Part shown: piece after piece, positions 1 through 64,000 of the stretch
Layout of the letters: each line of letters opens with the position of its first letter
How positions within the stretch are numbered: the stretch's first letter is position 1
Source of the DNA: a virus
IMG/VR virus record: IMGVR_UViG_3300020048_000026
Location: 1-64,000 of that record
Strand: one strand, 5' to 3'
DNA: 64,000 nt
Translations under genes and position numbers: made by a program
Notes under the pieces: generated by a model
The model's database searches: none
What the model was told of the DNA's origin: nothing
Seen by the model: only the letters and a program-made list of their open reading frames with translations

Positions 1-1557
1 ACTTTACTTGGCGGTTCATCTGGTAAGGCTTCTAAAAATGAATTGATTGCAAGATTAGCCCCTACAACCTATTATTATACAACATTTGGCCCTGCCGGTA
101 AGAATAAAAGTACGTGCGATTTCTTATACTTAATGTACACAAAGGGGGATTTGATTTCACGCAGAATTTCATCAACCGATTATTTTAGATGGGATATTGA
201 CAGTAATGTATTTTTATCGCAAGGCGGGGCATCTGGATTTCCGGTTTATACGCTTGGCGCAGGTAAAGGAATTATTACAGTATCTAATAACAACTCTAAC
301 AATACGTGGGCTATTGTAACTGCATGGCAAACTTATGGAAATACTACCCTATCCGGTGCTTGTCCTAAATTTGTGTTCAATAATATAGTATCATACGTTG
401 GAACAGGTGGTGAGTTTAATATTTCTGTATGTAATTTTTCGGGAACATGCCCGAATTTTAGTTTGCTGAAAACAACACGCTTTAAAATTGAAACCAACAA
501 TTTTGTTGGCAATTTACCACCGTTTAATTTTCCTGAATTAATTAATTCTTTTAGTATAGACGCTAATAGTTTTTCGGGTGATTTTCCTTGTATAAATTTT
601 TATAAAGCAACAAGTTCTACGGCCATAAGTTTTCTTTCTACCTATTTTTCATCGTTTGATGCCTTTTTAATCAATATGTATAATAATAGGTTAAGCTACA
701 TTGGTGCTTCATCCCCGATTATTTCTATTACCGATGCTAATTTTGCCGAACCTACCCCAGTTGGTACATCTCCATCATTAGCATATTCGGCAGGAGTTGT
801 AAATGCAAAATATGCAATCCATATATTAACAGTTAATCCATTAACTGAAACATTTAATAAAATAGACATTAGATGGAATATTGAAATACATGAAAAAACG
901 GTAATATTCACATCTGATAGTTATGGTATTGATCTTATTACGAAGGCTCAACCTGTGTTTGATAATAACAATGTGTTGTTTACAGATTTTATAGCTACAT
1001 CTTTTATCAATGCTACTGATTATCTTACAACTGCTCAAATTGTCAGCTTATATAATGATGGTTTTGGTACAGAGTGCCATAGCAATACACACGCTACATT
1101 GACAAGCCTAAATGAGGCGCAAATACTTGCAGAATATGATGCTGTAAATTTATGGTTTACTAATGCAGGCTTACCCATCCCAAAATATACTGCATATCCA
1201 GGAGGTTGGCACAATAATGTTGTCATGGAAGCAACAAGAAAGAGAAGAAAAATAGGGCGAGGTGTAGCGGGCAGTGTTTACAGGAAAATCACGAACACAA
1301 TGGATGTATTAGCCTACTCATTGGATGGGATAACATCCGGAAATGTAAATGCACAAAAAACCATAATTGATAATGTAAAAACTACAGATGGGCTAATAAT
1401 ATTTTATTTCCACGAGGTTTATATTAGCAGCAGTTCAGAGTGCTTAACTCCAGCTTATTCCTGTCAGGTAAGCGCAATTAATGAACTGATACTTTATTGT
1501 AAATCAAATGGAATCAATGTCAAATCAATGGGTGAGTTTTTTGACACTAAAATTTAG
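1..1557 (+). CDS. 5'-truncated protein with LRR-like N-terminal region and C-terminal NodB-type polysaccharide deacetylase domain
   Basis: Frame is open from base 1. C-terminal motifs FTSD, HSNTH, AYPGG and FYFHEV fit the CE4 family. The middle has NNFVGNLP/NSFSGDFP repeats. Visibly more GC-rich than the neighbours. Confidence 0.65.
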   Translation, partial: TLLGGSSGKASKNELIARLAPTTYYYTTFGPAGKNKSTCDFLYLMYTKGDLISRRISSTDYFRWDIDSNVFLSQGGASGFPVYTLGAGKGIITVSNNNSNNTWAIVTAWQTYGNTTLSGACPKFVFNNIVSYVGTGGEFNISVCNFSGTCPNFSLLKTTRFKIETNNFVGNLPPFNFPELINSFSIDANSFSGDFPCINFYKATSSTAISFLSTYFSSFDAFLINMYNNRLSYIGASSPIISITDANFAEPTPVGTSPSLAYSAGVVNAKYAIHILTVNPLTETFNKIDIRWNIEIHEKTVIFTSDSYGIDLITKAQPVFDNNNVLFTDFIATSFINATDYLTTAQIVSLYNDGFGTECHSNTHATLTSLNEAQILAEYDAVNLWFTNAGLPIPKYTAYPGGWHNNVVMEATRKRRKIGRGVAGSVYRKITNTMDVLAYSLDGITSGNVNAQKTIIDNVKTTDGLIIFYFHEVYISSSSECLTPAYSCQVSAINELILYCKSNGINVKSMGEFFDTKI

Positions 1558-1580
1558 TTCAAATAGGGAACTTTTTGTGC

Positions 1581-1637
1581 AAAACCTTGTTTTTTAAACT
1601 ATATTTTATTAATATATAGTTTAAAAAACAAGGTTTT
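1581..1637. repeat. Perfect 24-bp inverted repeat with 9-nt spacer directly before the recombinase ATG
   Basis: aaaaccttgttttttaaactatat (1581-1604) / atatagtttaaaaaacaaggtttt (1614-1637). Confidence 0.9.
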
Positions 1638-2645
1638 ATGTTAGAAACATCAGCAACAACGGAATTGATTATAGTACCAACAAAATTTGAAATTTTAGGT
1701 AAAAAAGATTATATTAATAATATAAGATTAAATGAACCTAAAATAGGAGTGTTATTTTCAGATTTTATTGTGAATACAGTTACAAGGAAATCTAAGAGAA
1801 TGGGTGATAAATACATTGCTAGTTATAGAACACTTGTATTTCATATTAATAATTTTTCAAAGTTATATAATGTAAATATTTTCACAAATAGCATAAATGA
1901 GGAATTTCTAGACGATTTTATTGTTTATCTTGAAGAGAGAGATTTAAAACAAAACTATATTAAAAGTTTAATTACTCTCACAAAAACTATGGTAAAAAAG
2001 GCTGGTTCTTATGGATATGCTGTAGATGTAACATATGATGATATTGTTTTAGATGATGAAGAAATTTTCTCTGTATATTTATCAATGAATGAAATCACAA
2101 GAATTTATTATTACAAAGGTTTATCAAAAAAACAACAACACATAAGAGATTTATTTGTTGTTGGTTGTTTAACTGCTTTAAGATATTCAGATTACTCAAC
2201 TTTGACAAAAATTAATTTTGGTGATGATTATATTACAAAAATAACTAAAAAGACTAACAAAAAAGTTATAATTCCAATTCACGATTATATAAAAGAGATT
2301 TATAAAAGATATGATGGTGATGTGAGTCCTAATGTGTGTTTACAACATTTTAATAGATACGTAAAAAAAATATGTAAAAAAGTAGGAATAAATGATACTA
2401 TAACATTCAGTTATACTAGAGGAGGAAAATTAATTACAGAAACAAAAGAAAAATGGGAACTAATTTCTTCACATACCGCAAGACGTAGTGCAGCTACAAA
2501 TATGTATCTTACCGGCAGAATGAAAACATATGAAATAATGTCCATAACTGGTCATACAACAGAGAAAAGTTTTTTTAGATATATTAAGGTAACAGGAGAG
2601 AATATCTCAAAACAATTATCAGGTGATTCATTTTTTAGAAAATAG
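1638..2645 (+). CDS. Tyrosine recombinase/integrase (Bacteroidetes-type, SAM-like plus catalytic domain)
   Basis: Catalytic residues in TALRYSD, KKT, SSHTARRSAATN and ITGHTTEKSFFRY (R-K-H-R-H-Y). Confidence 0.92.
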   Translation: MLETSATTELIIVPTKFEILGKKDYINNIRLNEPKIGVLFSDFIVNTVTRKSKRMGDKYIASYRTLVFHINNFSKLYNVNIFTNSINEEFLDDFIVYLEERDLKQNYIKSLITLTKTMVKKAGSYGYAVDVTYDDIVLDDEEIFSVYLSMNEITRIYYYKGLSKKQQHIRDLFVVGCLTALRYSDYSTLTKINFGDDYITKITKKTNKKVIIPIHDYIKEIYKRYDGDVSPNVCLQHFNRYVKKICKKVGINDTITFSYTRGGKLITETKEKWELISSHTARRSAATNMYLTGRMKTYEIMSITGHTTEKSFFRYIKVTGENISKQLSGDSFFRK

Positions 2646-2696
2646 ATAAAACTTATTAAAAAATAATACTATATAGAGTATAGTTCTTTGATATAT

Positions 2697-3064
2697 GGGG
2701 GTGGATTGATTTGACAGTATTTGTATAATCAGGATATCAGCAAGCAACGCATTTTCTAATAAGCGTTTAATAAATTAGTAGGAACAAACAATAAATGGCG
2801 AAGCACACATGCATATCGTAAACTCAAATTCAACAATGTCAGTTTCTGGAACTGTTGTTGAACGTGGAGTTCTCGTAGCCTAACAGAGAAAACCAGAAAA
2901 TCTTTTTATTAAACTATTCTGAGATATAATCGGAAATGTTTACCAGACTTAGTAATTACTTGCCAAAAATTACATATTTTTGTTCATTTTAGAAAAAATG
3001 TACTAAGCTTGTAGATGATACCGAAAGGCATTATTGAACTCGGGGTCGCACTCCGACACCTCCA
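2697..3064 (+). ncRNA. ssrA: tmRNA
   Basis: 5' GGGGGTG pairs with 3' CACCTCC-A, including the G3-U alanine pair. 5' end continues TTTGAC. A T-arm precedes the 3' end. Internal tag ORF 2797-2883 follows ATAAAT and reads GEAHMHIVNSNSTMSVSGTVVERGVLVA*. Confidence 0.92.
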
Positions 3065-3109
3065 CAATGTACTCAAAAGCATATCATAAGAACTGCTCAG
3101 AGTCAACCA

Positions 3110-3145
3110 AAAAGCCGATAAAAAATATTTTTATCGGCTTTTTTT
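3110..3145 (+). terminator. Intrinsic terminator after tmRNA
   Basis: aaaagccgataaaaa...tttttatcggctttttt. Confidence 0.8.
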
Positions 3146-3202
3146 ATTTTATATATAATTTGAATTACAAAAATTTATATATAAAAGAAAAATATTTAAG
3201 CT

Positions 3203-3478
3203 ATGGCTTTAGAATTACAGAGAATAGATCCTTGGGATGGAGATTCCAACACAGGCACAACATATTATGGATATGCAAGGGCTGGTGCTCAAGACACAGA
3301 AGAATTATGGTCATTATGTAAAAAGGTGGTTATTAATAATGTTTTAGTTTATCAATATCCATATATCACAGGAACAACAATGGCAAATACATATCCAGCA
3401 ATAGATGTAAATAATGTAACTTATTTACAATTGTCAGGTTTAAGATGGGATATGAGAACTGGTTATACATACAAATAA
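3203..3478 (+). CDS. Hypothetical protein, possibly virion-associated
   Basis: Clean ORF after a TATATA motif. Confidence 0.6.
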   Translation: MALELQRIDPWDGDSNTGTTYYGYARAGAQDTEELWSLCKKVVINNVLVYQYPYITGTTMANTYPAIDVNNVTYLQLSGLRWDMRTGYTYK

Positions 3479-3496
3479 AAATAAAAATAAAAAACT

Positions 3497-4291
3497 ATGA
3501 AAAAATTCACAACTTTAAATGAAGAAGTAAAACCAAAATATGAAATAAGAGATTCATTGAGAAATGAAATTTATTCATTAATAGAAAATTCTTTATCCAT
3601 TAAGATAACTAATGAAGAACTTTTAGATAAGGATATTAATATCAACGGTAAAGAAGAATTAGTAGAAAAAATTAAAAGTTTAATTGATGATGTTAGAATC
3701 AAAGAAAGAACATTTACTTTAGAAACAGTTAAAACAAATGTATATCGCAATTTTGATATGAAATGGTTGAATGAGCAAATTGCAGGTCTTAATAAAATAA
3801 AAATTGGAAAAGATTTTGTGTTAGCTGAAAACATACAAGATTCAAATCCTGTAACTGAGGATAAAGCAAAATTACTTCAGTACTTTGTTAAGAGATTACA
3901 CGAATTAAAACATATTGGAGGATATGAATTTAGTTATGAACCATCAGAAGGTATGTTTAAATTCACGAGTCCAGAAGATGGTGTAGTGGTTGTAGCAACA
4001 CCTTTTTATAATGATGCTAATGGTGTTCCAATTGAAGTTTTTAGTGAAGATGATCTTACAAAACATGTTATAATGAAACAAGTAAACTTTAAAATGGAAG
4101 AAGTATTATTTGATAGATATGAGCAAATTATGGAACAATTTTTAGAAGTTGATTATGATGAATGGATTGATAAAGTTGCAAAAGATGTGACAGAAGATGA
4201 GAAAGAAGTTGATCCATTATCAAAAAAAGATTGGAAAGAAGCCGAATGGAGAGGAAATCCTAATAATTTTCCATCAGGATCGTTAAAATAA
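3497..4291 (+). CDS. Putative internal head protein (CTS-like leader MKKFTTLNEE)
   Basis: Shared leader, internal LNE/LAE sites, acidic. Confidence 0.55.
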   Translation: MKKFTTLNEEVKPKYEIRDSLRNEIYSLIENSLSIKITNEELLDKDININGKEELVEKIKSLIDDVRIKERTFTLETVKTNVYRNFDMKWLNEQIAGLNKIKIGKDFVLAENIQDSNPVTEDKAKLLQYFVKRLHELKHIGGYEFSYEPSEGMFKFTSPEDGVVVVATPFYNDANGVPIEVFSEDDLTKHVIMKQVNFKMEEVLFDRYEQIMEQFLEVDYDEWIDKVAKDVTEDEKEVDPLSKKDWKEAEWRGNPNNFPSGSLK

Positions 4292-4317
4292 AAAAAGAGC
4301 CTCACGGCTCTTTTTTT
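4292..4317. terminator. Bidirectional terminator between convergent genes
   Basis: aaaaaagagcc tcac ggctcttttttt. Confidence 0.8.
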
Positions 4318-4738
4318 ATTTAATGGAAATTTTAATATTTTCAGTTTTTTCTTCTTTTAATTTAGGAATAGATACAATTAAAATTCCATTTTCCATTTGT
4401 GCAGATATTTCATTTTTATTTGCAATTTTAGGTAGTGTGAAATTTCTTTCAAAACTTGATTTGTAAAATTCTCTTCTGTAATATCCATCATTTTTTTCCT
4501 CTTTTTGATCTTCAAAATTTGAAGAAATTTTCAAAACATCATTTTCTAACTCAATTTTGATATCTTCTTTTTTTAGACCAGGTGCAGATAATTCAATCTG
4601 ATATTCATTTTCTTTTTCTAAAACATTTGACAATCCGTTATTCCTTCTTTCAAAAGCAGGAATATATTCAAATTCGTTGTCAAAAAACTTTTTTGCTAAA
4701 TTCAAAAAAGGTGTGTCGGTTTTCATTAAATTATACAT
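4316..4738 (-). CDS. Hsp20/alpha-crystallin small heat-shock protein
   Basis: APGLKKEDIKIEL, RREF..SSFERNFTLP, A.MENGIL.V.IPK. Confidence 0.95.
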   Translation of the reverse strand: MYNLMKTDTPFLNLAKKFFDNEFEYIPAFERRNNGLSNVLEKENEYQIELSAPGLKKEDIKIELENDVLKISSNFEDQKEEKNDGYYRREFYKSSFERNFTLPKIANKNEISAQMENGILIVSIPKLKEEKTENIKISIK

Positions 4739-4901
4739 AATTTTTATTTATTTTTTGAGGTTTATAACCTTATTTATTATGATTATAAATAATCAATTTT
4801 TATACCAATACATTTTTCCTGTTAAAATGTCAGACATTTTTAATATGTTTTGTCAAAATGTCAGGTATAATTTTAAATAATTAAAAATAATATATAGTAA
4901 G

Positions 4902-5384
4902 ATGATAACTAAATTTAAAATATTTGAAAAATGGGATATTTCACAAATTCCTTCTGGTTTGACAAGTCGCAGATTTGCTGATGAATTCCACAAATTAAGA
5001 AATGCTTCTGTAGATCAGAATATACCATCTATTCCCGGTAGATTTTATTGGAAAATACATAAAGATTCTTTAGGTATTATTGAAGCGTCTCTTGATAAGA
5101 TTGGTGCACCAAAAAGTTTGTTTTATGAGATAAAAAGTGATATAAATTCTAATTCTCTTAGATCGTCTACTGATTTAGAAATTTGGTATACTAAAGACTG
5201 GAAAAAAACTGGTAAATATACTTGGCTACATAAAGAATGGAGTTGGAGAGAATGGGATCACGGAAAGAAACTTAAAGGTTATCATGATGATAGATATAAA
5301 GCAGGATATAAATATATGGGAGTTGTAATGTTATCTAAGGAAGAAAAAGAGTTTTATTCAATTTCCCATTTATACAATTTATAA
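4902..5384 (+). CDS. Hypothetical, CTS-like leader (MITKFKIFE) and YNL C-terminus
   Basis: Shared terminal motifs. Confidence 0.6.
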   Translation: MITKFKIFEKWDISQIPSGLTSRRFADEFHKLRNASVDQNIPSIPGRFYWKIHKDSLGIIEASLDKIGAPKSLFYEIKSDINSNSLRSSTDLEIWYTKDWKKTGKYTWLHKEWSWREWDHGKKLKGYHDDRYKAGYKYMGVVMLSKEEKEFYSISHLYNL

Positions 5385-5696
5385 TTCATAAACTTTTATT
5401 CTCTTTGAACCGTTCACAAAATTTTTATGCCAAACTTTTCTAGTTTTATTATCTTTTTCATCATCAAAGGCTAACCAGCCTTTTTTCTTTATATATCCAA
5501 CATCGTCTTGAGAAATGTCAGTATATTCATAACCTTTGGCTTTAATTTCTGAAACTCCACTTTCAGTCTTAACTATGTTAAAACTTGTGATAAGTACACG
5601 TGGATTATCTTTTAAGTCTTTAATAACTATTTTATAATCAACAGTTTTTATCTTACCCTTTTTAGAATTTTCAAATAATTCAAATTTTATTATCAT
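5379..5696 (-). CDS. Hypothetical, CTS-like leader (MIIKFELFE)
   Basis: Shared leader; ATGA overlap with upstream gene. Confidence 0.6.
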   Translation of the reverse strand: MIIKFELFENSKKGKIKTVDYKIVIKDLKDNPRVLITSFNIVKTESGVSEIKAKGYEYTDISQDDVGYIKKKGWLAFDDEKDNKTRKVWHKNFVNGSKRIKVYEL

Positions 5697-6220
5697 AAGT
5701 TATATTTTAGTGCTTCTATTTTAATTTTAATTTCATCATAATATTTTTTTAGAATAACTGGATGAATATCATTATTATTTTTTAAATCTTGAGGATTTTC
5801 TTCTTCAATAAAAAATTTATAAAAACTATCAAAATCATTTTCTATTAAATCTTCTTGAAATTTATAAACAATTTCACTTGCAGCTTCAGGATATAATGCT
5901 ATTCTTTTTTTCTGAATTTCTTCTAATTCTCTTTGTAATCTTTCTTCTTTATATTCGCAATCAATAAATTCTTTGTATATTTTTAATTGTTTTTCTTCTA
6001 AAAAATTTATTGTTTCATCTAAAAATGGTGACATAAGTAGATTTTTATATTCTTTATGATTAGTTGCTTTTGCTATATAACTAATCCATGTTTGAATATT
6101 ATAATCAACACTACCATCTAAACTTTCAATAAAATCAAAAACTTTTTTTGGTAAATTTTTTGATCTTCTCCATTTTTCTTCATGGTAGGTAAATACTTCA
6201 TTAAATCTTTCTATTTTCAT
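5693..6220 (-). CDS. Hypothetical, CTS-like leader (MKIERFNE) and KYNL C-terminus
   Basis: Shared terminal motifs. Confidence 0.6.
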   Translation of the reverse strand: MKIERFNEVFTYHEEKWRRSKNLPKKVFDFIESLDGSVDYNIQTWISYIAKATNHKEYKNLLMSPFLDETINFLEEKQLKIYKEFIDCEYKEERLQRELEEIQKKRIALYPEAASEIVYKFQEDLIENDFDSFYKFFIEEENPQDLKNNNDIHPVILKKYYDEIKIKIEALKYNL

Positions 6221-6222
6221 AA

Positions 6223-6651
6223 TTAAAAAGTATGAATATTGAGTTTATAATAACCGTCTTGTTCCATATTAGCCTCATTTGATTCACTTTTTACAGTTTC
6301 CCAAGTTTTATTTGCGGATCCTTTCAACACATTAGAAACATGTTTAGGACCATAAATAGTTATACTTGTAGCTAAATTATTTGCATCTAACATCATAATT
6401 CCAAAAACTTTTAATTTACCTGTTTCTGGATTTTGTTTTACGATATTTATAGCATCAGTTGCTAATTTAGAAAAGGTTTGTTCGTTTGCATTTTGACTTA
6501 CAACTTCAAATCCATTTTTTTGTAATGTTGCTGTAATATCCTTTGCAAATTGATTTAAGGTTGAACTTGCATTTTTTGCTCTTATTTGTGATTGTTCAGT
6601 CACATCAGCACCTTCTTTTATAAATTTATCAAATTTAATTAAAGTTTTCAT
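6223..6651 (-). CDS. Hypothetical, CTS-like leader (MKTLIKFDKFIKE)
   Basis: Leader close to T4 internal protein MKTYQEFIAE. Confidence 0.6.
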   Translation of the reverse strand: MKTLIKFDKFIKEGADVTEQSQIRAKNASSTLNQFAKDITATLQKNGFEVVSQNANEQTFSKLATDAINIVKQNPETGKLKVFGIMMLDANNLATSITIYGPKHVSNVLKGSANKTWETVKSESNEANMEQDGYYKLNIHTF

Positions 6652-6667
6652 AGAAATATTTTATTTT

Positions 6668-6892
6668 TTATTCACCAGAATCACCATTATAAAACATATT
6701 TGGTAAATTATTATCTTTTGCATATTTTATGCCAATTTTTATAATATCAGATTGATTTTTTTTCTTAAAATTATACTCAACACCATTTTCATCACACCAC
6801 ATTTTATAATATTTGAAATATTTATGTAGTTGTGTATCAGGTATTTGATTAGTGTCTGCTTCGTTTAATTGGTTAAATCTTTTAATCTTCAT
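6668..6892 (-). CDS. Hypothetical, CTS-like leader (MKIKRFNQLNE)
   Basis: Shared leader; TATATA motif upstream on minus strand. Confidence 0.6.
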   Translation of the reverse strand: MKIKRFNQLNEADTNQIPDTQLHKYFKYYKMWCDENGVEYNFKKKNQSDIIKIGIKYAKDNNLPNMFYNGDSGE

Positions 6893-6910
6893 AATCTTTA
6901 TATATTAAAA

Positions 6911-7885
6911 TTAAATTTTAATATTATTATAAAGAATTTGTTGATAACCTGATGGTAAGTATCTACCATCTAATCTTGTGAGTTTTCTGGACAATTTTAT
7001 ATTTTCTACGACTTTTTCTTTGAAATTAAATTCTTTATTTTTTCTATAAATAGATAAAATTGCGCATAAATTTTCAATAAATTCATCAGAATCAAAATCA
7101 ATTTCATTAGGAAATTTTTGTTTGTACATGGAATAGACGGTATCAGCTCCAGCGGTTCCTATACCTCTTGTTGTCGGAGTAAATTTGACAACGCTTAAAA
7201 TATTATCACCAGAATCACCAGACACAAGTTTTCTAAAATAAGATTCTTCTTTATTTACTTGTACAATTTTTGCTTTATTTGAAAGTTTATCAAAATAATT
7301 TATGAAATCAATATCATAATTCATATCAAAGATATCACCTTCAGTAGTATCTTCAATATGCTTTAAGAATATACTATAATTTTGTGGTACAAATAATCTT
7401 TCATCTTGAAATTTATGATTGTAAATTAAGTTAATATAATTATCTATTGTACTGAAATTTAATAATTGATGAAGGTCACCATCATTAGAAAGTATTAAAT
7501 TTGAAGTACCTTCTTTATTTGTTTCATGAATTATATGTGCAATTATATCATCACCTTCAAAAGGATCAATTTGATATAAAAGACAATTATGTCTATGTTT
7601 TATATTTTCTTTAAATTTATCAAAAGTATCAAATACAAATTCCCAATCAATTTTTTCTTCTTTTTTCCTTTTACCTTTATATTCAGCATAATAAGCTTTT
7701 CTCCAACTTTTTTTGCTATCGGAAATGAAATAAATTAAATTAAAAGGGTATGCGTTTGTTATGTTGTTATAATCACTAAGTAATAGTGTTTCTAAATCAC
7801 CATATAAAGTTTTTAGTCTATGTAAAATAAAGACTGATCTATAAAGCATGTAATTTCCATCTATAACTAAATTTAAATTTATCAT
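6911..7885 (-). CDS. rnh: T4 RNase H-like 5'-3' exonuclease (FEN family)
   Basis: VIDGN, SWRK..Y.EYKGKR, FEGDDIIA, SNDGDL.QL, GDSGDNI. Confidence 0.9.
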   Translation of the reverse strand: MINLNLVIDGNYMLYRSVFILHRLKTLYGDLETLLLSDYNNITNAYPFNLIYFISDSKKSWRKAYYAEYKGKRKKEEKIDWEFVFDTFDKFKENIKHRHNCLLYQIDPFEGDDIIAHIIHETNKEGTSNLILSNDGDLHQLLNFSTIDNYINLIYNHKFQDERLFVPQNYSIFLKHIEDTTEGDIFDMNYDIDFINYFDKLSNKAKIVQVNKEESYFRKLVSGDSGDNILSVVKFTPTTRGIGTAGADTVYSMYKQKFPNEIDFDSDEFIENLCAILSIYRKNKEFNFKEKVVENIKLSRKLTRLDGRYLPSGYQQILYNNIKI

Positions 7886-8043
7886 ATATAATTTTTGTTT
7901 AGATATTATATAAAGGAAAATTACATATGTTTATATTAAAATATTTATATATAAACTTAATTATAGATGGTAATTATAAAAATAATATTAATATGATATT
8001 AGATAATGAAAATAATAATATGGAATAATTATATATATAAGAT

Positions 8044-8583
8044 ATGAAACATATTAAAATATATGAAACCTTTAATATAACATCTACAACAGGAAATAAG
8101 GTTGTAGCATATTTTGAGACAGAACAAGGTTCAAAATATTTAATTACTGATAAGGGTGAAACTAAAAGATGGAAATCTGTTCATTCTAATACTGGTGAGG
8201 ATGATAAAGGGTTAAAGGAGTGGTATCAAAAATCATTTTTTGTGGATAATAAGTTTCAATATGAAGCAAATTCTATTCAATTTCTTGTTGATAAAGGTTT
8301 TAAGTGCGCATTAAATATAGAAAATGAAAAATGTAAAATTTACATTTTAAAAAATGGTAAATGGGAAATTGGAAACATGAAAGATGCTTATCCAAAATCA
8401 AATATAGATAGACCTTTAATTTTTGATTGCACAGGTAAATTAACAATGAATTATAATTCAGTTGAATATATTTTAAATACTGATAATTTTTCAATAAAAA
8501 AATATCACTTTGGAAGTAAAGTTAGTAAAATTATTACAGCAGATAAAATAACAGATGAAGAATTAAAATATTTTAAAAAATAA
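8044..8583 (+). CDS. Hypothetical, CTS-like leader (MKHIKIYE)
   Basis: Shared leader; TATATA motif upstream. Confidence 0.6.
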   Translation: MKHIKIYETFNITSTTGNKVVAYFETEQGSKYLITDKGETKRWKSVHSNTGEDDKGLKEWYQKSFFVDNKFQYEANSIQFLVDKGFKCALNIENEKCKIYILKNGKWEIGNMKDAYPKSNIDRPLIFDCTGKLTMNYNSVEYILNTDNFSIKKYHFGSKVSKIITADKITDEELKYFKK

Positions 8584-8591
8584 CAAATAGT

Positions 8592-9824
8592 ATGAAATAT
8601 ATAAAAAATTATGAAAATTTTTCAATTTTTGATACCTTAAAAACAAGTGATAAAAATAGTTTTATTTTAATTTATAATTCATTATATGAATATCATTTAA
8701 GTTTAAATGAAAAAAATATGATAGAGTTAGAATATGGTTTATTAAATGAATCTTGGTTTACTGATCTAGTGGATAAAGGGAAAAGAGGTGTATTACAAAT
8801 TAAATCTGATGCTGGTCAAATTTTGGTTGATTTAGCAACTAAAGCAAGAGATATTTTAGATTTTGCAAAGCAATTAGCAAATAAAATTGGAGAGTATATT
8901 AAGGCACAATTTAATAATTTATTAACTAAAGTTAAAAATAAGGCATTAAAGGATGCACCTTTTGTTAAAGAATTGGTTGATTTCATAGAGAAAAAAAATA
9001 CAAGTTATTTAACAAAATATGTTAAAAGTGTTGGCTCCATTATAGAGTATATTACAAGTGGAAAATTAATTACTAGCTTAGTCACAAGATTATCAGAATT
9101 GTTTAGTAATGCTCTAAAATTAGGAACAAATGAAGGTTTAAGTTATTTAGAGAATGATTTTTTATTTGAAGAAGTTGAAGGAGAAGAAAAGAAAAATTTT
9201 TTACAAAGATTAGCAGATAAAATTAAATCTTATCCACCTTTTTCTTGGATTCCAAAAATAGAAGATTTACTTAAAAAGGGTATTATTTATGTTGGTGGTT
9301 TGGTTGATAAGTTTTTTGCTTGGCTTGAAGGTAAAGGCGCTAATGAAGCAATTAATCTTACAAAGCAACTCAGTGCGCATGGCGGTGAAAGTTCTTTTGG
9401 TAAAGGATTATATTTTCTATTTCAAATCTTGGAATTATATATTCAATATTTAATAATGGGACAAATAGATAAATTTAAAGGTTTTCTTAATAAAATTGTT
9501 ACAGGAGCAGAAGATCCAATAAAAACTGCAACCGATCAAATTAAAGATCAATCATTAGAACAAATTTGGAAATTAATAGGAATAAACGGTGAAGAACTTA
9601 TTAATAATGCTGTTAAAAAAATACCATATGTTGGTCAACTTTTGGCTGTTATGGATATGTTAGTAGTGGCAGTTGGTTCTTACTTAGCAGTAAAACCAAG
9701 TTTAGATAGGATAAAAAATCCAGAGCAAAAACCAACACAACCAGGTGAACAACCTAGTCAAGGTGAACAACCTAGTCAAGGTGAACAGCCAGTTGAGGTA
9801 AATAATACTGTTCAACAATCCTAA
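8592..9824 (+). CDS. Helical protein with CTS-like leader, hydrophobic segments and GEQPSQ tail repeats; candidate internal/ejected protein
   Basis: MKYIKNYE, internal LNE sites, hydrophobic helix near the C-terminus. Confidence 0.5.
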   Translation: MKYIKNYENFSIFDTLKTSDKNSFILIYNSLYEYHLSLNEKNMIELEYGLLNESWFTDLVDKGKRGVLQIKSDAGQILVDLATKARDILDFAKQLANKIGEYIKAQFNNLLTKVKNKALKDAPFVKELVDFIEKKNTSYLTKYVKSVGSIIEYITSGKLITSLVTRLSELFSNALKLGTNEGLSYLENDFLFEEVEGEEKKNFLQRLADKIKSYPPFSWIPKIEDLLKKGIIYVGGLVDKFFAWLEGKGANEAINLTKQLSAHGGESSFGKGLYFLFQILELYIQYLIMGQIDKFKGFLNKIVTGAEDPIKTATDQIKDQSLEQIWKLIGINGEELINNAVKKIPYVGQLLAVMDMLVVAVGSYLAVKPSLDRIKNPEQKPTQPGEQPSQGEQPSQGEQPVEVNNTVQQS

Positions 9825-9855
9825 AAATAAATCAAAAAATTTAAACATTTTTTTG

Positions 9856-10140
9856 TTAATTAACAATATACTTCATGTGACCTGCATGTTGATTATTATC
9901 TGAACCAATATAAGTGTAATAAATTTCAACTGTTTCTAATTCGTTTGGTAATCTTTCAACTTTACCTGTAGTTTCATTAATTTTCATGTTTTGTTTATAG
10001 TTAAACTTTACTGCTGGTTCTTCACCTAGTATATTTTTTAGACCTCTTTTTATATCACTAGTTCCTGCGTGTGCTAAATTTATACTTTGTGAAATGTAAT
10101 CATTAATTGCTTTTTCTTTAAACATTTTTATATCATCCAT
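9856..10140 (-). CDS. Hypothetical protein
   Basis: Clean ORF in minus-strand operon. Confidence 0.6.
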   Translation of the reverse strand: MDDIKMFKEKAINDYISQSINLAHAGTSDIKRGLKNILGEEPAVKFNYKQNMKINETTGKVERLPNELETVEIYYTYIGSDNNQHAGHMKYIVN

Positions 10141-10146
10141 TCATTT

Positions 10147-10470
10147 TCAATTATTTTTTAATAGTTCATCTATATATTTAATTTTATCTTTCCTAAATAA
10201 TTTATTTAGATTTTTGAGTTTTTCTTGTCTAATTTTTTGTTTTTGTTTTCTTCTAGTTTCAGGTGTATCATATTTAAAATCTATAAATCCAATACTAATT
10301 GATGGTGAAGAGCAAGGTTTAACTGCAACTAAATCTAATCCAATAGTTCTTGCTGCAACTTTCATTGCCATAGGTAATAAATTAAACGTATTTCCAATTG
10401 AATTTCCTGAATAATATGAATTTGATGTATTTCCTGATAATATAGATAACCATTGGTTAAAAGAACTCAT
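10147..10470 (-). CDS. Small protein containing a copy of a major capsid protein segment plus RxxKLxxL tail
   Basis: NLLPMAMKVAARTIGLDLVAVKPCSSP...FIDFKYD versus MCP NLLPVSMKIAAQTIGLDLVAVKPASSP...FVDFKYD. Confidence 0.85.
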   Translation of the reverse strand: MSSFNQWLSILSGNTSNSYYSGNSIGNTFNLLPMAMKVAARTIGLDLVAVKPCSSPSISIGFIDFKYDTPETRRKQKQKIRQEKLKNLNKLFRKDKIKYIDELLKNN

Positions 10471-10946
10471 TCATTTTCTCTCATTTTCTTAATTGTATCT
10501 TCATCATAAAAATGATAAATCAAATTTGCTAATGCTTGTCCAGTTTTTTCATTTTTTATTTCTGTTTGAATTTTTTCTCTTAAGTCTTGAAAACTTGTTA
10601 CATCATATTTGTTTTCCGTGAGTAGAGAATGAAATTTACAAGGATATATTTTTTCATATGTGTAAATTACTTCAAAAGCTGGTATTCTATATCCATAAAA
10701 TTCTGATTCATATTGTGTTTTTCTTTTTACTTTATCTGATTTTGGTACTGTTATAAAAAAACTAATTTTTGTGATTAGTATGTATGATTGTTCTATTGTA
10801 GGAACTATATCATAACTCAATAAATTATCGGTATCTTTTTCTAAGAGAATTCCATATTCTTCAAATATTCTTTGTGGAAGATTTTTTTCATATTCTTCAA
10901 AAGATCCAAGACTATCGTCCCAAAATTTCCATGTTTTATTTTCCAT
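10467..10946 (-). CDS. Hypothetical protein
   Basis: ORF overlapping its neighbours in the operon. Confidence 0.6.
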   Translation of the reverse strand: MENKTWKFWDDSLGSFEEYEKNLPQRIFEEYGILLEKDTDNLLSYDIVPTIEQSYILITKISFFITVPKSDKVKRKTQYESEFYGYRIPAFEVIYTYEKIYPCKFHSLLTENKYDVTSFQDLREKIQTEIKNEKTGQALANLIYHFYDEDTIKKMRENE

Positions 10947-11298
10947 AATCTAAAAGTTTTGTTATTTTTACTAAATTGGTGTAGGCTAATATTTCTGATT
11001 TGTTATAATCTCCAGCGAGTTCACTACCATATGTTTCTACTAATGTTCTACACATTTTTTGCTGTATTTCATGTTCAATTTCAGCAAGTGTTATATGATT
11101 TAAAATTTCCTCTCTAAAGTTATTTGCTATAATTATCTTTAAGTCTTCTGATAGTTTTTTATAGATTTGACTTTTTGCACTTAATGAGGGTAAAATTGAA
11201 AACCATTTTTTTGCTACACTTTCTTCATAATCTTTTTCTGCTTGTATGTGATTATCATACGATTCTGAGTATAAGTTAAATATATCTTCATATATCAT
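10936..11298 (-). CDS. Hypothetical protein
   Basis: ORF in operon. Confidence 0.55.
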   Translation of the reverse strand: MIYEDIFNLYSESYDNHIQAEKDYEESVAKKWFSILPSLSAKSQIYKKLSEDLKIIIANNFREEILNHITLAEIEHEIQQKMCRTLVETYGSELAGDYNKSEILAYTNLVKITKLLDYGK

Positions 11299-11315
11299 AT
11301 TTTATTAATTATTTT

Positions 11316-12260
11316 TTATTTCTTTAATATTTCTTTAATGTCAGTTACATAAGATATTAAATGTATGATTGGATCTATTGTATCTGTATATTTTTCATTA
11401 TAAGATTTTTGTATATTGATTAAGGTTGCGCCTTGTTTTATTAAATTTGGATTATCAATATTTATTAATCTGTTAAAAAGAGGTCTACCTAATGCTTTCA
11501 TTAATTCCAATGGATTATCTTGAAAATTATTCATAACATAAGTATAATTTTCTTGAATATTATTTTTTCCATCCATCATAAAATCAAAAATATCATTGTA
11601 GCCAGAAGAACTAATATTTTTAAATTGTTCTTTATTATCGGTTATAAAAACTTCTTGTAATTTTTGTGTAGCACTTCTTAAATCTGGAAAACTTAATGCT
11701 ATGATTTTTTTGATTTCTTCATCAGAAATTGTCATTTTTATTTTTGTGGCAATTGCTTTTAAGTATTTTAAATACATAGTTTGAAGATAATCAACTTCTT
11801 CCTTTGTTTTCGGATCAAAATCAACTCTAGTAAATCTGGATATTATTTTTGGATCAATTTTTTGAATGTAATTTGTTGTTAATATAAATCTTACATGTTG
11901 ATATCTATCTGAAAAACCTTTCATTGCTTTTTGATATTCATCAGATACACCATCAAATTCATCAAGAAATATAGTTTTTTGAGCATCTTTGCCCATAAAT
12001 GGATTTAGACTTTTACAATGTTTTTTTAATTGGTCTCTTAAGATATTGACACCAGTATCATCAGATGCATTATATTCTATGCTGTCTGTGTCTTTAATTA
12101 AAATTTTTCCTAATGTTGTTTTACCAGTACCCGCACTATCACTATAAAAAATCATATTTACCTTCAACCCATCTTTAATGAGTTCTCTGATTCTTGGTAA
12201 GAGTATGATTGTACCTAAACTTTTTGGTTGGTATTTATACCAAAACATATCATTTTTCAT
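11316..12260 (-). CDS. gp44: Clamp loader AAA+ subunit (T4 gp44/RFC-like)
   Basis: KYQPK, Walker A AGTGKTT, NASD, Walker B FLDEFD, SRF, FPDLR. Confidence 0.92.
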   Translation of the reverse strand: MKNDMFWYKYQPKSLGTIILLPRIRELIKDGLKVNMIFYSDSAGTGKTTLGKILIKDTDSIEYNASDDTGVNILRDQLKKHCKSLNPFMGKDAQKTIFLDEFDGVSDEYQKAMKGFSDRYQHVRFILTTNYIQKIDPKIISRFTRVDFDPKTKEEVDYLQTMYLKYLKAIATKIKMTISDEEIKKIIALSFPDLRSATQKLQEVFITDNKEQFKNISSSGYNDIFDFMMDGKNNIQENYTYVMNNFQDNPLELMKALGRPLFNRLINIDNPNLIKQGATLINIQKSYNEKYTDTIDPIIHLISYVTDIKEILKK

Positions 12261-12398
12261 TGTAATATTTTTATTTCTTTAATATATTATTTATTATCTA
12301 ATTTGTTTAGATTTGTTTAAAAAAGAAAAACACCATCCGTAGATGGTGTCTTCTTCTTAACAACTATGAATTGATTAAAGGACTTGTTAGCCCTATTA

Positions 12399-12662
12399 TT
12401 ATAGGTTATTTAACTTTAAAAGTTTCTTTTTTCTTTCTTTTTTTACAGATATTAAAAAGTTTATGTTTATCTTATTACCAGAGTTTTCTGGTAAATTTCT
12501 ATCTAAAATCACAACATTATCATTTTCAAGTCCTACAACAGTAAAAATTTCAGTAGAATACCATTTTGGATAGACAGTTTTGATAATTGGTAAACTTTTT
12601 TGCCAATTAAATCTTGATTCTTTTTCATTTATTTTTACTTTATCTCCAATTTTGAATCTCAT
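12399..12662 (-). CDS. Hypothetical (KIGDKV SH3-like start) with RxxKLxxL tail
   Basis: Ends ERKKKLLKLNNL. Confidence 0.6.
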   Translation of the reverse strand: MRFKIGDKVKINEKESRFNWQKSLPIIKTVYPKWYSTEIFTVVGLENDNVVILDRNLPENSGNKININFLISVKKERKKKLLKLNNL

Positions 12663-12943
12663 TTTGATAATTTTTTTAATTTTATTGCTCTTAGTGTTTG
12701 TTTATCAGTTATTTCTATTATTTCTAAAATATTAAAATGTAGAAATTGTTTTGTTGGATCTATATCATTTTTAATTCGTTGAATTGAATTTTCACAACTT
12801 TTTTTGTATCTCCAAAATTTTGCCTTTTTTTTGAATCTAGTTTTGGTATAATAGCAACCGATACTGTTTTGATATATTTCCTTGATATACCAAATATTTC
12901 CAAATTCATCTACTTTTATGATAAATTTTCTTTTACATTCCAT
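12659..12943 (-). CDS. Hypothetical with RxxKLxxL tail
   Basis: Ends LRAIKLKKLSK. Confidence 0.55.
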   Translation of the reverse strand: MECKRKFIIKVDEFGNIWYIKEIYQNSIGCYYTKTRFKKKAKFWRYKKSCENSIQRIKNDIDPTKQFLHFNILEIIEITDKQTLRAIKLKKLSK

Positions 12944-13009
12944 TATATAAAAATAATCATTTTGGTATAAACTAAAAAATTATATATAGAAATAAATAAA
13001 AAAAGTTTT

Positions 13010-13843
13010 ATGCATATAGATGATGATTATAATTATGACGATAATTTTGTGAGAATGGCTACAATAGGAATATGTAAAGTTTTCACAACTAAAGTAAGAT
13101 GGATAAACCGTTGGAGTGATGGTAAAAAAACAAGAGTTTTAATTCCATTTTATACACCTTTTGCTGGTCAAGAAAGATTTGTATTAGATGCTTTTGTTGA
13201 TGATACAGTTAGTACTAGAGTTGAATTAAATACTGATCAAAAACAAAGAGGAGTGATAACTTTTAAAGGTGGTTCTCAAAGAGATGATGAATTTGCTAAT
13301 CCAAATCAATATCTATCAAAAGAAACTAAATTAAATAATGATTTTAGAGCAATTGTAAGTAGAACAAGAGCAGTTCCAATATCATTAAATTATGATGTTC
13401 AAATTAGATTAGATAATGAATGGGAAGCTGATACTTGTTATACAAAAGTATTAGATGTTTTTCATAATTATAGATTTTTTAGTATTAGTTATTTTGGGTT
13501 AAAAATAGATGCATTTTTCAAATTACCTACTGATACTGGTATAGAATTACCTAGAGAAATTAATTTAGGTTCTGATGGAACTATAAGCATGAAATTTTCA
13601 TTAGAAATTAATACATACTATCCTATATTTGAAGTTAATACAGATGATTATGAAATTTGTGATAATGATGATCAAATTGATTGGACTTTCCTTGATGTTC
13701 CAAGACCTGATGGTGAAACAACACCACCAACTGAACTAAAGAGAGTTTGGTGGTATAATAATTTAATTGAGGGTAAATCTAAAGAACAAATGATACAAGC
13801 AAGACAGGATTATAGAAATGAAAATATTCAAAATTTAGAATAA
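13010..13843 (+). CDS. T4 gp15-like tail terminator/sheath stabiliser
   Basis: IPFY..GQERF, AVPISLNYDVQIR; size and late context. Confidence 0.6.
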   Translation: MHIDDDYNYDDNFVRMATIGICKVFTTKVRWINRWSDGKKTRVLIPFYTPFAGQERFVLDAFVDDTVSTRVELNTDQKQRGVITFKGGSQRDDEFANPNQYLSKETKLNNDFRAIVSRTRAVPISLNYDVQIRLDNEWEADTCYTKVLDVFHNYRFFSISYFGLKIDAFFKLPTDTGIELPREINLGSDGTISMKFSLEINTYYPIFEVNTDDYEICDNDDQIDWTFLDVPRPDGETTPPTELKRVWWYNNLIEGKSKEQMIQARQDYRNENIQNLE

Positions 13844-13948
13844 TTTTTTTCAAAAACTATTCAAAAAACTCATTTTGACAAAAAATGAGTTTTTTTTGTT
13901 AATATATAAACTCATAAATGAACTTTAAAATAAAAAAAACTGCAAGAT

Positions 13949-14158
13949 ATGGAAAGAATTAAAATGTTTGAAAATTATAATGATAACAAATGTGATGCAA
14001 ATTTGTTAATTTTCCATAGAAAAACAGGAGAATATAGACTTATTGTAAAACTTACATCTTCATCTGGATCTGTATTTAATACAGATGGTACTACAATAGA
14101 TGAATCTACCGCAAAAAAATTAATTAATGAATTTGGTGCAAAAGTTGAAGAACGATAA
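13949..14158 (+). CDS. Small hypothetical with CTS-like leader (MERIKMFE)
   Basis: Shared leader; TATATA motif upstream. Confidence 0.55.
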   Translation: MERIKMFENYNDNKCDANLLIFHRKTGEYRLIVKLTSSSGSVFNTDGTTIDESTAKKLINEFGAKVEER

Positions 14159-14216
14159 TTAATTGCACTAAAAATAAAAAAACTGCAAGACACAGTACAA
14201 AAAATAAAAAAAGAAT

Positions 14217-15503
14217 ATGAAAAATTTGAAGTATGACCTATTTAATTTCAAAAAAGATTTACCTATTGAAGATTTTGAATTAAACGTAATTGTTGAAAGA
14301 TTTATTAACAATTTTGATAAATTCTCAGAAAAAGAACTTGTTAGTTCACTTAAAGAAACTCTTACTCCATTTAGTTGGGATTTAAAAGTAAAGAGGTTAG
14401 TAGAAGGTTTAGAAGATGAAATTAAGAGCGAGCCTGTTAATTACAATTTAAAAGACTTGTACAAAAAAATTGAAAGAAAAAATTATGGACAAATGTATCG
14501 TCCAGCATTGAATTCAATTCTTAATATTATTAATATTCAAGATAATGATTCAAAAATGTCATCAATTCTTAATGAGTTGGTTATTCACGATTGGATTCCT
14601 GAAGTTAAATTATTTTTAACAGGATATATGAATAATCCAATTCAAAGACAAAATTTAGTTAATTCAGGTAAGGCTTCAAAGGTTTTCACTTTAGTTGAAA
14701 AAGTAGAAGAAGGTAATTTAGTTTTTATGAAAGATCGTTGGTTTTTAATTACTCCTGATGAAGTTAAACAAACACTTGTTGAGAATCATATTAAGGATGT
14801 TGAAAAGATCAGAGAATTTAGAATTTTAGAAAAAGTTATGACTATTGGTGATATTAAAGATGATATGATTTCATTTAGATTAGATGAAAATTTAGTTTTA
14901 AGTATATCAACCAAGAATGATAAAGAAGTATTCTTAAATGAAGAAAAATTAGACAAAGAAACTACATTAGAAAATTTATTTAATTCAAAGATTATTCCTT
15001 GGTTAAAGAAAGATTATTATGTTTTATCAACAACTGCCGCTCAAAATATTGATAAATTTGTAGATTTAGATATTGCTTTAAAGGTAGAAAATTCTTTACA
15101 CCCAAATTTAGAAACTTATGTTATTAATTACAATGATAAAATGTATGTTTATAACAAAGATGCAAGAACAGGTACAGCTTTCTATGAATATAATTCAGCA
15201 AATGATTTAATTAACGATGTTCAAAGAGAATTAGATTATGATTTAACGAAATTCTTAGACAATAAACTTTCAAAGGAAATTAAACATTTAAGAACATTAG
15301 AAGATAAGGAAATGGAAATTAAAGAAGGAATCAAACAAATTGATGAAGGTTTAGCTTTATTAAAGGAGAATGAGGATTTAGTTAATGGAGATCCAAATTT
15401 GAAGAAAATTTTTAATGACTTATTAATTTCAAAACATGAACTTTATGAAAATTTAAAACAAATTAAAGAAGATAAAGTTAAGGCAAAAAGAATGATTATA
15501 TAA
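14217..15503 (+). CDS. Hypothetical protein with C-terminal coiled coil, possibly head-associated
   Basis: Long clean ORF, multiple LxE sites, followed by a terminator. Confidence 0.55.
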   Translation: MKNLKYDLFNFKKDLPIEDFELNVIVERFINNFDKFSEKELVSSLKETLTPFSWDLKVKRLVEGLEDEIKSEPVNYNLKDLYKKIERKNYGQMYRPALNSILNIINIQDNDSKMSSILNELVIHDWIPEVKLFLTGYMNNPIQRQNLVNSGKASKVFTLVEKVEEGNLVFMKDRWFLITPDEVKQTLVENHIKDVEKIREFRILEKVMTIGDIKDDMISFRLDENLVLSISTKNDKEVFLNEEKLDKETTLENLFNSKIIPWLKKDYYVLSTTAAQNIDKFVDLDIALKVENSLHPNLETYVINYNDKMYVYNKDARTGTAFYEYNSANDLINDVQRELDYDLTKFLDNKLSKEIKHLRTLEDKEMEIKEGIKQIDEGLALLKENEDLVNGDPNLKKIFNDLLISKHELYENLKQIKEDKVKAKRMII

Positions 15504-15516
15504 TTTTTGAGATACT

Positions 15517-15547
15517 AAAAGGGTCTCATGAAAGTGAGACCCTTTTT
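15517..15547 (+). terminator. Intrinsic terminator
   Basis: aaaagggtctcat gaaa gtgagaccctttt. Confidence 0.85.
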
Positions 15548-15755
15548 GCATTTTAAAATATTTTTTCTTAAAAGACCAATAAATATTATAAACTTTTAAA
15601 TCCTAAGCATATATAACAATTATTGGCTATTTTTATTTAGTCTAAATAAAAATAAGATTTTTTCTTTTATTCATAGGCTTTCCAGAGGTTATCACAACAA
15701 ATCACATATTTTATAGGCTTTTGAGATTTAAACTCCCAAAAAATAACAAATAAGT

Positions 15756-16130
15756 ATGGCAAGATACGTAGATGATACCGATTTCTACTATGAAATAATC
15801 ATTTCAAAAGGAAAAGGTAAATTAACTAAAAAATCCGAAAGGATGATGATTAAAATTGGCGAAGAAATGATTAAAAAATTTGAAAGAAAATATAAAACGC
15901 CTGATGATAAATATGATTGTATGCAACAAGGTATTTTAATGATGTTTCAAAATTGGCAAGGTTTTAATGAAAAAAAATATTCCTCAGCGTTTCCATATTT
16001 TTCGGAAATTTGTAAAAGAGGTATAGCAGGTGGATTAAATGTTATTTATCAGAAAAAAAATAATCAAGAATCACCAAAAATGATAAGTTTGAGTCACTCA
16101 AATGAAGGTAAAGGACTTCATAATATATAA
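15756..16130 (+). CDS. gp55: T4 gp55-like late sigma factor
   Basis: YVDD.DF start, DCMQQGIL, FNEKK.SSAFPYFSEIC resembling gp55 F..EK..NPFAYFTQI. Confidence 0.75.
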   Translation: MARYVDDTDFYYEIIISKGKGKLTKKSERMMIKIGEEMIKKFERKYKTPDDKYDCMQQGILMMFQNWQGFNEKKYSSAFPYFSEICKRGIAGGLNVIYQKKNNQESPKMISLSHSNEGKGLHNI

Positions 16131-16180
16131 ACAACAGTTTTACTGTTGTTTTTTCATTTTAAAAAAATAATATATAAGTC

Positions 16181-16462
16181 ATGGCTTTAAGAGATTGGGT
16201 TAGACATGAAGGTAATATTGAATCAACTCCTTCACCTTCACCACCACATACATATGGAAATGATGAAACTTTTATTATGTTAGTAAGAGATATTCAATTT
16301 CAGGATGTACATTCAGGAGCATATAATAGATTTCCAACCTTATATGATGTAGCTTCCGCAAATGCTGGTCGCAATTATATTCCAGTAACAGATAACACGA
16401 AATTGATTCAGGATCCACCAAATCCTGCTTTAATTAATTCTTTCAGAAAAAATAATTCTTAA
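16181..16462 (+). CDS. Hypothetical protein
   Basis: ORF after a TATATA motif. Confidence 0.6.
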   Translation: MALRDWVRHEGNIESTPSPSPPHTYGNDETFIMLVRDIQFQDVHSGAYNRFPTLYDVASANAGRNYIPVTDNTKLIQDPPNPALINSFRKNNS

Positions 16463-16465
16463 GAT

Positions 16466-16639
16466 ATGTTATTAACACATGAGTTAAATCAAAAAATTGA
16501 ATTTGCTAGAGAATTGTATAGTCTTAAATTTTTGAATGAAAAATTGGAAGATGAAGATGACAAAAAACTTAGAAAAGAAAAGTTAAATAAATTGCTAGGA
16601 GAAACTTCAGATGACAAAAAATCGTTCAAGACCAAATAG
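16466..16639 (+). CDS. 57-aa protein with RxxKLxxL motif (not in ORF track)
   Basis: MLLTHELNQK...DKKLRKEKLNKLLGE...; fills the gap between two genes. Confidence 0.6.
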   Translation: MLLTHELNQKIEFARELYSLKFLNEKLEDEDDKKLRKEKLNKLLGETSDDKKSFKTK

Positions 16640-17117
16640 AAGATATAAGCAGGGTAAATATCTTCTTCAAAATTCAGAAAAATATTTAGGTAATCCTAGT
16701 GAAATTATTTATCGTAGTTCATGGGAACATGCTTTTTGTAGATTTTGTGATATAAATCAAAATGTTAGAAGATGGAGTGCAGAGGGTTTGGTAATTCCTT
16801 ATCAAATTACAAATGATAAAAATCAAGTTGAAAATCATAGATATTATCCAGATTTTTATCTTGAGATGATTACTAATGGAGATTCAGAAAAATATGATAG
16901 AGTTGTTATAGAAATAAAACCTAAAGCTGAAACTAATCCACCAAAGGCACCTCAAAAGCAAACATTAAAAATGTTAGAAAATTATGAATATTCTTTGCGA
17001 ACATATAAGAAGAATTTACATAAATGGGCATTCACAAAAGATTGGTGTGAAAAAAGAAATATAAAATTTATAATTATAACTGAGGATGATCTCAGAAAGA
17101 AAGGTTTGATTCCTTAA
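16611..17117 (+). CDS. gp4: T4 gp4-like head completion nuclease (TnsA-like)
   Basis: YRSSWE..FC..CD, W.AE...IPY, HRYYPDF, EIKP, KW. Confidence 0.88.
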   Translation: MTKNRSRPNRRYKQGKYLLQNSEKYLGNPSEIIYRSSWEHAFCRFCDINQNVRRWSAEGLVIPYQITNDKNQVENHRYYPDFYLEMITNGDSEKYDRVVIEIKPKAETNPPKAPQKQTLKMLENYEYSLRTYKKNLHKWAFTKDWCEKRNIKFIIITEDDLRKKGLIP

Positions 17118-17127
17118 TATATACATC

Positions 17128-17889
17128 ATGAATTTTTTAGAAGAAGTAACCGCACTTTTTGGTCAATACAAGCAAAATATTAAAGTAATTAGAGATGAAT
17201 CAACTTTAGAGTTGTTTACTTATATTTTAAAAGGACCTAGTACACAAGTTAGAAAAGTAGATCTAAAAGAAGTTCAAATAGGAAAATTTTATATTATTCA
17301 ATATAATTATAATGGTAATAAATTATGGTGTCCAATATTAACTATACCACCAGTTCCAAATAAGAATGAGACTGGAATATTGGAAAGGCAATTAAAAATT
17401 GTAAATATTAAAAGTATTCTATATGCAGTTAATTTTGATTATCTACCAATAAAATATAAAGCATTTTTAATTGATGCTATTATTAAAAATAATAAGGATA
17501 AATATAGTAAAAATTCAGATAAAATATCAAGTGGTGGAAAATTAAGAGATGAATCTAATTTTAATGTAACTTGGATATACAATTTTTTAAAAGTAAATGC
17601 AAATAAAAATTATGCCATTACAGCATATGATATTTCTAAAATCTTAAATGTATTTGAGGTATCTTCAACTATATTACATAGATTTGTTTTTTTGGACACT
17701 TATTATATCAATAAGAGATTGATGTATGAAACTTTGGAGAATATTCAGAATGAAAAATTGAGAATGGATTTTTCAAAAAAAGTGAAAATTTACGATGAAA
17801 TATTGAAAATTTACGAAAAAGATGTAGAGGCTTTCTATAAATCATTGAGAAATTTTGAGCAAAATCTTAAATTAATTGATGAATTATAA
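17128..17889 (+). CDS. T4 gp2-like DNA end protector
   Basis: GKFY...Y and AVNFDYLP resembling gp2 GLNLHYLP; next to gp4. Confidence 0.5.
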   Translation: MNFLEEVTALFGQYKQNIKVIRDESTLELFTYILKGPSTQVRKVDLKEVQIGKFYIIQYNYNGNKLWCPILTIPPVPNKNETGILERQLKIVNIKSILYAVNFDYLPIKYKAFLIDAIIKNNKDKYSKNSDKISSGGKLRDESNFNVTWIYNFLKVNANKNYAITAYDISKILNVFEVSSTILHRFVFLDTYYINKRLMYETLENIQNEKLRMDFSKKVKIYDEILKIYEKDVEAFYKSLRNFEQNLKLIDEL

Positions 17890-18222
17890 ATTATATTTTA
17901 ATGCAGCAAGTTTTGTTTTTAATTCATTTGCTTTTTCATCAGATGCGATATTTATTTGATCAGGTTTAGTATGTGCAAATACCACAAGTTGATTTTTTTC
18001 AATATGAGATATTTCTATTGGTTGAATATTTTTTGCTTTTGCTCTTATTGGATATCCTCGTCTATCATACGCTGTATAATAATACTTTATGTCAGTTATT
18101 AAAAACACATCATCACTAATATATTTATTCTTATCATTGAATTCAACAATATCATCTATTTCAAATTTAAAATTAGCATACTCCATTGGTTTAATTTCTT
18201 CAAAATTTCTTAAATATTTCAT
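17884..18222 (-). CDS. Hypothetical, CTS-like leader (MKYLRNFEE) and KYNL C-terminus
   Basis: Shared terminal motifs; own TATATA motif. Confidence 0.6.
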   Translation of the reverse strand: MKYLRNFEEIKPMEYANFKFEIDDIVEFNDKNKYISDDVFLITDIKYYYTAYDRRGYPIRAKAKNIQPIEISHIEKNQLVVFAHTKPDQINIASDEKANELKTKLAALKYNL

Positions 18223-18256
18223 ATTTTATATATTAAAAAATGGAACTGAATATTTT

Positions 18257-18264
18257 AATATATA
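18257..18264 (+). promoter_or_regulatory. Putative late promoter (AATATATA) of the portal gene
   Basis: The same motif sits 10-60 nt before most structural genes. Confidence 0.55.
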
Positions 18265-18283
18265 ATAAAAATTAAGTAATAAA

Positions 18284-20059
18284 ATGGCAACATATAATAG
18301 ATATCAACAACCTAATTCTATGTACGATTTCGGTAAAGGAAGCGTAGGTAGAAGCTACGGAAATAAATTATTGAGGAAACTTAGTAATTTTGGAATGGAC
18401 GATCAAGAAATGGTTGTTAAAAATAGTCAAGCAATCGGTGCTTTTCAAGATACCACAAATTTATTGTATGAGCCAGGTACTAATATGTATGATTTATTTA
18501 CAAAAAAAGTAATATCTAAAATATTAGAAAAAAAATCAATTGCATATTTAGATAGAAGATATTTGGATAAAAGAAAAATATTACATCAATATGCAATAAA
18601 AGAAGAAATTAAAGATTATGTTACAAGAATATCAGAAGAAGCAATTAATTATGATGATGATAATTATTTTGGACATGTAACTGATATTCCAGATAATTAC
18701 GATCAATCAATAAGAGTAAAATATCAAGAAAATTTTAGAAAAATTTATAATTCTTTTGGCTTCAACGATGGATTAACTGCTTGGAATTATATGAAAACCT
18801 TTTTAATTGATGGTTTTTTGGCATTTGAAATAGTATATGACGATAATCAAAAAAATATTATAAGTCTTAATTTATTAGATCCTTTAACATTAATTGTTGC
18901 TGCTGAACCAGGTACTGGTACAGTTGTTTGGATTCAAAATCCAGATATACCACAATTAAGAAGAGTGCTTTTAGATGCAAATATTATTTATATTTCTTAC
19001 TCAAATAATTTAGATTACGATGAAACAAGTTATGTTGAAGGACTTATAAAACCATATAATCAATTAAAATTATTAGAATTTACAAAATTAATGTACAATT
19101 TAAATCAAGCTTCAATTTATAAGAAGTTTGTTATTCCAGTTAATGGATTGACTCGTCAACAAGCAGAACAACAAATACAACAATTGATGAGTGAATATCA
19201 TGAAGATATTGAATGGGATGATAGAACAGGTGTACCATATATTAATGGTTCAACTAAAATTCCACATTCAAAAGATTATTGGTTTCCATCATCAGAAACT
19301 GGTACTCCAGAAATGACAATTGAGCAACCACAACAAGCAGAATTAAATGAAGATGTTACACTTCAATGGTTTTATAAGAGTTTTAAGAGGGCATCAAAAA
19401 TGCCATTCTCAAGATTAGATGAGGATCAAGGTGGTGGTAATTTCTATGATGATACCGCTTCAATTACAATGGATGAAATAAGATTCAAAAACTTTGTTAA
19501 TCGTTTGAGAACTTTATTCAAAGAGATATTAGTTAAGCCTTTAAAAATCCAAATGGTTTTAGATTTTCCTGAATTAGAAGAAGATAGATTATTTGATAGT
19601 TTTATCAAAGTAGTTTTCAATTCAAATGACTTATTTGAAGAATGGAAATATTTAAATAATTTGGCAAAAAGAGCAGAAATAGCATCAACATTATCAAGTA
19701 ACTTGCAAGATGCTGAAGGAAAACCATATCTTAGTATAGAATGGATAGTTAGAAATATCATGAAATTTACTGATAAAGATATTGAATCTAATAATAAATT
19801 TAAAATGATGAGTGGATTAGCATCTCCTGGTGGTGGAGGTGGATTTGGTGGTGGAGGTGGTGAAATGGGTGGCGGAGCATTACCTGGTGGTGATATGGGT
19901 GGTGGAATGCCTGGTGGTGACATGGGTGGTGAAATGGGTGGCGCACAAGGTGGTGAAATGGGTGCACAAATGGGTGGACAAGCACAAATGGGCGGTGGTC
20001 AAGCACAAGGTGGTGGTCAAGCACAAGGTGGTCAAGCACAAGGTGGAGCACAATTTTAA
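18284..20059 (+). CDS. gp20: Portal protein (T4 gp20-like) with Gly/Met/Gln-rich tail
   Basis: FLIDG, KPYNQLKLLE, KDYWFP, SKMPFSRL, ITMDEIRFKNFVNRLR. Confidence 0.93.
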   Translation: MATYNRYQQPNSMYDFGKGSVGRSYGNKLLRKLSNFGMDDQEMVVKNSQAIGAFQDTTNLLYEPGTNMYDLFTKKVISKILEKKSIAYLDRRYLDKRKILHQYAIKEEIKDYVTRISEEAINYDDDNYFGHVTDIPDNYDQSIRVKYQENFRKIYNSFGFNDGLTAWNYMKTFLIDGFLAFEIVYDDNQKNIISLNLLDPLTLIVAAEPGTGTVVWIQNPDIPQLRRVLLDANIIYISYSNNLDYDETSYVEGLIKPYNQLKLLEFTKLMYNLNQASIYKKFVIPVNGLTRQQAEQQIQQLMSEYHEDIEWDDRTGVPYINGSTKIPHSKDYWFPSSETGTPEMTIEQPQQAELNEDVTLQWFYKSFKRASKMPFSRLDEDQGGGNFYDDTASITMDEIRFKNFVNRLRTLFKEILVKPLKIQMVLDFPELEEDRLFDSFIKVVFNSNDLFEEWKYLNNLAKRAEIASTLSSNLQDAEGKPYLSIEWIVRNIMKFTDKDIESNNKFKMMSGLASPGGGGGFGGGGGEMGGGALPGGDMGGGMPGGDMGGEMGGAQGGEMGAQMGGQAQMGGGQAQGGGQAQGGQAQGGAQF

Positions 20060-20074
20060 AAAATAAACAATAAG

Positions 20075-20527
20075 ATGAGTTTAGATAGAAGAATTGTAAC
20101 TATATTATTTCAAAACGGAATAGCAGATGTTACTAAAGTTGAAAAATTTCTCGGTGAGAAAGATAATTATTATGAAATAATAATTGATGGTGAACTTAAA
20201 AAACTTAGAATTCCAGGACATCAATATAAAGAAGTAAAAGAAATATTTACTGTTTTTGAAAAAGAAGAAGAAAAAGAAATAGAAAAAGAAATAGAAAAAG
20301 AACAGAAATATGAAGCGGATTTAGATACCTTTGAATCTAATGTAGAACCAATAAAAGAAAAACAAGTTTTTGAACAAAAATCATTTGAAGAAGAATTATT
20401 AGAGGCTGAAAAAGAAAGTAAAAAACTTGAACAATTATTTACAAAGACTGTTACTACAAAAGTCACAAAAACAAAAAAACCTAAGAAATTAGATGATGAT
20501 ATTGATGATTTTATCAATACAATTTAA
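20075..20527 (+). CDS. Acidic protein between portal and protease, positional analogue of T4 core proteins gp67/gp68
   Basis: Synteny and Glu/Lys-rich composition only. Confidence 0.4.
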   Translation: MSLDRRIVTILFQNGIADVTKVEKFLGEKDNYYEIIIDGELKKLRIPGHQYKEVKEIFTVFEKEEEKEIEKEIEKEQKYEADLDTFESNVEPIKEKQVFEQKSFEEELLEAEKESKKLEQLFTKTVTTKVTKTKKPKKLDDDIDDFINTI

Positions 20528-20530
20528 ATT

Positions 20531-20560
20531 AAAAAAGCCAGATTTTTATCTGGCTTTTTT
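20531..20560 (+). terminator. Intrinsic terminator
   Basis: aaaaaagccagat tttt atctggctttttt. Confidence 0.85.
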
Positions 20561-20638
20561 ATTTTCCCTGTGACAATTTCAAAAATAGAAAAAAGCCATA
20601 TTTTTTAACTTATATATAAAAACAAAAACTTAAAAAGT

Positions 20639-23011
20639 ATGAAACCAGTCCTTATTGTAGAACATTGCATGGACGGTCTGAAACCAATAAGCGAATCACA
20701 AAATACTAATAAAAAAGGTGATTATATCTTGGGCGGGACATTCACAGAATTTAATATCAAGAATAGAAATGATAGAATTTATACTGCTGAAAAATTTATC
20801 CCACACTTAAACGAATTATTATCTCGTAAAAGCCAACTAGGAGTTGTTTATGGTGAATTTGATCATCCAGATGTTTTTGACACATCATTATCAAGGGTTT
20901 CGCACACAATTGAAAAAGCCTTTTTCGTTAAAGAAAGTAACGTTGTAAAAGGTGAAATTAGATTGCTCAATACTCATTGGGGTAAAGAGGCGAAAGCGTT
21001 AGTTGATGATGGTTGTCCTATTTTTGTGTCATCCAGAGCTGCAGGTATTACAGAATCTGATGGTACTGTAACTGTAAAAAAGTTATTTACTTATGATGCC
21101 GTTGCTGATCCTGGCTTTAGTTCAGCAAGAATGGAAGTTAAATCTTTAAATGAAAGTTTAGGATTTAATGAAAGCGCCAACTTTAGGATATATGACGTAT
21201 CCGATGAGTCAAAAATTAATGAATTATTTAAAATGAACGAAGATTTTGTAACCAAAAAACAAATGCTTGAGTATTCAAATTATTTAACAGAGGAAATTGA
21301 AAAATTTAAAACCACCATTAGTGATACTATCAAAGGTAAAGGTGATTTTGACCCCGCTAAATTAGAAGGTATGCTTGGCTATTATGAAAAATTACAAGAG
21401 CAACAAACAAAAATGACTAAGTATTTAGATTACTTGGCTGAAAAATTGCAAATTGTTGTGAACGAAAATGTTGAGTTGAAAAAAACTACAACTGACTTGA
21501 TTAAACACAATGATTATCTTGCTGAAAATTTGGAAAAAATAGGTAACTATTCTGAATACTTAGCAGAAAATCTAGATAAATCTATTGAATATGGTAAATA
21601 TATTGCTGAAACATTAGATAAAAATATTGACTTCTCAGAATATATTGCTGAACATGTTGATAAAAATATTAAATATTCAGAGTATTTAGCAGAAAATCTT
21701 GATAAAACCATTGATTATTCAGAGTATATCGCTGAAAATCTTGATAGTTCAATTGACTATTCAGAATACTTAGCTGAAAACCTTGACAATTCAATTGTTT
21801 ATTCAGAATATTTAGCTGAAAATCTTGACAATTCAATTGTTTATTCAGAATACATTGCTGAAAATTTAGATAATAATATCGCATATTCAGAATACATTGC
21901 TGAACATGTTGATAATAATATTTCTTATTCAGAATATATCGCTGAAAATTTAGACGATGCTATGGCATATACTAATTATATTGCAGAAAGCTTAGATAAT
22001 ACAATTGAAAAATCTAAACTTTTAACTGAAAAATTAAAAACTGGAAAAGTTCTTGAAAATTTTGACTTCATTAATGAAGAAGAAGCTAAAAATATTGATA
22101 TTAATCAATATTATGAAGATGATGCTCCAGAAGGACCAGCAGCACCAGCTGCTCAACCAGCACAGGCTCAACCAGCACAGGCACAGGCTCAACCAGCACA
22201 AGGTGAAACAGTTGATCAAGCACCAGTACAAACAGAAGAACCTGGATTACCAACCGAAGAACCAATAGAACCAACAACCGAAGAACCAGTAGGTGAAGAA
22301 GGTGTTGAAGGTGGCTTACCAACTCCTGGCGAAACAGTAGCAGTAGGTGATAATACAGGTGAAGTTCTTGCTACCAATCCTCAAAGTGGTTTAATTGTAG
22401 TTCAATTAGATACACAAGAAGAACCAGTAGAAGTTCACGAATCAAAAGTTACCAGATTAGGTAGCAGATTGAATAAGATTGAAAAATCGTTGAAAGAAAA
22501 TTTAAATACTTTGATCCTAGAAACCAAAAAAAGAAAGGCTTCAGAAGAAGATCAACCACATTTCTTGAAATTCTTAACAGAGAATAGAAAGAACGCTTAT
22601 TTTGCATTACCAGAAGATGAAAAAACCAAGGTAAAAATCGCATTAAAAGAGAGCGAAGGCAAATATACAAGCGAAGCACAAGTCATTGCATTAGTGAACG
22701 AAGCTTTATCTCCAAAAAGAAAATCATTTAATGATTTATTACTTGATGCTATGCCATCAGAATTAAAACCAATTTGGGAAAAATTAGATTCAAAAGTTCA
22801 AGCTGGACTTTTAACACAATCTAGATTATTCCCCGCTCTTGATACAGTACAAAAGTTTGAGAGTTTTTGGTACAGTAGAGACTTAGAAAGGTATACAAAC
22901 GAAAAACCTTCAAAACAATTGATTACAGAGAATCGTATCGTTGATGGCTCAAAACTTACTGAGTCACAGTTAGATCGTTTCAAATTAGTATTTGATAAAT
23001 TAAATTCTTAA
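20639..23011 (+). CDS. gp21: Prohead protease (gp21-like) fused to scaffold/core protein (gp22-like)
   Basis: KNRNDRIY, GEFDHP, VSH, VSSRAAG, YDAVADPGF in the first ~170 aa, then coiled-coil repeats; directly before MCP. Confidence 0.9.
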   Translation: MKPVLIVEHCMDGLKPISESQNTNKKGDYILGGTFTEFNIKNRNDRIYTAEKFIPHLNELLSRKSQLGVVYGEFDHPDVFDTSLSRVSHTIEKAFFVKESNVVKGEIRLLNTHWGKEAKALVDDGCPIFVSSRAAGITESDGTVTVKKLFTYDAVADPGFSSARMEVKSLNESLGFNESANFRIYDVSDESKINELFKMNEDFVTKKQMLEYSNYLTEEIEKFKTTISDTIKGKGDFDPAKLEGMLGYYEKLQEQQTKMTKYLDYLAEKLQIVVNENVELKKTTTDLIKHNDYLAENLEKIGNYSEYLAENLDKSIEYGKYIAETLDKNIDFSEYIAEHVDKNIKYSEYLAENLDKTIDYSEYIAENLDSSIDYSEYLAENLDNSIVYSEYLAENLDNSIVYSEYIAENLDNNIAYSEYIAEHVDNNISYSEYIAENLDDAMAYTNYIAESLDNTIEKSKLLTEKLKTGKVLENFDFINEEEAKNIDINQYYEDDAPEGPAAPAAQPAQAQPAQAQAQPAQGETVDQAPVQTEEPGLPTEEPIEPTTEEPVGEEGVEGGLPTPGETVAVGDNTGEVLATNPQSGLIVVQLDTQEEPVEVHESKVTRLGSRLNKIEKSLKENLNTLILETKKRKASEEDQPHFLKFLTENRKNAYFALPEDEKTKVKIALKESEGKYTSEAQVIALVNEALSPKRKSFNDLLLDAMPSELKPIWEKLDSKVQAGLLTQSRLFPALDTVQKFESFWYSRDLERYTNEKPSKQLITENRIVDGSKLTESQLDRFKLVFDKLNS
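21506..22000 (+). repeat. About 12 tandem 14-aa (42-nt) coding repeats, consensus SIxYSEYIAENLDN
   Basis: Visible in the translation of 20639..23011. Confidence 0.92.
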
Positions 23012-23039
23012 AAATGGAAAAAAATGACATTTTTTAAAG

Positions 23040-23047
23040 AATATATA
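23040..23047 (+). promoter_or_regulatory. Putative late promoter (AATATATA) of the major capsid gene
   Basis: Recurrent motif, preceded by an A-tract/T-tract as at the scaffold gene. Confidence 0.55.
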
Positions 23048-23095
23048 AGAATACTAAAAATAAAGACTTTGTCTTAAAAAAAATAAATAATAAAA

Positions 23096-24943
23096 ATGAA
23101 TTTACTTATTGACAACCAAAAAGCTATCGCAAAATGGAAACCAGTATTGGAGAGTTTAGGTGTAAACGATCCTTACAGAATGAAATGGATGGCTGAGTAT
23201 GCTGAAATGCATTCATTAAATGAAAATGTTGCTTATAGTACATTAGGTAACTTAAATGGTATGGGCGCTGTTCAAGCTGCACAACCATCATCAACTCCTG
23301 GTTTAGTATGGGGTGATTACGGAATGGGTACCGCAGGTGGTATTGGTTCAGGTGATATAGGACAGAATTTACTTCCAGTATCAATGAAAATCGCTGCTCA
23401 AACTATCGGTCTTGATTTAGTAGCTGTTAAACCAGCATCATCACCTAAAGTTGACTTACTTTTCGTTGACTTCAAATATGATAACTTGGCTGACACAACT
23501 TTAAAAGACGAAAGACCAATTATGTTCTCATTGAACATTGCAGCTGGTTTAACAACTTTGAATACTGCTTTAAAAGCAGCTATGGTTGTAACTGTTGACG
23601 CAAACGGAACTCCTACTTACGAAAAAGTTGGTGGTTTAACACAACAAATGTATGTTCACTTATCAGGTGGTACATTAACTGTTAATAACACAATTGCTTC
23701 CGCTCCAACTCTTGTATCTTCTTTAGCAAATTATTTTGCAAAAGGTGCTACCGCAGCTTTATCATCAGATATTTTAGCTTTTGATCCAGTTCTTATTCAA
23801 TATCCTCAGAATGGTGCAGCACCAAAGAAAGAAGGTTGGATGGAATTCTTAGGATGGAGCCGTATCAATGGTTATCCTATGTTTAGAATCTTCCGTCAGT
23901 TCAACACCGGCGCTAATAACGCAGGTTGGGGATTTGATGATGATAGAAATACTTTCCCAACAGCAGCATATTCAATCAAAGATATGTTAAATGCAGGTGT
24001 AAGTATGGAAATTGCAGACGCAGCAGGCGCACCAACTATTATCGCTTTAACTGGTGTTACTATTGAATTAGTATCATTATTAGAAGATCATATTCCTGGT
24101 TTCTCAGCTGGTTGGTATCTTAACAAACCTATGACCCGTGATGAAGACGAAAGAACTTATCCAAACGTTATTGGACCAGACATCTTCACAAAAACCATTC
24201 AAGTTGGTGACATTGAAATCACTTCATCATTGAAGAGAACCCAAATTGAAGATATCAAAGCCGCAACTGGTATGGATATCGTTCAAAAATTAGAATCAGT
24301 ATTGGTTAACGAACTTACCCAAACTATTTCAAAACAAATTATTGCAAAAGTAACCGAAATGGCTGACAAAAATAGAATTGCTCACACAACTCCTAAAGAT
24401 GCAGCTGGAATTTCTAAATTTGACTTCAACGTTGATACCTACTTAGCAGTTGGTGCAGCTACCCCAGGTGGTGAAACTACTCACTCAATCCAAAGAAAAC
24501 TTATTGCTAAACTCAATAACGCTTCTAACTTTATTGCAACTGAAGGTCGTGTTGGACCAGCTCAATACCTTGTAACCAATGGTAACTTAGCTTCCGTAAT
24601 TCAAGACGTTGCAGGTTATACCATTAACCCTGTTAAGGCTAATGTAAACGCAAATGGTCAACTTTTCCCAATGGGTAATGTTGGTAACATCAGCATCTAT
24701 GTTGACCCTTATCAAAGATGGGATGATAACCGTATCTTCTTAGGTAGAAAGAACTCAGTTGAACAACCAGGTTTGGTATTCGTACCTTATTTAATGGCTC
24801 AATCAATTCAATTAATCTCCGAAGCTACTTGGGCGCCCCGTATGATGATTAGAAGCCGTTATGCTGTTGCTGATATCGGATTCTTTCCACACAAACAATT
24901 CATGACAATCAGAGTAACAGACTCATTAGGTGTTTTAATCTAA
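23096..24943 (+). CDS. gp23: Major capsid protein (T4 gp23-like)
   Basis: KWKPVLE, LNE cleavage site, DLVAVKP, EDIKA..GMD, YVDPY, FVPY, SRYA; strong codon bias. Confidence 0.95.
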   Translation: MNLLIDNQKAIAKWKPVLESLGVNDPYRMKWMAEYAEMHSLNENVAYSTLGNLNGMGAVQAAQPSSTPGLVWGDYGMGTAGGIGSGDIGQNLLPVSMKIAAQTIGLDLVAVKPASSPKVDLLFVDFKYDNLADTTLKDERPIMFSLNIAAGLTTLNTALKAAMVVTVDANGTPTYEKVGGLTQQMYVHLSGGTLTVNNTIASAPTLVSSLANYFAKGATAALSSDILAFDPVLIQYPQNGAAPKKEGWMEFLGWSRINGYPMFRIFRQFNTGANNAGWGFDDDRNTFPTAAYSIKDMLNAGVSMEIADAAGAPTIIALTGVTIELVSLLEDHIPGFSAGWYLNKPMTRDEDERTYPNVIGPDIFTKTIQVGDIEITSSLKRTQIEDIKAATGMDIVQKLESVLVNELTQTISKQIIAKVTEMADKNRIAHTTPKDAAGISKFDFNVDTYLAVGAATPGGETTHSIQRKLIAKLNNASNFIATEGRVGPAQYLVTNGNLASVIQDVAGYTINPVKANVNANGQLFPMGNVGNISIYVDPYQRWDDNRIFLGRKNSVEQPGLVFVPYLMAQSIQLISEATWAPRMMIRSRYAVADIGFFPHKQFMTIRVTDSLGVLI

Positions 24944-24963
24944 CCTACTCCTTTATTGGATTC

Positions 24964-24992
24964 AAAAAAGCCAAACGCAAGTTTGGCTTTTT
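24964..24992 (+). terminator. Intrinsic terminator after MCP
   Basis: aaaaaagccaaac gcaa gtttggctttttt. Confidence 0.9.
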
Positions 24993-25010
24993 TATTTTAA
25001 TATATAAAGT

Positions 25011-25763
25011 ATGTCTAAACGAAATGAAGTACAAGATTTAATTAATAGAGCAAATATAGTTCACAATAATAAATATGATTACTCATTATTGAAAACACAT
25101 AATTCTATGCAAGATTATCAAGATATTATTTGTCCCAAACATGGAATATTTAAAGTTCCTTTACATTGGCATATAAATAAAGGTAGAGGATGTAAACAAT
25201 GTGCTATTGATAATGTTACAGATACAAAAGATAGTTTCATTGAAAAGGCAAATAAAGTACATAATAACAAATATGATTATTCAAGAATTGATTATATAAC
25301 ATCAAGAATTAAAGTTGAAATAATTTGTCCAAAACACGGATCATTTTTTCAACAACCAAATCCACATTTATATAAAAAAGCAGGTTGTCCAGTTTGCAAG
25401 GAATCAAAAGGTGAGAGGTTTATTTCCAAATTATTACAATCATATAATATAGACTTCATTCCCCAGAAATCATTCCCCGATTTAAAACACAGAAAATTAT
25501 TATATTTTGATTTTTATTTAACTGAATTGAATATGTGTATTGAATTTGATGGTGAGCAACATTATAGACATGTATGGGGCACAGAAGAAAACTTTAATGA
25601 TATACAATTGCGTGATAAATTAAAAACCGAATATTGTATTACTAATAATATTCCTTTGCTAAGGTTGACGTATAAAGATACGGACATTGAGATTAAGTCT
25701 AAAATTTTAAATTTCTTACAGATAAAGGAATCTCGTATAATCACTAATTTTCATTTATTTTAA
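25011..25763 (+). CDS. Putative homing-type endonuclease: two HNNKYDYS...CPKHG zinc-ribbon repeats plus PD-(D/E)XK/Vsr-like domain
   Basis: CPKHG twice, GCPVC, SKGE, FDFY, IEFDGEQH, RDKLK..YC. Confidence 0.75.
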   Translation: MSKRNEVQDLINRANIVHNNKYDYSLLKTHNSMQDYQDIICPKHGIFKVPLHWHINKGRGCKQCAIDNVTDTKDSFIEKANKVHNNKYDYSRIDYITSRIKVEIICPKHGSFFQQPNPHLYKKAGCPVCKESKGERFISKLLQSYNIDFIPQKSFPDLKHRKLLYFDFYLTELNMCIEFDGEQHYRHVWGTEENFNDIQLRDKLKTEYCITNNIPLLRLTYKDTDIEIKSKILNFLQIKESRIITNFHLF

Positions 25764-25794
25764 ACCTTTCAAACTCTCCGACGTATAATTACAT

Positions 25795-26610
25795 ATGTTA
25801 AATATAATAATTTTTTCTAAAGACCGCCCAGCGCAACTAGAGCTGCTCCTGAGATCAATGAAATTTTATTTCAAAGAATTCTATGAATATAAAATAAATA
25901 TTTTATATACTTATTCCTCTGATTTTTTTAAAGAAGGTTACGAAAAACTATTTAAAATTCATAATGATAATAATATAAATTATATAAAAGAAACGTTAAA
26001 ATTTAAAGAACACGTTTTATTGTTATTAAATCAAGATAATCCTTATAGTGTATTTTTTGTTGATGATATAATTTTTAAAAGTCCCTTTACATTAAATTGT
26101 AAACAGTTCAAATTATTTACATTAAATGATGAGATTTTAGCCTTATCTTTAAGATTACACCCTTACTTAACTTATTGTTATTCAGCGAGACAAAGAATGT
26201 TTTCTCCTAACTTTGATTCTAATTTTGCATTTAAATGGGTTGGATTACCAGGAGATTATGGATATCCAATGAGTTTAGATGGACATTTTTTTAGAACAAA
26301 AGAAATAACAGCACTTACAAAAGTTTTGAATTTTACTAATCCAAATTCTTATGAAAGTTTGCTTGCTGGTTATCCATTTAACCGATTGAAGTTGATATGT
26401 TTTGAGGATTCTATTATTTTGAATAATCCAGTTAATAAAGTTCAAAATTTTAATAACAATTTTCATGGTAATGTATCCGCAATTTATTTGAATGAGAATT
26501 TTTTGAATGATTATATTATTGATTTAGAAGATTTTAAGGACTTTAAAAATATTTCTTGTCATCAAGAAGTACCAATAAAATTAATTAAAAATATTGAAAA
26601 AGAAGTTTAA
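25795..26610 (+). CDS. Putative glycosyltransferase (GT-A-like)
   Basis: IIFSKDR..QL, FFVDD; first gene of the glyco cluster. Confidence 0.6.
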   Translation: MLNIIIFSKDRPAQLELLLRSMKFYFKEFYEYKINILYTYSSDFFKEGYEKLFKIHNDNNINYIKETLKFKEHVLLLLNQDNPYSVFFVDDIIFKSPFTLNCKQFKLFTLNDEILALSLRLHPYLTYCYSARQRMFSPNFDSNFAFKWVGLPGDYGYPMSLDGHFFRTKEITALTKVLNFTNPNSYESLLAGYPFNRLKLICFEDSIILNNPVNKVQNFNNNFHGNVSAIYLNENFLNDYIIDLEDFKDFKNISCHQEVPIKLIKNIEKEV

Positions 26611-27409
26611 AATTGTAGATCATATGTTTGCTCATGCGACATATAGCACGGATTATCAAGATTCTAAGTACATTGAATGGGACAGAAATCCGATTAATTT
26701 TGGTGAGAAAAATGTTTTTTATACAGATTATAGTTTAGATCAAGTTCGTGAATCTGTTATTAACAATTTTGCTTGGCTATTAGAATCACCAGATATTACA
26801 CCACAGTCTTATAGGTGGATAGAACCAAATCATAATAGATTCCGATTAGTTTTAACGAACAGTAAAGAATTATTAGATAAAGGTGAAAATTATAGATTTT
26901 GTCCTACTGGTGGTTGTTGGATTAAACCAGAAGATCAAAAGATTTATGAAAAAAATAAATTAGTCTCTATAATAGCCTCAGCAAAAAGAATGACACATGG
27001 TCATATGTTAAGGCACCAGAGTATATTTGAGTATAGGAGCAAATTGGATGTTTATGGTAGAGGATATGTGCCTGTGGAGTACAAATTAGATGCATTAAAA
27101 GATTATGCTTTTTCATTAACTATTGAAAATACTAAAAAAGATTTTTATTTTACAGAAAAATTACTTGATTGTTTTATGACTGGTACAGTACCAATATATT
27201 GGGGTTGTCCATCTATTGGAAATTTCTTTAATCTTGATGGTATGATAATTTTTGATGATATTAAAGATTTATCTAAAATTTTGGAGGAGATCACTTTTGA
27301 GCAATATATAAAAATGAAGGATGCGATTGAAGAAAATTTTGAAAAAGCGAAAGAATATTTAATAGCAGAAGATTATATCTATAAAAATTATTTAAAAGTA
27401 TATGAATGA
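26594..27409 (+). CDS. GT10-like (alpha-1,3-fucosyltransferase family) glycosyltransferase
   Basis: YAFSLTIEN...YFTEKLLDCF..GTVPIYWG. Confidence 0.85.
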   Translation: MKKKFKIVDHMFAHATYSTDYQDSKYIEWDRNPINFGEKNVFYTDYSLDQVRESVINNFAWLLESPDITPQSYRWIEPNHNRFRLVLTNSKELLDKGENYRFCPTGGCWIKPEDQKIYEKNKLVSIIASAKRMTHGHMLRHQSIFEYRSKLDVYGRGYVPVEYKLDALKDYAFSLTIENTKKDFYFTEKLLDCFMTGTVPIYWGCPSIGNFFNLDGMIIFDDIKDLSKILEEITFEQYIKMKDAIEENFEKAKEYLIAEDYIYKNYLKVYE

Positions 27410-28169
27410 TTATTTATTAAATGTTAATACTACTATTAACAAAGACCCAAGATGGAAATTATTGGAGGACCTTTATGTTAAAAATTATTTTGATAAAAAA
27501 AATCAAAAGAATATAGATAAAATACCTAAAATTATACATCAAATTTGGTTAGGTGGAGAAATTCCTGAAAGATATGTTAAATATCGTGAGAAGATGATTC
27601 AAATAAATCCGAATTGGGAATGCAAATTATGGACAGATAAAGATGTTGAATCATTTGGATTAAAGAATAAAATATTATATAATAATATTAAAAATCTTGG
27701 TGCGAGAAGTGATATTTTTAGATATGAAATTTTAGAAAGATTTGGTGGATTATATGTTGATGTTGATTTTGATTTTATTAAACCATTTGATGATTTATGT
27801 CATTTAGACTTTTTTGCAGGAAATGGACATTCAAATCAGCCTGAAGTATTTAATAGCATTATAGCATCATCACCTAATTATAAGATGATATCCCTTATCG
27901 TTTCTGAATTACAGAAAAAGCAAACTTTTAATGATAATATAGATGGAGTTATGAATAATACTGGTCCTTATTTTATAGCAAAAATGATTTTTGATAATGT
28001 GAACGTTGATGATAATGTTGTTATATTTCCTACAAAATTTCTTTTTCCATTTCCAGCAGTTTATAGGCATAATGTTGATGATGGGGAAGAATCAAAAAGA
28101 TTCATATATAGTTTTTTGAATGATAACTCTTATTGTATTCATTTGTGGCATACGAATTGGCAAAAATAA
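27402..28169 (+). CDS. GT32 (DxD, OCH1-like) glycosyltransferase
   Basis: IPKIIHQIW, SDIFRYEIL..FGGLYVDVD, TGP. Confidence 0.9.
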   Translation: MNDYLLNVNTTINKDPRWKLLEDLYVKNYFDKKNQKNIDKIPKIIHQIWLGGEIPERYVKYREKMIQINPNWECKLWTDKDVESFGLKNKILYNNIKNLGARSDIFRYEILERFGGLYVDVDFDFIKPFDDLCHLDFFAGNGHSNQPEVFNSIIASSPNYKMISLIVSELQKKQTFNDNIDGVMNNTGPYFIAKMIFDNVNVDDNVVIFPTKFLFPFPAVYRHNVDDGEESKRFIYSFLNDNSYCIHLWHTNWQK

Positions 28170-28179
28170 AAAATATAAA

Positions 28180-28917
28180 ATGATAAATAGAATTAGATTA
28201 GATCATACAGTAAATGATAGAGGATTTTTTTCAGTTATTTTACAAATGTTGAGTATTTATATGCGGCATCCTAATATACCTTTTTATATAGATTTATCAA
28301 ATTGGAGTATATTTCAAGATAAGGTGAATGATAATGTTTGGGAATATTATTTTGATCAATTTTATGATAAGTTTGAAACAAATTATAAAATTGTCAATAC
28401 AAATACAATTGCAAATTATTCAGAGAGATTTCTTTATATTCCTCAATTTAATAATGCAACAAAAAATTTAAAATTAAAAAGTGGTATAATTGATATAGTG
28501 AATAAATATAATATATTTAATGATAAAAAAGTATTGGGTGTACATAGAAGAGTAACAGATAAGTTAAATTATCCTGGTCATGGAAGACCTATTGATTTAG
28601 ATATTATATTAAAAAATATAGATGAAATTAAGGATGAGTATGATTTAATTTATTTTTGTAGTGATGATCAAAAAAGTATGGATATTTTTGAAAAAAAATA
28701 TAAAGATAAATTTTATTGTTATTCTGATTCATTTAGAAGTACTGACGATAAGCCAATACACACTACTCCTAATACAATTAAAAATTCTAAAAAGGGTGAG
28801 GATGTGTTGGTTGAAAGTATATTGCTTTCAAAATGTGATTATTTTTTAGCAGTAGATTCTAATGTAGATGTATTTGCTATTTATATGACGGATTCAAAAT
28901 ATAAATATTTAGGATAA
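28180..28917 (+). CDS. NodZ/GT23-like fucosyltransferase
   Basis: GFFS, GVHRRVTDK, CSDD, LLSKCD...SNV; ATG 28180 preferred to the track start. Confidence 0.7.
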   Translation: MINRIRLDHTVNDRGFFSVILQMLSIYMRHPNIPFYIDLSNWSIFQDKVNDNVWEYYFDQFYDKFETNYKIVNTNTIANYSERFLYIPQFNNATKNLKLKSGIIDIVNKYNIFNDKKVLGVHRRVTDKLNYPGHGRPIDLDIILKNIDEIKDEYDLIYFCSDDQKSMDIFEKKYKDKFYCYSDSFRSTDDKPIHTTPNTIKNSKKGEDVLVESILLSKCDYFLAVDSNVDVFAIYMTDSKYKYLG

Positions 28918-29708
28918 TGAGATATATTCAAGGTGATGATTTTATAAGAATGGCTAATTGTCATTATTGCTCAGGTGAAGATGTATATTTACATTTTAAT
29001 AGATCAATAACAGATAATTTAATCTATACACACAATCATTTTATAAAAGATTTGTTAATAGATGTTAAAAAGTATAATGAAGAAGTTGTTATAGTTTCTC
29101 AGAACACTGATACAGCAATAGAAAAAATGGATATTCCAGATAATGTTATAAAAATATTTGCACAAAATATAAATTTTGTTCATACTAAAATAGAATCTAT
29201 ACCTATTGGTTTGGAAAATGATAGATGGTTTCCACATATGAATAAAAAAAACAAGATTATAAATAAATTAAATGAATCCAAACATATTAGAAATTTAGTA
29301 TATATGAATCATAATGTTAATACAAATTTACAAATAAGAATGGCACCATTCAATATATTACATAATAAGAATTTTGTTACAACACAAATGTTATCTAATG
29401 GACAAAATTTTGATAATTATATTGATAATGTTTATAATCATAAATTTATAATTTGTCCTGAGGGACACGGAATTGACACACATAGAAAATGGGAAGCATT
29501 ATATTTAAATTCTATACCAATAGAGATTAAAAGTATAAATAATTCTTTTTATGAAGACTTGCCAATATTATTAATAGATAGTTGGGATCAATTAAATGAA
29601 GAATTTTTAAATGCTGAATATGAAAGAATTATAAATATAAATTGGAATCTTGATAAATTGGATTTTAATTATTGGTCAGATAGAATAAAAAAATATTTAA
29701 AAAAATAA
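28917..29708 (+). CDS. Exostosin/GT47-like glycosyltransferase
   Basis: FIICPEGHGIDTHRKWEALYL.SIPI. Confidence 0.7.
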   Translation: MRYIQGDDFIRMANCHYCSGEDVYLHFNRSITDNLIYTHNHFIKDLLIDVKKYNEEVVIVSQNTDTAIEKMDIPDNVIKIFAQNINFVHTKIESIPIGLENDRWFPHMNKKNKIINKLNESKHIRNLVYMNHNVNTNLQIRMAPFNILHNKNFVTTQMLSNGQNFDNYIDNVYNHKFIICPEGHGIDTHRKWEALYLNSIPIEIKSINNSFYEDLPILLIDSWDQLNEEFLNAEYERIININWNLDKLDFNYWSDRIKKYLKK

Positions 29709-29717
29709 TAATATAAT

Positions 29718-30281
29718 ATGAACTTACCTTTTGTTGGTGATACTTTTGTGGTATCGGAATTTTTAAAATTAAAAAATCAATTTAACATTGAAACTGTAGT
29801 AGAAACTGGAACAAATAAAGGTGATACTACCTATTGGTTAGCTGAGAATTTCAATAATGTATATACTATAGAAATAACTGAATCTTCTTTAAATGAAGCT
29901 AAAAATAATTGTAATATTTTCAAAAATATTACATATTTTTGTGGTTCATCATCTCATTTTATGGATGATATAATATCAAAGGTTCAAAATGAGAAAGTTA
30001 TGTTTTTTTTAGATGCACATGGTGATAATCCTTGTCCAACTATTTCAGAATTAATAAGTATTAAGAAAATGAATATTAAACCTATCATATGTATTCATGA
30101 TTTTTATGTGCCTGGTAGTAACTTTTCTTGGGATTCATATAAAGATTTTGAATATAGGTTAGAAAATATTGAAAGTCTTATATGTGATATATATGGTGAT
30201 GATAATTATACATATTATTATAACTCAGAAGCAAATGGTTGTAATGTTGGTGTAATATATATTCTACCTAAAATAAATTAG
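29718..30281 (+). CDS. Class I SAM-dependent methyltransferase
   Basis: VETGTNKG, TIEI, GSS, FFLDAH, IHDF. Confidence 0.8.
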   Translation: MNLPFVGDTFVVSEFLKLKNQFNIETVVETGTNKGDTTYWLAENFNNVYTIEITESSLNEAKNNCNIFKNITYFCGSSSHFMDDIISKVQNEKVMFFLDAHGDNPCPTISELISIKKMNIKPIICIHDFYVPGSNFSWDSYKDFEYRLENIESLICDIYGDDNYTYYYNSEANGCNVGVIYILPKIN

Positions 30282-30284
30282 AAT

Positions 30285-31103
30285 ATGAAAAAGAATTTTG
30301 GTTTAATTAATATAGCTTCTGGTGGATTTTTTTCTAATTTTTTTGTTTCTCTATCAACCGCAATAGAGGCGGATAAAAATAATTTAATTCCTTATGTAGA
30401 ATTGAACAATACTGTTTTTTCTCAATTTAGTCATGAAGATAATGTAAACACTTGGAATTGGTGGTTTGATCAGGAGGAACCTAGTTCTGAAGATTCTATT
30501 ATAAATGTTTCAAAAAATATTGAAAGTTTTTTAAATTTTCCAGCACCGTTTGGTGATATAACTTGGAATAGAAAAGATATATGTGATAGCAGATTATTTT
30601 TTAATAATCATTTTAAAATAAAAGAACATATATTGAAAATGACTCACCAATATTATGATTCTTTTTTTAAAAATAAAGTTATTTTGGGTGTTATGGCAAG
30701 AGGTACAGAATTTAACAATATTCATCCCCAATATGGCGATCAAAATGTTTATACTTATGTTGATGAAGTAAAAAAAGTTTTATTAGAACATTCAGAAATA
30801 GATAATATTTTTTTAGTTACAGAAGATAGTGATTATATTAAAGTTTTTGATGATATTTTTGATAATTTATTATATATGAATGTTTTTAGAAGAACAACAC
30901 AAACATTAGAGTATTGTAAACGTAATTGGTTATGGCCTTATGAAAATTCTTCAAGAGAAAACCATACAAGAATTTTAGGTGACGAATGTTTATATCAAGC
31001 ATTATTGTTGGGTAAGTGTGATTATTTAGTGTGTAAAAGAAATAGTATGGCTGGTGCCGCAGTTTTTTTTAATGATAATTTAAAAAACGTATATTACGTA
31101 TAA
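30285..31103 (+). CDS. Second NodZ/GT23-like fucosyltransferase
   Basis: GFFSN, GVMARGTE, FLVTED, LLGKCD. Confidence 0.65.
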   Translation: MKKNFGLINIASGGFFSNFFVSLSTAIEADKNNLIPYVELNNTVFSQFSHEDNVNTWNWWFDQEEPSSEDSIINVSKNIESFLNFPAPFGDITWNRKDICDSRLFFNNHFKIKEHILKMTHQYYDSFFKNKVILGVMARGTEFNNIHPQYGDQNVYTYVDEVKKVLLEHSEIDNIFLVTEDSDYIKVFDDIFDNLLYMNVFRRTTQTLEYCKRNWLWPYENSSRENHTRILGDECLYQALLLGKCDYLVCKRNSMAGAAVFFNDNLKNVYYV

Positions 31104-31118
31104 AATAATAAAATAAAA

Positions 31119-31823
31119 ATGATTGATAATATATTCATAATTCATTGGAAAGAATTAATAGATAGAAAAAAATATTTGGAAGAAAAATTATCTGAATATA
31201 ATGTTACTTGGATTGATATTTATGATAGAAATAGTATCACAAATGAAACTATATCTAAAGTCTATAAAAAGAATGTAGAACTGTGGAATAATAGAATGCA
31301 TAGATTATATAATCATAAACCTGAATATCAAGAAATGAAAATTTCTGAAATTTGTAATTCATTATCTCACCTTTATGTACTAGATTATATGATAGATAAT
31401 AATATTGATTATGGTATAGTTTTAGAAGATGATGTTATATTAAAATCTGATTTTTTTCAAAGATTTGATTCTTGTTTTAATGATACTCCAAAAGATTTTG
31501 ATATTATATTTTTTGGTTCAAGTTTTTCACCTCAAATATTGGATAGTGTTGGTTTTGAGAATGATAAGCCAGCAATAGAAATTAAATATGGTGTTTCTGT
31601 ATATGAAAAATTCAGAAATCCAAAAACAAGAACAGTTGATGCTTATATTTTAAAAAAATCAACTTGTAAAAAATTAAAAACTATTACAAATGAAATATCA
31701 TCTGCTTATGATCATGACATGGCGTATTTTATTAAAGAATTGGATTTGAAGGTTTATTGGTGGGAACCAGGTTTAGTTTTTCAAGGAAGTCAAGCAGGAT
31801 ATTATGGTAGTTCCATAAGATAA
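31119..31823 (+). CDS. GT25 glycosyltransferase
   Basis: IIH....DRK, EICNSLSH, VLEDDV, AYI. Confidence 0.85.
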   Translation: MIDNIFIIHWKELIDRKKYLEEKLSEYNVTWIDIYDRNSITNETISKVYKKNVELWNNRMHRLYNHKPEYQEMKISEICNSLSHLYVLDYMIDNNIDYGIVLEDDVILKSDFFQRFDSCFNDTPKDFDIIFFGSSFSPQILDSVGFENDKPAIEIKYGVSVYEKFRNPKTRTVDAYILKKSTCKKLKTITNEISSAYDHDMAYFIKELDLKVYWWEPGLVFQGSQAGYYGSSIR

Positions 31824-31834
31824 AATAATTTTAT

Positions 31835-32740
31835 ATGATATATTTCTATAATACATTTCATAATGGTGATATTCATTACTCTAAAAGTTTTGTAAGAGAT
31901 ACAATGAAAAAAATGGGGACAAATGATTATTGTTATTTACATAACAATAATCCTGAAATTTTAAAAGATTTTCCTACTATAAAACAGGATAAATCTTTTA
32001 CAACCTTTGACAATTGGAATTTAGTTAGTAGATATCCTATATCATATTACAATCAAGTTATTTTAGAATCTGCACCCAACAATAATAATATCTATATTAA
32101 TACTTGGGTTGGTCAACAAAATTGGATCACAAAAAGTGGAATGAATAGAAATAGAGATGATAGATATTGTTCCTTATATTCACATTATGAGTTATATGAA
32201 GATATATTTAGTACATTAGGATTACCGATTGAACCTATTGAATATTATTTACCAGAAATTGATTTTGATTTTATAGAAAAAGAAAATATTGATAATTTTT
32301 TCTCCAATAATAAATTTGATTTAAGTGTATTAATTGTAAATAATGATCCAGATACTATTAGGATTCAAATGGATATGGAAGGTATTGTAGATATGTTATC
32401 AAATAAATATCCAAATATTTTATTTATTTTAACAAGAAAAGCAAATTTAAATAGGGAAAATATCGCTTATACTAATGATATAATAGGTTTAGCTTGTGAT
32501 TTGAATGAAATTAGTTATTTATCAAAATTCTGTGATATTATAGTAGGACGACCATCTGGTCCTTATACGTTTAGTATAATAAAGGATAATTTTGTAAAAG
32601 AGAAATGTTTAATTACAATTTCAAATAATAAATATGATCAGTTTTATTTTGAGTCTGATGCAGATATATTTTTATTAACTAATCATACTTCTAATGCTCT
32701 AATAAATGTGTTAGAAAATAAAATAAATGAAAGATTATGA
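31835..32740 (+). CDS. Putative GT-B fold glycosyltransferase
   Basis: HNGDIH, CDIIVGRPSGP (GT9-like); cluster context. Confidence 0.5.
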   Translation: MIYFYNTFHNGDIHYSKSFVRDTMKKMGTNDYCYLHNNNPEILKDFPTIKQDKSFTTFDNWNLVSRYPISYYNQVILESAPNNNNIYINTWVGQQNWITKSGMNRNRDDRYCSLYSHYELYEDIFSTLGLPIEPIEYYLPEIDFDFIEKENIDNFFSNNKFDLSVLIVNNDPDTIRIQMDMEGIVDMLSNKYPNILFILTRKANLNRENIAYTNDIIGLACDLNEISYLSKFCDIIVGRPSGPYTFSIIKDNFVKEKCLITISNNKYDQFYFESDADIFLLTNHTSNALINVLENKINERL

Positions 32741-33561
32741 TAGAAAAAGTATTTTATGAAATAGAAGAAGATTTTTGGTGCGAAACTAGATATTTAAATA
32801 CAGTTTATGATTTAATTAAGGATAGATTAGATGGTGATTATTCAATAGTTATAACTCCAAATTTGAGAAGTTTACCAGAAACAAAATATAAAAAAATAGT
32901 TTTATTGACAGGTGATGAGTTAGGCTTTCTTGGTATGAATCCTTATAACCGTAATGATGTTGTAGCAGTATTTAGAATTTTTAATAGAATAGGAAGATTT
33001 GATAATAAATATATTTTTCCAATTCCAGTTGGATATAATTGGACAATGCATAGCGATAAAACTAAAAAAATGGTAAAAATGTATCCTGAAAAAAAATTAT
33101 CAGAAAGAAAATATGATATTTTTTATGCTGGACAACCTTTACCATGGAGAAATGAATTGGTTAGTAATTTGGTCAATTTGAAAGATAAGTTTAATGTATT
33201 TTTTAATCAATCACCTTCTTTTAGATCAGGTATAGATATTGATGAATATTATAAGCTATTAGGAGATACTAAGATTGCATTAGCACCAGATGGTACATCA
33301 GTTGATACTTTTAGATATGTTGAAGCGTTTGGTAGTGGGTGTATTGTTATATCAACACCTAAAGATGATTTATGGTATTATAGAAATTCTCCTGTTTTTG
33401 TGATTAATTCTTGGAGTGAGTTGAATGAAAATTTAATTCAAAATATATTATCAACAAATATTGATGATTTATACTATAAAAATTTACAATATTATGAGGA
33501 AAAATTATCAGAAGAAGCTGTAGCAAGTTATATAATAAATAGTATTCAAAATGGAAAATAA
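32737..33561 (+). CDS. Exostosin/GT47-like glycosyltransferase
   Basis: DIFYAG, TKIALAPDG..VDTFRYVEA...GCIVI. Confidence 0.7.
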   Translation: MIEKVFYEIEEDFWCETRYLNTVYDLIKDRLDGDYSIVITPNLRSLPETKYKKIVLLTGDELGFLGMNPYNRNDVVAVFRIFNRIGRFDNKYIFPIPVGYNWTMHSDKTKKMVKMYPEKKLSERKYDIFYAGQPLPWRNELVSNLVNLKDKFNVFFNQSPSFRSGIDIDEYYKLLGDTKIALAPDGTSVDTFRYVEAFGSGCIVISTPKDDLWYYRNSPVFVINSWSELNENLIQNILSTNIDDLYYKNLQYYEEKLSEEAVASYIINSIQNGK

Positions 33562-34012
33562 TATACTTTTCAATGTAGATGAATATTTTGAAAAAAATCA
33601 GAATCTTTCTGGTGGTAATACTATGTATTCTGTATCAAGAGAACTTGGTAGCAAGTTAACAAAAAAAATTGAAGAATTTAAAGAATTTAAAATAAATAAA
33701 ATCATAACTAATGGTAATATTGCAAGTGTTCTGATGGATTTAATAAGTTATACTTTTACACCTAATATTAGAAATATAACAAATGGACAAATATATCCTA
33801 TGGGAAAATTTCAAGATATTCCTGTGTTTGTTGATCCCTATATGAGATGGAGTGATAATTTTATTCATTTTGAGTATGAACCAGATATTAAACACTTTAG
33901 AAAAATTAAGATTCAGAGTCTTGAAAATACTCTACCAGAAGAGGATAAAAATATTAAATATGGAAGAATATATAGTGGAGTTATAATAGATACAAAAGGT
34001 ATATTACTTTAA
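33551..34012 (+). CDS. Small protein containing a copy of the C-terminal major capsid protein segment
   Basis: ITNGNIASVLMD...NGQIYPMG...VFVDPYMRWSDN versus MCP VTNGNLASVIQD...NGQLFPMG...IYVDPYQRWDDN. Confidence 0.85.
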   Translation: MENNILFNVDEYFEKNQNLSGGNTMYSVSRELGSKLTKKIEEFKEFKINKIITNGNIASVLMDLISYTFTPNIRNITNGQIYPMGKFQDIPVFVDPYMRWSDNFIHFEYEPDIKHFRKIKIQSLENTLPEEDKNIKYGRIYSGVIIDTKGILL

Positions 34013-34335
34013 TCTTCTTCTTGAGGATTAACTTTTTTCTTTCTTATGTATTGTTTTCTTTTGTTCGGTACAACTTTTGTGTCTAATTTTACACCAGATT
34101 TAAGTTGATCTTCACGCTTCATTTTTTTGATAGTTTTATCAATTTCTAGTTTTTCTTTTCTACCTTCATTTATAAAAGTTTCAAAGTTAAAAATTCTTGA
34201 TTCTTTTTTATAGTAATCCCACATACCATAACATTTACCAACAGCTTGTTTCTGATCTGTACCTTCATGTCTAACAGCACTAATACATCTAGAAATGTAT
34301 TTGTTCTTTTTTTCTTTTTTCTTTGGCTTTGGCAT
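34009..34335 (-). CDS. Basic hypothetical (YISRCIS...QAVGKCY) with internal CTS-like motif IFNFETFINE
   Basis: Translation. Confidence 0.6.
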   Translation of the reverse strand: MPKPKKKEKKNKYISRCISAVRHEGTDQKQAVGKCYGMWDYYKKESRIFNFETFINEGRKEKLEIDKTIKKMKREDQLKSGVKLDTKVVPNKRKQYIRKKKVNPQEED

Positions 34336-34339
34336 TACT

Positions 34340-34411
34340 TTAAAGATTGTATTTTTCTGCTATTTCTAATTCTTTTATTTTTGTTTTTATATCTTTAATT
34401 ATTCTTTTCAT
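34340..34411 (-). CDS. 23-aa micro-ORF MKRIIKDIKTKIKELEIAEKYNL (not in ORF track)
   Basis: Ends in the shared KYNL-stop; lies downstream of a TATATA motif. Confidence 0.55.
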   Translation of the reverse strand: MKRIIKDIKTKIKELEIAEKYNL

Positions 34412-34469
34412 TACGCCTTCGTGTGTTTCATAAGTGTATATATTATTTTTTTAATTCAAATTTTAATTG

Positions 34470-34477
34470 TATATTTG
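34470..34477 (+). promoter_or_regulatory. Bacteroidota-type -7 promoter element (TATATTTG)
   Basis: Matches TAnnTTTG, just upstream of ATG 34495. Confidence 0.6.
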
Positions 34478-34494
34478 TATTAAATATAAATGAT

Positions 34495-34656
34495 ATGAGT
34501 CTGGCAAAAAGAGCATTAGAAATGAAGGATACGAATCCTTTAAAAAAACAAATCTTAGATTTTTTAAATGAAAAACCTAAGATTGAAAAAGTTGTTAAGA
34601 CTAGAGTTGTAAAACCAAAAAAAGGTTCTACTACTGGATTTATTTCATTTGGTTGA
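34495..34656 (+). CDS. Small basic hypothetical (MSLAKRALEMK...)
   Basis: Start moved to the ATG downstream of the promoter element. Confidence 0.5.
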   Translation: MSLAKRALEMKDTNPLKKQILDFLNEKPKIEKVVKTRVVKPKKGSTTGFISFG

Positions 34657-34689
34657 AATTCTAAAATTAGTTTCTATTTTTGACTTTTT

Positions 34690-35091
34690 TTATTTTATTG
34701 TACTAAGTTTAGATAATCCATAAAAAATATCTATTATTCTAACTTTTAATAATCCCATTGATTGTGTATTATATACAACTGAACTTGATGGTCGTTGTAA
34801 TAGACATGTTATCCATATTTCTTGACCTCTTTTTACTTGTTTGAGACTTAAATCGGTATTTAATACGGGACCTCCGGCAATTTCATCTAATTTTTTTATT
34901 TCTTCGGGATCTTCTATCATACCAGTTATTTGAACTATTTCCATAGGTCCCTCAATTTTCCTATATTCGCCATTATCTAATCTTGAAATGGCAATAATAT
35001 CATCAGAAAGAGGTTGAAATTCTTTATTTTTACTAAAGTCTTTCACCTTTTTATTTTTGAATTCATCAAATTTTTTAGTTATATCTGACAT
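34690..35091 (-). CDS. Hypothetical, CTS-like leader (ITKKFDEF)
   Basis: Shared leader. Confidence 0.55.
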   Translation of the reverse strand: MSDITKKFDEFKNKKVKDFSKNKEFQPLSDDIIAISRLDNGEYRKIEGPMEIVQITGMIEDPEEIKKLDEIAGGPVLNTDLSLKQVKRGQEIWITCLLQRPSSSVVYNTQSMGLLKVRIIDIFYGLSKLSTIK

Positions 35092-35096
35092 AATTT

Positions 35097-35396
35097 TTAT
35101 TGAATTTCACTATTAGGATCTGAAGGTATTAATTGCTTAGGAATATCCATATCATTTTCCATATCATTTTCACCTAAATGTTCTATAATTTGGTCTAAAA
35201 GTTCAACAACATGACCCACGGAGCCAGCATATCCCCAATTTCTCAAATCACTTTGATATTTTTCTTTAAATATATTTAATCTTGATTTAACTATATCTAA
35301 TTTAGATTGTGCTTCAGCAAAACTATGATCAAATACCTGTTGTGCTTGTGTACTTTCTTTTAGTAAATCTTCTTTTAATGTTGTAAATTTTTTCAT
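35097..35396 (-). CDS. Hypothetical, CTS-like leader (MKKFTTLKE..LKE)
   Basis: Leader nearly identical to that of 3497..4291. Confidence 0.6.
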   Translation of the reverse strand: MKKFTTLKEDLLKESTQAQQVFDHSFAEAQSKLDIVKSRLNIFKEKYQSDLRNWGYAGSVGHVVELLDQIIEHLGENDMENDMDIPKQLIPSDPNSEIQ

Positions 35397-35411
35397 TTTG
35401 TTTTTATTTTT

Positions 35412-35903
35412 TTAAATGTTATAAAGTTCTGCACTTTTTTTTGTTAAATAAAATTCATATTCTTCTGGAAATTCTTTTTTAATAGTGTCAAATATCATTT
35501 CTCTATACTTACGTTTAGATGCTTTAGGATCATTTAGAATATCAAAAAAATCTTCATTTGAATCACTTTTTATACTTAAATCGGCACCAGATTTTATTAA
35601 TAACCTTATTATATCAATTTTAGGTTGATAAGCCGAAACTATTAGTGCTGTTTCACCTAAGTCATTTTTCCAATTTATATCTGCTCCTGCGTCAATTATT
35701 TCTTCACATATTTCTAAATTAGTATCAAAATCTTTTGCAAAATATACAGCATCAATTAGTGGTGAACTTAAAAATCTGGTATATTTAGTAATATCTGCTC
35801 CTAATTCTTTTAATTTTTTAAATTGAGTTAAGTCACCATTTGCTGCAAAGAAATGTAATTCACGATCAAAATTTGTAGATTCAAATTTTTTAATATATTT
35901 CAT
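35412..35903 (-). CDS. Ankyrin-repeat protein with CTS-like leader and YNI C-terminus
   Basis: LHFFAANG, GADI, GETALI.SA, LLIKSGADL. Confidence 0.85.
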   Translation of the reverse strand: MKYIKKFESTNFDRELHFFAANGDLTQFKKLKELGADITKYTRFLSSPLIDAVYFAKDFDTNLEICEEIIDAGADINWKNDLGETALIVSAYQPKIDIIRLLIKSGADLSIKSDSNEDFFDILNDPKASKRKYREMIFDTIKKEFPEEYEFYLTKKSAELYNI

Positions 35904-36361
35904 TCTTCAAATTTTTTTATAAATAATGGATTTTCATCATCTGATGATAATTCCTCTATTGGTTCTACATCACCTCCAATTTTTTCAATGCTTGGATCAT
36001 CTACTTTAACAAATTTATAATCTTGTAATTCTTCAACAATTGCATCTTCTGAAATTTCAGTATCTGTAAATGAATTAACTATATTATGTATGTCATGTAA
36101 GGTTAAAACATAAACACCTTCTTCTGAATCCTCAATTTCTATGGTAGATTCATTTAGATAATCAGAATACTTTGTAATATTTTTTTCAAAAGATAAATCT
36201 TCAGGATTACTTGGTTCAAGTTCATTATCATAATATGTATCTAAGAATTCTTGTATTTCTTCTTTTACATAAATAGTTTCATTTAGAAAATCTTCTTGTG
36301 CTTCTAAGCTTCTTATCCATTTTTCTAAAAGAGATTTTGAAATATTTAAAGTTTCTTCCAT
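35900..36361 (-). CDS. Acidic hypothetical with internal (ITKYSDYLNE) and C-terminal (IKKFEE) CTS-like motifs
   Basis: Translation. Confidence 0.55.
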   Translation of the reverse strand: MEETLNISKSLLEKWIRSLEAQEDFLNETIYVKEEIQEFLDTYYDNELEPSNPEDLSFEKNITKYSDYLNESTIEIEDSEEGVYVLTLHDIHNIVNSFTDTEISEDAIVEELQDYKFVKVDDPSIEKIGGDVEPIEELSSDDENPLFIKKFEE

Positions 36362-36370
36362 TTTTTTGTT

Positions 36371-36808
36371 TTATTTTTCTCTTAATTTATAATCTTGAAC
36401 CAAGTATTCTTTATATTTATTTATTAATTTATCAATTAATATTTCATTTGTAAAGTTTTTATTATCAAGATCGTAAACTAAATCTTCATTTATTGTAATA
36501 TTAATATTATTTAAATTTTCATCTTGATAAATAGATAATTTTGCTTTAATCTTATCTCTATTTGAAAGATTTATAGTTAAATATGTATTATATATTAATT
36601 TAATATTTTTAAAATTCCGCTTATTAAAATATCCGCTTATTTCCATAATTCTTATGGAACTTGGACTATTTCTTCTTTTATAGGTTATTATTGATAATTC
36701 ATGTTTAATTTTTTCAATTAAATCTTTATTTTCATTCTCAACATTAACTGCTATGTCTGTTAAATCCATATTTATCTTCTCATGAAGTTTCTCAAATTTT
36801 GTAATCAT
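36371..36808 (-). CDS. Hypothetical, CTS-like leader (MITKFEKLHE)
   Basis: Start reassigned to the leader ATG downstream of the TATATA motif. Confidence 0.55.
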   Translation of the reverse strand: MITKFEKLHEKINMDLTDIAVNVENENKDLIEKIKHELSIITYKRRNSPSSIRIMEISGYFNKRNFKNIKLIYNTYLTINLSNRDKIKAKLSIYQDENLNNINITINEDLVYDLDNKNFTNEILIDKLINKYKEYLVQDYKLREK

Positions 36809-36890
36809 TATTGTTTCCTCCTTTTTCATCATGTATATATAATTTTTCAAAGTATAAAAATTATATATACATAAAAATTATTACTTTAAA

Positions 36891-39173
36891 ATGGCAATTA
36901 TTCGTATAAGAGATTTAGAAACAGAAGCAACTTTAACAGGTGAAAATTATATACCAATAGATAGAGATGATTATTACACTAACGCTAAAAAACTTTCTTT
37001 ATCAAATTTCAATAATTATATTACTGGTATTACATATAGTTTCTCATCAGGATTAACTTCAGGAACAGATGGTACATCAGGTAGTTCAGGTAGTTCAGGA
37101 ACTAATGGAACCTCTGGTAGTTCAGGTAGTTCAGGTCAAGATGGTACTAATTTTGGAACTTCAGGCTCATCAGGCTCATCAGGCTTTGGTATTAATGGAA
37201 CCTCTGGTAGTTCAGGTAGTTCAGGTATTAGTGTTGCTGGTACTGATGGAACTTCTGGCTCATCAGGTAGTTCAGGAATAGGTGTTGCTGGTACCTCAGG
37301 CTCATCTGGAACCAATGGAACCTCTGGTAGTTCAGGTATTAGTATTGCTGGAACCTCTGGTAGTTCAGGTATTAGTGTTTCTGGTACTGATGGAACTTCA
37401 GGTACAAATGGCACTTCGGGAGTTGGAACTAATGGAACCGATGGAACCTCTGGTAGTTCAGGTACGTCAGGTGTTGGTGGTAGTGGTACTGATGGAACCT
37501 CTGGTAGTTCAGGCTCATCAGGTATTGGTGGTGGTACAGATGGAACCTCAGGAACCAATGGAACCTCAGGAACCAATGGAACCTCAGGTAGTTCAGGTAT
37601 TAATGGAACCTCAGGAAGTTCAGGAATTAATGGAACCTCTGGTAGTTCAGGAATTAATGGAACCTCAGGTAGTTCAGGAACTAACGGAACCTCAGGAAGT
37701 TCAGGAACCAGCGGTGGAGGTCTTCAAGAATTTCCTTTCTATGTTGTAGTATCTGGTGAAACATATTTATCTACACCTCAACCAATAAATTCTGGTGGTA
37801 CGATTGTTTTTAATCAGTTAAGTGGTATTTATATAAGTACTGGTTTAACATCACAAGGATTCTTAGAATTAAATTTATCAGCATCACAAGGTTTAGATGA
37901 ATGGGTTGTTGTAAATGTTCCTGAGTTAGATGCTGCTTGGGCAGAATCTATGGCAAGTACAAGATATGGTAGAATTTGGTGTGTTGGTACAGGATTTACT
38001 TGGACACAAAATACTGATTATATAATAATGCCTTCTGGTAATACAGGTGCACATAAAATTGAAATCGTTGGCTTACCTGAGGCAACATTTAATGTTGATA
38101 CATTTACTGTTAGATTTGGTGATGGGTTTTTAAGTAATATTATTTGGCGAACAAATACCACTAATTATATAACTTCATATAATGGTAGATTAAAATTAGT
38201 AAATAATTATTTTATTGATGATATATCAGGTACAACAAGTGGTACACAAAGGATTCATATAAATATAGATGGTTATGTAAGAGATAATACAGGGTTAATT
38301 GATATAGATGGAATTATGCATTATACTCAAAATTATACTTGGAATAACACAGAGATTATACAACCAATTAGAATTCATAATACAGAGAATAGTCCAGTAG
38401 CATTTGATAATTTATATGTAAATATAAGAGGTGTTGATACTGTTAGTTCATTTGAAAGATTTAACAGAGTTAGATTAAGCGCTTCTGTAGGTACAGATTT
38501 TAAGGTTTCAGGAGATGAGACATGGTTTTTTTCTCCTCAACAAGAATTGCCAGGTACTGGTAATATTGATGCTACTTCAGAAATTTTAAAAACATCATCA
38601 ATTGATAGAGTTCGTGGTGAAAGAATTCCAACAGGTACTACATCTTTAACAAAATATGTTATGTTAGATACTGATAATTATTTAAAAATAGTTACTTTAA
38701 CTGGTGGTACAGGTGGAGGTACATCAGGAACTAACGGTACATCAGGTAGTTCAGGATCATCAGGAATCAATGGCACCTCAGGCTCATCAGGTATTAATGG
38801 TACCTCAGGTTCATCAGGAACCAATGGTACCTCAGGTTCAAGTGGCATCTCACCATCAATATTTACTTGGTCGCTTGATACGCCAGAAGTTGATGGAATA
38901 CCAGGACCTAGATTATATCATAATATGAGAGTTCAAAGGGTTGATTCTTATTGTGTATCATTATCTTCTGTTACATTTACTGTTTCATATAAGAGTACAC
39001 CAACAGGTTCAACAACATATATTTATTCTGGTGTTACAAATACAACACAAGGAGATTCATCAGGTGCGATATCTGAAAGTGTATCGGCAGATAATTGGTT
39101 ATGGTTAGATATTAATAGTATTCAAGGTGCGCCTGATAAATTGGTCGTCTCACTTGCTTTAATATATACGTAA
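36891..39173 (+). CDS. Fibre-like virion protein with Gly-X-Y (GTS/GSS/GTN) repeats
   Basis: Long GTSGSS tracts near the N- and C-termini around a beta-rich domain; N-terminus shared with 39886..43161. Confidence 0.7.
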   Translation: MAIIRIRDLETEATLTGENYIPIDRDDYYTNAKKLSLSNFNNYITGITYSFSSGLTSGTDGTSGSSGSSGTNGTSGSSGSSGQDGTNFGTSGSSGSSGFGINGTSGSSGSSGISVAGTDGTSGSSGSSGIGVAGTSGSSGTNGTSGSSGISIAGTSGSSGISVSGTDGTSGTNGTSGVGTNGTDGTSGSSGTSGVGGSGTDGTSGSSGSSGIGGGTDGTSGTNGTSGTNGTSGSSGINGTSGSSGINGTSGSSGINGTSGSSGTNGTSGSSGTSGGGLQEFPFYVVVSGETYLSTPQPINSGGTIVFNQLSGIYISTGLTSQGFLELNLSASQGLDEWVVVNVPELDAAWAESMASTRYGRIWCVGTGFTWTQNTDYIIMPSGNTGAHKIEIVGLPEATFNVDTFTVRFGDGFLSNIIWRTNTTNYITSYNGRLKLVNNYFIDDISGTTSGTQRIHINIDGYVRDNTGLIDIDGIMHYTQNYTWNNTEIIQPIRIHNTENSPVAFDNLYVNIRGVDTVSSFERFNRVRLSASVGTDFKVSGDETWFFSPQQELPGTGNIDATSEILKTSSIDRVRGERIPTGTTSLTKYVMLDTDNYLKIVTLTGGTGGGTSGTNGTSGSSGSSGINGTSGSSGINGTSGSSGTNGTSGSSGISPSIFTWSLDTPEVDGIPGPRLYHNMRVQRVDSYCVSLSSVTFTVSYKSTPTGSTTYIYSGVTNTTQGDSSGAISESVSADNWLWLDINSIQGAPDKLVVSLALIYT

Positions 39174-39187
39174 AAATAAATTATAAA

Positions 39188-39868
39188 ATGGATATTGCAT
39201 ATTTAGGATCAACCAATGTGGTTTCAGGTTCCTCATCATTAGAGATTGTAACGTTAAATCAAACATTAACAAAACAACATACGATTTTGGCTTTTGTAAA
39301 TTGTCGTTCAAATACAAAAATTACTCCAGTTGCACCTAATGGATGGACTCAAATTGCCAACGTTGATGGTGTAAGTGGTAAAACATTTGTATATTTAACA
39401 CAACCAACTGGAACAACAGTTGATCCAACATATACAATATCCGGGTTATCTCCCACTTTAAATTGTGCATTTGCATTATTTTTTAGTGGTTGTTCATATC
39501 ATTCTTCTAATGTTATTAATGCGATTGTACAAAAACACAATACTCTTGGTACTGGTGTTAGTGGATTTACCACGACCACAAAAAATACAATGATAGTAGA
39601 ATTTGTTGGTACTGTAACAAATACCCAAATAAGTGCTTATGCAAGTACACCTTCTTTGACTTGGACTGAAAGAAGAGATTCTGGTTTTTTCCATTCTACC
39701 AATATTCAATTACGTATTGCAGCAGCAACTTCGTCGTTGGCACCAACAGATAATTATACTTTTTTTGATTATAGTTTCTTAGGTGATACAGGAACTGAAA
39801 GTGAGGTAATAGTTGTTGCGTTAACACCAAGAAAAGGTAATGTTCCTATGTCTATGAGCAGTTTGTAA
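39188..39868 (+). CDS. Thr/Ser-rich beta protein, probably fibre-associated
   Basis: Lies between the two fibre genes; APNGWTQI motif. Confidence 0.5.
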   Translation: MDIAYLGSTNVVSGSSSLEIVTLNQTLTKQHTILAFVNCRSNTKITPVAPNGWTQIANVDGVSGKTFVYLTQPTGTTVDPTYTISGLSPTLNCAFALFFSGCSYHSSNVINAIVQKHNTLGTGVSGFTTTTKNTMIVEFVGTVTNTQISAYASTPSLTWTERRDSGFFHSTNIQLRIAAATSSLAPTDNYTFFDYSFLGDTGTESEVIVVALTPRKGNVPMSMSSL

Positions 39869-39885
39869 AAATATATAGAAAATGA

Positions 39886-42800
39886 ATGGCAATTATTCGT
39901 ATAAGAGATTTAGAAACAGAGGAAAATTTAATAGGAGAGAATTACATACCTATTGATAGAGACGATTATTATTCAAATGCTAAAAAACTTTCATTATCAA
40001 ACTTCAATAATTATATTACTGGAATTACCTATAGTTTCTCATCAGGATTAACCTCAGGAACAGATGGAACTTCAGGTAGTTCAGGTAGTTCAGGAATCAA
40101 TGGAACCTCAGGTTCGTCTGGTAGTTCAGGTCAAGACGGAACCAATTTTGGAACATCAGGTTCATCAGGCTCATCAGGCATTGGCGTTAATGGAACCTCA
40201 GGTAGTTCAGGTAGTTCAGGTATTGATGGTACAAACTTTGGAACATCAGGCTCATCTGGTAGTTCAGGAATAGGAATATCAGGAACAGATGGATCTTCAG
40301 GATCATCAGGAAGTTCAGGTCAAGACGGAACTAATTTTGGAACATCTGGATCTTCAGGTAGTTCAGGTACTTCTGGTGGTGGAAGTGGAACCGCAGGATC
40401 ATCTGGAACAGATGGAAGTTCAGGGACAGATGGAACCAATGGAACTTCAGGTAGTTCAGGAACTAATGGAACCAATGGAACCTCAGGTAGTTCAGGAACA
40501 GATGGAATCAACGGAACTTCAGGTAGTTCAGGTCAAGATGGAACATCAGGCTCATCAGGAACCAATGGTAGTTCAGGTAGTTCAGGATCGGATGGAACCT
40601 CAGGTAGTTCAGGAACTAATGGAACCAATGGAACCTCAGGTAGTTCAGGAATTTTACCACCATTAGGTACTAGTGGTGAATTGGTTTATACTGATCCATT
40701 GGCAACTTATGGATATAATGTAAATTTAGGATTAATTTTTTCTGGAAACACTTTATCTTTATCAGGTATAGGATTTAAATATGCTAATGGTTCTGAAGGT
40801 GTTGAAAAAATTCTTACAAGTGATGTTTTTGGTAATGCTGAATGGATAAGTGTTGTAACTGGAATAACAGATGTAATTGATAGAACATTTGATTTGAAAA
40901 TTTCAAATCAAGTATTATCTGTAGTACCGTATGCGACTAAAAAATCTTCTGATCCAGGATTTGCATATTTTTATTTAACAGGAAATACGAGTGGTCAAAC
41001 TCCAACATTTTATAATCCTTTGACTTTAGATGGCTATTTAAATTCTACAGGACAAAATATCTATACTATTGAAAATACTTCAGTTTTGGGTCCTGAATTG
41101 AATGTGAATCCTGATGGATGGACCGTAACAGGTGATGCTGTTAGTGTTGGAAGTGGAAAATACACTTTTAATACAAGTGGCGTAGCAGGTTCAATAAGTT
41201 ATAATTTTGGAACATTTTCATTATCTGATGTTTATATTTTTATTTTTTATTTTTCAAATGCTGTTGGTGGCGGTTTTCCTGGAATTACATTTGCTGGTGC
41301 TACTAAAACCTATATGGGTGGTTCTTATTCAGGATCTCAATTTAATCATTATGAAATTAATCCTTTAAATGTATCTGGTGTTTGTACATTAACAGTTGAT
41401 GCTGGTGCATATTCAAATTATTATATTAATCAAATAACAGTTAAAAAAGTATTGGCTCCTTCAAATAAATATATTACTCATTACACAACTGGTACAACTT
41501 CTAATGAATTTAGATCATCATATTCAAATGAAAATATTTCTGTTGGATTGGATTCTGGTAAATATCTTGTACCAACAAACACCAATATACCTACTGGAAC
41601 AGGTAATTTATCATTTGGAAAACAATCAATCTATAAGGCTACTGTGGCTACTGATAACCTAGCATTTGGAAATTATTCACAATGGGATTTGAGAGAGGGT
41701 GAGGATAATATAAGTATTGGAAATTATTCTTTATATTCCAATAAATTAGGTATAAGAAATATTGCAATTGGATCAAGGGCTCTTTTTACAACAACATCTA
41801 ATTATAATATAGCCATAGGGTATAGAGTTATGTCATTAGCCACTTCGGCATCTAGCAATGTTGGTATTGGAGTTGGTGTAATGCAATCTCTAACTACTGG
41901 CACATATAATACAGCAGTAGGGGCAAATAGTTCATTGGCTGTAACAAGCGCAAGTTATAATACTTCTTTGGGGACTGGATCTTTGCAAAATAATAGCACT
42001 GGTTCACATAACACTGGCGTGGGATCTTATTCTTTTACTTCGGTTTCATCTGGGACTTTAAATGTGGGGTTGGGGTATTATGCTGGATATGGAATATCTA
42101 CGGGCAGTTATAACGTACATTTAGGCCCTTACGCTGGCGGTGGATCAACTGATTATTCAAAAGAAGTATCGCAATATGCTTATAATTCGGCTGATAATAA
42201 TAATGTTTTCATTGGAAATTTAGCATCAAAATCAACATATACGGCAGCAGCGACATCTAATAGTGTAGCAATTGGGATAGATGCAAAAATATATCAAGAT
42301 AATCAAGTTACATTGGGTGGTAATAATGTATCATCAACATTTTTAAAAGGATCTGTTGAACTTCGAGATTTCACAATACTTGCTAACGAAACATTGAGTG
42401 ATATAAATCCTATTGATAATTCAAAATGGACAACAACAGGTGATATGTCGGTTTTACCCGGAAGCGGATTAACATATACTTATAATACAGGTTCTGGAAT
42501 ATTTTCCCAAACATTTGGTAATCAATTAAATCCTTTGAAGGGAAACAGGTGGTATAAAGTTATTCTTACTACAGCGGGCACACTGGCAATTCCTGGTCCT
42601 TATTATTCAACTTTTACTATATCAATTACAGGAAACACATTTGCCCCAACAACATTAAATTTTTATCCTTATACAAACACATCTCAATTTTTATATTTAA
42701 AAACTGTTACTAACCCAACTGATATAACATTTAATATAACTTGTGCACTAGGAACAGGTAATGGGATAGTTAGAATTTCAAATATAAGTATCAAAGAATG

Positions 42801-43161
42801 TATTGGTGGTGATTTATTTGTAAATAGAAAAATTACAGGATATGGTCCAAATGTAAGATTTCAATTAGATCCAACTGTTATAAACTCGGGCACAAGTACA
42901 GCATATTTCTTTGATACTGAAAATATATTAACTGCAACTGGCTCTACACTATTATCAATAAGAAATAGTGGTCAAACTAAATTTGATGTTGATTATGATG
43001 GAAATACTCAAATTCCTTTAGGAAAAGCAACATATCATAGACAAGTTATGGGTATTGATACTGTTGGTGATTGGAGACAATGGGCAAGTATAACTAATTT
43101 TTATACTGATATTTGTACAAGTATAAATCCAACTGTTTGGACTAATAAACAAACATTATGA
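39886..43161 (+). CDS. Fibre/adhesin-like virion protein with Gly-X-Y repeats and YadA-head-like NxAxG repeats
   Basis: GTSGSS tract, then NLAFG/NISIG/NIAIG/NVGIG/NTAVG/NTSLG repeats. Confidence 0.72.
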   Translation: MAIIRIRDLETEENLIGENYIPIDRDDYYSNAKKLSLSNFNNYITGITYSFSSGLTSGTDGTSGSSGSSGINGTSGSSGSSGQDGTNFGTSGSSGSSGIGVNGTSGSSGSSGIDGTNFGTSGSSGSSGIGISGTDGSSGSSGSSGQDGTNFGTSGSSGSSGTSGGGSGTAGSSGTDGSSGTDGTNGTSGSSGTNGTNGTSGSSGTDGINGTSGSSGQDGTSGSSGTNGSSGSSGSDGTSGSSGTNGTNGTSGSSGILPPLGTSGELVYTDPLATYGYNVNLGLIFSGNTLSLSGIGFKYANGSEGVEKILTSDVFGNAEWISVVTGITDVIDRTFDLKISNQVLSVVPYATKKSSDPGFAYFYLTGNTSGQTPTFYNPLTLDGYLNSTGQNIYTIENTSVLGPELNVNPDGWTVTGDAVSVGSGKYTFNTSGVAGSISYNFGTFSLSDVYIFIFYFSNAVGGGFPGITFAGATKTYMGGSYSGSQFNHYEINPLNVSGVCTLTVDAGAYSNYYINQITVKKVLAPSNKYITHYTTGTTSNEFRSSYSNENISVGLDSGKYLVPTNTNIPTGTGNLSFGKQSIYKATVATDNLAFGNYSQWDLREGEDNISIGNYSLYSNKLGIRNIAIGSRALFTTTSNYNIAIGYRVMSLATSASSNVGIGVGVMQSLTTGTYNTAVGANSSLAVTSASYNTSLGTGSLQNNSTGSHNTGVGSYSFTSVSSGTLNVGLGYYAGYGISTGSYNVHLGPYAGGGSTDYSKEVSQYAYNSADNNNVFIGNLASKSTYTAAATSNSVAIGIDAKIYQDNQVTLGGNNVSSTFLKGSVELRDFTILANETLSDINPIDNSKWTTTGDMSVLPGSGLTYTYNTGSGIFSQTFGNQLNPLKGNRWYKVILTTAGTLAIPGPYYSTFTISITGNTFAPTTLNFYPYTNTSQFLYLKTVTNPTDITFNITCALGTGNGIVRISNISIKECIGGDLFVNRKITGYGPNVRFQLDPTVINSGTSTAYFFDTENILTATGSTLLSIRNSGQTKFDVDYDGNTQIPLGKATYHRQVMGIDTVGDWRQWASITNFYTDICTSINPTVWTNKQTL

Positions 43162-43506
43162 GTTTGGTAAAACAAAATCATTACTTATTCCACCAGCGTT
43201 TCCTCTTGCCGCAGGTGAATAATCTGTACCTACTGGTTGTTCTTGAGTCCAAGATGGTTTATAAGGTTCTTTCATATCATCAGTTTTATTAATAACCATA
43301 CCTTTATCAAAAGGTATAGGTCTTTGATGAGGAAAAGGATTATTTTGAGTATTGAAAGAAAACTGATAATGAATACCGTCTTCTGTGATGATTTTAACAG
43401 GTACAATTTCTCTTTTATCTGTTTTTGGTATTTTATAGAGAATTAATACTATGTCTCCAAGATTAAAGCCACCTAGTTGTTCGTATAATTTAAAGTTTGT
43501 TATCAT
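43156..43506 (-). CDS. Hypothetical, CTS-like leader (MITNFKLYE)
   Basis: Shared leader. Confidence 0.6.
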   Translation of the reverse strand: MITNFKLYEQLGGFNLGDIVLILYKIPKTDKREIVPVKIITEDGIHYQFSFNTQNNPFPHQRPIPFDKGMVINKTDDMKEPYKPSWTQEQPVGTDYSPAARGNAGGISNDFVLPNS

Positions 43507-43952
43507 TATAAGTTATATTTTTTTACATTTTTATAGAATTCAATTTCTTCTGGTGTTAATATTATTTCTCCTATATATATTGATTTTTTTGTTGGTTTTC
43601 CTTTAGCCGAGAAATGAGATTTTATATTATCATCATTATAACTTGTATCTTCAATTTCTTCACTTATAGTATTTATATATTTTTTACTTGTTGGGTACCC
43701 CACACGATGTTTATCAACTTCATAAAAATCCCAAATATCATCGTAGAATCGCAAGAAAAATCCTTTATATTGATTAAAATAATCATCTTCTTCATTTTTA
43801 AAATATTCAATTATATCATTTTTTATTGATTCACTAACATTAATTTTTTTTATCGTTAAAAAAAATAATTCTTTTGTATTTTTATTTACAAATGGAATAT
43901 AACAATGAAAAATCTTTTCTTTATTTTCAAATATTTTAAAATTTGTTATCAT
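43506..43952 (-). CDS. Hypothetical, CTS-like leader (MITNFKIFE) and KYNL C-terminus
   Basis: Shared terminal motifs; tail resembles that of 4902..5384. Confidence 0.6.
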   Translation of the reverse strand: MITNFKIFENKEKIFHCYIPFVNKNTKELFFLTIKKINVSESIKNDIIEYFKNEEDDYFNQYKGFFLRFYDDIWDFYEVDKHRVGYPTSKKYINTISEEIEDTSYNDDNIKSHFSAKGKPTKKSIYIGEIILTPEEIEFYKNVKKYNL

Positions 43953-44279
43953 AAATTATATTTTTGTGCTGAATTTTTTAATTCCCATTCTTCTAAAGTT
44001 ATAAAATCCTTTTTTAAAAAAAATTTTTTTCTTTTTATTTTTCCTTTTTCATTATAACTATCTCTAACATACTTATCGTCTTTATCTTTAACTCTAATTA
44101 AAGCATTATCAATACTTACAATTTCATAACTATAATCTTTAACTAATATACCTCTTGATGAATAATAATCTAATGGTGCCATTCTTCTTATTCCATTTAC
44201 TGCAACAATAATATCACCTACTTTCCAATCAGAATGTGATTCAAATAACTTAAAATTTGTTATCATAAATTATATTTTT
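43936..44279. repeat. Exact 30-nt direct repeat at gene junctions (43936-43965 and 44250-44279)
   Basis: ttaaaatttgttatcataaattatattttt at both sites; encodes KYNL-stop overlapping MITNFK. Confidence 0.9.
43949..44266 (-). CDS. Hypothetical, CTS-like leader (MITNFKLFE) and KYNL C-terminus
   Basis: Shared terminal motifs. Confidence 0.6.
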   Translation of the reverse strand: MITNFKLFESHSDWKVGDIIVAVNGIRRMAPLDYYSSRGILVKDYSYEIVSIDNALIRVKDKDDKYVRDSYNEKGKIKRKKFFLKKDFITLEEWELKNSAQKYNL

Positions 44280-44748
44280 TGTCAGCATCTATAATATGTT
44301 CAAATTCTTCTTTTCCAAACACATCCATGTATGGTGCTCTCTTTTCTTTTATATAAAAATTATATAGTTCCATAAAGAGTTTTTGATTATTATTAGCAAC
44401 TTCATCTATACTTTTAATATCTGTTATATTTAACATATTTACTCTATATTTAGAATAAAAATCTTTAAAGATGATAGATTTTCCTGGTTGTGAGTAAGAT
44501 ATAGAAGTATCATTTGTATCTAATTCTATTTTTGATGGTATAAAAATCTTTTTTTCATCAACAAAAACAACAAATTCTTTAACAAAATCATTATATTGAT
44601 GAATATCATGTTTAATATTAAATAATATTTCATCTATTTCATTTAAATCTGACTTCCATTTTTTGAGAATATCCATGTCAATATTAGCATATTCATCATA
44701 TTCTTTATAATGTACATCAGCCATTTCATTAAATTTTTGTATTTTCAT
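44263..44748 (-). CDS. Hypothetical, CTS-like leader (MKIQKFNE) and KYNL C-terminus
   Basis: Shared terminal motifs. Confidence 0.6.
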   Translation of the reverse strand: MKIQKFNEMADVHYKEYDEYANIDMDILKKWKSDLNEIDEILFNIKHDIHQYNDFVKEFVVFVDEKKIFIPSKIELDTNDTSISYSQPGKSIIFKDFYSKYRVNMLNITDIKSIDEVANNNQKLFMELYNFYIKEKRAPYMDVFGKEEFEHIIDADKKYNL

Positions 44749-45090
44749 TTAGAAATCTGTTTTTAATTCTTCTTCGGTTTTAATTTGAATCATATTACTA
44801 TCTGCCCAATCATAAATATCATCCCATACAGAAGAACTTTCAACAATTTTATTCTTTTCTTCTGTTAATCTATCAATTAATTCCTTTAATTTTGTCCAAG
44901 CATTTTCAGAGGTTTTCTTTAAAATTAAATCTTTTTGATTATTTAAAAAATTGATATATTGTTCGTTAAATGTTGATAATTCATTACTATTTTCGTATAT
45001 TGAATCTTTCCATATTTTAGATATATCTAAGACTAATTTCCAGTCTTCTTCATTTTTACTCTGTTCAAATAATTTAAAGCTTGTTATCAT
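44749..45090 (-). CDS. Hypothetical, CTS-like leader (MITSFKLFE)
   Basis: Shared leader; TATATA motif upstream. Confidence 0.6.
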   Translation of the reverse strand: MITSFKLFEQSKNEEDWKLVLDISKIWKDSIYENSNELSTFNEQYINFLNNQKDLILKKTSENAWTKLKELIDRLTEEKNKIVESSSVWDDIYDWADSNMIQIKTEEELKTDF

Positions 45091-45177
45091 AAATCATATA
45101 TATAAAAATTATAAATATAAATTTTACTTAAACAATTACTTTATTTTGTTATATATTTTAAAAAATAATAGTGAATT

Positions 45178-45810
45178 ATGCTAAATCCAAAAGTTAGTGT
45201 TATTATGGCTTCATATTTATTACCATATCCAGGAAGCCGTTCTAATCCAGATAAAAAGTTTATTCGTGCTGTTAATAGCTTCAAAAAACAAATTTATCAA
45301 AATAAAGAATTAGTTATTGTTTCTGATGGTTGTCCATTAACAGTTGATTTATACAATAAATATTTTTCTAATGATTCAAATATCAAATTATTACAAATAC
45401 CAAAACAACAACTTTATTCAGGTGAAATGAGAAATGCCGCACTCAATTTAGTTGATGGTGATATAATTTCTTATTTAGATACCGATGATGTATTAGGACC
45501 AAAACATTTACAAACAATAGTGGATCAATTTGATATGGAAAATTATGATTTTGTTTTTTACAATGATTATATGGTTCTTGATCCAACTTTCAAAAAATTA
45601 CAATTAAGAATAGTTGAGCCTCGTTGGGCTAGTATAGGTACTAGTTCTGTTAGTCATAAAAATCTTAGAAATGTAAGTTGGTCTAAATCTGGTGGTTATG
45701 GACATGATTTTTTATTTGTTTTTAACATGGCAAGTCAAGGTTTAAGATATAAAAAATTAGAAAAAGTTCCTGAATATTTAGTTTGTCACTATTATAATGG
45801 TGATTTTTAA
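45178..45810 (+). CDS. GT2 family glycosyltransferase
   Basis: VSVIMASY, ELVIVSDG, RNAAL, YLDTDD. Confidence 0.9.
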   Translation: MLNPKVSVIMASYLLPYPGSRSNPDKKFIRAVNSFKKQIYQNKELVIVSDGCPLTVDLYNKYFSNDSNIKLLQIPKQQLYSGEMRNAALNLVDGDIISYLDTDDVLGPKHLQTIVDQFDMENYDFVFYNDYMVLDPTFKKLQLRIVEPRWASIGTSSVSHKNLRNVSWSKSGGYGHDFLFVFNMASQGLRYKKLEKVPEYLVCHYYNGDF

Positions 45811-45823
45811 AAAATTATAAAAT

Positions 45824-46597
45824 ATGAAAAATAAATTTTATGTACATGGTACAGATGAATTAGTAGATTTGGAAGTTGATTCTTCAATTTTAATAAATAA
45901 TTGGGGAAGAAGATTTGAAGTTTTATATCCAGAATCTGTTGCGTATTACGAAATCTATAAAAGAGAAGATTATTTCAAAGGTGATTGTATTATTTTACCA
46001 GGTGATATTGTAGTTGATTGTGGTGGTAATGTAGGAATTTTTACATCAATGGCACTTGATATGGGAGCAGCAAGAGTATTATCCTTTGAACCTTTTGTTA
46101 ATAACTTTGAAATAAATAAAAAAAATAATCCTAACGCAGAAGTTTTCTGTAACGCAGTTTCAAATAAAACAGGTGACAAAACTGAGTTATTATATACATC
46201 ATCAGGGAATGGTGGTCATACTATAATTGAATCTGAAATTGATAGACAAGTTGGTCTTTATGAACATAAAAACCTATTCGTAACTACAGTAACTTTAGAT
46301 GATATAATTTCTCAAAATTATCTTGATCATATTGATTTTTTAAAAATTGATACAGAAGGCGCAGAACTAAAAATTCTTGAAGGATTATCTGATACAAATT
46401 TAAATAAAATTAGATGTATAGCATTAGAATACCACCATAATGTTTTTAATTATGATGATGATATTTTTATTAATTTCCAACAAAGATTCCTTAATAATGG
46501 ATTTAATGTATTTACCTGGATATTAGATAATTATACAAGAATGGTTTATATTAGTAGAGGTGATGTATTCGTCATAAATCCAAAACATCCAGTATGA
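45824..46597 (+). CDS. FkbM-family methyltransferase
   Basis: VVDCGGNVG, SFEP, TLDD, IDFLKIDTEGAE, EYH. Confidence 0.92.
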   Translation: MKNKFYVHGTDELVDLEVDSSILINNWGRRFEVLYPESVAYYEIYKREDYFKGDCIILPGDIVVDCGGNVGIFTSMALDMGAARVLSFEPFVNNFEINKKNNPNAEVFCNAVSNKTGDKTELLYTSSGNGGHTIIESEIDRQVGLYEHKNLFVTTVTLDDIISQNYLDHIDFLKIDTEGAELKILEGLSDTNLNKIRCIALEYHHNVFNYDDDIFINFQQRFLNNGFNVFTWILDNYTRMVYISRGDVFVINPKHPV

Positions 46598-46965
46598 CAG
46601 ATTTTACAATTAAAAAAGAAGAACATATAAAATTCATAATAGACAATTTTGATTTTGTCGCAGTTAAAAAATATATGGATTGTGTAAATTGGAAATGGGT
46701 AGGAATATCACCTGATATAAATGCTTTAATTGAAAATGCCACACAATTGTTAAACGATGTGTATAATAGAGATGTTATATCTATATCAACAGGAGGATTT
46801 AAAGCTACAAAATATGATGATCATTTAGAATTAGAATTTATACTTTCTAGTTGGAGAAGTGAAATTTTAAATTATGGACCTGAATATGAAAAACTTAAGA
46901 AAATAAAACTTAGAAAAAGAAAACTTAGAACAATAACTCAAAACTTACAAAATGAAAACTATTGA
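46594..46965 (+). CDS. Hypothetical with RxxKL tail
   Basis: FDF..V...M....W.W, STGGF, ends LRKRKLRTI. Confidence 0.6.
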   Translation: MTDFTIKKEEHIKFIIDNFDFVAVKKYMDCVNWKWVGISPDINALIENATQLLNDVYNRDVISISTGGFKATKYDDHLELEFILSSWRSEILNYGPEYEKLKKIKLRKRKLRTITQNLQNENY

Positions 46966-47188
46966 AATTTACGAAAAAACAAAGACAAAAAAATTACAAC
47001 TTCTATTAAATCAATATGAAACTTATGTTGAAAATGGTAATCTTATTTTAGAAAAATTTGAAGAAAATAATGTTAAGGATGAAGGTTACGTAGCATTAAA
47101 GAATAAAGTTAATGATTATGAAATAGATGTTCATTTAATCCGCATGATACTTACAAAAAGATTATGGTTTGAGGACCAAAAAGAGTAA
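46952..47188 (+). CDS. Hypothetical protein
   Basis: ORF ending in a terminator. Confidence 0.55.
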   Translation: MKTIEIYEKTKTKKLQLLLNQYETYVENGNLILEKFEENNVKDEGYVALKNKVNDYEIDVHLIRMILTKRLWFEDQKE

Positions 47189-47246
47189 TATAAAATATTA
47201 CTCTTTTTGAGGACCAAAAAGAGTAATATAAAATATTACTCTTTTT
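47168..47246. repeat. Tandem 38-nt duplication, each copy holding a terminator hairpin
   Basis: tttgaggaccaaaaagagtaatataaaatattactctt twice. Confidence 0.9.
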
Positions 47247-47299
47247 ATTTTTATGGAGTTCTAAATTTTATATATAATATAAAATATTAGAATTTTTAT

Positions 47300-49984
47300 A
47301 TGGCAACACCTCTTTATAAACCAATGAAATCAAAGGGAACATCTTTCTATTGTTTCCCTAGTGCCGCAAGCGATTTAAATTTAGCAAATTATAATGATTA
47401 TTATGATCTTAATTTTACTAAATTTATGTTATTAAATATTCCTCGTCTTGAAAACGGTAGTCCAAATCCTACAGATGGTATTTTTGATTTTATTCCAAAA
47501 AGTAGAATAGGTGAAAATCCTTTCTATTCAGATGATCCAAATTATACAACACCAACAAAATTATCAGATCAGATAGTTGAGTCTTTAAGAAATTATGTTG
47601 CTAATTATGATACATCTATACACGAAAGTAGAATAAATACAAATACAGATTTTTATAATATAGCAGAAAAATATACACCAACTGAGCACATTTTCTGGAA
47701 ATGGTGTAGAAAAATGAATATTATTGATTTTGAACCAGCAGTTCATAAAGTTGATTGGGATAAAAATCTTTCAGATTTTGATAATCCAAATGCATCAACA
47801 ATAACTAATGTAGATTATTTTAGAAAATATTTATGGAAAGAAAGAGAAGTTATTGATTATCAAACAATACATGTTGAAGAAAGTAATGATTATAATGGTA
47901 GTACTGGTACATATTCTACACCTAAATTTACATTAAATGAAATTACAAAATTTAAGGTAGGTGATAAAGTTATATTAAAAAGTGATGAATTATTAGATCA
48001 ATCAAGTTTAACCGCATTAACATTTGGTCAGGCTTATACAATTGGTCAAATAGAATTTAGTGGAAATACTACCACATATATTTGGTTGGATGTTGATTAT
48101 ACTGCTGGTCCGCCAGTTGATTTAACTTCAACTTATGTTTATTTGAAATATAATAGGTTAGTGCAGTATATTGGTGAAATTAATCAAATTACAAATATAC
48201 AAACTGCGTCAAGAGTTGGTCAAGAGGTTACGGCTTATATTCCACATCAAGCAGGTAGAACACCAACAGTTCTTTTTGGTACAAGAGATAACACAAATTA
48301 TTATCCAGATTTATCAATACCTATTTTAGCAAGTGAAATTCAAACGGAGATTGTTGGTGCAGAAAGTTTAAATTCACCAATAAGAACTGATCCACAGAAT
48401 TATCCAGGCTCATATTTCGGACAATTTGATACAGAAGATAATACTTACTTGTGTTCTAATGGAGATAGTGTTAGATATCAGGGAGATTATTATGGTGTTC
48501 AATTAACAGATAATACTGGATTAAATGCTGAAAATTATATAGAAAAATTAACTGAATTTAATTCAGATGCTATTGATGGACTTTTTATAGATGTTGATAG
48601 ATATCATTATTATAAAATGAATATTCCATCAATGGAAACAAGAAATTTTGATGAATTTAGTTCTATTTCTATACAAGGTCAAGCACCTGAAGATTTTGAT
48701 TTTAATGCTATTTTATGGTACTATGAATTAATAGAAAGAGATCAAAATAATAATATAAATTCCTATGTAAATTTATATGGAATTGAATTTCTAAACAATC
48801 CTGATAATGATGATGATAATTATGCCGAATTAATTACCCCATATCAGAAATTAGTAACAAATGGTGTTCATGATGGCTTATCTTATATGTTTAATTTAAA
48901 TCTTAATTATAATATTGATAATGATGTTTTACCATTAACTTATGATCCAAGTACAATTTATAATATGTTTGGATTTGATATGTATAATGAAATGATGAAA
49001 AGATTATATCAAGTTAATGAAAATTTTGTTAATATAATAGAGGAATTTGTAAGAATAAATATGGACCTTCAAGATATGAAGAGTTTAATCTATTCACAAA
49101 CTGATATAGATGATTTAAAGTCTAGAATGAAGAATATGGAAGAACTTTTGAGATTATATGCATCTAATCAATTTGTTGATTCAGATACTGCTAAAATATC
49201 AGTAGATAATTCTGGAATTTATCCTAAATTGAAATTTAATGTTGTTGGTGTTGAATATGATGAAATTAAAAATATAAGTACAACAGTTGCTTATAATTAT
49301 AATTTCACTAATACTGGTGCTTCTTATCCTGTTACTCTATCATTTACTAATAAGATGTTATTAAACATTGTAAATGATAACGTTTCAACCGATAGTGGAA
49401 ATGTTATTGTAATGTTAGATAGAGATCTTAGGAATAAACAAAGATTAGATATTATTATTAAGCCTGAATATGCACAATATGTACAGAAATTATACTTAAA
49501 TATGTTATTTAATTATAATAATACTAAATCAGAAATCAACATTTTTAATGTTGATTTACCAAAGGATATTGAGTCGTATAATGTTTTATTACCTGATTCA
49601 TCTGTATTTGCAGATAGTTATTATTTGAATGAAAATATTTATGTTAATTGTACTGATATAAATACTGGTGGAACATGGTGTTCAACAGGATTTACAGAAT
49701 TAGTTTTAACAGAAGATATATTTAAAACTGGTGATACTATTTATGTACAAAATTTATATCTACTTGATCCATCAGGAAATACATTGGATTATAGTGGTGC
49801 TTATAAAATCTTACAAAGAGTTGGTATTGATTTGACAATAGATTTACAAGCATATGGTTATAAACTATTAGGGCAGCCTAGGGTTAGTTATTATAGAGGT
49901 ATTCAAGTCTCTATACTCCGAGTGAATGGAGATGATAATACTACTTTTAATCAAAGATATGATGTATCTTACAAAATAATTTAA
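47300..49984 (+). CDS. Large structural protein, probably baseplate or tail
   Basis: Late motif upstream; in operon with the gp6-like gene; no specific family recognised. Confidence 0.5.
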   Translation: MATPLYKPMKSKGTSFYCFPSAASDLNLANYNDYYDLNFTKFMLLNIPRLENGSPNPTDGIFDFIPKSRIGENPFYSDDPNYTTPTKLSDQIVESLRNYVANYDTSIHESRINTNTDFYNIAEKYTPTEHIFWKWCRKMNIIDFEPAVHKVDWDKNLSDFDNPNASTITNVDYFRKYLWKEREVIDYQTIHVEESNDYNGSTGTYSTPKFTLNEITKFKVGDKVILKSDELLDQSSLTALTFGQAYTIGQIEFSGNTTTYIWLDVDYTAGPPVDLTSTYVYLKYNRLVQYIGEINQITNIQTASRVGQEVTAYIPHQAGRTPTVLFGTRDNTNYYPDLSIPILASEIQTEIVGAESLNSPIRTDPQNYPGSYFGQFDTEDNTYLCSNGDSVRYQGDYYGVQLTDNTGLNAENYIEKLTEFNSDAIDGLFIDVDRYHYYKMNIPSMETRNFDEFSSISIQGQAPEDFDFNAILWYYELIERDQNNNINSYVNLYGIEFLNNPDNDDDNYAELITPYQKLVTNGVHDGLSYMFNLNLNYNIDNDVLPLTYDPSTIYNMFGFDMYNEMMKRLYQVNENFVNIIEEFVRINMDLQDMKSLIYSQTDIDDLKSRMKNMEELLRLYASNQFVDSDTAKISVDNSGIYPKLKFNVVGVEYDEIKNISTTVAYNYNFTNTGASYPVTLSFTNKMLLNIVNDNVSTDSGNVIVMLDRDLRNKQRLDIIIKPEYAQYVQKLYLNMLFNYNNTKSEINIFNVDLPKDIESYNVLLPDSSVFADSYYLNENIYVNCTDINTGGTWCSTGFTELVLTEDIFKTGDTIYVQNLYLLDPSGNTLDYSGAYKILQRVGIDLTIDLQAYGYKLLGQPRVSYYRGIQVSILRVNGDDNTTFNQRYDVSYKII

Positions 49985-49987
49985 TGA

Positions 49988-50638
49988 ATGGATATTTTAG
50001 TTGGAGACTTAGTAAATAAAATAAAAAAAGTTTTTGATTCTACAAAGGTACTTTCTGTTGAAAGTGTTTATGAAAAAACAGAATCAAGTGATTTGAAGTT
50101 GGTTATTTCAATGAACAAAATTTTATATGATGATGTTAATGTTATTTATACAAAATTGATATTTGTTACAGATGCAAGTAAAGCTAAGATTATAAAGAAC
50201 AATTTTACTTATTTATTTGATATTAATTGTGAATATGTTAGAGTTGATTTTTCTAGTATAGAAGATTTCTCAACTAAAATTTCAAATATTTTCAAAGAAA
50301 ATAAATTTGGTGAAAATATTAAAACTTTATCAAAATTTGTCAAATCTCCTTCAACATTAATAAATGAATGGTTTCAAGAAAACGATATTACTGATATTTC
50401 AGTTACAAATGTAAAAGAAGATAAAATATCAATTATGCCTTGTAAATCATTATATTTTAAGTTTATTATTGATTTAAATAATAACCAAAATATAGAATTA
50501 ACAATTTCAAAAGAAAAAGAAACCGAATATGTATATCAATTCAAATTTTTAGATAATATATATGAAGATAAACAATCAAATTTAAATACACTTGTTGAAA
50601 CAATAGGTGATAATCTTAAAAATAAAATTAAAATGTAA
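49988..50638 (+). CDS. Hypothetical protein
   Basis: ORF in the baseplate operon. Confidence 0.6.
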   Translation: MDILVGDLVNKIKKVFDSTKVLSVESVYEKTESSDLKLVISMNKILYDDVNVIYTKLIFVTDASKAKIIKNNFTYLFDINCEYVRVDFSSIEDFSTKISNIFKENKFGENIKTLSKFVKSPSTLINEWFQENDITDISVTNVKEDKISIMPCKSLYFKFIIDLNNNQNIELTISKEKETEYVYQFKFLDNIYEDKQSNLNTLVETIGDNLKNKIKM

Positions 50639-50640
50639 AG

Positions 50641-52635
50641 ATGGCAAATAGTACAAAACTTAACAGAGTTTTTAATTTCATAGAATTAAATTATAAAAAT
50701 TTAACAAATCAAATAACGAATTGGTTAAGTTCCGCATATGACAAATCAGGTATTCTTTTTAATTCAGCGTCACCTTATGGACAAATTTTAGAAGTTGTAA
50801 AGGAACTTTTTCTTCAGAATATTTTATATTTGAAAAATTTCGTTAAACAAATTGATATTGATCAATCTAACTCTAAAAGAATGATAAGCAATATTGCTAG
50901 AATATCAGGACATAATCCTTCAAGAGCAATATCAGCAAAAGGTACACTTAAATTTAAACTTAAACAAGGTATTAATATTGATCAAACAGTTGCTGGTGGT
51001 CAAGTTACTATTTACGATGATACAATTGTAAAAAATAAAACTAATGGATTATACTATGCTTTGAAAGTTGGTACAGATAAAAATATTTATCCTTTAACTC
51101 CTGGTTGCCAATTTTTTGTGAATATTGTTCAGGGAAAATATGAGAAACAAAATTTTACCGGAGATGGCACTATGATGCAGTCATTGCAAGTTACTGTTAG
51201 TAACAATTCTACTATTGATAATTTTGATTATCAAGTTTTGTTAAATGGTATAAATTTGCAAATTAGAGATCATTTATATGATATGCTTGAAAATGAATAT
51301 GCTTGTTATACAAGAACTGGATTCAATGGCGGCTTAGATATATATTTTGGAAATGGTGTTAATGGTATTATTCCTCCAATTGGTTCTCTAATAGAAGTGA
51401 AATATTTATTAAATAATGGATTACAAGGAAATATTTTAAATAATAAAGTTAATGATTTTACTTTTGTAGATGATATGTATGATGAAAATGGTACAGCAAT
51501 TCAGGCAAGCCAATTATTTGATGCTTTTGTTGAAACAAATATACAATTTGCTAGTGATGGTGAAAGTATTGAATATACAAAATCAGTAATACCTTATGTT
51601 TCTAGAAATTTTGTTCTTGCTACACCAGCACAATTTATCTATCATCTTAAAAAATTGAATATGTTTTCAAAAGTTAACGCTTTTAATACTCTTGATATGA
51701 TAAAAATTGATATTGATAGTGATGGAAATTTGGATAATATAAACATCAATGAAATGTATCTTTATTTAATTCCAAGAATAACTGACTATTTCTCATCTGA
51801 TATTAATTATTTTAACGTTCCTTTTGATAGTTTCTTTTTAGATCAAGTAGAGAAAGATAGAATAATTACTTATCTAAAAATGCAAGGTATTGTGAGTATA
51901 ACATCAGTTATAAAAATTATTGATCCACAAATTAAAAGATTTATTGTCAATATTTTTATAAGAAGATATGAAGATGTAACCGAAGAAAATATTAGAGAAC
52001 AAATTACTAATATATTATCATCATATTTTTCAAGTTATAATAGATATGATAGAGTTGTTAAATCAGATTTGATAAGTCAATTAAAAAATATTGATGGCGT
52101 TGATTCGGTGAATCTTGAATTTGTTAGTAAAGATAATGAAGATTATCATAGAGATGGTGCACTTTTATCATCAACACAAAAAAATGTTACACAAACCACA
52201 TATGCTACAACTACAGCATCAGTAAATGTTCCTGCCGATTCTTATAGAACAGCAATGACAGCTATTAAACAATCAAAAACAACAGATTCAAGTGAAAGTT
52301 CATCACAAAAAAGTAAAATTGCACCTATTAGTAATAAATTAGCAGGAATTAAATCTTTGAGTATGACAACTAAAAAAGATTCTGTAGATTCATCATTAAC
52401 ATCTGTAGGTAATACAACAGTTATTTCATATACAGATACAACTCAATATGATTCTAAAAAATTAGTAGGAATTGATCCAGTTTTAGGTGATATAGTTATT
52501 GGAAGAAATGAATTAATTATTTTGAGAGGTGGCTGGAGTAATAGAAATGGTGTATTTTTTCACGAAGATCCAAAAACAAATACAGGATTTAGCACAGTAA
52601 ATATTATTTGGAAAGGTATAACTCCAAGAAAATAA
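50641..52635 (+). CDS. Baseplate wedge protein (T4 gp6-like)
   Basis: IARISGHNPSRAISA, IVQG, IYFGNG..G..PP.GS.I.V.Y, DGESIE. Confidence 0.8.
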   Translation: MANSTKLNRVFNFIELNYKNLTNQITNWLSSAYDKSGILFNSASPYGQILEVVKELFLQNILYLKNFVKQIDIDQSNSKRMISNIARISGHNPSRAISAKGTLKFKLKQGINIDQTVAGGQVTIYDDTIVKNKTNGLYYALKVGTDKNIYPLTPGCQFFVNIVQGKYEKQNFTGDGTMMQSLQVTVSNNSTIDNFDYQVLLNGINLQIRDHLYDMLENEYACYTRTGFNGGLDIYFGNGVNGIIPPIGSLIEVKYLLNNGLQGNILNNKVNDFTFVDDMYDENGTAIQASQLFDAFVETNIQFASDGESIEYTKSVIPYVSRNFVLATPAQFIYHLKKLNMFSKVNAFNTLDMIKIDIDSDGNLDNININEMYLYLIPRITDYFSSDINYFNVPFDSFFLDQVEKDRIITYLKMQGIVSITSVIKIIDPQIKRFIVNIFIRRYEDVTEENIREQITNILSSYFSSYNRYDRVVKSDLISQLKNIDGVDSVNLEFVSKDNEDYHRDGALLSSTQKNVTQTTYATTTASVNVPADSYRTAMTAIKQSKTTDSSESSSQKSKIAPISNKLAGIKSLSMTTKKDSVDSSLTSVGNTTVISYTDTTQYDSKKLVGIDPVLGDIVIGRNELIILRGGWSNRNGVFFHEDPKTNTGFSTVNIIWKGITPRK

Positions 52636-52920
52636 TTATTCTTGTAAAAATTCTTTAAAAATTTCTTCTTTATTGTTTAGAATAAAAGTATGTATGTAAT
52701 ACGCTAATTTCTTATAATTTTTATATTCATAAATATTTTTAATGTTATAATCTTGTAAGAAATTCTCATCTATTGACATTATATAATCATTTTCTTTATT
52801 GAACCAATATACGAGTTGATAAATCTTTTCTTTTACTTTTAATGATAATATAACAGCAACCCCATCATTGATCTCACCAATATAATCTATGATTGAAATA
52901 AAATTAACTTCTTCTTCCAT
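52636..52920 (-). CDS. Hypothetical protein
   Basis: Clean ORF. Confidence 0.55.
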   Translation of the reverse strand: MEEEVNFISIIDYIGEINDGVAVILSLKVKEKIYQLVYWFNKENDYIMSIDENFLQDYNIKNIYEYKNYKKLAYYIHTFILNNKEEIFKEFLQE

Positions 52921-52966
52921 TTAGAAAACATATTTTTTTATATATATAATAAAAATAAGGTTTCAC

Positions 52967-53338
52967 ATGGCTTTAAAAGACGTAAAAGATTTAGTTATAA
53001 GATATCCAGGTCACCCAAAATACCAAGAAGGTAGAATAGTTGAAGATGATGAAATTGAAGTTATTGTTCAAAAATTGGAAATGATATTATTTACTAATAA
53101 AGGTGAAGTATTAGGTGATATTGAAATGGGCTGTAATTTAGAGTATTATTTATGGCAAACAAGAGTCACCACAGGAAATCTAAAAAGTAAAGTAGAAGAA
53201 CAAATATCAATATACATACCAGAGTTAGTTAACTTAGGCTATTCCCTAAGTGTTGATTTATACGAAGGTACATTAAGAGATATCCTTTATTTAAATTTTA
53301 TAATAAAGGGATATAATATTGAATTTATCTTTGAATAA
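52967..53338 (+). CDS. gp25-like baseplate wedge/sheath initiator
   Basis: LFTNKGE.LGD.EMGCNLE.YL, I..YIPE. Confidence 0.75.
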   Translation: MALKDVKDLVIRYPGHPKYQEGRIVEDDEIEVIVQKLEMILFTNKGEVLGDIEMGCNLEYYLWQTRVTTGNLKSKVEEQISIYIPELVNLGYSLSVDLYEGTLRDILYLNFIIKGYNIEFIFE

Positions 53339-53353
53339 AAATTAAAAAAATTT

Positions 53354-55432
53354 ATGAGTGAAAGAGTTGATGAATTTATCTTAACCACAGATATAATTGA
53401 AGATATTGAACAAAGAGAAAATCTAGGAAAAATTCTTAAAAGACATGAAAAAGTATGGTTTTCAAACACTAAAGGTGTTCGTAAACCATATTTAACATTT
53501 GCAATGACTGATGATGAATTTGAAGAATATATTAAATGTAAAATTAATATACAATATTTTGCAGAGAAATATTGTCAAATTAAAAGAGAAGATGGTACCG
53601 TTGGACCAATGACACTTCGTGATTATCAAAAAGATATTATTGACCTCTATACAAAAAATCCAAGAAGTATTTTAATGGCTTCAAGACAAACTGGTAAAAC
53701 AGTTTCAGCCGCAATTGTTATTATTCATTTTGTTTTATTTAATGATGATAAAGGGGTTATGATTGTAGCAAATAAAGGTAAAACCGTTAAGGAAATTATT
53801 AGAAAAATTAAAGATATTTATAAATTACTACCATTTTTTATAAAAAAAGGCGTTACTAACTGGAATGAAACTCAAATAGCATTTGAAAATAATTCACGTA
53901 TTCAAACAGAAAATAGAACAAAAGATCCATCAATCGGTTTTACAATTGACCTTTTATATCTTGATGAGTTCGCCCACATACCAGATAATTTTATTCGTGA
54001 CTATTATGGTGCTATTGTACCAGTCGTTTCATCTGTTAATAACTCTCGTATTATAATTACGTCTACTCCAAATGGATATAATATGTTTTGGGAATTAATG
54101 ACTGCCGCAGAATTACCCGATGAGGATCCAAATAAAAATCCATATAAAGCAATGAGAGTCTTATGGACTCAAGTACAAGGTCGTGAAGATACTAAAATAA
54201 AAATTTTAGATGTAAAATTAAAGAAATTTGGATTCAATAAACAACAAGTATTAAGAGAAATAAGAGAAAAAGGTAATATAACACTTTATAAAAAACACGT
54301 TAATGATGATATAATTGATTGTGTAAAATATGATGTTGAAGATGAAAAAACCTATATTGATAATATTAGAAAAATTCGTATAAATGGTATTCCTTTACCT
54401 GAACTTGCTGTTGTCTCCAATTGGCAAGAAGAAGAAACAAAACTTTTAGGCTCACCTGATAAATTTGACCAAGAATATGGATTACACTTCGTTACTGGTG
54501 ATAAAATCTTATTCAATAAAGAAACTATTGATTTATTAAAAAGTAAACAAATACCATTTGATTATATGGAATTACCACAATTTAAAAGATTGAACATTCC
54601 TTACGATTCATTGAAATTTGTTAGAAATTTGGATTTATTTAATCCACTCCGAGCAAAAGATTATTATATTTTAATATCAATTGACTTATCTGAGGGGTTA
54701 GCCAAAGACTATTCTGTTATAAACATATTTAGGCTCTCTCTGAGAGATAAATTAGAAATAGAGAAGTACAAGTATGAAAGTTTATATGAGTTGTTCAAAA
54801 TTGAGCAAATTGGCTTATATCGCAATAATCTTTATTCAATTAGAGAACTTGCACATATTTTTTATTTAATTGCATTTGAAGTATTTAATCCTGAAAAAGT
54901 TAAAGTTGTACTAGAATACAATACATACGGTTCAGAATTTTTAACACACCTACCCAATGTTTTTGATGGTGAAAATCAGTATTCAAATTCTGTCTTTTTG
55001 AGATTTAAACATAATAGAGAAGATTTAGTAGGAAAAATAGGATTAAAACTTACTAAAGATAAACATCTTATTATTGATAAGGAATTTCAACAATCAGTTA
55101 GAAATAGAAGAATGGTGCTACATAGCGATATTAATATTAGCGAAATTACAACATTTAGTAAACACGAAACTACTTCTGGTAATGTAACATATAGAGCAGA
55201 ATCAGGAAACGATGATGTTGTAATGTCAACAATCACATTATCAACTTGTTTTGATAATGTCGGTTATAAAAATCTCGTTGATTTATATATCAATAATGAT
55301 TTACAAGGTGATGTTTTAAGATATATTGAAAATATAACAAGTAAATCAACTAATACTGGTAGTGTTGTAGGTGCCTATAATAAGATTTACAAAAGAAGAC
55401 CAGAGTATTCAAACATGAGATATCCGAGATAA
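53354..55432 (+). CDS. gp17: Terminase large subunit (T4 gp17-like)
   Basis: LRDYQ, SRQTGKT, YLDEFAH, TSTPNG, FDQEY, IDLSEG..KDYS, DDVVM. Confidence 0.95.
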   Translation: MSERVDEFILTTDIIEDIEQRENLGKILKRHEKVWFSNTKGVRKPYLTFAMTDDEFEEYIKCKINIQYFAEKYCQIKREDGTVGPMTLRDYQKDIIDLYTKNPRSILMASRQTGKTVSAAIVIIHFVLFNDDKGVMIVANKGKTVKEIIRKIKDIYKLLPFFIKKGVTNWNETQIAFENNSRIQTENRTKDPSIGFTIDLLYLDEFAHIPDNFIRDYYGAIVPVVSSVNNSRIIITSTPNGYNMFWELMTAAELPDEDPNKNPYKAMRVLWTQVQGREDTKIKILDVKLKKFGFNKQQVLREIREKGNITLYKKHVNDDIIDCVKYDVEDEKTYIDNIRKIRINGIPLPELAVVSNWQEEETKLLGSPDKFDQEYGLHFVTGDKILFNKETIDLLKSKQIPFDYMELPQFKRLNIPYDSLKFVRNLDLFNPLRAKDYYILISIDLSEGLAKDYSVINIFRLSLRDKLEIEKYKYESLYELFKIEQIGLYRNNLYSIRELAHIFYLIAFEVFNPEKVKVVLEYNTYGSEFLTHLPNVFDGENQYSNSVFLRFKHNREDLVGKIGLKLTKDKHLIIDKEFQQSVRNRRMVLHSDINISEITTFSKHETTSGNVTYRAESGNDDVVMSTITLSTCFDNVGYKNLVDLYINNDLQGDVLRYIENITSKSTNTGSVVGAYNKIYKRRPEYSNMRYPR

Positions 55433-55481
55433 TTTTTCAAACTATAATCCTATTTTTTTATATAAAAGATAAAATAGTTTT

Positions 55482-56243
55482 ATGGCAAATATATCTTATA
55501 AATTCACTATATCAATGGGACAAATGAGTCTTTTTTTAGAAAAAGTTCATGATCTTTTAACTATTGATGATGAAATTTTATTAAAAATAGATAAAAACAA
55601 TATTCTTATATATTCTATTGTTGGTGAAAAAACAAACGTTAATGCATTTAAATCTTTCATTTTTAAAACAGATGAGATATTTACATTTTTAGATGAGATT
55701 CCAAAAGAAATAAGATTTATAATAGTAGATGGTTCTAAATTTGAAAATAGTTTAAGAAATTATCTTGATTTTAAAGAAGATATTGATTGTGAATTCTCAA
55801 TGAGTGATAATGTTTATGCAGACAATTTTAGACTTAAAAATTCTAAATTGAAATTAGGTATCATAGGTGGTGATATTCAAGCAATGAATACCTCAATTGA
55901 TATTGAAAAAATGAAGAAAACTTTTGATAAAAATAATATAGATTTCAAGTTTATTTTAGATAAAGGCTCATATACAAAAATTAAAAAAATTGCATCTATT
56001 GATATCGAAAATGATATTTTAACATTAGTTGTTGATGAAAATAAATTAACAATTGGTGAAGGTCATTGGAACCTTAATATTTGTGATATAGAACACGAAG
56101 ATTTATCAATAACATTTCCAAAGAAATACTTTAAATCAATAGCATTTACAGAAGCTGAAATTGATATTTATGTTTTTGATACTTTTTTATTAATAGATAA
56201 TCAAAATACAACAATGGTCATAGCACTCGAGATGAGTGTGTAA
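55482..56243 (+). CDS. Probable sliding clamp (gp45/PCNA-like)
   Basis: 253 aa with a repeated helix-then-strands pattern; a clamp loader is present in the window. Confidence 0.55.
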   Translation: MANISYKFTISMGQMSLFLEKVHDLLTIDDEILLKIDKNNILIYSIVGEKTNVNAFKSFIFKTDEIFTFLDEIPKEIRFIIVDGSKFENSLRNYLDFKEDIDCEFSMSDNVYADNFRLKNSKLKLGIIGGDIQAMNTSIDIEKMKKTFDKNNIDFKFILDKGSYTKIKKIASIDIENDILTLVVDENKLTIGEGHWNLNICDIEHEDLSITFPKKYFKSIAFTEAEIDIYVFDTFLLIDNQNTTMVIALEMSV

Positions 56244-56264
56244 CAATTTAAAAATTAAAAAGTT

Positions 56265-56930
56265 ATGGGTACAAGAGGTTCATCAGGGTTTATCTATAAA
56301 GATACACCTTATTTAAATTACAATCATTATGATTCCTATCCAGATGGTTTAGGTAGAGATGTTTTACATTTTATTGTAGATGTAAATAAAGAAAATGGTT
56401 GGGATAAATTCAAAGAAAATTCAAATGATATTATTCCAATAACAGAAAAAAGGATAACAGATCCTGATATAATTGAAAAATATAAGAAATATGCCGATTT
56501 AAGTGTTTCAACCAAAACATATGATGATCCATATTGCTTATTTAGAAAAATACAAGATTCTTGGATGCCTGAAATTTTAAAAGGCGAACTTAAACATTTT
56601 ACTTTTAATGATAATTTCATTAAAGAATCACTATTTTGCGAATATGCTTATGTTATTAATCTAGATACCATGAAATTGGAATTTTATGATGGATATCAAA
56701 AAGAAAGTCAACCTTCTAATAGATTTGGTGAAATACCTAATGAAGATGGTTATTATCCTTGCCGTTTAGTTGCTGTTTTTGATCTTCAAAAAATTCAAAA
56801 TAGTACTGACGTTGGACATATTGTAGAAAAAATGGATTTAATTTGTGATTTAAAAAAAGATGATCCGTCCATTTTACAATATTTCCGAAAACCAAAATTG
56901 GATAAAATAAATGAAAAAGCCTCTTTATAG
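56265..56930 (+). CDS. Conserved phage hypothetical (MGTRG...YNHYDSYP.GLG) with RxxKL tail
   Basis: FCEYAYVINLD motif; ends FRKPKLDKINE. Confidence 0.65.
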   Translation: MGTRGSSGFIYKDTPYLNYNHYDSYPDGLGRDVLHFIVDVNKENGWDKFKENSNDIIPITEKRITDPDIIEKYKKYADLSVSTKTYDDPYCLFRKIQDSWMPEILKGELKHFTFNDNFIKESLFCEYAYVINLDTMKLEFYDGYQKESQPSNRFGEIPNEDGYYPCRLVAVFDLQKIQNSTDVGHIVEKMDLICDLKKDDPSILQYFRKPKLDKINEKASL

Positions 56931-56940
56931 AGGCTTTTTT
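56914..56940. terminator. Bidirectional terminator between the gene and the tRNAs
   Basis: aaaaagcctc tttata gaggcttttt. Confidence 0.8.
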
Positions 56941-56944
56941 CTTG

Positions 56945-57017
56945 CCCTAAGTGTAGGACTTGAACCTACGACCAACTATTTTAGAGATAGCTGCTCTACC
57001 AACTGAGCTAACAAAGG
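56945..57017 (-). tRNA. tRNA with CUA anticodon (amber suppressor), copy 1
   Basis: CCTTTGT TA GCTC AGTTGGTA GAGC A GCTAT CTCTAAA ATAGT TGGTC GTAGG TTCAAGT CCTAC ACTTAGG G; two U-U mismatches in the acceptor stem. Confidence 0.85.
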
Positions 57018-57023
57018 ATTTTG

Positions 57024-57096
57024 AGATCCAGGTGGGGATCGAACCCACGACCAACTATTTTAGAGATAGCTTCTCTACCAACTGAGATACAAGATC
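57024..57096 (-). tRNA. tRNA with CUA anticodon (amber suppressor), copy 2
   Basis: GATCTTG TA TCTC AGTTGGTA GAGA A GCTAT CTCTAAA ATAGT TGGTC GTGGG TTCGATC CCCAC CTGGATC T; one U-U mismatch in the acceptor stem. Confidence 0.88.
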
Positions 57097-57102
57097 AAGT
57101 AA

Positions 57103-57130
57103 GTTATTAGAGGATTCGTCCTCTAATAAC
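57103..57130. other. Perfect 12-bp hairpin in the tRNA 5' leader
   Basis: gttattagagga ttcg tcctctaataac. Confidence 0.8.
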
Positions 57131-57134
57131 AATA

Positions 57135-57142
57135 CAAAAGTA
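57135..57142 (-). promoter_or_regulatory. Bacteroidota-type -7 element (TACTTTTG) upstream of the amber tRNAs
   Basis: Matches TAnnTTTG. Confidence 0.6.
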
Positions 57143-57166
57143 CTACTTTTCTTCCATAGAAAAAAA

Positions 57167-57583
57167 TTATTTATAAAAATTACCTTTTTCTAATTTATAT
57201 ATTTTTAAAAGCCTATCAGCCTCATTTCTCGCCTTAATCCATTCTTTTCTGGCGTTCTGGATTTTTTCTTCTTTAACAGATGGTTTAATACGAACCTTTT
57301 CTATTTCAAAAAGTCTTGATAACAATCCTAAAAAAGTGTTAATCTTCCTTAATGATGGCTTTTCACTTCTTTCAATCCAGTAACAATATTTCTGGATTTT
57401 TTTCATTTGATTTTGTGATAAATTTTTCCATTTAATCTCATAATATTTTTCAATATCACCTGATACTTGGTAATTATTTTCTTTGATAACTTTTTCAATT
57501 TTTTCAATTGCGTCTGCGATTTTGCTATCAATTTCACTTCTACTGTAGGTATACTCAATACCTGATGCTAATGTTGTTTCCAT
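57167..57583 (-). CDS. Basic hypothetical protein
   Basis: Clean ORF downstream of the minigene. Confidence 0.6.
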   Translation of the reverse strand: METTLASGIEYTYSRSEIDSKIADAIEKIEKVIKENNYQVSGDIEKYYEIKWKNLSQNQMKKIQKYCYWIERSEKPSLRKINTFLGLLSRLFEIEKVRIKPSVKEEKIQNARKEWIKARNEADRLLKIYKLEKGNFYK

Positions 57584-57673
57584 AATGTTTTTTTGTTTTT
57601 TGTTTTTTTATAAAAAATTGTTTAATTGTAATTGAATTCTTGATTCGCGAATTGCGAATTTCTTATGGAAACT

Positions 57674-57697
57674 TTAAGGTGGTTTGTTCTACGTCAT
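57674..57697 (-). other. Minigene ATG ACG TAG AAC AAA CCA CCT TAA (MT-amber-NKPP) with strong SD
   Basis: AAAGGAG lies 6 nt before the ATG; first three codons identical to the Pth2-like gene. Confidence 0.7.
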
Positions 57698-57718
57698 AAC
57701 GTTCTCCTTTCTTTTTTT

Positions 57719-58099
57719 TTATATAATTTCTAATTTTTTTAATTTTGTTTTTCTCTCTTCTTTTTTTGATATATCAATCAAAAAATATTTTCCTTCTTTT
57801 TCATTATATTTTATTTGATAAATAAAAGGTCCCTCAGATATAACATCAAATTCAAAATAATTCTGTTTTGATTTTACAATATCATAACCAATTTTAGCAT
57901 TATTGTAAAAATTTAGAGTTTGAGTTCTATCTTCATTGTCATATTGACGATTAAGTAAACTAATTAAATTGTTCGCTAATCTCATATCACTAAATTCATC
58001 ATGAACTTTAGCATCCTTTATATCATCAAATAAACTCCAAAAAGAATCTGCTTTATATGATATTTTACCTTTTGATTCAATTTTAAATATCTTGCTCAT
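57719..58099 (-). CDS. Hypothetical with RxxKLxxL tail
   Basis: Ends ERKTKLKKLEII. Confidence 0.6.
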   Translation of the reverse strand: MSKIFKIESKGKISYKADSFWSLFDDIKDAKVHDEFSDMRLANNLISLLNRQYDNEDRTQTLNFYNNAKIGYDIVKSKQNYFEFDVISEGPFIYQIKYNEKEGKYFLIDISKKEERKTKLKKLEII

Positions 58100-58362
58100 A
58101 AATTATATTTTTTTGTTGCTTGATCTAATTCTACTCTTTCTTTAATTTTTTTCTGACTATACTCAATTGCAGTATCCATATACTCTGCTAAATGTTCACT
58201 ACAACAATTCGCTTCTAAATTTGATAACTGAGATCCACCAATAAAAACTAAGTATTTATCGTGATTTTGACAGTTTTCTTTACAACAATGTGAAGTATCT
58301 GAAAAACTTCCATGTATAACATGAACTTTGTAAAATTCGTAATATTCTTTATATGTAGCCAT
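58096..58362 (-). CDS. Cys/His-rich small protein with KYNL C-terminus
   Basis: CC..NC, CCSEH; ends ATKKYNL. Confidence 0.6.
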   Translation of the reverse strand: MATYKEYYEFYKVHVIHGSFSDTSHCCKENCQNHDKYLVFIGGSQLSNLEANCCSEHLAEYMDTAIEYSQKKIKERVELDQATKKYNL

Positions 58363-58366
58363 AATT

Positions 58367-58585
58367 TTAGATGTTATAATTGTTTAATTCATTGAAAAAT
58401 TCGTAAACTTCTTTTAATTTTTTAACCATTTCATTTCTATCACTCTCGTCAAAATATCCCATATAAGTTCCTTCATACCAACCGCCTCCACCAGATATTG
58501 ATTCACTTTGATGCCCAGTATAAGAACATTCACTTAGAGATTCTAATTCATTAATGACCTCTAATAATAATTTATCTTCAAGCAT
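58367..58585 (-). CDS. Hypothetical protein, translationally coupled to the Pth2-like gene
   Basis: GGAGG precedes ATG 58585, which overlaps the end of the upstream gene. Confidence 0.55.
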   Translation of the reverse strand: MLEDKLLLEVINELESLSECSYTGHQSESISGGGGWYEGTYMGYFDESDRNEMVKKLKEVYEFFNELNNYNI

Positions 58586-58967
58586 AAACCACCTCCTCTC
58601 CTTTGAAAGTATTTTTATCAATTCCATTAAATATATTGTATTCCTTTAACATTAAAGGTAAAGATGAGGTAAGCCTACGAGTTTTATCAGAAGGCTCAAT
58701 AGCAATCGCAGTAATCTGATTCCTAATATCAGGTTCACGAAAAACGACAAATTTTAAATGATTTTTTTCCAATTTTGAAATGAGAGAATATAATTCTTCT
58801 TCATTTTCTACAGAAAGCTGTGCTAAATAAGGGTCGTTGTACCAATAATTGGAAATTTGGTGATGTTCAACGAAAAACATAATCGCAGCATGGGTTGCTT
58901 GCGTTGCCTGATATCCAGGACTTAAATCTCTTCTTGTTACTGTTGTTAATTTGTTAACCTACGTCAT
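58578..58967 (-). CDS. Pth2-like peptidyl-tRNA hydrolase with in-frame TAG at codon 3
   Basis: MT*VNKLTTVTRRDLSPGYQATQATHAAIMFF...FREPDIRNQITAIA. The R.DL..G...Q..HA signature lies upstream of the track start. Confidence 0.8.
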
Positions 58968-59017
58968 GATTTCTAAATTGTTTTTAATGTATATATTAAT
59001 TTTTGTGTTTTGTTTTA

Positions 59018-59025
59018 CAAATGTA
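59018..59025 (-). promoter_or_regulatory. Bacteroidota-type -7 element (TACATTTG) upstream of the Pth2-like gene
   Basis: Matches TAnnTTTG; a TATATA motif also lies at about 58989-58999. Confidence 0.6.
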
Positions 59026-59055
59026 TGGAACTTTTTTAATAAAAAAAATTTTAAA

Positions 59056-59289
59056 AAATTAATTATCTCATAGCCGCGATCTTGTTTCTAATCTCACATT
59101 TATCTAAGTCTTTCAACTTCCTTTCCAACGAAAGGTGCTCCAACCCGACCTCACAGGGAAACCGACACCCTCAGTCTGTTTGGATTGCTACTTGTGTGGT
59201 GATAACGAATTTCTTCTCCCACAGTAGGTTTTGTAGTCGCGAACTTCCTCTAATATTTCTACCAGCGTAAGATCGAATAATTAATTTTT
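59056..59289 (-). ncRNA. rnpB: Minimal RNase P RNA (type A catalytic domain, specificity domain almost absent)
   Basis: P1 aaaattaattat/ataattaatttt; P2 ATCTTAC/GTGAGAT; P3 CTGGTA-GAAA-TATTAG; GAGGAAG; P4 AG(T)TCGCGA/TCGCGGCT; P5 CTAC/GTAG-CAA; P6 AAACC/GGTTT; P7 TGTGG/CCACA; P15 TCCAA/TTGGA; AGATAAAT; AAACAAGA. Confidence 0.88.
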
Positions 59290-59701
59290 AAAATTCAGGT
59301 TCGTTATAAATAACTTTTGCTTTTGCATCTTTTTTTACACCATTTTTGAAATAATATCTACTTGGATCATCACCAAATCCATTATCCCAATCAATATCCA
59401 ATTGAAAAACTAAAGTTGGATATTTTTTTGAAAATTCTTTAATATCATCTTCAATTTTATAGCCACTACCTGGCTCATTTGAATTACCATCAGAATTTAG
59501 TAAATATGAACAATCATCACTTGTGTCTAAAAGTTCATCTATGATTGTGTTGCTTGATACAATCATATCAATTTCATCTGAAGGTGAACCACATTTTGAA
59601 CAAAATTGACCATTGATTTGTGTTTTACAATTTGGACAAAATGGTACTTTATTTGTAATTTCACCAATAATTTTTAATTTAAAGTAATTTTCGTAACTCA
59701 T
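59288..59701 (-). CDS. Double zinc-ribbon protein
   Basis: CPNC...FCSKCG; FSKKYP. Confidence 0.65.
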   Translation of the reverse strand: MSYENYFKLKIIGEITNKVPFCPNCKTQINGQFCSKCGSPSDEIDMIVSSNTIIDELLDTSDDCSYLLNSDGNSNEPGSGYKIEDDIKEFSKKYPTLVFQLDIDWDNGFGDDPSRYYFKNGVKKDAKAKVIYNEPEF

Positions 59702-59705
59702 AATT

Positions 59706-60296
59706 TTATTTCAAGTTAAATCCGTTGTTTTTTAATGTGTCTTTTATATCTTCTACTGAAAGGTCACTTGTAAGTCCAACAAAGCCATTTTCATCCAATT
59801 GAATTTCACCAAGGTCAAGTTCTTCTATTTCTGGAAGTTCATCACAGGGATCCTGGTCTGATACATATTTTCCATTTTTCATCCAAACTGTTATTCCAAT
59901 ATTTATACCATCATTCTGATATAATTCTTTTTTCCAAGTTTCATTTGATAAACTGAAATCTTCAACTTCTAATAGATATTTAGAAACTTTTGATTTTGCT
60001 TTATAAATTGATGATGGTATACCATTTCCCTTTTTTACTAAAGTTGCATATTGTAAAATTGCAAGTCCGTAATCAGACATAATTTTATCTTTTTTTAATT
60101 TTAGTAAATTTTGATTTGTATTATTAATACCAATATTAGAATTTACTACTTTTAAAACAACTAATCCTGCATAATTATCATCTTTCAATTTGATAATTTC
60201 AAGTTCCATGTTATCTAACCAGCCATCTTTAACATTTATAATATCACCTTCGGAAAAACCGTTATAATTTGGTGAATAGTTTTTTACGTGTTTCAT
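59706..60296 (-). CDS. Hypothetical protein
   Basis: Start moved to ATG 60296, downstream of the promoter element. Confidence 0.6.
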   Translation of the reverse strand: MKHVKNYSPNYNGFSEGDIINVKDGWLDNMELEIIKLKDDNYAGLVVLKVVNSNIGINNTNQNLLKLKKDKIMSDYGLAILQYATLVKKGNGIPSSIYKAKSKVSKYLLEVEDFSLSNETWKKELYQNDGINIGITVWMKNGKYVSDQDPCDELPEIEELDLGEIQLDENGFVGLTSDLSVEDIKDTLKNNGFNLK

Positions 60297-60317
60297 ATTT
60301 TTTAATTTTTGATACAA

Positions 60318-60325
60318 CAAATGTA
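60318..60325 (-). promoter_or_regulatory. Bacteroidota-type -7 element (TACATTTG)
   Basis: Matches TAnnTTTG. Confidence 0.6.
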
Positions 60326-60350
60326 TAACAATTTTCTGAAACAAAAAAAT

Positions 60351-60611
60351 CTATTTCAAATTTTTTTGTGTAATAGGTTCATTACATTTAGGACATTTTA
60401 TATATCCCATACCCGATTCAGTTACAGACAAATAATCAAATGTATGCTTACACTTTGGACAAATAACAAGATTTCCTATCCTATCAAGAACTTTTTGTTT
60501 TTCATCATCTGTCATTCTCTTCCATTTAGCAATTTCTTTTCCAGTTCGTTTACAACCTTTACAAACTCCATCTACTAAACCACATTTATCTACACAAGGA
60601 CTCTTTATCAT
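60351..60611 (-). CDS. DUF1289-like Cys-rich protein plus zinc ribbon
   Basis: SPCV..C.....CKGCKRT..EI.KW; CPKC twice. Confidence 0.8.
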   Translation of the reverse strand: MIKSPCVDKCGLVDGVCKGCKRTGKEIAKWKRMTDDEKQKVLDRIGNLVICPKCKHTFDYLSVTESGMGYIKCPKCNEPITQKNLK

Positions 60612-61150
60612 AACGATTTATTATTAATTTTTAAATATTTCAAAGGTACACTATCAGTTAACCAAACACCATTTTCACTCAAGTAAAATTTATAACCATC
60701 AGTATTCATTGCAGCTGAGTCAACTTCCAATATAATTGGAGCATTTCTTTTAGAATACCTTTTTCCTACACTATATGCAACTTCAATATCATCAGTTAAA
60801 TGTACATGAAGCCTTCTCATTTTTTCTAAACCCTTACCCCTAATAATCTTTTCATAACTATCAGGACTTGTACCATGATAAAGTACCCTTGGAGGTCTAA
60901 TCGCCTTTAATCCAACATCAACCTTAACCGAATGACCCTGAGATGCGCGAATTTTAGACTTATCCTGATTATAAGCCAATCTTTTCTTATCATTCGTATC
61001 TACAATATGATTCAATTCTTCCTGTGTTATACCAACCTTATTTAAAAGTGATTTAACATCAACATACCCACTAGTATCCATTATTAAATCCTCTGAATTG
61101 TGCCTTAATAGATAAGTTATCTTCTTTCCTATTTGTATATAATCTTTCAT
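60608..61150 (-). CDS. kptA: RNA 2'-phosphotransferase (KptA/Tpt1)
   Basis: LLRH, DKKR, IRASQGHS, LYHGT, RLHVHL, SENGVWL. Confidence 0.95.
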   Translation of the reverse strand: MKDYIQIGKKITYLLRHNSEDLIMDTSGYVDVKSLLNKVGITQEELNHIVDTNDKKRLAYNQDKSKIRASQGHSVKVDVGLKAIRPPRVLYHGTSPDSYEKIIRGKGLEKMRRLHVHLTDDIEVAYSVGKRYSKRNAPIILEVDSAAMNTDGYKFYLSENGVWLTDSVPLKYLKINNKSL

Positions 61151-61353
61151 GATTTTTGTTTATTTCCTATTAATTGATAAGCATCTAAAAGATGTCTTTG
61201 TGCCTTACCAATACTCTTTTTTATCTTTTTGTGCTTTTTCACTACAGGATGCGTAACTAACATATCCTCCATCATATTTGCTATACAATACGCCCTGTCT
61301 AATACTTCATGATAACTAAAAGCATCAAATTTTTTCTTTTTCTTATTTTTCAT
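61147..61353 (-). CDS. Hypothetical protein
   Basis: ORF in operon; YHEVLDR motif. Confidence 0.6.
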   Translation of the reverse strand: MKNKKKKKFDAFSYHEVLDRAYCIANMMEDMLVTHPVVKKHKKIKKSIGKAQRHLLDAYQLIGNKQKS

Positions 61354-61607
61354 ATAAAGTCTATTTGCTTTAATTCAATTATACCATCTTTACCATTATT
61401 CCATTTTACATACCAAAGATCACAATCCCTAAAAGCATTTTTATCTTTTGGTAACCACAAACAAGAAATTTCACCTTGAAAATCTTCTCCAAATTTAGGT
61501 TTAAGTTGAATTTTTTTACCTATTAATCTAGAATCAATTTCAATTAATGAATAATATTCTTCTCCATAGGTTTCTTTGAACCTTTTTATATAATCAGAAT
61601 TTGTCAT
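61350..61607 (-). CDS. Hypothetical protein
   Basis: ORF in operon. Confidence 0.55.
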   Translation of the reverse strand: MTNSDYIKRFKETYGEEYYSLIEIDSRLIGKKIQLKPKFGEDFQGEISCLWLPKDKNAFRDCDLWYVKWNNGKDGIIELKQIDFI

Positions 61608-62032
61608 TATTTTCCTTTTAATTTTTCTAATTTTTTCCTTCTCTGTTCCTTAATCGGATCCTCCATTTTAATTTTTTCAAAATCCGCACTCTCTGAATAA
61701 TATCCATTAGACGAACCATACCAACGAATTGTTACATAACCTTTTACAGTTGCTAATTTATAAAAAGTCCAAGTTGCTGATTCATCATAACCATCATCTG
61801 TTTTTGTTGCATCCTGAGTTGATTCTTCTGCCTGTAAAATACGACTTCCAATTAAATCATCTAAATCACCTTCAATATCTTCAATATACACATTTTCACA
61901 GCAATCTTGTGAATGATACATTTTATATTCTGCACCATTCGCAAGATAAAAATAGACAAATTCATCATTAATTCTTTCAATTTTAATGATGAATTTATTC
62001 AATAAGTCACTAATATTAACATGTTCCCTCAT
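61607..62032 (-). CDS. Conserved phage protein (HSQDCCENV...WYGSSNGYYSE) with RxxKLxxL tail
   Basis: Recognisable phage motif; ends QRRKKLEKLKGK. Confidence 0.7.
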   Translation of the reverse strand: MREHVNISDLLNKFIIKIERINDEFVYFYLANGAEYKMYHSQDCCENVYIEDIEGDLDDLIGSRILQAEESTQDATKTDDGYDESATWTFYKLATVKGYVTIRWYGSSNGYYSESADFEKIKMEDPIKEQRRKKLEKLKGK

Positions 62033-62553
62033 TATTCAAATTTAATTTTTAATCCCATATTCTGCATTGCTAATAATGCTTCTGCATTTCCCTTAGCATC
62101 ATTCACAGGATTATGATCATGAGTTGTTTTTCTTAACTTTTTCCAACTTGACCTTGAATCCATCTTCATACCACAATATAAATCACCTATCCTACGACTT
62201 GACCATCCAAAAGGATTAACTCCTCCATTAAACTCTTGAAAATAAAGATTAATCCAACCTGCATCATATCCATTATTATCCGATATTAAAATAGGCTGAC
62301 CAATTGATACCGATTTAATCCACTCCGCAAATTCTTTCATAACCTTAACTGGTTCATCAAAAGTTTCATGCTCCTCCCTTGAAAATCCACTAATCGCAAG
62401 AGCCTCCGGAACCCAAATACCAGATATCGGTCTTACTTTACCATAAAACGTTTTACTTAAACTAGGCTCCACCACAACCGCTCCAAAACAAACCATTGAG
62501 TGCCTTAAAAAATTCTGTCCATCTGACTCTACATCTACTACTATAAAACTCAT
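62032..62553 (-). CDS. DEDDh 3'-5' exonuclease
   Basis: VDVESDG, N.GYD, HNPVNDA. Confidence 0.85.
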   Translation of the reverse strand: MSFIVVDVESDGQNFLRHSMVCFGAVVVEPSLSKTFYGKVRPISGIWVPEALAISGFSREEHETFDEPVKVMKEFAEWIKSVSIGQPILISDNNGYDAGWINLYFQEFNGGVNPFGWSSRRIGDLYCGMKMDSRSSWKKLRKTTHDHNPVNDAKGNAEALLAMQNMGLKIKFE

Positions 62554-62577
62554 AATTTTTCTTTTATTTTACAAATA

Positions 62578-62585
62578 CAAATATA
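62578..62585 (-). promoter_or_regulatory. Bacteroidota-type -7 element (TATATTTG)
   Basis: Matches TAnnTTTG upstream of the exonuclease operon. Confidence 0.6.
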
Positions 62586-62654
62586 TAACAATTTTTAAAT
62601 AAAAAAAAGGAATAAAAATAATTTTATTCCTTTTTAGCTTTTCATTTGGAATTA

Positions 62655-62837
62655 TTACTTTCCTTTAGTTACTTCAACAGATGCTTGTCTATATGGTGTT
62701 ACCAATTTCTTAATTTCACCTAAAGCCTTACGAACATCAGCTTCCGCTGTTTTGTTGCCTTTTTCAACAAATTTTGCGTGTCTTTCTTGTACAATAGCAA
62801 ATTGCTCTTCAATTTTTGCATAGAGTTCTTCTAACAT
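62655..62837 (-). CDS. Histone H1-like Hc1-domain small protein (Bacteroidetes type)
   Basis: EKGNKTA...VRKA..EI.KL...YR.AS. Confidence 0.75.
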   Translation of the reverse strand: MLEELYAKIEEQFAIVQERHAKFVEKGNKTAEADVRKALGEIKKLVTPYRQASVEVTKGK

Positions 62838-62991
62838 ATTTATTTAATTATTTTTATAATCAATTCAATGATTGATTTTATTGAATACAGATTATATAAC
62901 AATGCTATTATAAAGTTTAATTTTTTTGTTGTTATTTGTTGTTTTTATGATTTAATATTATTAATATATACTAAAAAATGATATTACTATC

Positions 62992-63282
62992 ATGAAAAAT
63001 TATAACGAAGGTAAATTATACGATGAACAAATTAATAGTTTACAAGAAGAACTAGAAGAATTATTAGTGAAAGCTGAAAAAATTCTTGATTATAAATCCG
63101 AAGATATTAACGAAGTAGTTGAAAAATTGCTAATCTTAAATACCGAAGAATCAGATACATTAGCAGCAGATATTATCTCAATAGAAGATGATATGATCGT
63201 TACCGAAGAATATTATTCTGAAATTGAATCCGAAGATCCTTTTACTAACTTGTATGATCAAGATTCAGATTTATCTTTTTGA
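62992..63282 (+). CDS. Acidic hypothetical with short CTS-like leader (MKNYNE)
   Basis: TATATA motif upstream. Confidence 0.55.
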   Translation: MKNYNEGKLYDEQINSLQEELEELLVKAEKILDYKSEDINEVVEKLLILNTEESDTLAADIISIEDDMIVTEEYYSEIESEDPFTNLYDQDSDLSF

Positions 63283-63505
63283 TTTTCTTTGCTCTTAACC
63301 TCTTTTCAAACTCAACATGATTTGATTCTATAACCTTCAATACCCAATGATAAAATAAATTTTCATGAAATTCCATTAAATGTGATTTGCCTTTATAAAA
63401 AGCACATTGAATTAATATATCATTATTAGATAACTTCTTTCCTAAATCAACTAAAATATCAAGAATATCTTCAGCTGAATACTTTTTTATTTCTGTGAGT
63501 GTCAT
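63245..63505 (-). CDS. Hypothetical with RxxK(I/L)xx(I/L) tail
   Basis: Start moved to MTLTEIKK after the tRNA; LRAKKIKKIN. Confidence 0.55.
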   Translation of the reverse strand: MTLTEIKKYSAEDILDILVDLGKKLSNNDILIQCAFYKGKSHLMEFHENLFYHWVLKVIESNHVEFEKRLRAKKIKKINLNLDHTS

Positions 63506-63507
63506 TT

Positions 63508-63598
63508 TGGCGGAGAGTGTAGGATTCGAACCTACGGGACCCTTACGAGTCCTACAGTTTTCAAGACTGTCGCGATAGACCAACTCTGCCAACTCTCC
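63508..63598 (-). tRNA. tRNA-Ser(UGA)
   Basis: GGAGAGT/ACTCTCC-G-CCA acceptor, loop CTTGAAA, long variable arm, TTCGAAT. Confidence 0.95.
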
Positions 63599-63631
63599 AA
63601 TATTTTATATATAAAATTTATTCCTCTATGT

Positions 63632-64000
63632 TTAAATTAATATTAACCTATCTACACCAATCGCAAACCCAATTCCTCCATCATAACTACCACCACCACA
63701 AATTTGTTTCTGCGCACCCAATTTATCACAAGATATTTCAAATCCTTTTCCATCCTTATAGTAATCTAACCCCCTCTTCACATCTGTATTTATATCAAAA
63801 TCTGGTGTTACTAATTCAATTATTTTACTAGATATTTCTATAAGTTCATCTAAATAGTCCTTATTTGGATTCAAAATTTCAACTCCAAATTGTGTAAATT
63901 CCCTATATCTTCCTGCTTGTGGTGATTCACCTCTAAAACATTCTCCAATGTAAAATAATTTTACGTTTTTTTGATATTTTAATTTTTCCTTCGCTATTAA
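63632..64000 (-). CDS. HisRS-like class II synthetase catalytic core, 5' end outside the window, with no anticodon-binding domain
   Basis: Frame is open to the window end: motif 2 FRGESPQAGRYREFTQFGVE, RGLDYY, GGGSYD, motif 3 GFAIGVDRL, then stop. Confidence 0.85.
   Translation of the reverse strand, partial: LIAKEKLKYQKNVKLFYIGECFRGESPQAGRYREFTQFGVEILNPNKDYLDELIEISSKIIELVTPDFDINTDVKRGLDYYKDGKGFEISCDKLGAQKQICGGGSYDGGIGFAIGVDRLILI

Follow-up and report, generated by a model that had tools for sequence, protein, structure and literature searches.

A gene at the end of the 64,000-nucleotide stretch of viral DNA analysed here (the window) encodes the catalytic domain of a histidyl-tRNA synthetase (HisRS) that lacks the insertion domain, the loop preceding motif 3 and the C-terminal domain. 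From the architecture, residue conservation, predicted fold, family size and gene context of this 209-residue protein (P0001), which is called mini-HisRS together with its relatives, we infer that it may activate histidine, charge tRNA, form a dimer and benefit the phage; it is probably an active, minimal, homodimeric HisRS that charges tRNA-His through the acceptor end only (G-1:C73 and CCA). Automated annotation already labels members of the family "histidyl-tRNA synthetase", and no account of a half-size HisRS family turned up in literature searches that included the text of the papers on Lak and huge phages. Under HisRS, a review of synthetase paralogues from 2022 names HisZ alone (PMC9437257).

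The window covers positions 1-64,000 of a virus record (G000:C1) that is 154,853 bp long and has a GC content of 26.6%. CheckV estimated the completeness of this parent record at 22%, so that the whole genome would measure roughly 0.6-0.7 Mb, and the carrier of the gene is a huge gut-type phage. The minus-strand ORF runs off the window end, and the initial annotation, which was made from the window, had correctly placed the N terminus outside and had proposed that the full gene be recovered and its structure predicted. In the parent record the frame is complete and intact (209 codons; Table 1), and it yielded the HisRS-like model described below. Motif 2, RGLDYY, GGGxYD and motif 3 had been said to be packed into about 105 residues, and the count from motif 2 to the C terminus is indeed 101. 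The ORF also ends close to motif 3 as had been claimed, although only three residues (ILI), and not four, follow the motif. Since the stop codon is TAA, the C terminus would be the same even with TAG as a sense codon, and lengthening of P0001 by TAG read-through was ruled out.

Table 1. Positions of the mini-HisRS gene, its motifs and tRNA genes of the same region (window numbering unless a record is named)
Feature	Position	Strand	Evidence or remarks
mini-HisRS gene (P0001), complete	G000:C1 63632-64261	(-)	
mini-HisRS gene, 3' part (residues 88-209 and TAA; 122 codons)	63632..64000	(-)	Pfam tRNA-synt_His, AF2 model, Foldseek; rest of gene, to 64261, outside window
Class II motif 2 with loop, F109-E128, FRGESPQAGRYREFTQFGVE	63878..63937	(-)	sequence; 46-member alignment; alignment to 1KMM
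HisA loop RGLDYY, R163-Y168	63758..63775	(-)	sequence, family alignment, 1KMM alignment
HisB loop GGGSYD, G189-D194	63680..63697	(-)	sequence, family alignment, 1KMM alignment
Class II motif 3 GFAIGVDRL, G198-L206	63644..63670	(-)	sequence, family alignment, 1KMM alignment
Stop codon TAA of mini-HisRS gene	63632..63634	(-)	read from sequence
tRNA-Ser(UGA), 3'-most of tRNA array	63508..63598	(-)	33 nt downstream of mini-HisRS stop, same strand
tRNA(GUG), 16-nt variable arm, C73, U at -1	G000:C1 65322-65409 (= L001:3423-3510)	(-)	Infernal 40.8 bits; missed by ARAGORN
Second tRNA-Phe(GAA)	G000:C1 65064-65137 (= L001:3165-3238)	(-)	Infernal 53.4 bits; missed by ARAGORN
Two tandem tRNA(CUA) genes	56944-57017, 57023-57096	(-)	identical anticodon arm, different acceptor stems

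A Pfam search with P0001 detected tRNA-synt_His (PF13393) at E 6e-25 and 88.5 bits, above the cut-off of 25, and did not detect HGTP_anticodon (PF03129). The NCBIfam hisS equivalog model TIGR00442 gave 167.9 bits, which is under its cut-off of 286.75; scores were also below the cut-off with the HisZ model TIGR00443 (106.8 against 271.65 bits) and with the PylRS catalytic-domain model TIGR02367 (PylS_Cterm; 35.3 against 178.15 bits), and PHROGs returned weak matches only, to families of unknown function. When HMMER was run against solved structures, bacterial HisRS was the top match (E about 1e-25). In the alignment with E. coli HisRS (1KMM), residues 17-142 of P0001 correspond to residues 17-146 and residues 145-208 to residues 241-314. 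The insertion domain of ~95 residues between motif 2 and HisA is absent, with residues 142-145 bridging E. coli residues 146-241, and its place in the P0001 model is taken by one helix and one short strand only. Also absent are the ~10-residue loop before motif 3 and everything past E. coli residue ~315, that is, the whole C-terminal anticodon-binding domain. Such a reduced HisRS architecture is far beyond chance. The Pfam result, the 1KMM alignment and the conserved homologues of ~200-230 residues described below uphold the earlier proposal of a naturally minimal HisRS-type enzyme without an anticodon-reading domain. Judged from its sequence, mini-HisRS is clearly a HisRS by descent and active site, and it lacks two architectural features of that family and scores below its curated cut-off.

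A split gene, with the anticodon-binding domain in a separate ORF, was ruled out by the distribution of PF03129. The domain was absent from the parent record and from two 98%-complete megaphages carrying mini-HisRS, and in two other mini-HisRS-bearing relatives it was found solely inside tRNA-synt_2b synthetases of 368-408 residues. These compact class II synthetases (L089, L090 and L091, in megaphage records G001 and G004) occur besides mini-HisRS and consist of a tRNA-synt_2b core and HGTP_anticodon, with no further domains. The parent record contains no second or full-length copy of HisRS.

The active site was examined in an alignment of 46 mini-HisRS members (35-77% identity). Y104, R110, R118, F122, Q124, G126, E128, R163, Y168, G191, G198, G202 and R205 are invariant, and E81, T83, Q115, R120, Y167 and Y193 are at least 90% conserved. 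In the 1KMM alignment, invariant residues map to E. coli R113, R121, Q127, E131, R259, Y264 and R311, and those conserved to at least 90% map to E83, T85, Q118, R123, Y263 and Y288; R163 is the counterpart of the catalytic Arg259. The class II signature is found in all three motifs, with P45 of motif 1 at least 90% conserved and R110 of motif 2 and R205 of motif 3 invariant, and the histidine-specific features are found as well, namely the HisA and HisB loops and the E/T and Q/E residues of the pocket. Going by these alignments, the conserved set is that of the ATP pocket, the histidine pocket and the motif-2 loop. In the complex of T. thermophilus HisRS with tRNA, the equivalents of E112, R118 and R120 touch A76, C74 and the acceptor stem, and the contacts made by the insertion domain are unconserved salt bridges, with the R197A and K209A substitutions retaining half or all of the activity (PMC4357726). 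One residue counts against charging through G-1:C73: at the position of E. coli R116, which is among the arginines implicated in G-1 recognition, P0001 has Ser, whereas most members of the family have Arg, as does E. coli. A minority of the mini-HisRS clusters have degenerate motifs. P0138, P0147, P0151, P0154, P0162, P0202, P0244 and P0259 represent separate lineages in which motif-2, HisA or motif-3 residues are lost; these may be pseudo-enzymes derived from the active form, in which catalysis was perhaps lost.

The AF2 model of P0001 had a pLDDT of 89.9 and a pTM of 0.87, and the best PDB folds in a Foldseek search were E. coli HisRS with His-AMP or ATP (TMq 0.85, E 7e-19), followed by PylRS catalytic domains at TMq about 0.7. 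A homodimer model scored 0.86, and none of three controls exceeded 0.00. Of 30 proteins whose structures were solved as pairs, 20 attain the mark applied to this score, as does 1 of 23 whose structures were solved as single chains. The homodimer runs agreed in at least 98% of contacts, the partner pLDDT was at least 86, and the interface is the canonical motif-1 face. Based on these models, P0001 may form the canonical homodimer, although the pass perhaps reflects mere likeness to HisRS dimers, since such dimers have already been solved. Mini-HisRS thus resembles bacterial HisS (class IIa; E. coli 1KMM, 1KMN and 2EL9, T. thermophilus 4RDX) in motifs 1-3, HisA, HisB, every residue that binds ATP or histidine, the greater part of the motif-2 loop, the overall fold and the dimer predicted at the motif-1 face. 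The two differ in length (about 420 residues in HisS), in the domains that mini-HisRS is missing, in the score with TIGR00442 and in their position on separate branches. The PylRS catalytic domain (for example 8IFJ and 6EZD) is also a compact, anticodon-blind class II core; its length is similar, nothing is inserted between its motifs 2 and 3, and it aligns end to end with P0001 at E about 5e-7. However, it has another amino-acid pocket and no HisA or HisB loops, and by sequence comparison P0001 is far nearer to HisRS, whose matches are better by 20 orders of magnitude.

A search for proteins of similar length gave 3292 matches of 114-366 residues. The best 120 of these are all 208-236 residues long and 70-77% identical, and are encoded on contigs of up to 656 kb and 640 kb. 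Among 50%-identity representatives, about 45 further clusters of 190-260 residues matched end to end with 34-62% identity, whereas full-length HisRS (400-430 residues) ranked after the mini clusters and aligned in two pieces. Mini and full-length HisRS (42 and 32 sequences) were placed in a maximum-likelihood tree, which was obtained by a quick search, is unrooted and samples the full-length enzymes; a single branch with an SH-aLRT of 99 separates the two groups. This topology fits one ancient origin of mini-HisRS rather than a series of truncations of host genes. The family, large and old, is abundant in gut, soil and freshwater viromes. Each of five megaphage records, four of them 97-100% complete, has exactly one HisRS-like frame (213-237 residues). 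The GenBank phage records with mini-HisRS are those of two uncultured phages (635-642 kb) and of Phosso, a cultured Sinorhizobium phage of 469 kb, whose homologue of 196 residues is annotated "histidyl-tRNA synthetase" and is 47% identical. Given this distribution, the possibility named in the initial annotation, that the homologues are full length and the present copy decayed, turned out not to apply; the homologues are conserved proteins of ~200-230 residues.

Longer relatives include P0123, P0207 (a RhuM fusion or a chimeric call) and others with unannotated N-terminal extensions, and no tRNA-binding or carrier domain was found in them. P0123 is a metagenomic protein of 564 residues, 58% identical, in which mini-HisRS is broken by a class-1 intein with a LAGLIDADG homing endonuclease domain. 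The intein starts with Cys and ends with His-Asn followed by Thr, and it is placed exactly between Y82 and T83 of the histidine-binding motif LAPEY|TAVVQ. Inteins typically sit in constrained functional sites. The insertion point in P0123 is of the kind at which inteins persist in functionally constrained genes, and it counts in favour of an active enzyme.

The mini-HisRS gene lies inside a same-strand array of 12 tRNAs, ten of which were detected by ARAGORN and two more by Infernal. A tRNA-Lys ends 30 nt upstream of the ATG, and a canonical tRNA-His(GUG) with an encoded G-1 opposite C73 and an 8-bp acceptor stem is located 980 nt upstream of the gene. The variable arm of tRNA-His is normally short. 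The additional tRNA(GUG) with a long variable arm listed in Table 1 is located 1.3 kb past the window end, immediately upstream of the canonical tRNA-His, and long-variable-arm tRNA(GUG) genes with G-1 and C73 are present near mini-HisRS at L038 and L048. At 80 viral mini-HisRS loci, tRNA-His was the most frequent of the tRNAs within 6 kb, at 26 copies; 44 of the loci had no tRNA within that distance. After de-replication of the loci at 85% identity, which left 25 tRNA-bearing clusters, tRNA-His was within 6 kb in 14, tRNA-Arg in 13, tRNA-Lys in 11 and tRNA-Trp in 10. The link between mini-HisRS and tRNA-His proximity is modest by this measure and is suggestive only; a BLAST search of whole complete megaphages with a tRNA-His query mostly matched other tRNAs. 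No Thg1, as a source of G-1, was found in the parent record, which is a partial genome.

Phosso tells more than these counts do: its mini-HisRS gene lies 276 nt after a G-1:C73 tRNA-His, and the host of this phage belongs to the Rhizobiales. Rhizobiales have a tRNA-His without G-1 and a divergent HisRS that follows a different rule; C. crescentus HisRS, the tested member of the divergent type, did not charge E. coli tRNA (PMC3064791). Because its hosts use this other pair, the mini-HisRS and tRNA-His of Phosso look self-sufficient, an argument that comes from a 47%-identical relative and not from the present phage.

These data are best explained if mini-HisRS forms His-AMP in its complete HisRS active site, and if the motif-2 loop then recognises the acceptor end of tRNA-His alone (G-1:C73 and CCA) before histidine is transferred. 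Neither the insertion domain nor the anticodon-binding domain would be needed for charging. The gene would be co-transcribed with the phage tRNAs and freed from the transcript by tRNA processing, and the phage would thereby have its own supply of His-tRNA-His. Engineered HisRS cores bear on the feasibility of such a scheme, as those without the insertion domain activate histidine (PMC3060492) and are reported to acylate tRNA-His (PMC11602164). The E. coli HisRS urzymes of 119-145 residues, which demonstrate that the concept is workable, resemble mini-HisRS in being cores without insertion and anticodon-binding domains. They are, however, designed proteins without the HisA and HisB loops that bind histidine weakly (PMC3060492), whereas mini-HisRS is natural, evolved and conserved and keeps both loops and the dimer interface. 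Against the proposed scheme, loss of both tRNA-gripping domains should cost affinity.

P0001 contains no histidine. The same was true of 119 of 120 Lak-type homologues, the sole exception having its His in an N-terminal extension. In the Lak-type alignment of 210 columns, none of 377 minor residue states is His, and N, Q and D, with which His is often exchanged, occur 21-29 times each. Histidine makes up 1.41% of the phage background, and just 4.3% of ORFs of at least 150 residues are without it. The wider mini-HisRS family is undepleted (1.25 His per 100 residues), and the Phosso-type members are likewise His-free. This composition points to selection in the Lak-type clade for an enzyme that could be translated without His-tRNA-His, which makes sense if the job of mini-HisRS is to make His-tRNA-His; the Lak-type enzyme could continue to be synthesised during a shortage of charged tRNA-His. 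A bolder version of this reading is possible, and we hold it tentatively: mini-HisRS would be a starvation-proof, anticodon-blind module that is made after His-tRNA-His has collapsed and recharges any tRNA with a HisRS-type acceptor end. The collapse might follow, for example, host shut-off, the stringent response or a tRNA-directed defence. Equally tentatively, the substrates would include the long-variable-arm tRNA(GUG), which the full-length host enzyme perhaps handles poorly. If this version were true, the phages would have a natural, portable, host-independent HisRS/tRNA-His system, and mini-HisRS would be the smallest class II synthetase in nature to have retained tRNA charging.

The initial annotation had also allowed for ligation of an amino acid to a substrate other than tRNA. 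Such a ligase would adenylate histidine and hand it to a protein, possibly a carrier protein, to a small molecule or to a base of a nucleic acid; AsnA, EpmA and the SerRS-like amino acid:carrier-protein ligases would be its parallels. Class II cores that stand alone, with no domain for tRNA binding, often have roles of this kind (PMC9437257), and the viral loci with no tRNA within 6 kb also favour this reading. Bacterial copies of mini-HisRS are found within tRNA arrays in Thalassospira and Pararhizobium, and as singletons with no tRNA neighbours and unrelated neighbour genes in Pseudomonas, Chromobacterium and Azospirillum chromosomes, which suggests that not every family member need be a tRNA ligase. 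In the Pseudomonas syringae group (L093, L094 and L108), a 192-residue mini-HisRS gene is divergent from that of a 439-residue TauD-family dioxygenase and lies near a Bro-N gene; the dioxygenase has an N-terminal extension of ~175 residues. The dioxygenase neighbour is another point in favour of a non-tRNA ligase, but it is confined to close Pseudomonas strains and other bacterial copies have unrelated neighbours; a conserved operon partner in bacteria was ruled out on this basis. The SerRS-like ligases are, like mini-HisRS, truncated class II homologues minus the tRNA-binding part; they are encoded beside carrier-protein genes and acylate phosphopantetheine, whereas mini-HisRS is flanked by tRNA-Lys and tRNA-Ser. 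In the present phage, where the nearest ORFs are small, no carrier-protein or biosynthetic gene was recognised adjoining it. In addition, the loop residues E112, Q115, R118 and R120, which contact C74, A76 and the acceptor stem, are conserved family-wide, as would not be expected if tRNA were no longer the acceptor. Nothing in the present phage points to a non-tRNA acceptor, and we consider such a ligase rather unlikely for P0001.

A non-catalytic or regulatory mimic of HisRS is unlikely as well. Such a protein might regulate in the manner of HisZ, sense uncharged tRNA-His or serve as its decoy, or pair with host HisRS via the shared motif-1 interface and alter it. HisZ and the HisRS-like domain of Gcn2 are HisRS cores turned regulators (PMC9437257; PMC11363354); the predicted dimer face of P0001 is canonical, so that mixed dimers with host HisRS are conceivable, and the lineages with lost motif residues would suit this reading. 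On the other hand, P0001 and most of the family retain every ATP- and histidine-binding residue. HisZ, the regulatory subunit of ATP phosphoribosyltransferase, is also a HisRS paralogue without the anticodon-binding domain; in contrast to mini-HisRS, it keeps the insertion domain, works with HisG and is reported to lack adenylation activity (PMC9437257), and its model matched P0001 far below the cut-off, as noted above. HisG (PF01634) was absent from the parent record and from four 97-100% complete megaphages with mini-HisRS, whereas the control genomes were all positive. A HisZ/HisG system was thus ruled out, and HisZ-like regulation is unlikely given the intact catalytic residues.

The initial annotation had suggested that the enzyme could charge unusual tRNAs such as the CUA pair. 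In this reading mini-HisRS would act on the two tRNA(CUA) suppressors encoded 6.5 kb away, or on another non-His tRNA, and thereby aid TAG recoding. An enzyme without an anticodon-binding domain cannot reject the CUA anticodon, and E. coli HisRS charges a tRNA-His(CUA) suppressor (PMC3875453). The acceptor stem of one of the two phage tRNAs has a U-U mismatch and U73, and that of the other has two U-U mismatches and G73; both have U at -1, and the G-1:C73 identity element is missing from both, whereas the histidine pocket of the enzyme is intact. Lak phages are reported to read TAG as Gln (PMC8346664); the parent record is 87% coding in the standard code, with TAG as sense adding less than 1%, and the family is found in phages and bacteria without sign of TAG recoding. 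For these reasons service to the CUA pair was not borne out and is highly improbable. Decay of a captured full-length hisS gene, which the half-normal length and the score below the hisS equivalog cut-off might suggest, was ruled out by the intact frame with its TAA, the hundreds of same-length homologues (34-77% identity) with catalytic residues kept, the single gene per genome in four near-complete megaphages, the single deep clade and the confident model.

The preferred reading, a minimal HisRS acting on the acceptor end of tRNA-His, has consequences beyond the present phage. If active, mini-HisRS would show that a class II synthetase found in nature can charge tRNA with ~200 residues and without either of the domains usually thought to grip tRNA. 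It would also be a natural counterpart to the designed HisRS urzymes for work on the origin of translation; to date, HisRS urzymes have been obtained by design or taken from a single, doubtful database entry. For genetic-code engineering it would offer a very small anticodon-blind enzyme, which should accept any tRNA with G-1:C73 whatever its anticodon. The family is directly testable, because the cultured phage Phosso carries a member. As for the phages, an active mini-HisRS would mean that megaphages themselves secure histidine charging, and the His-free Lak-type clade hints that this provision is meant specifically for times at which charged tRNA-His is limiting.
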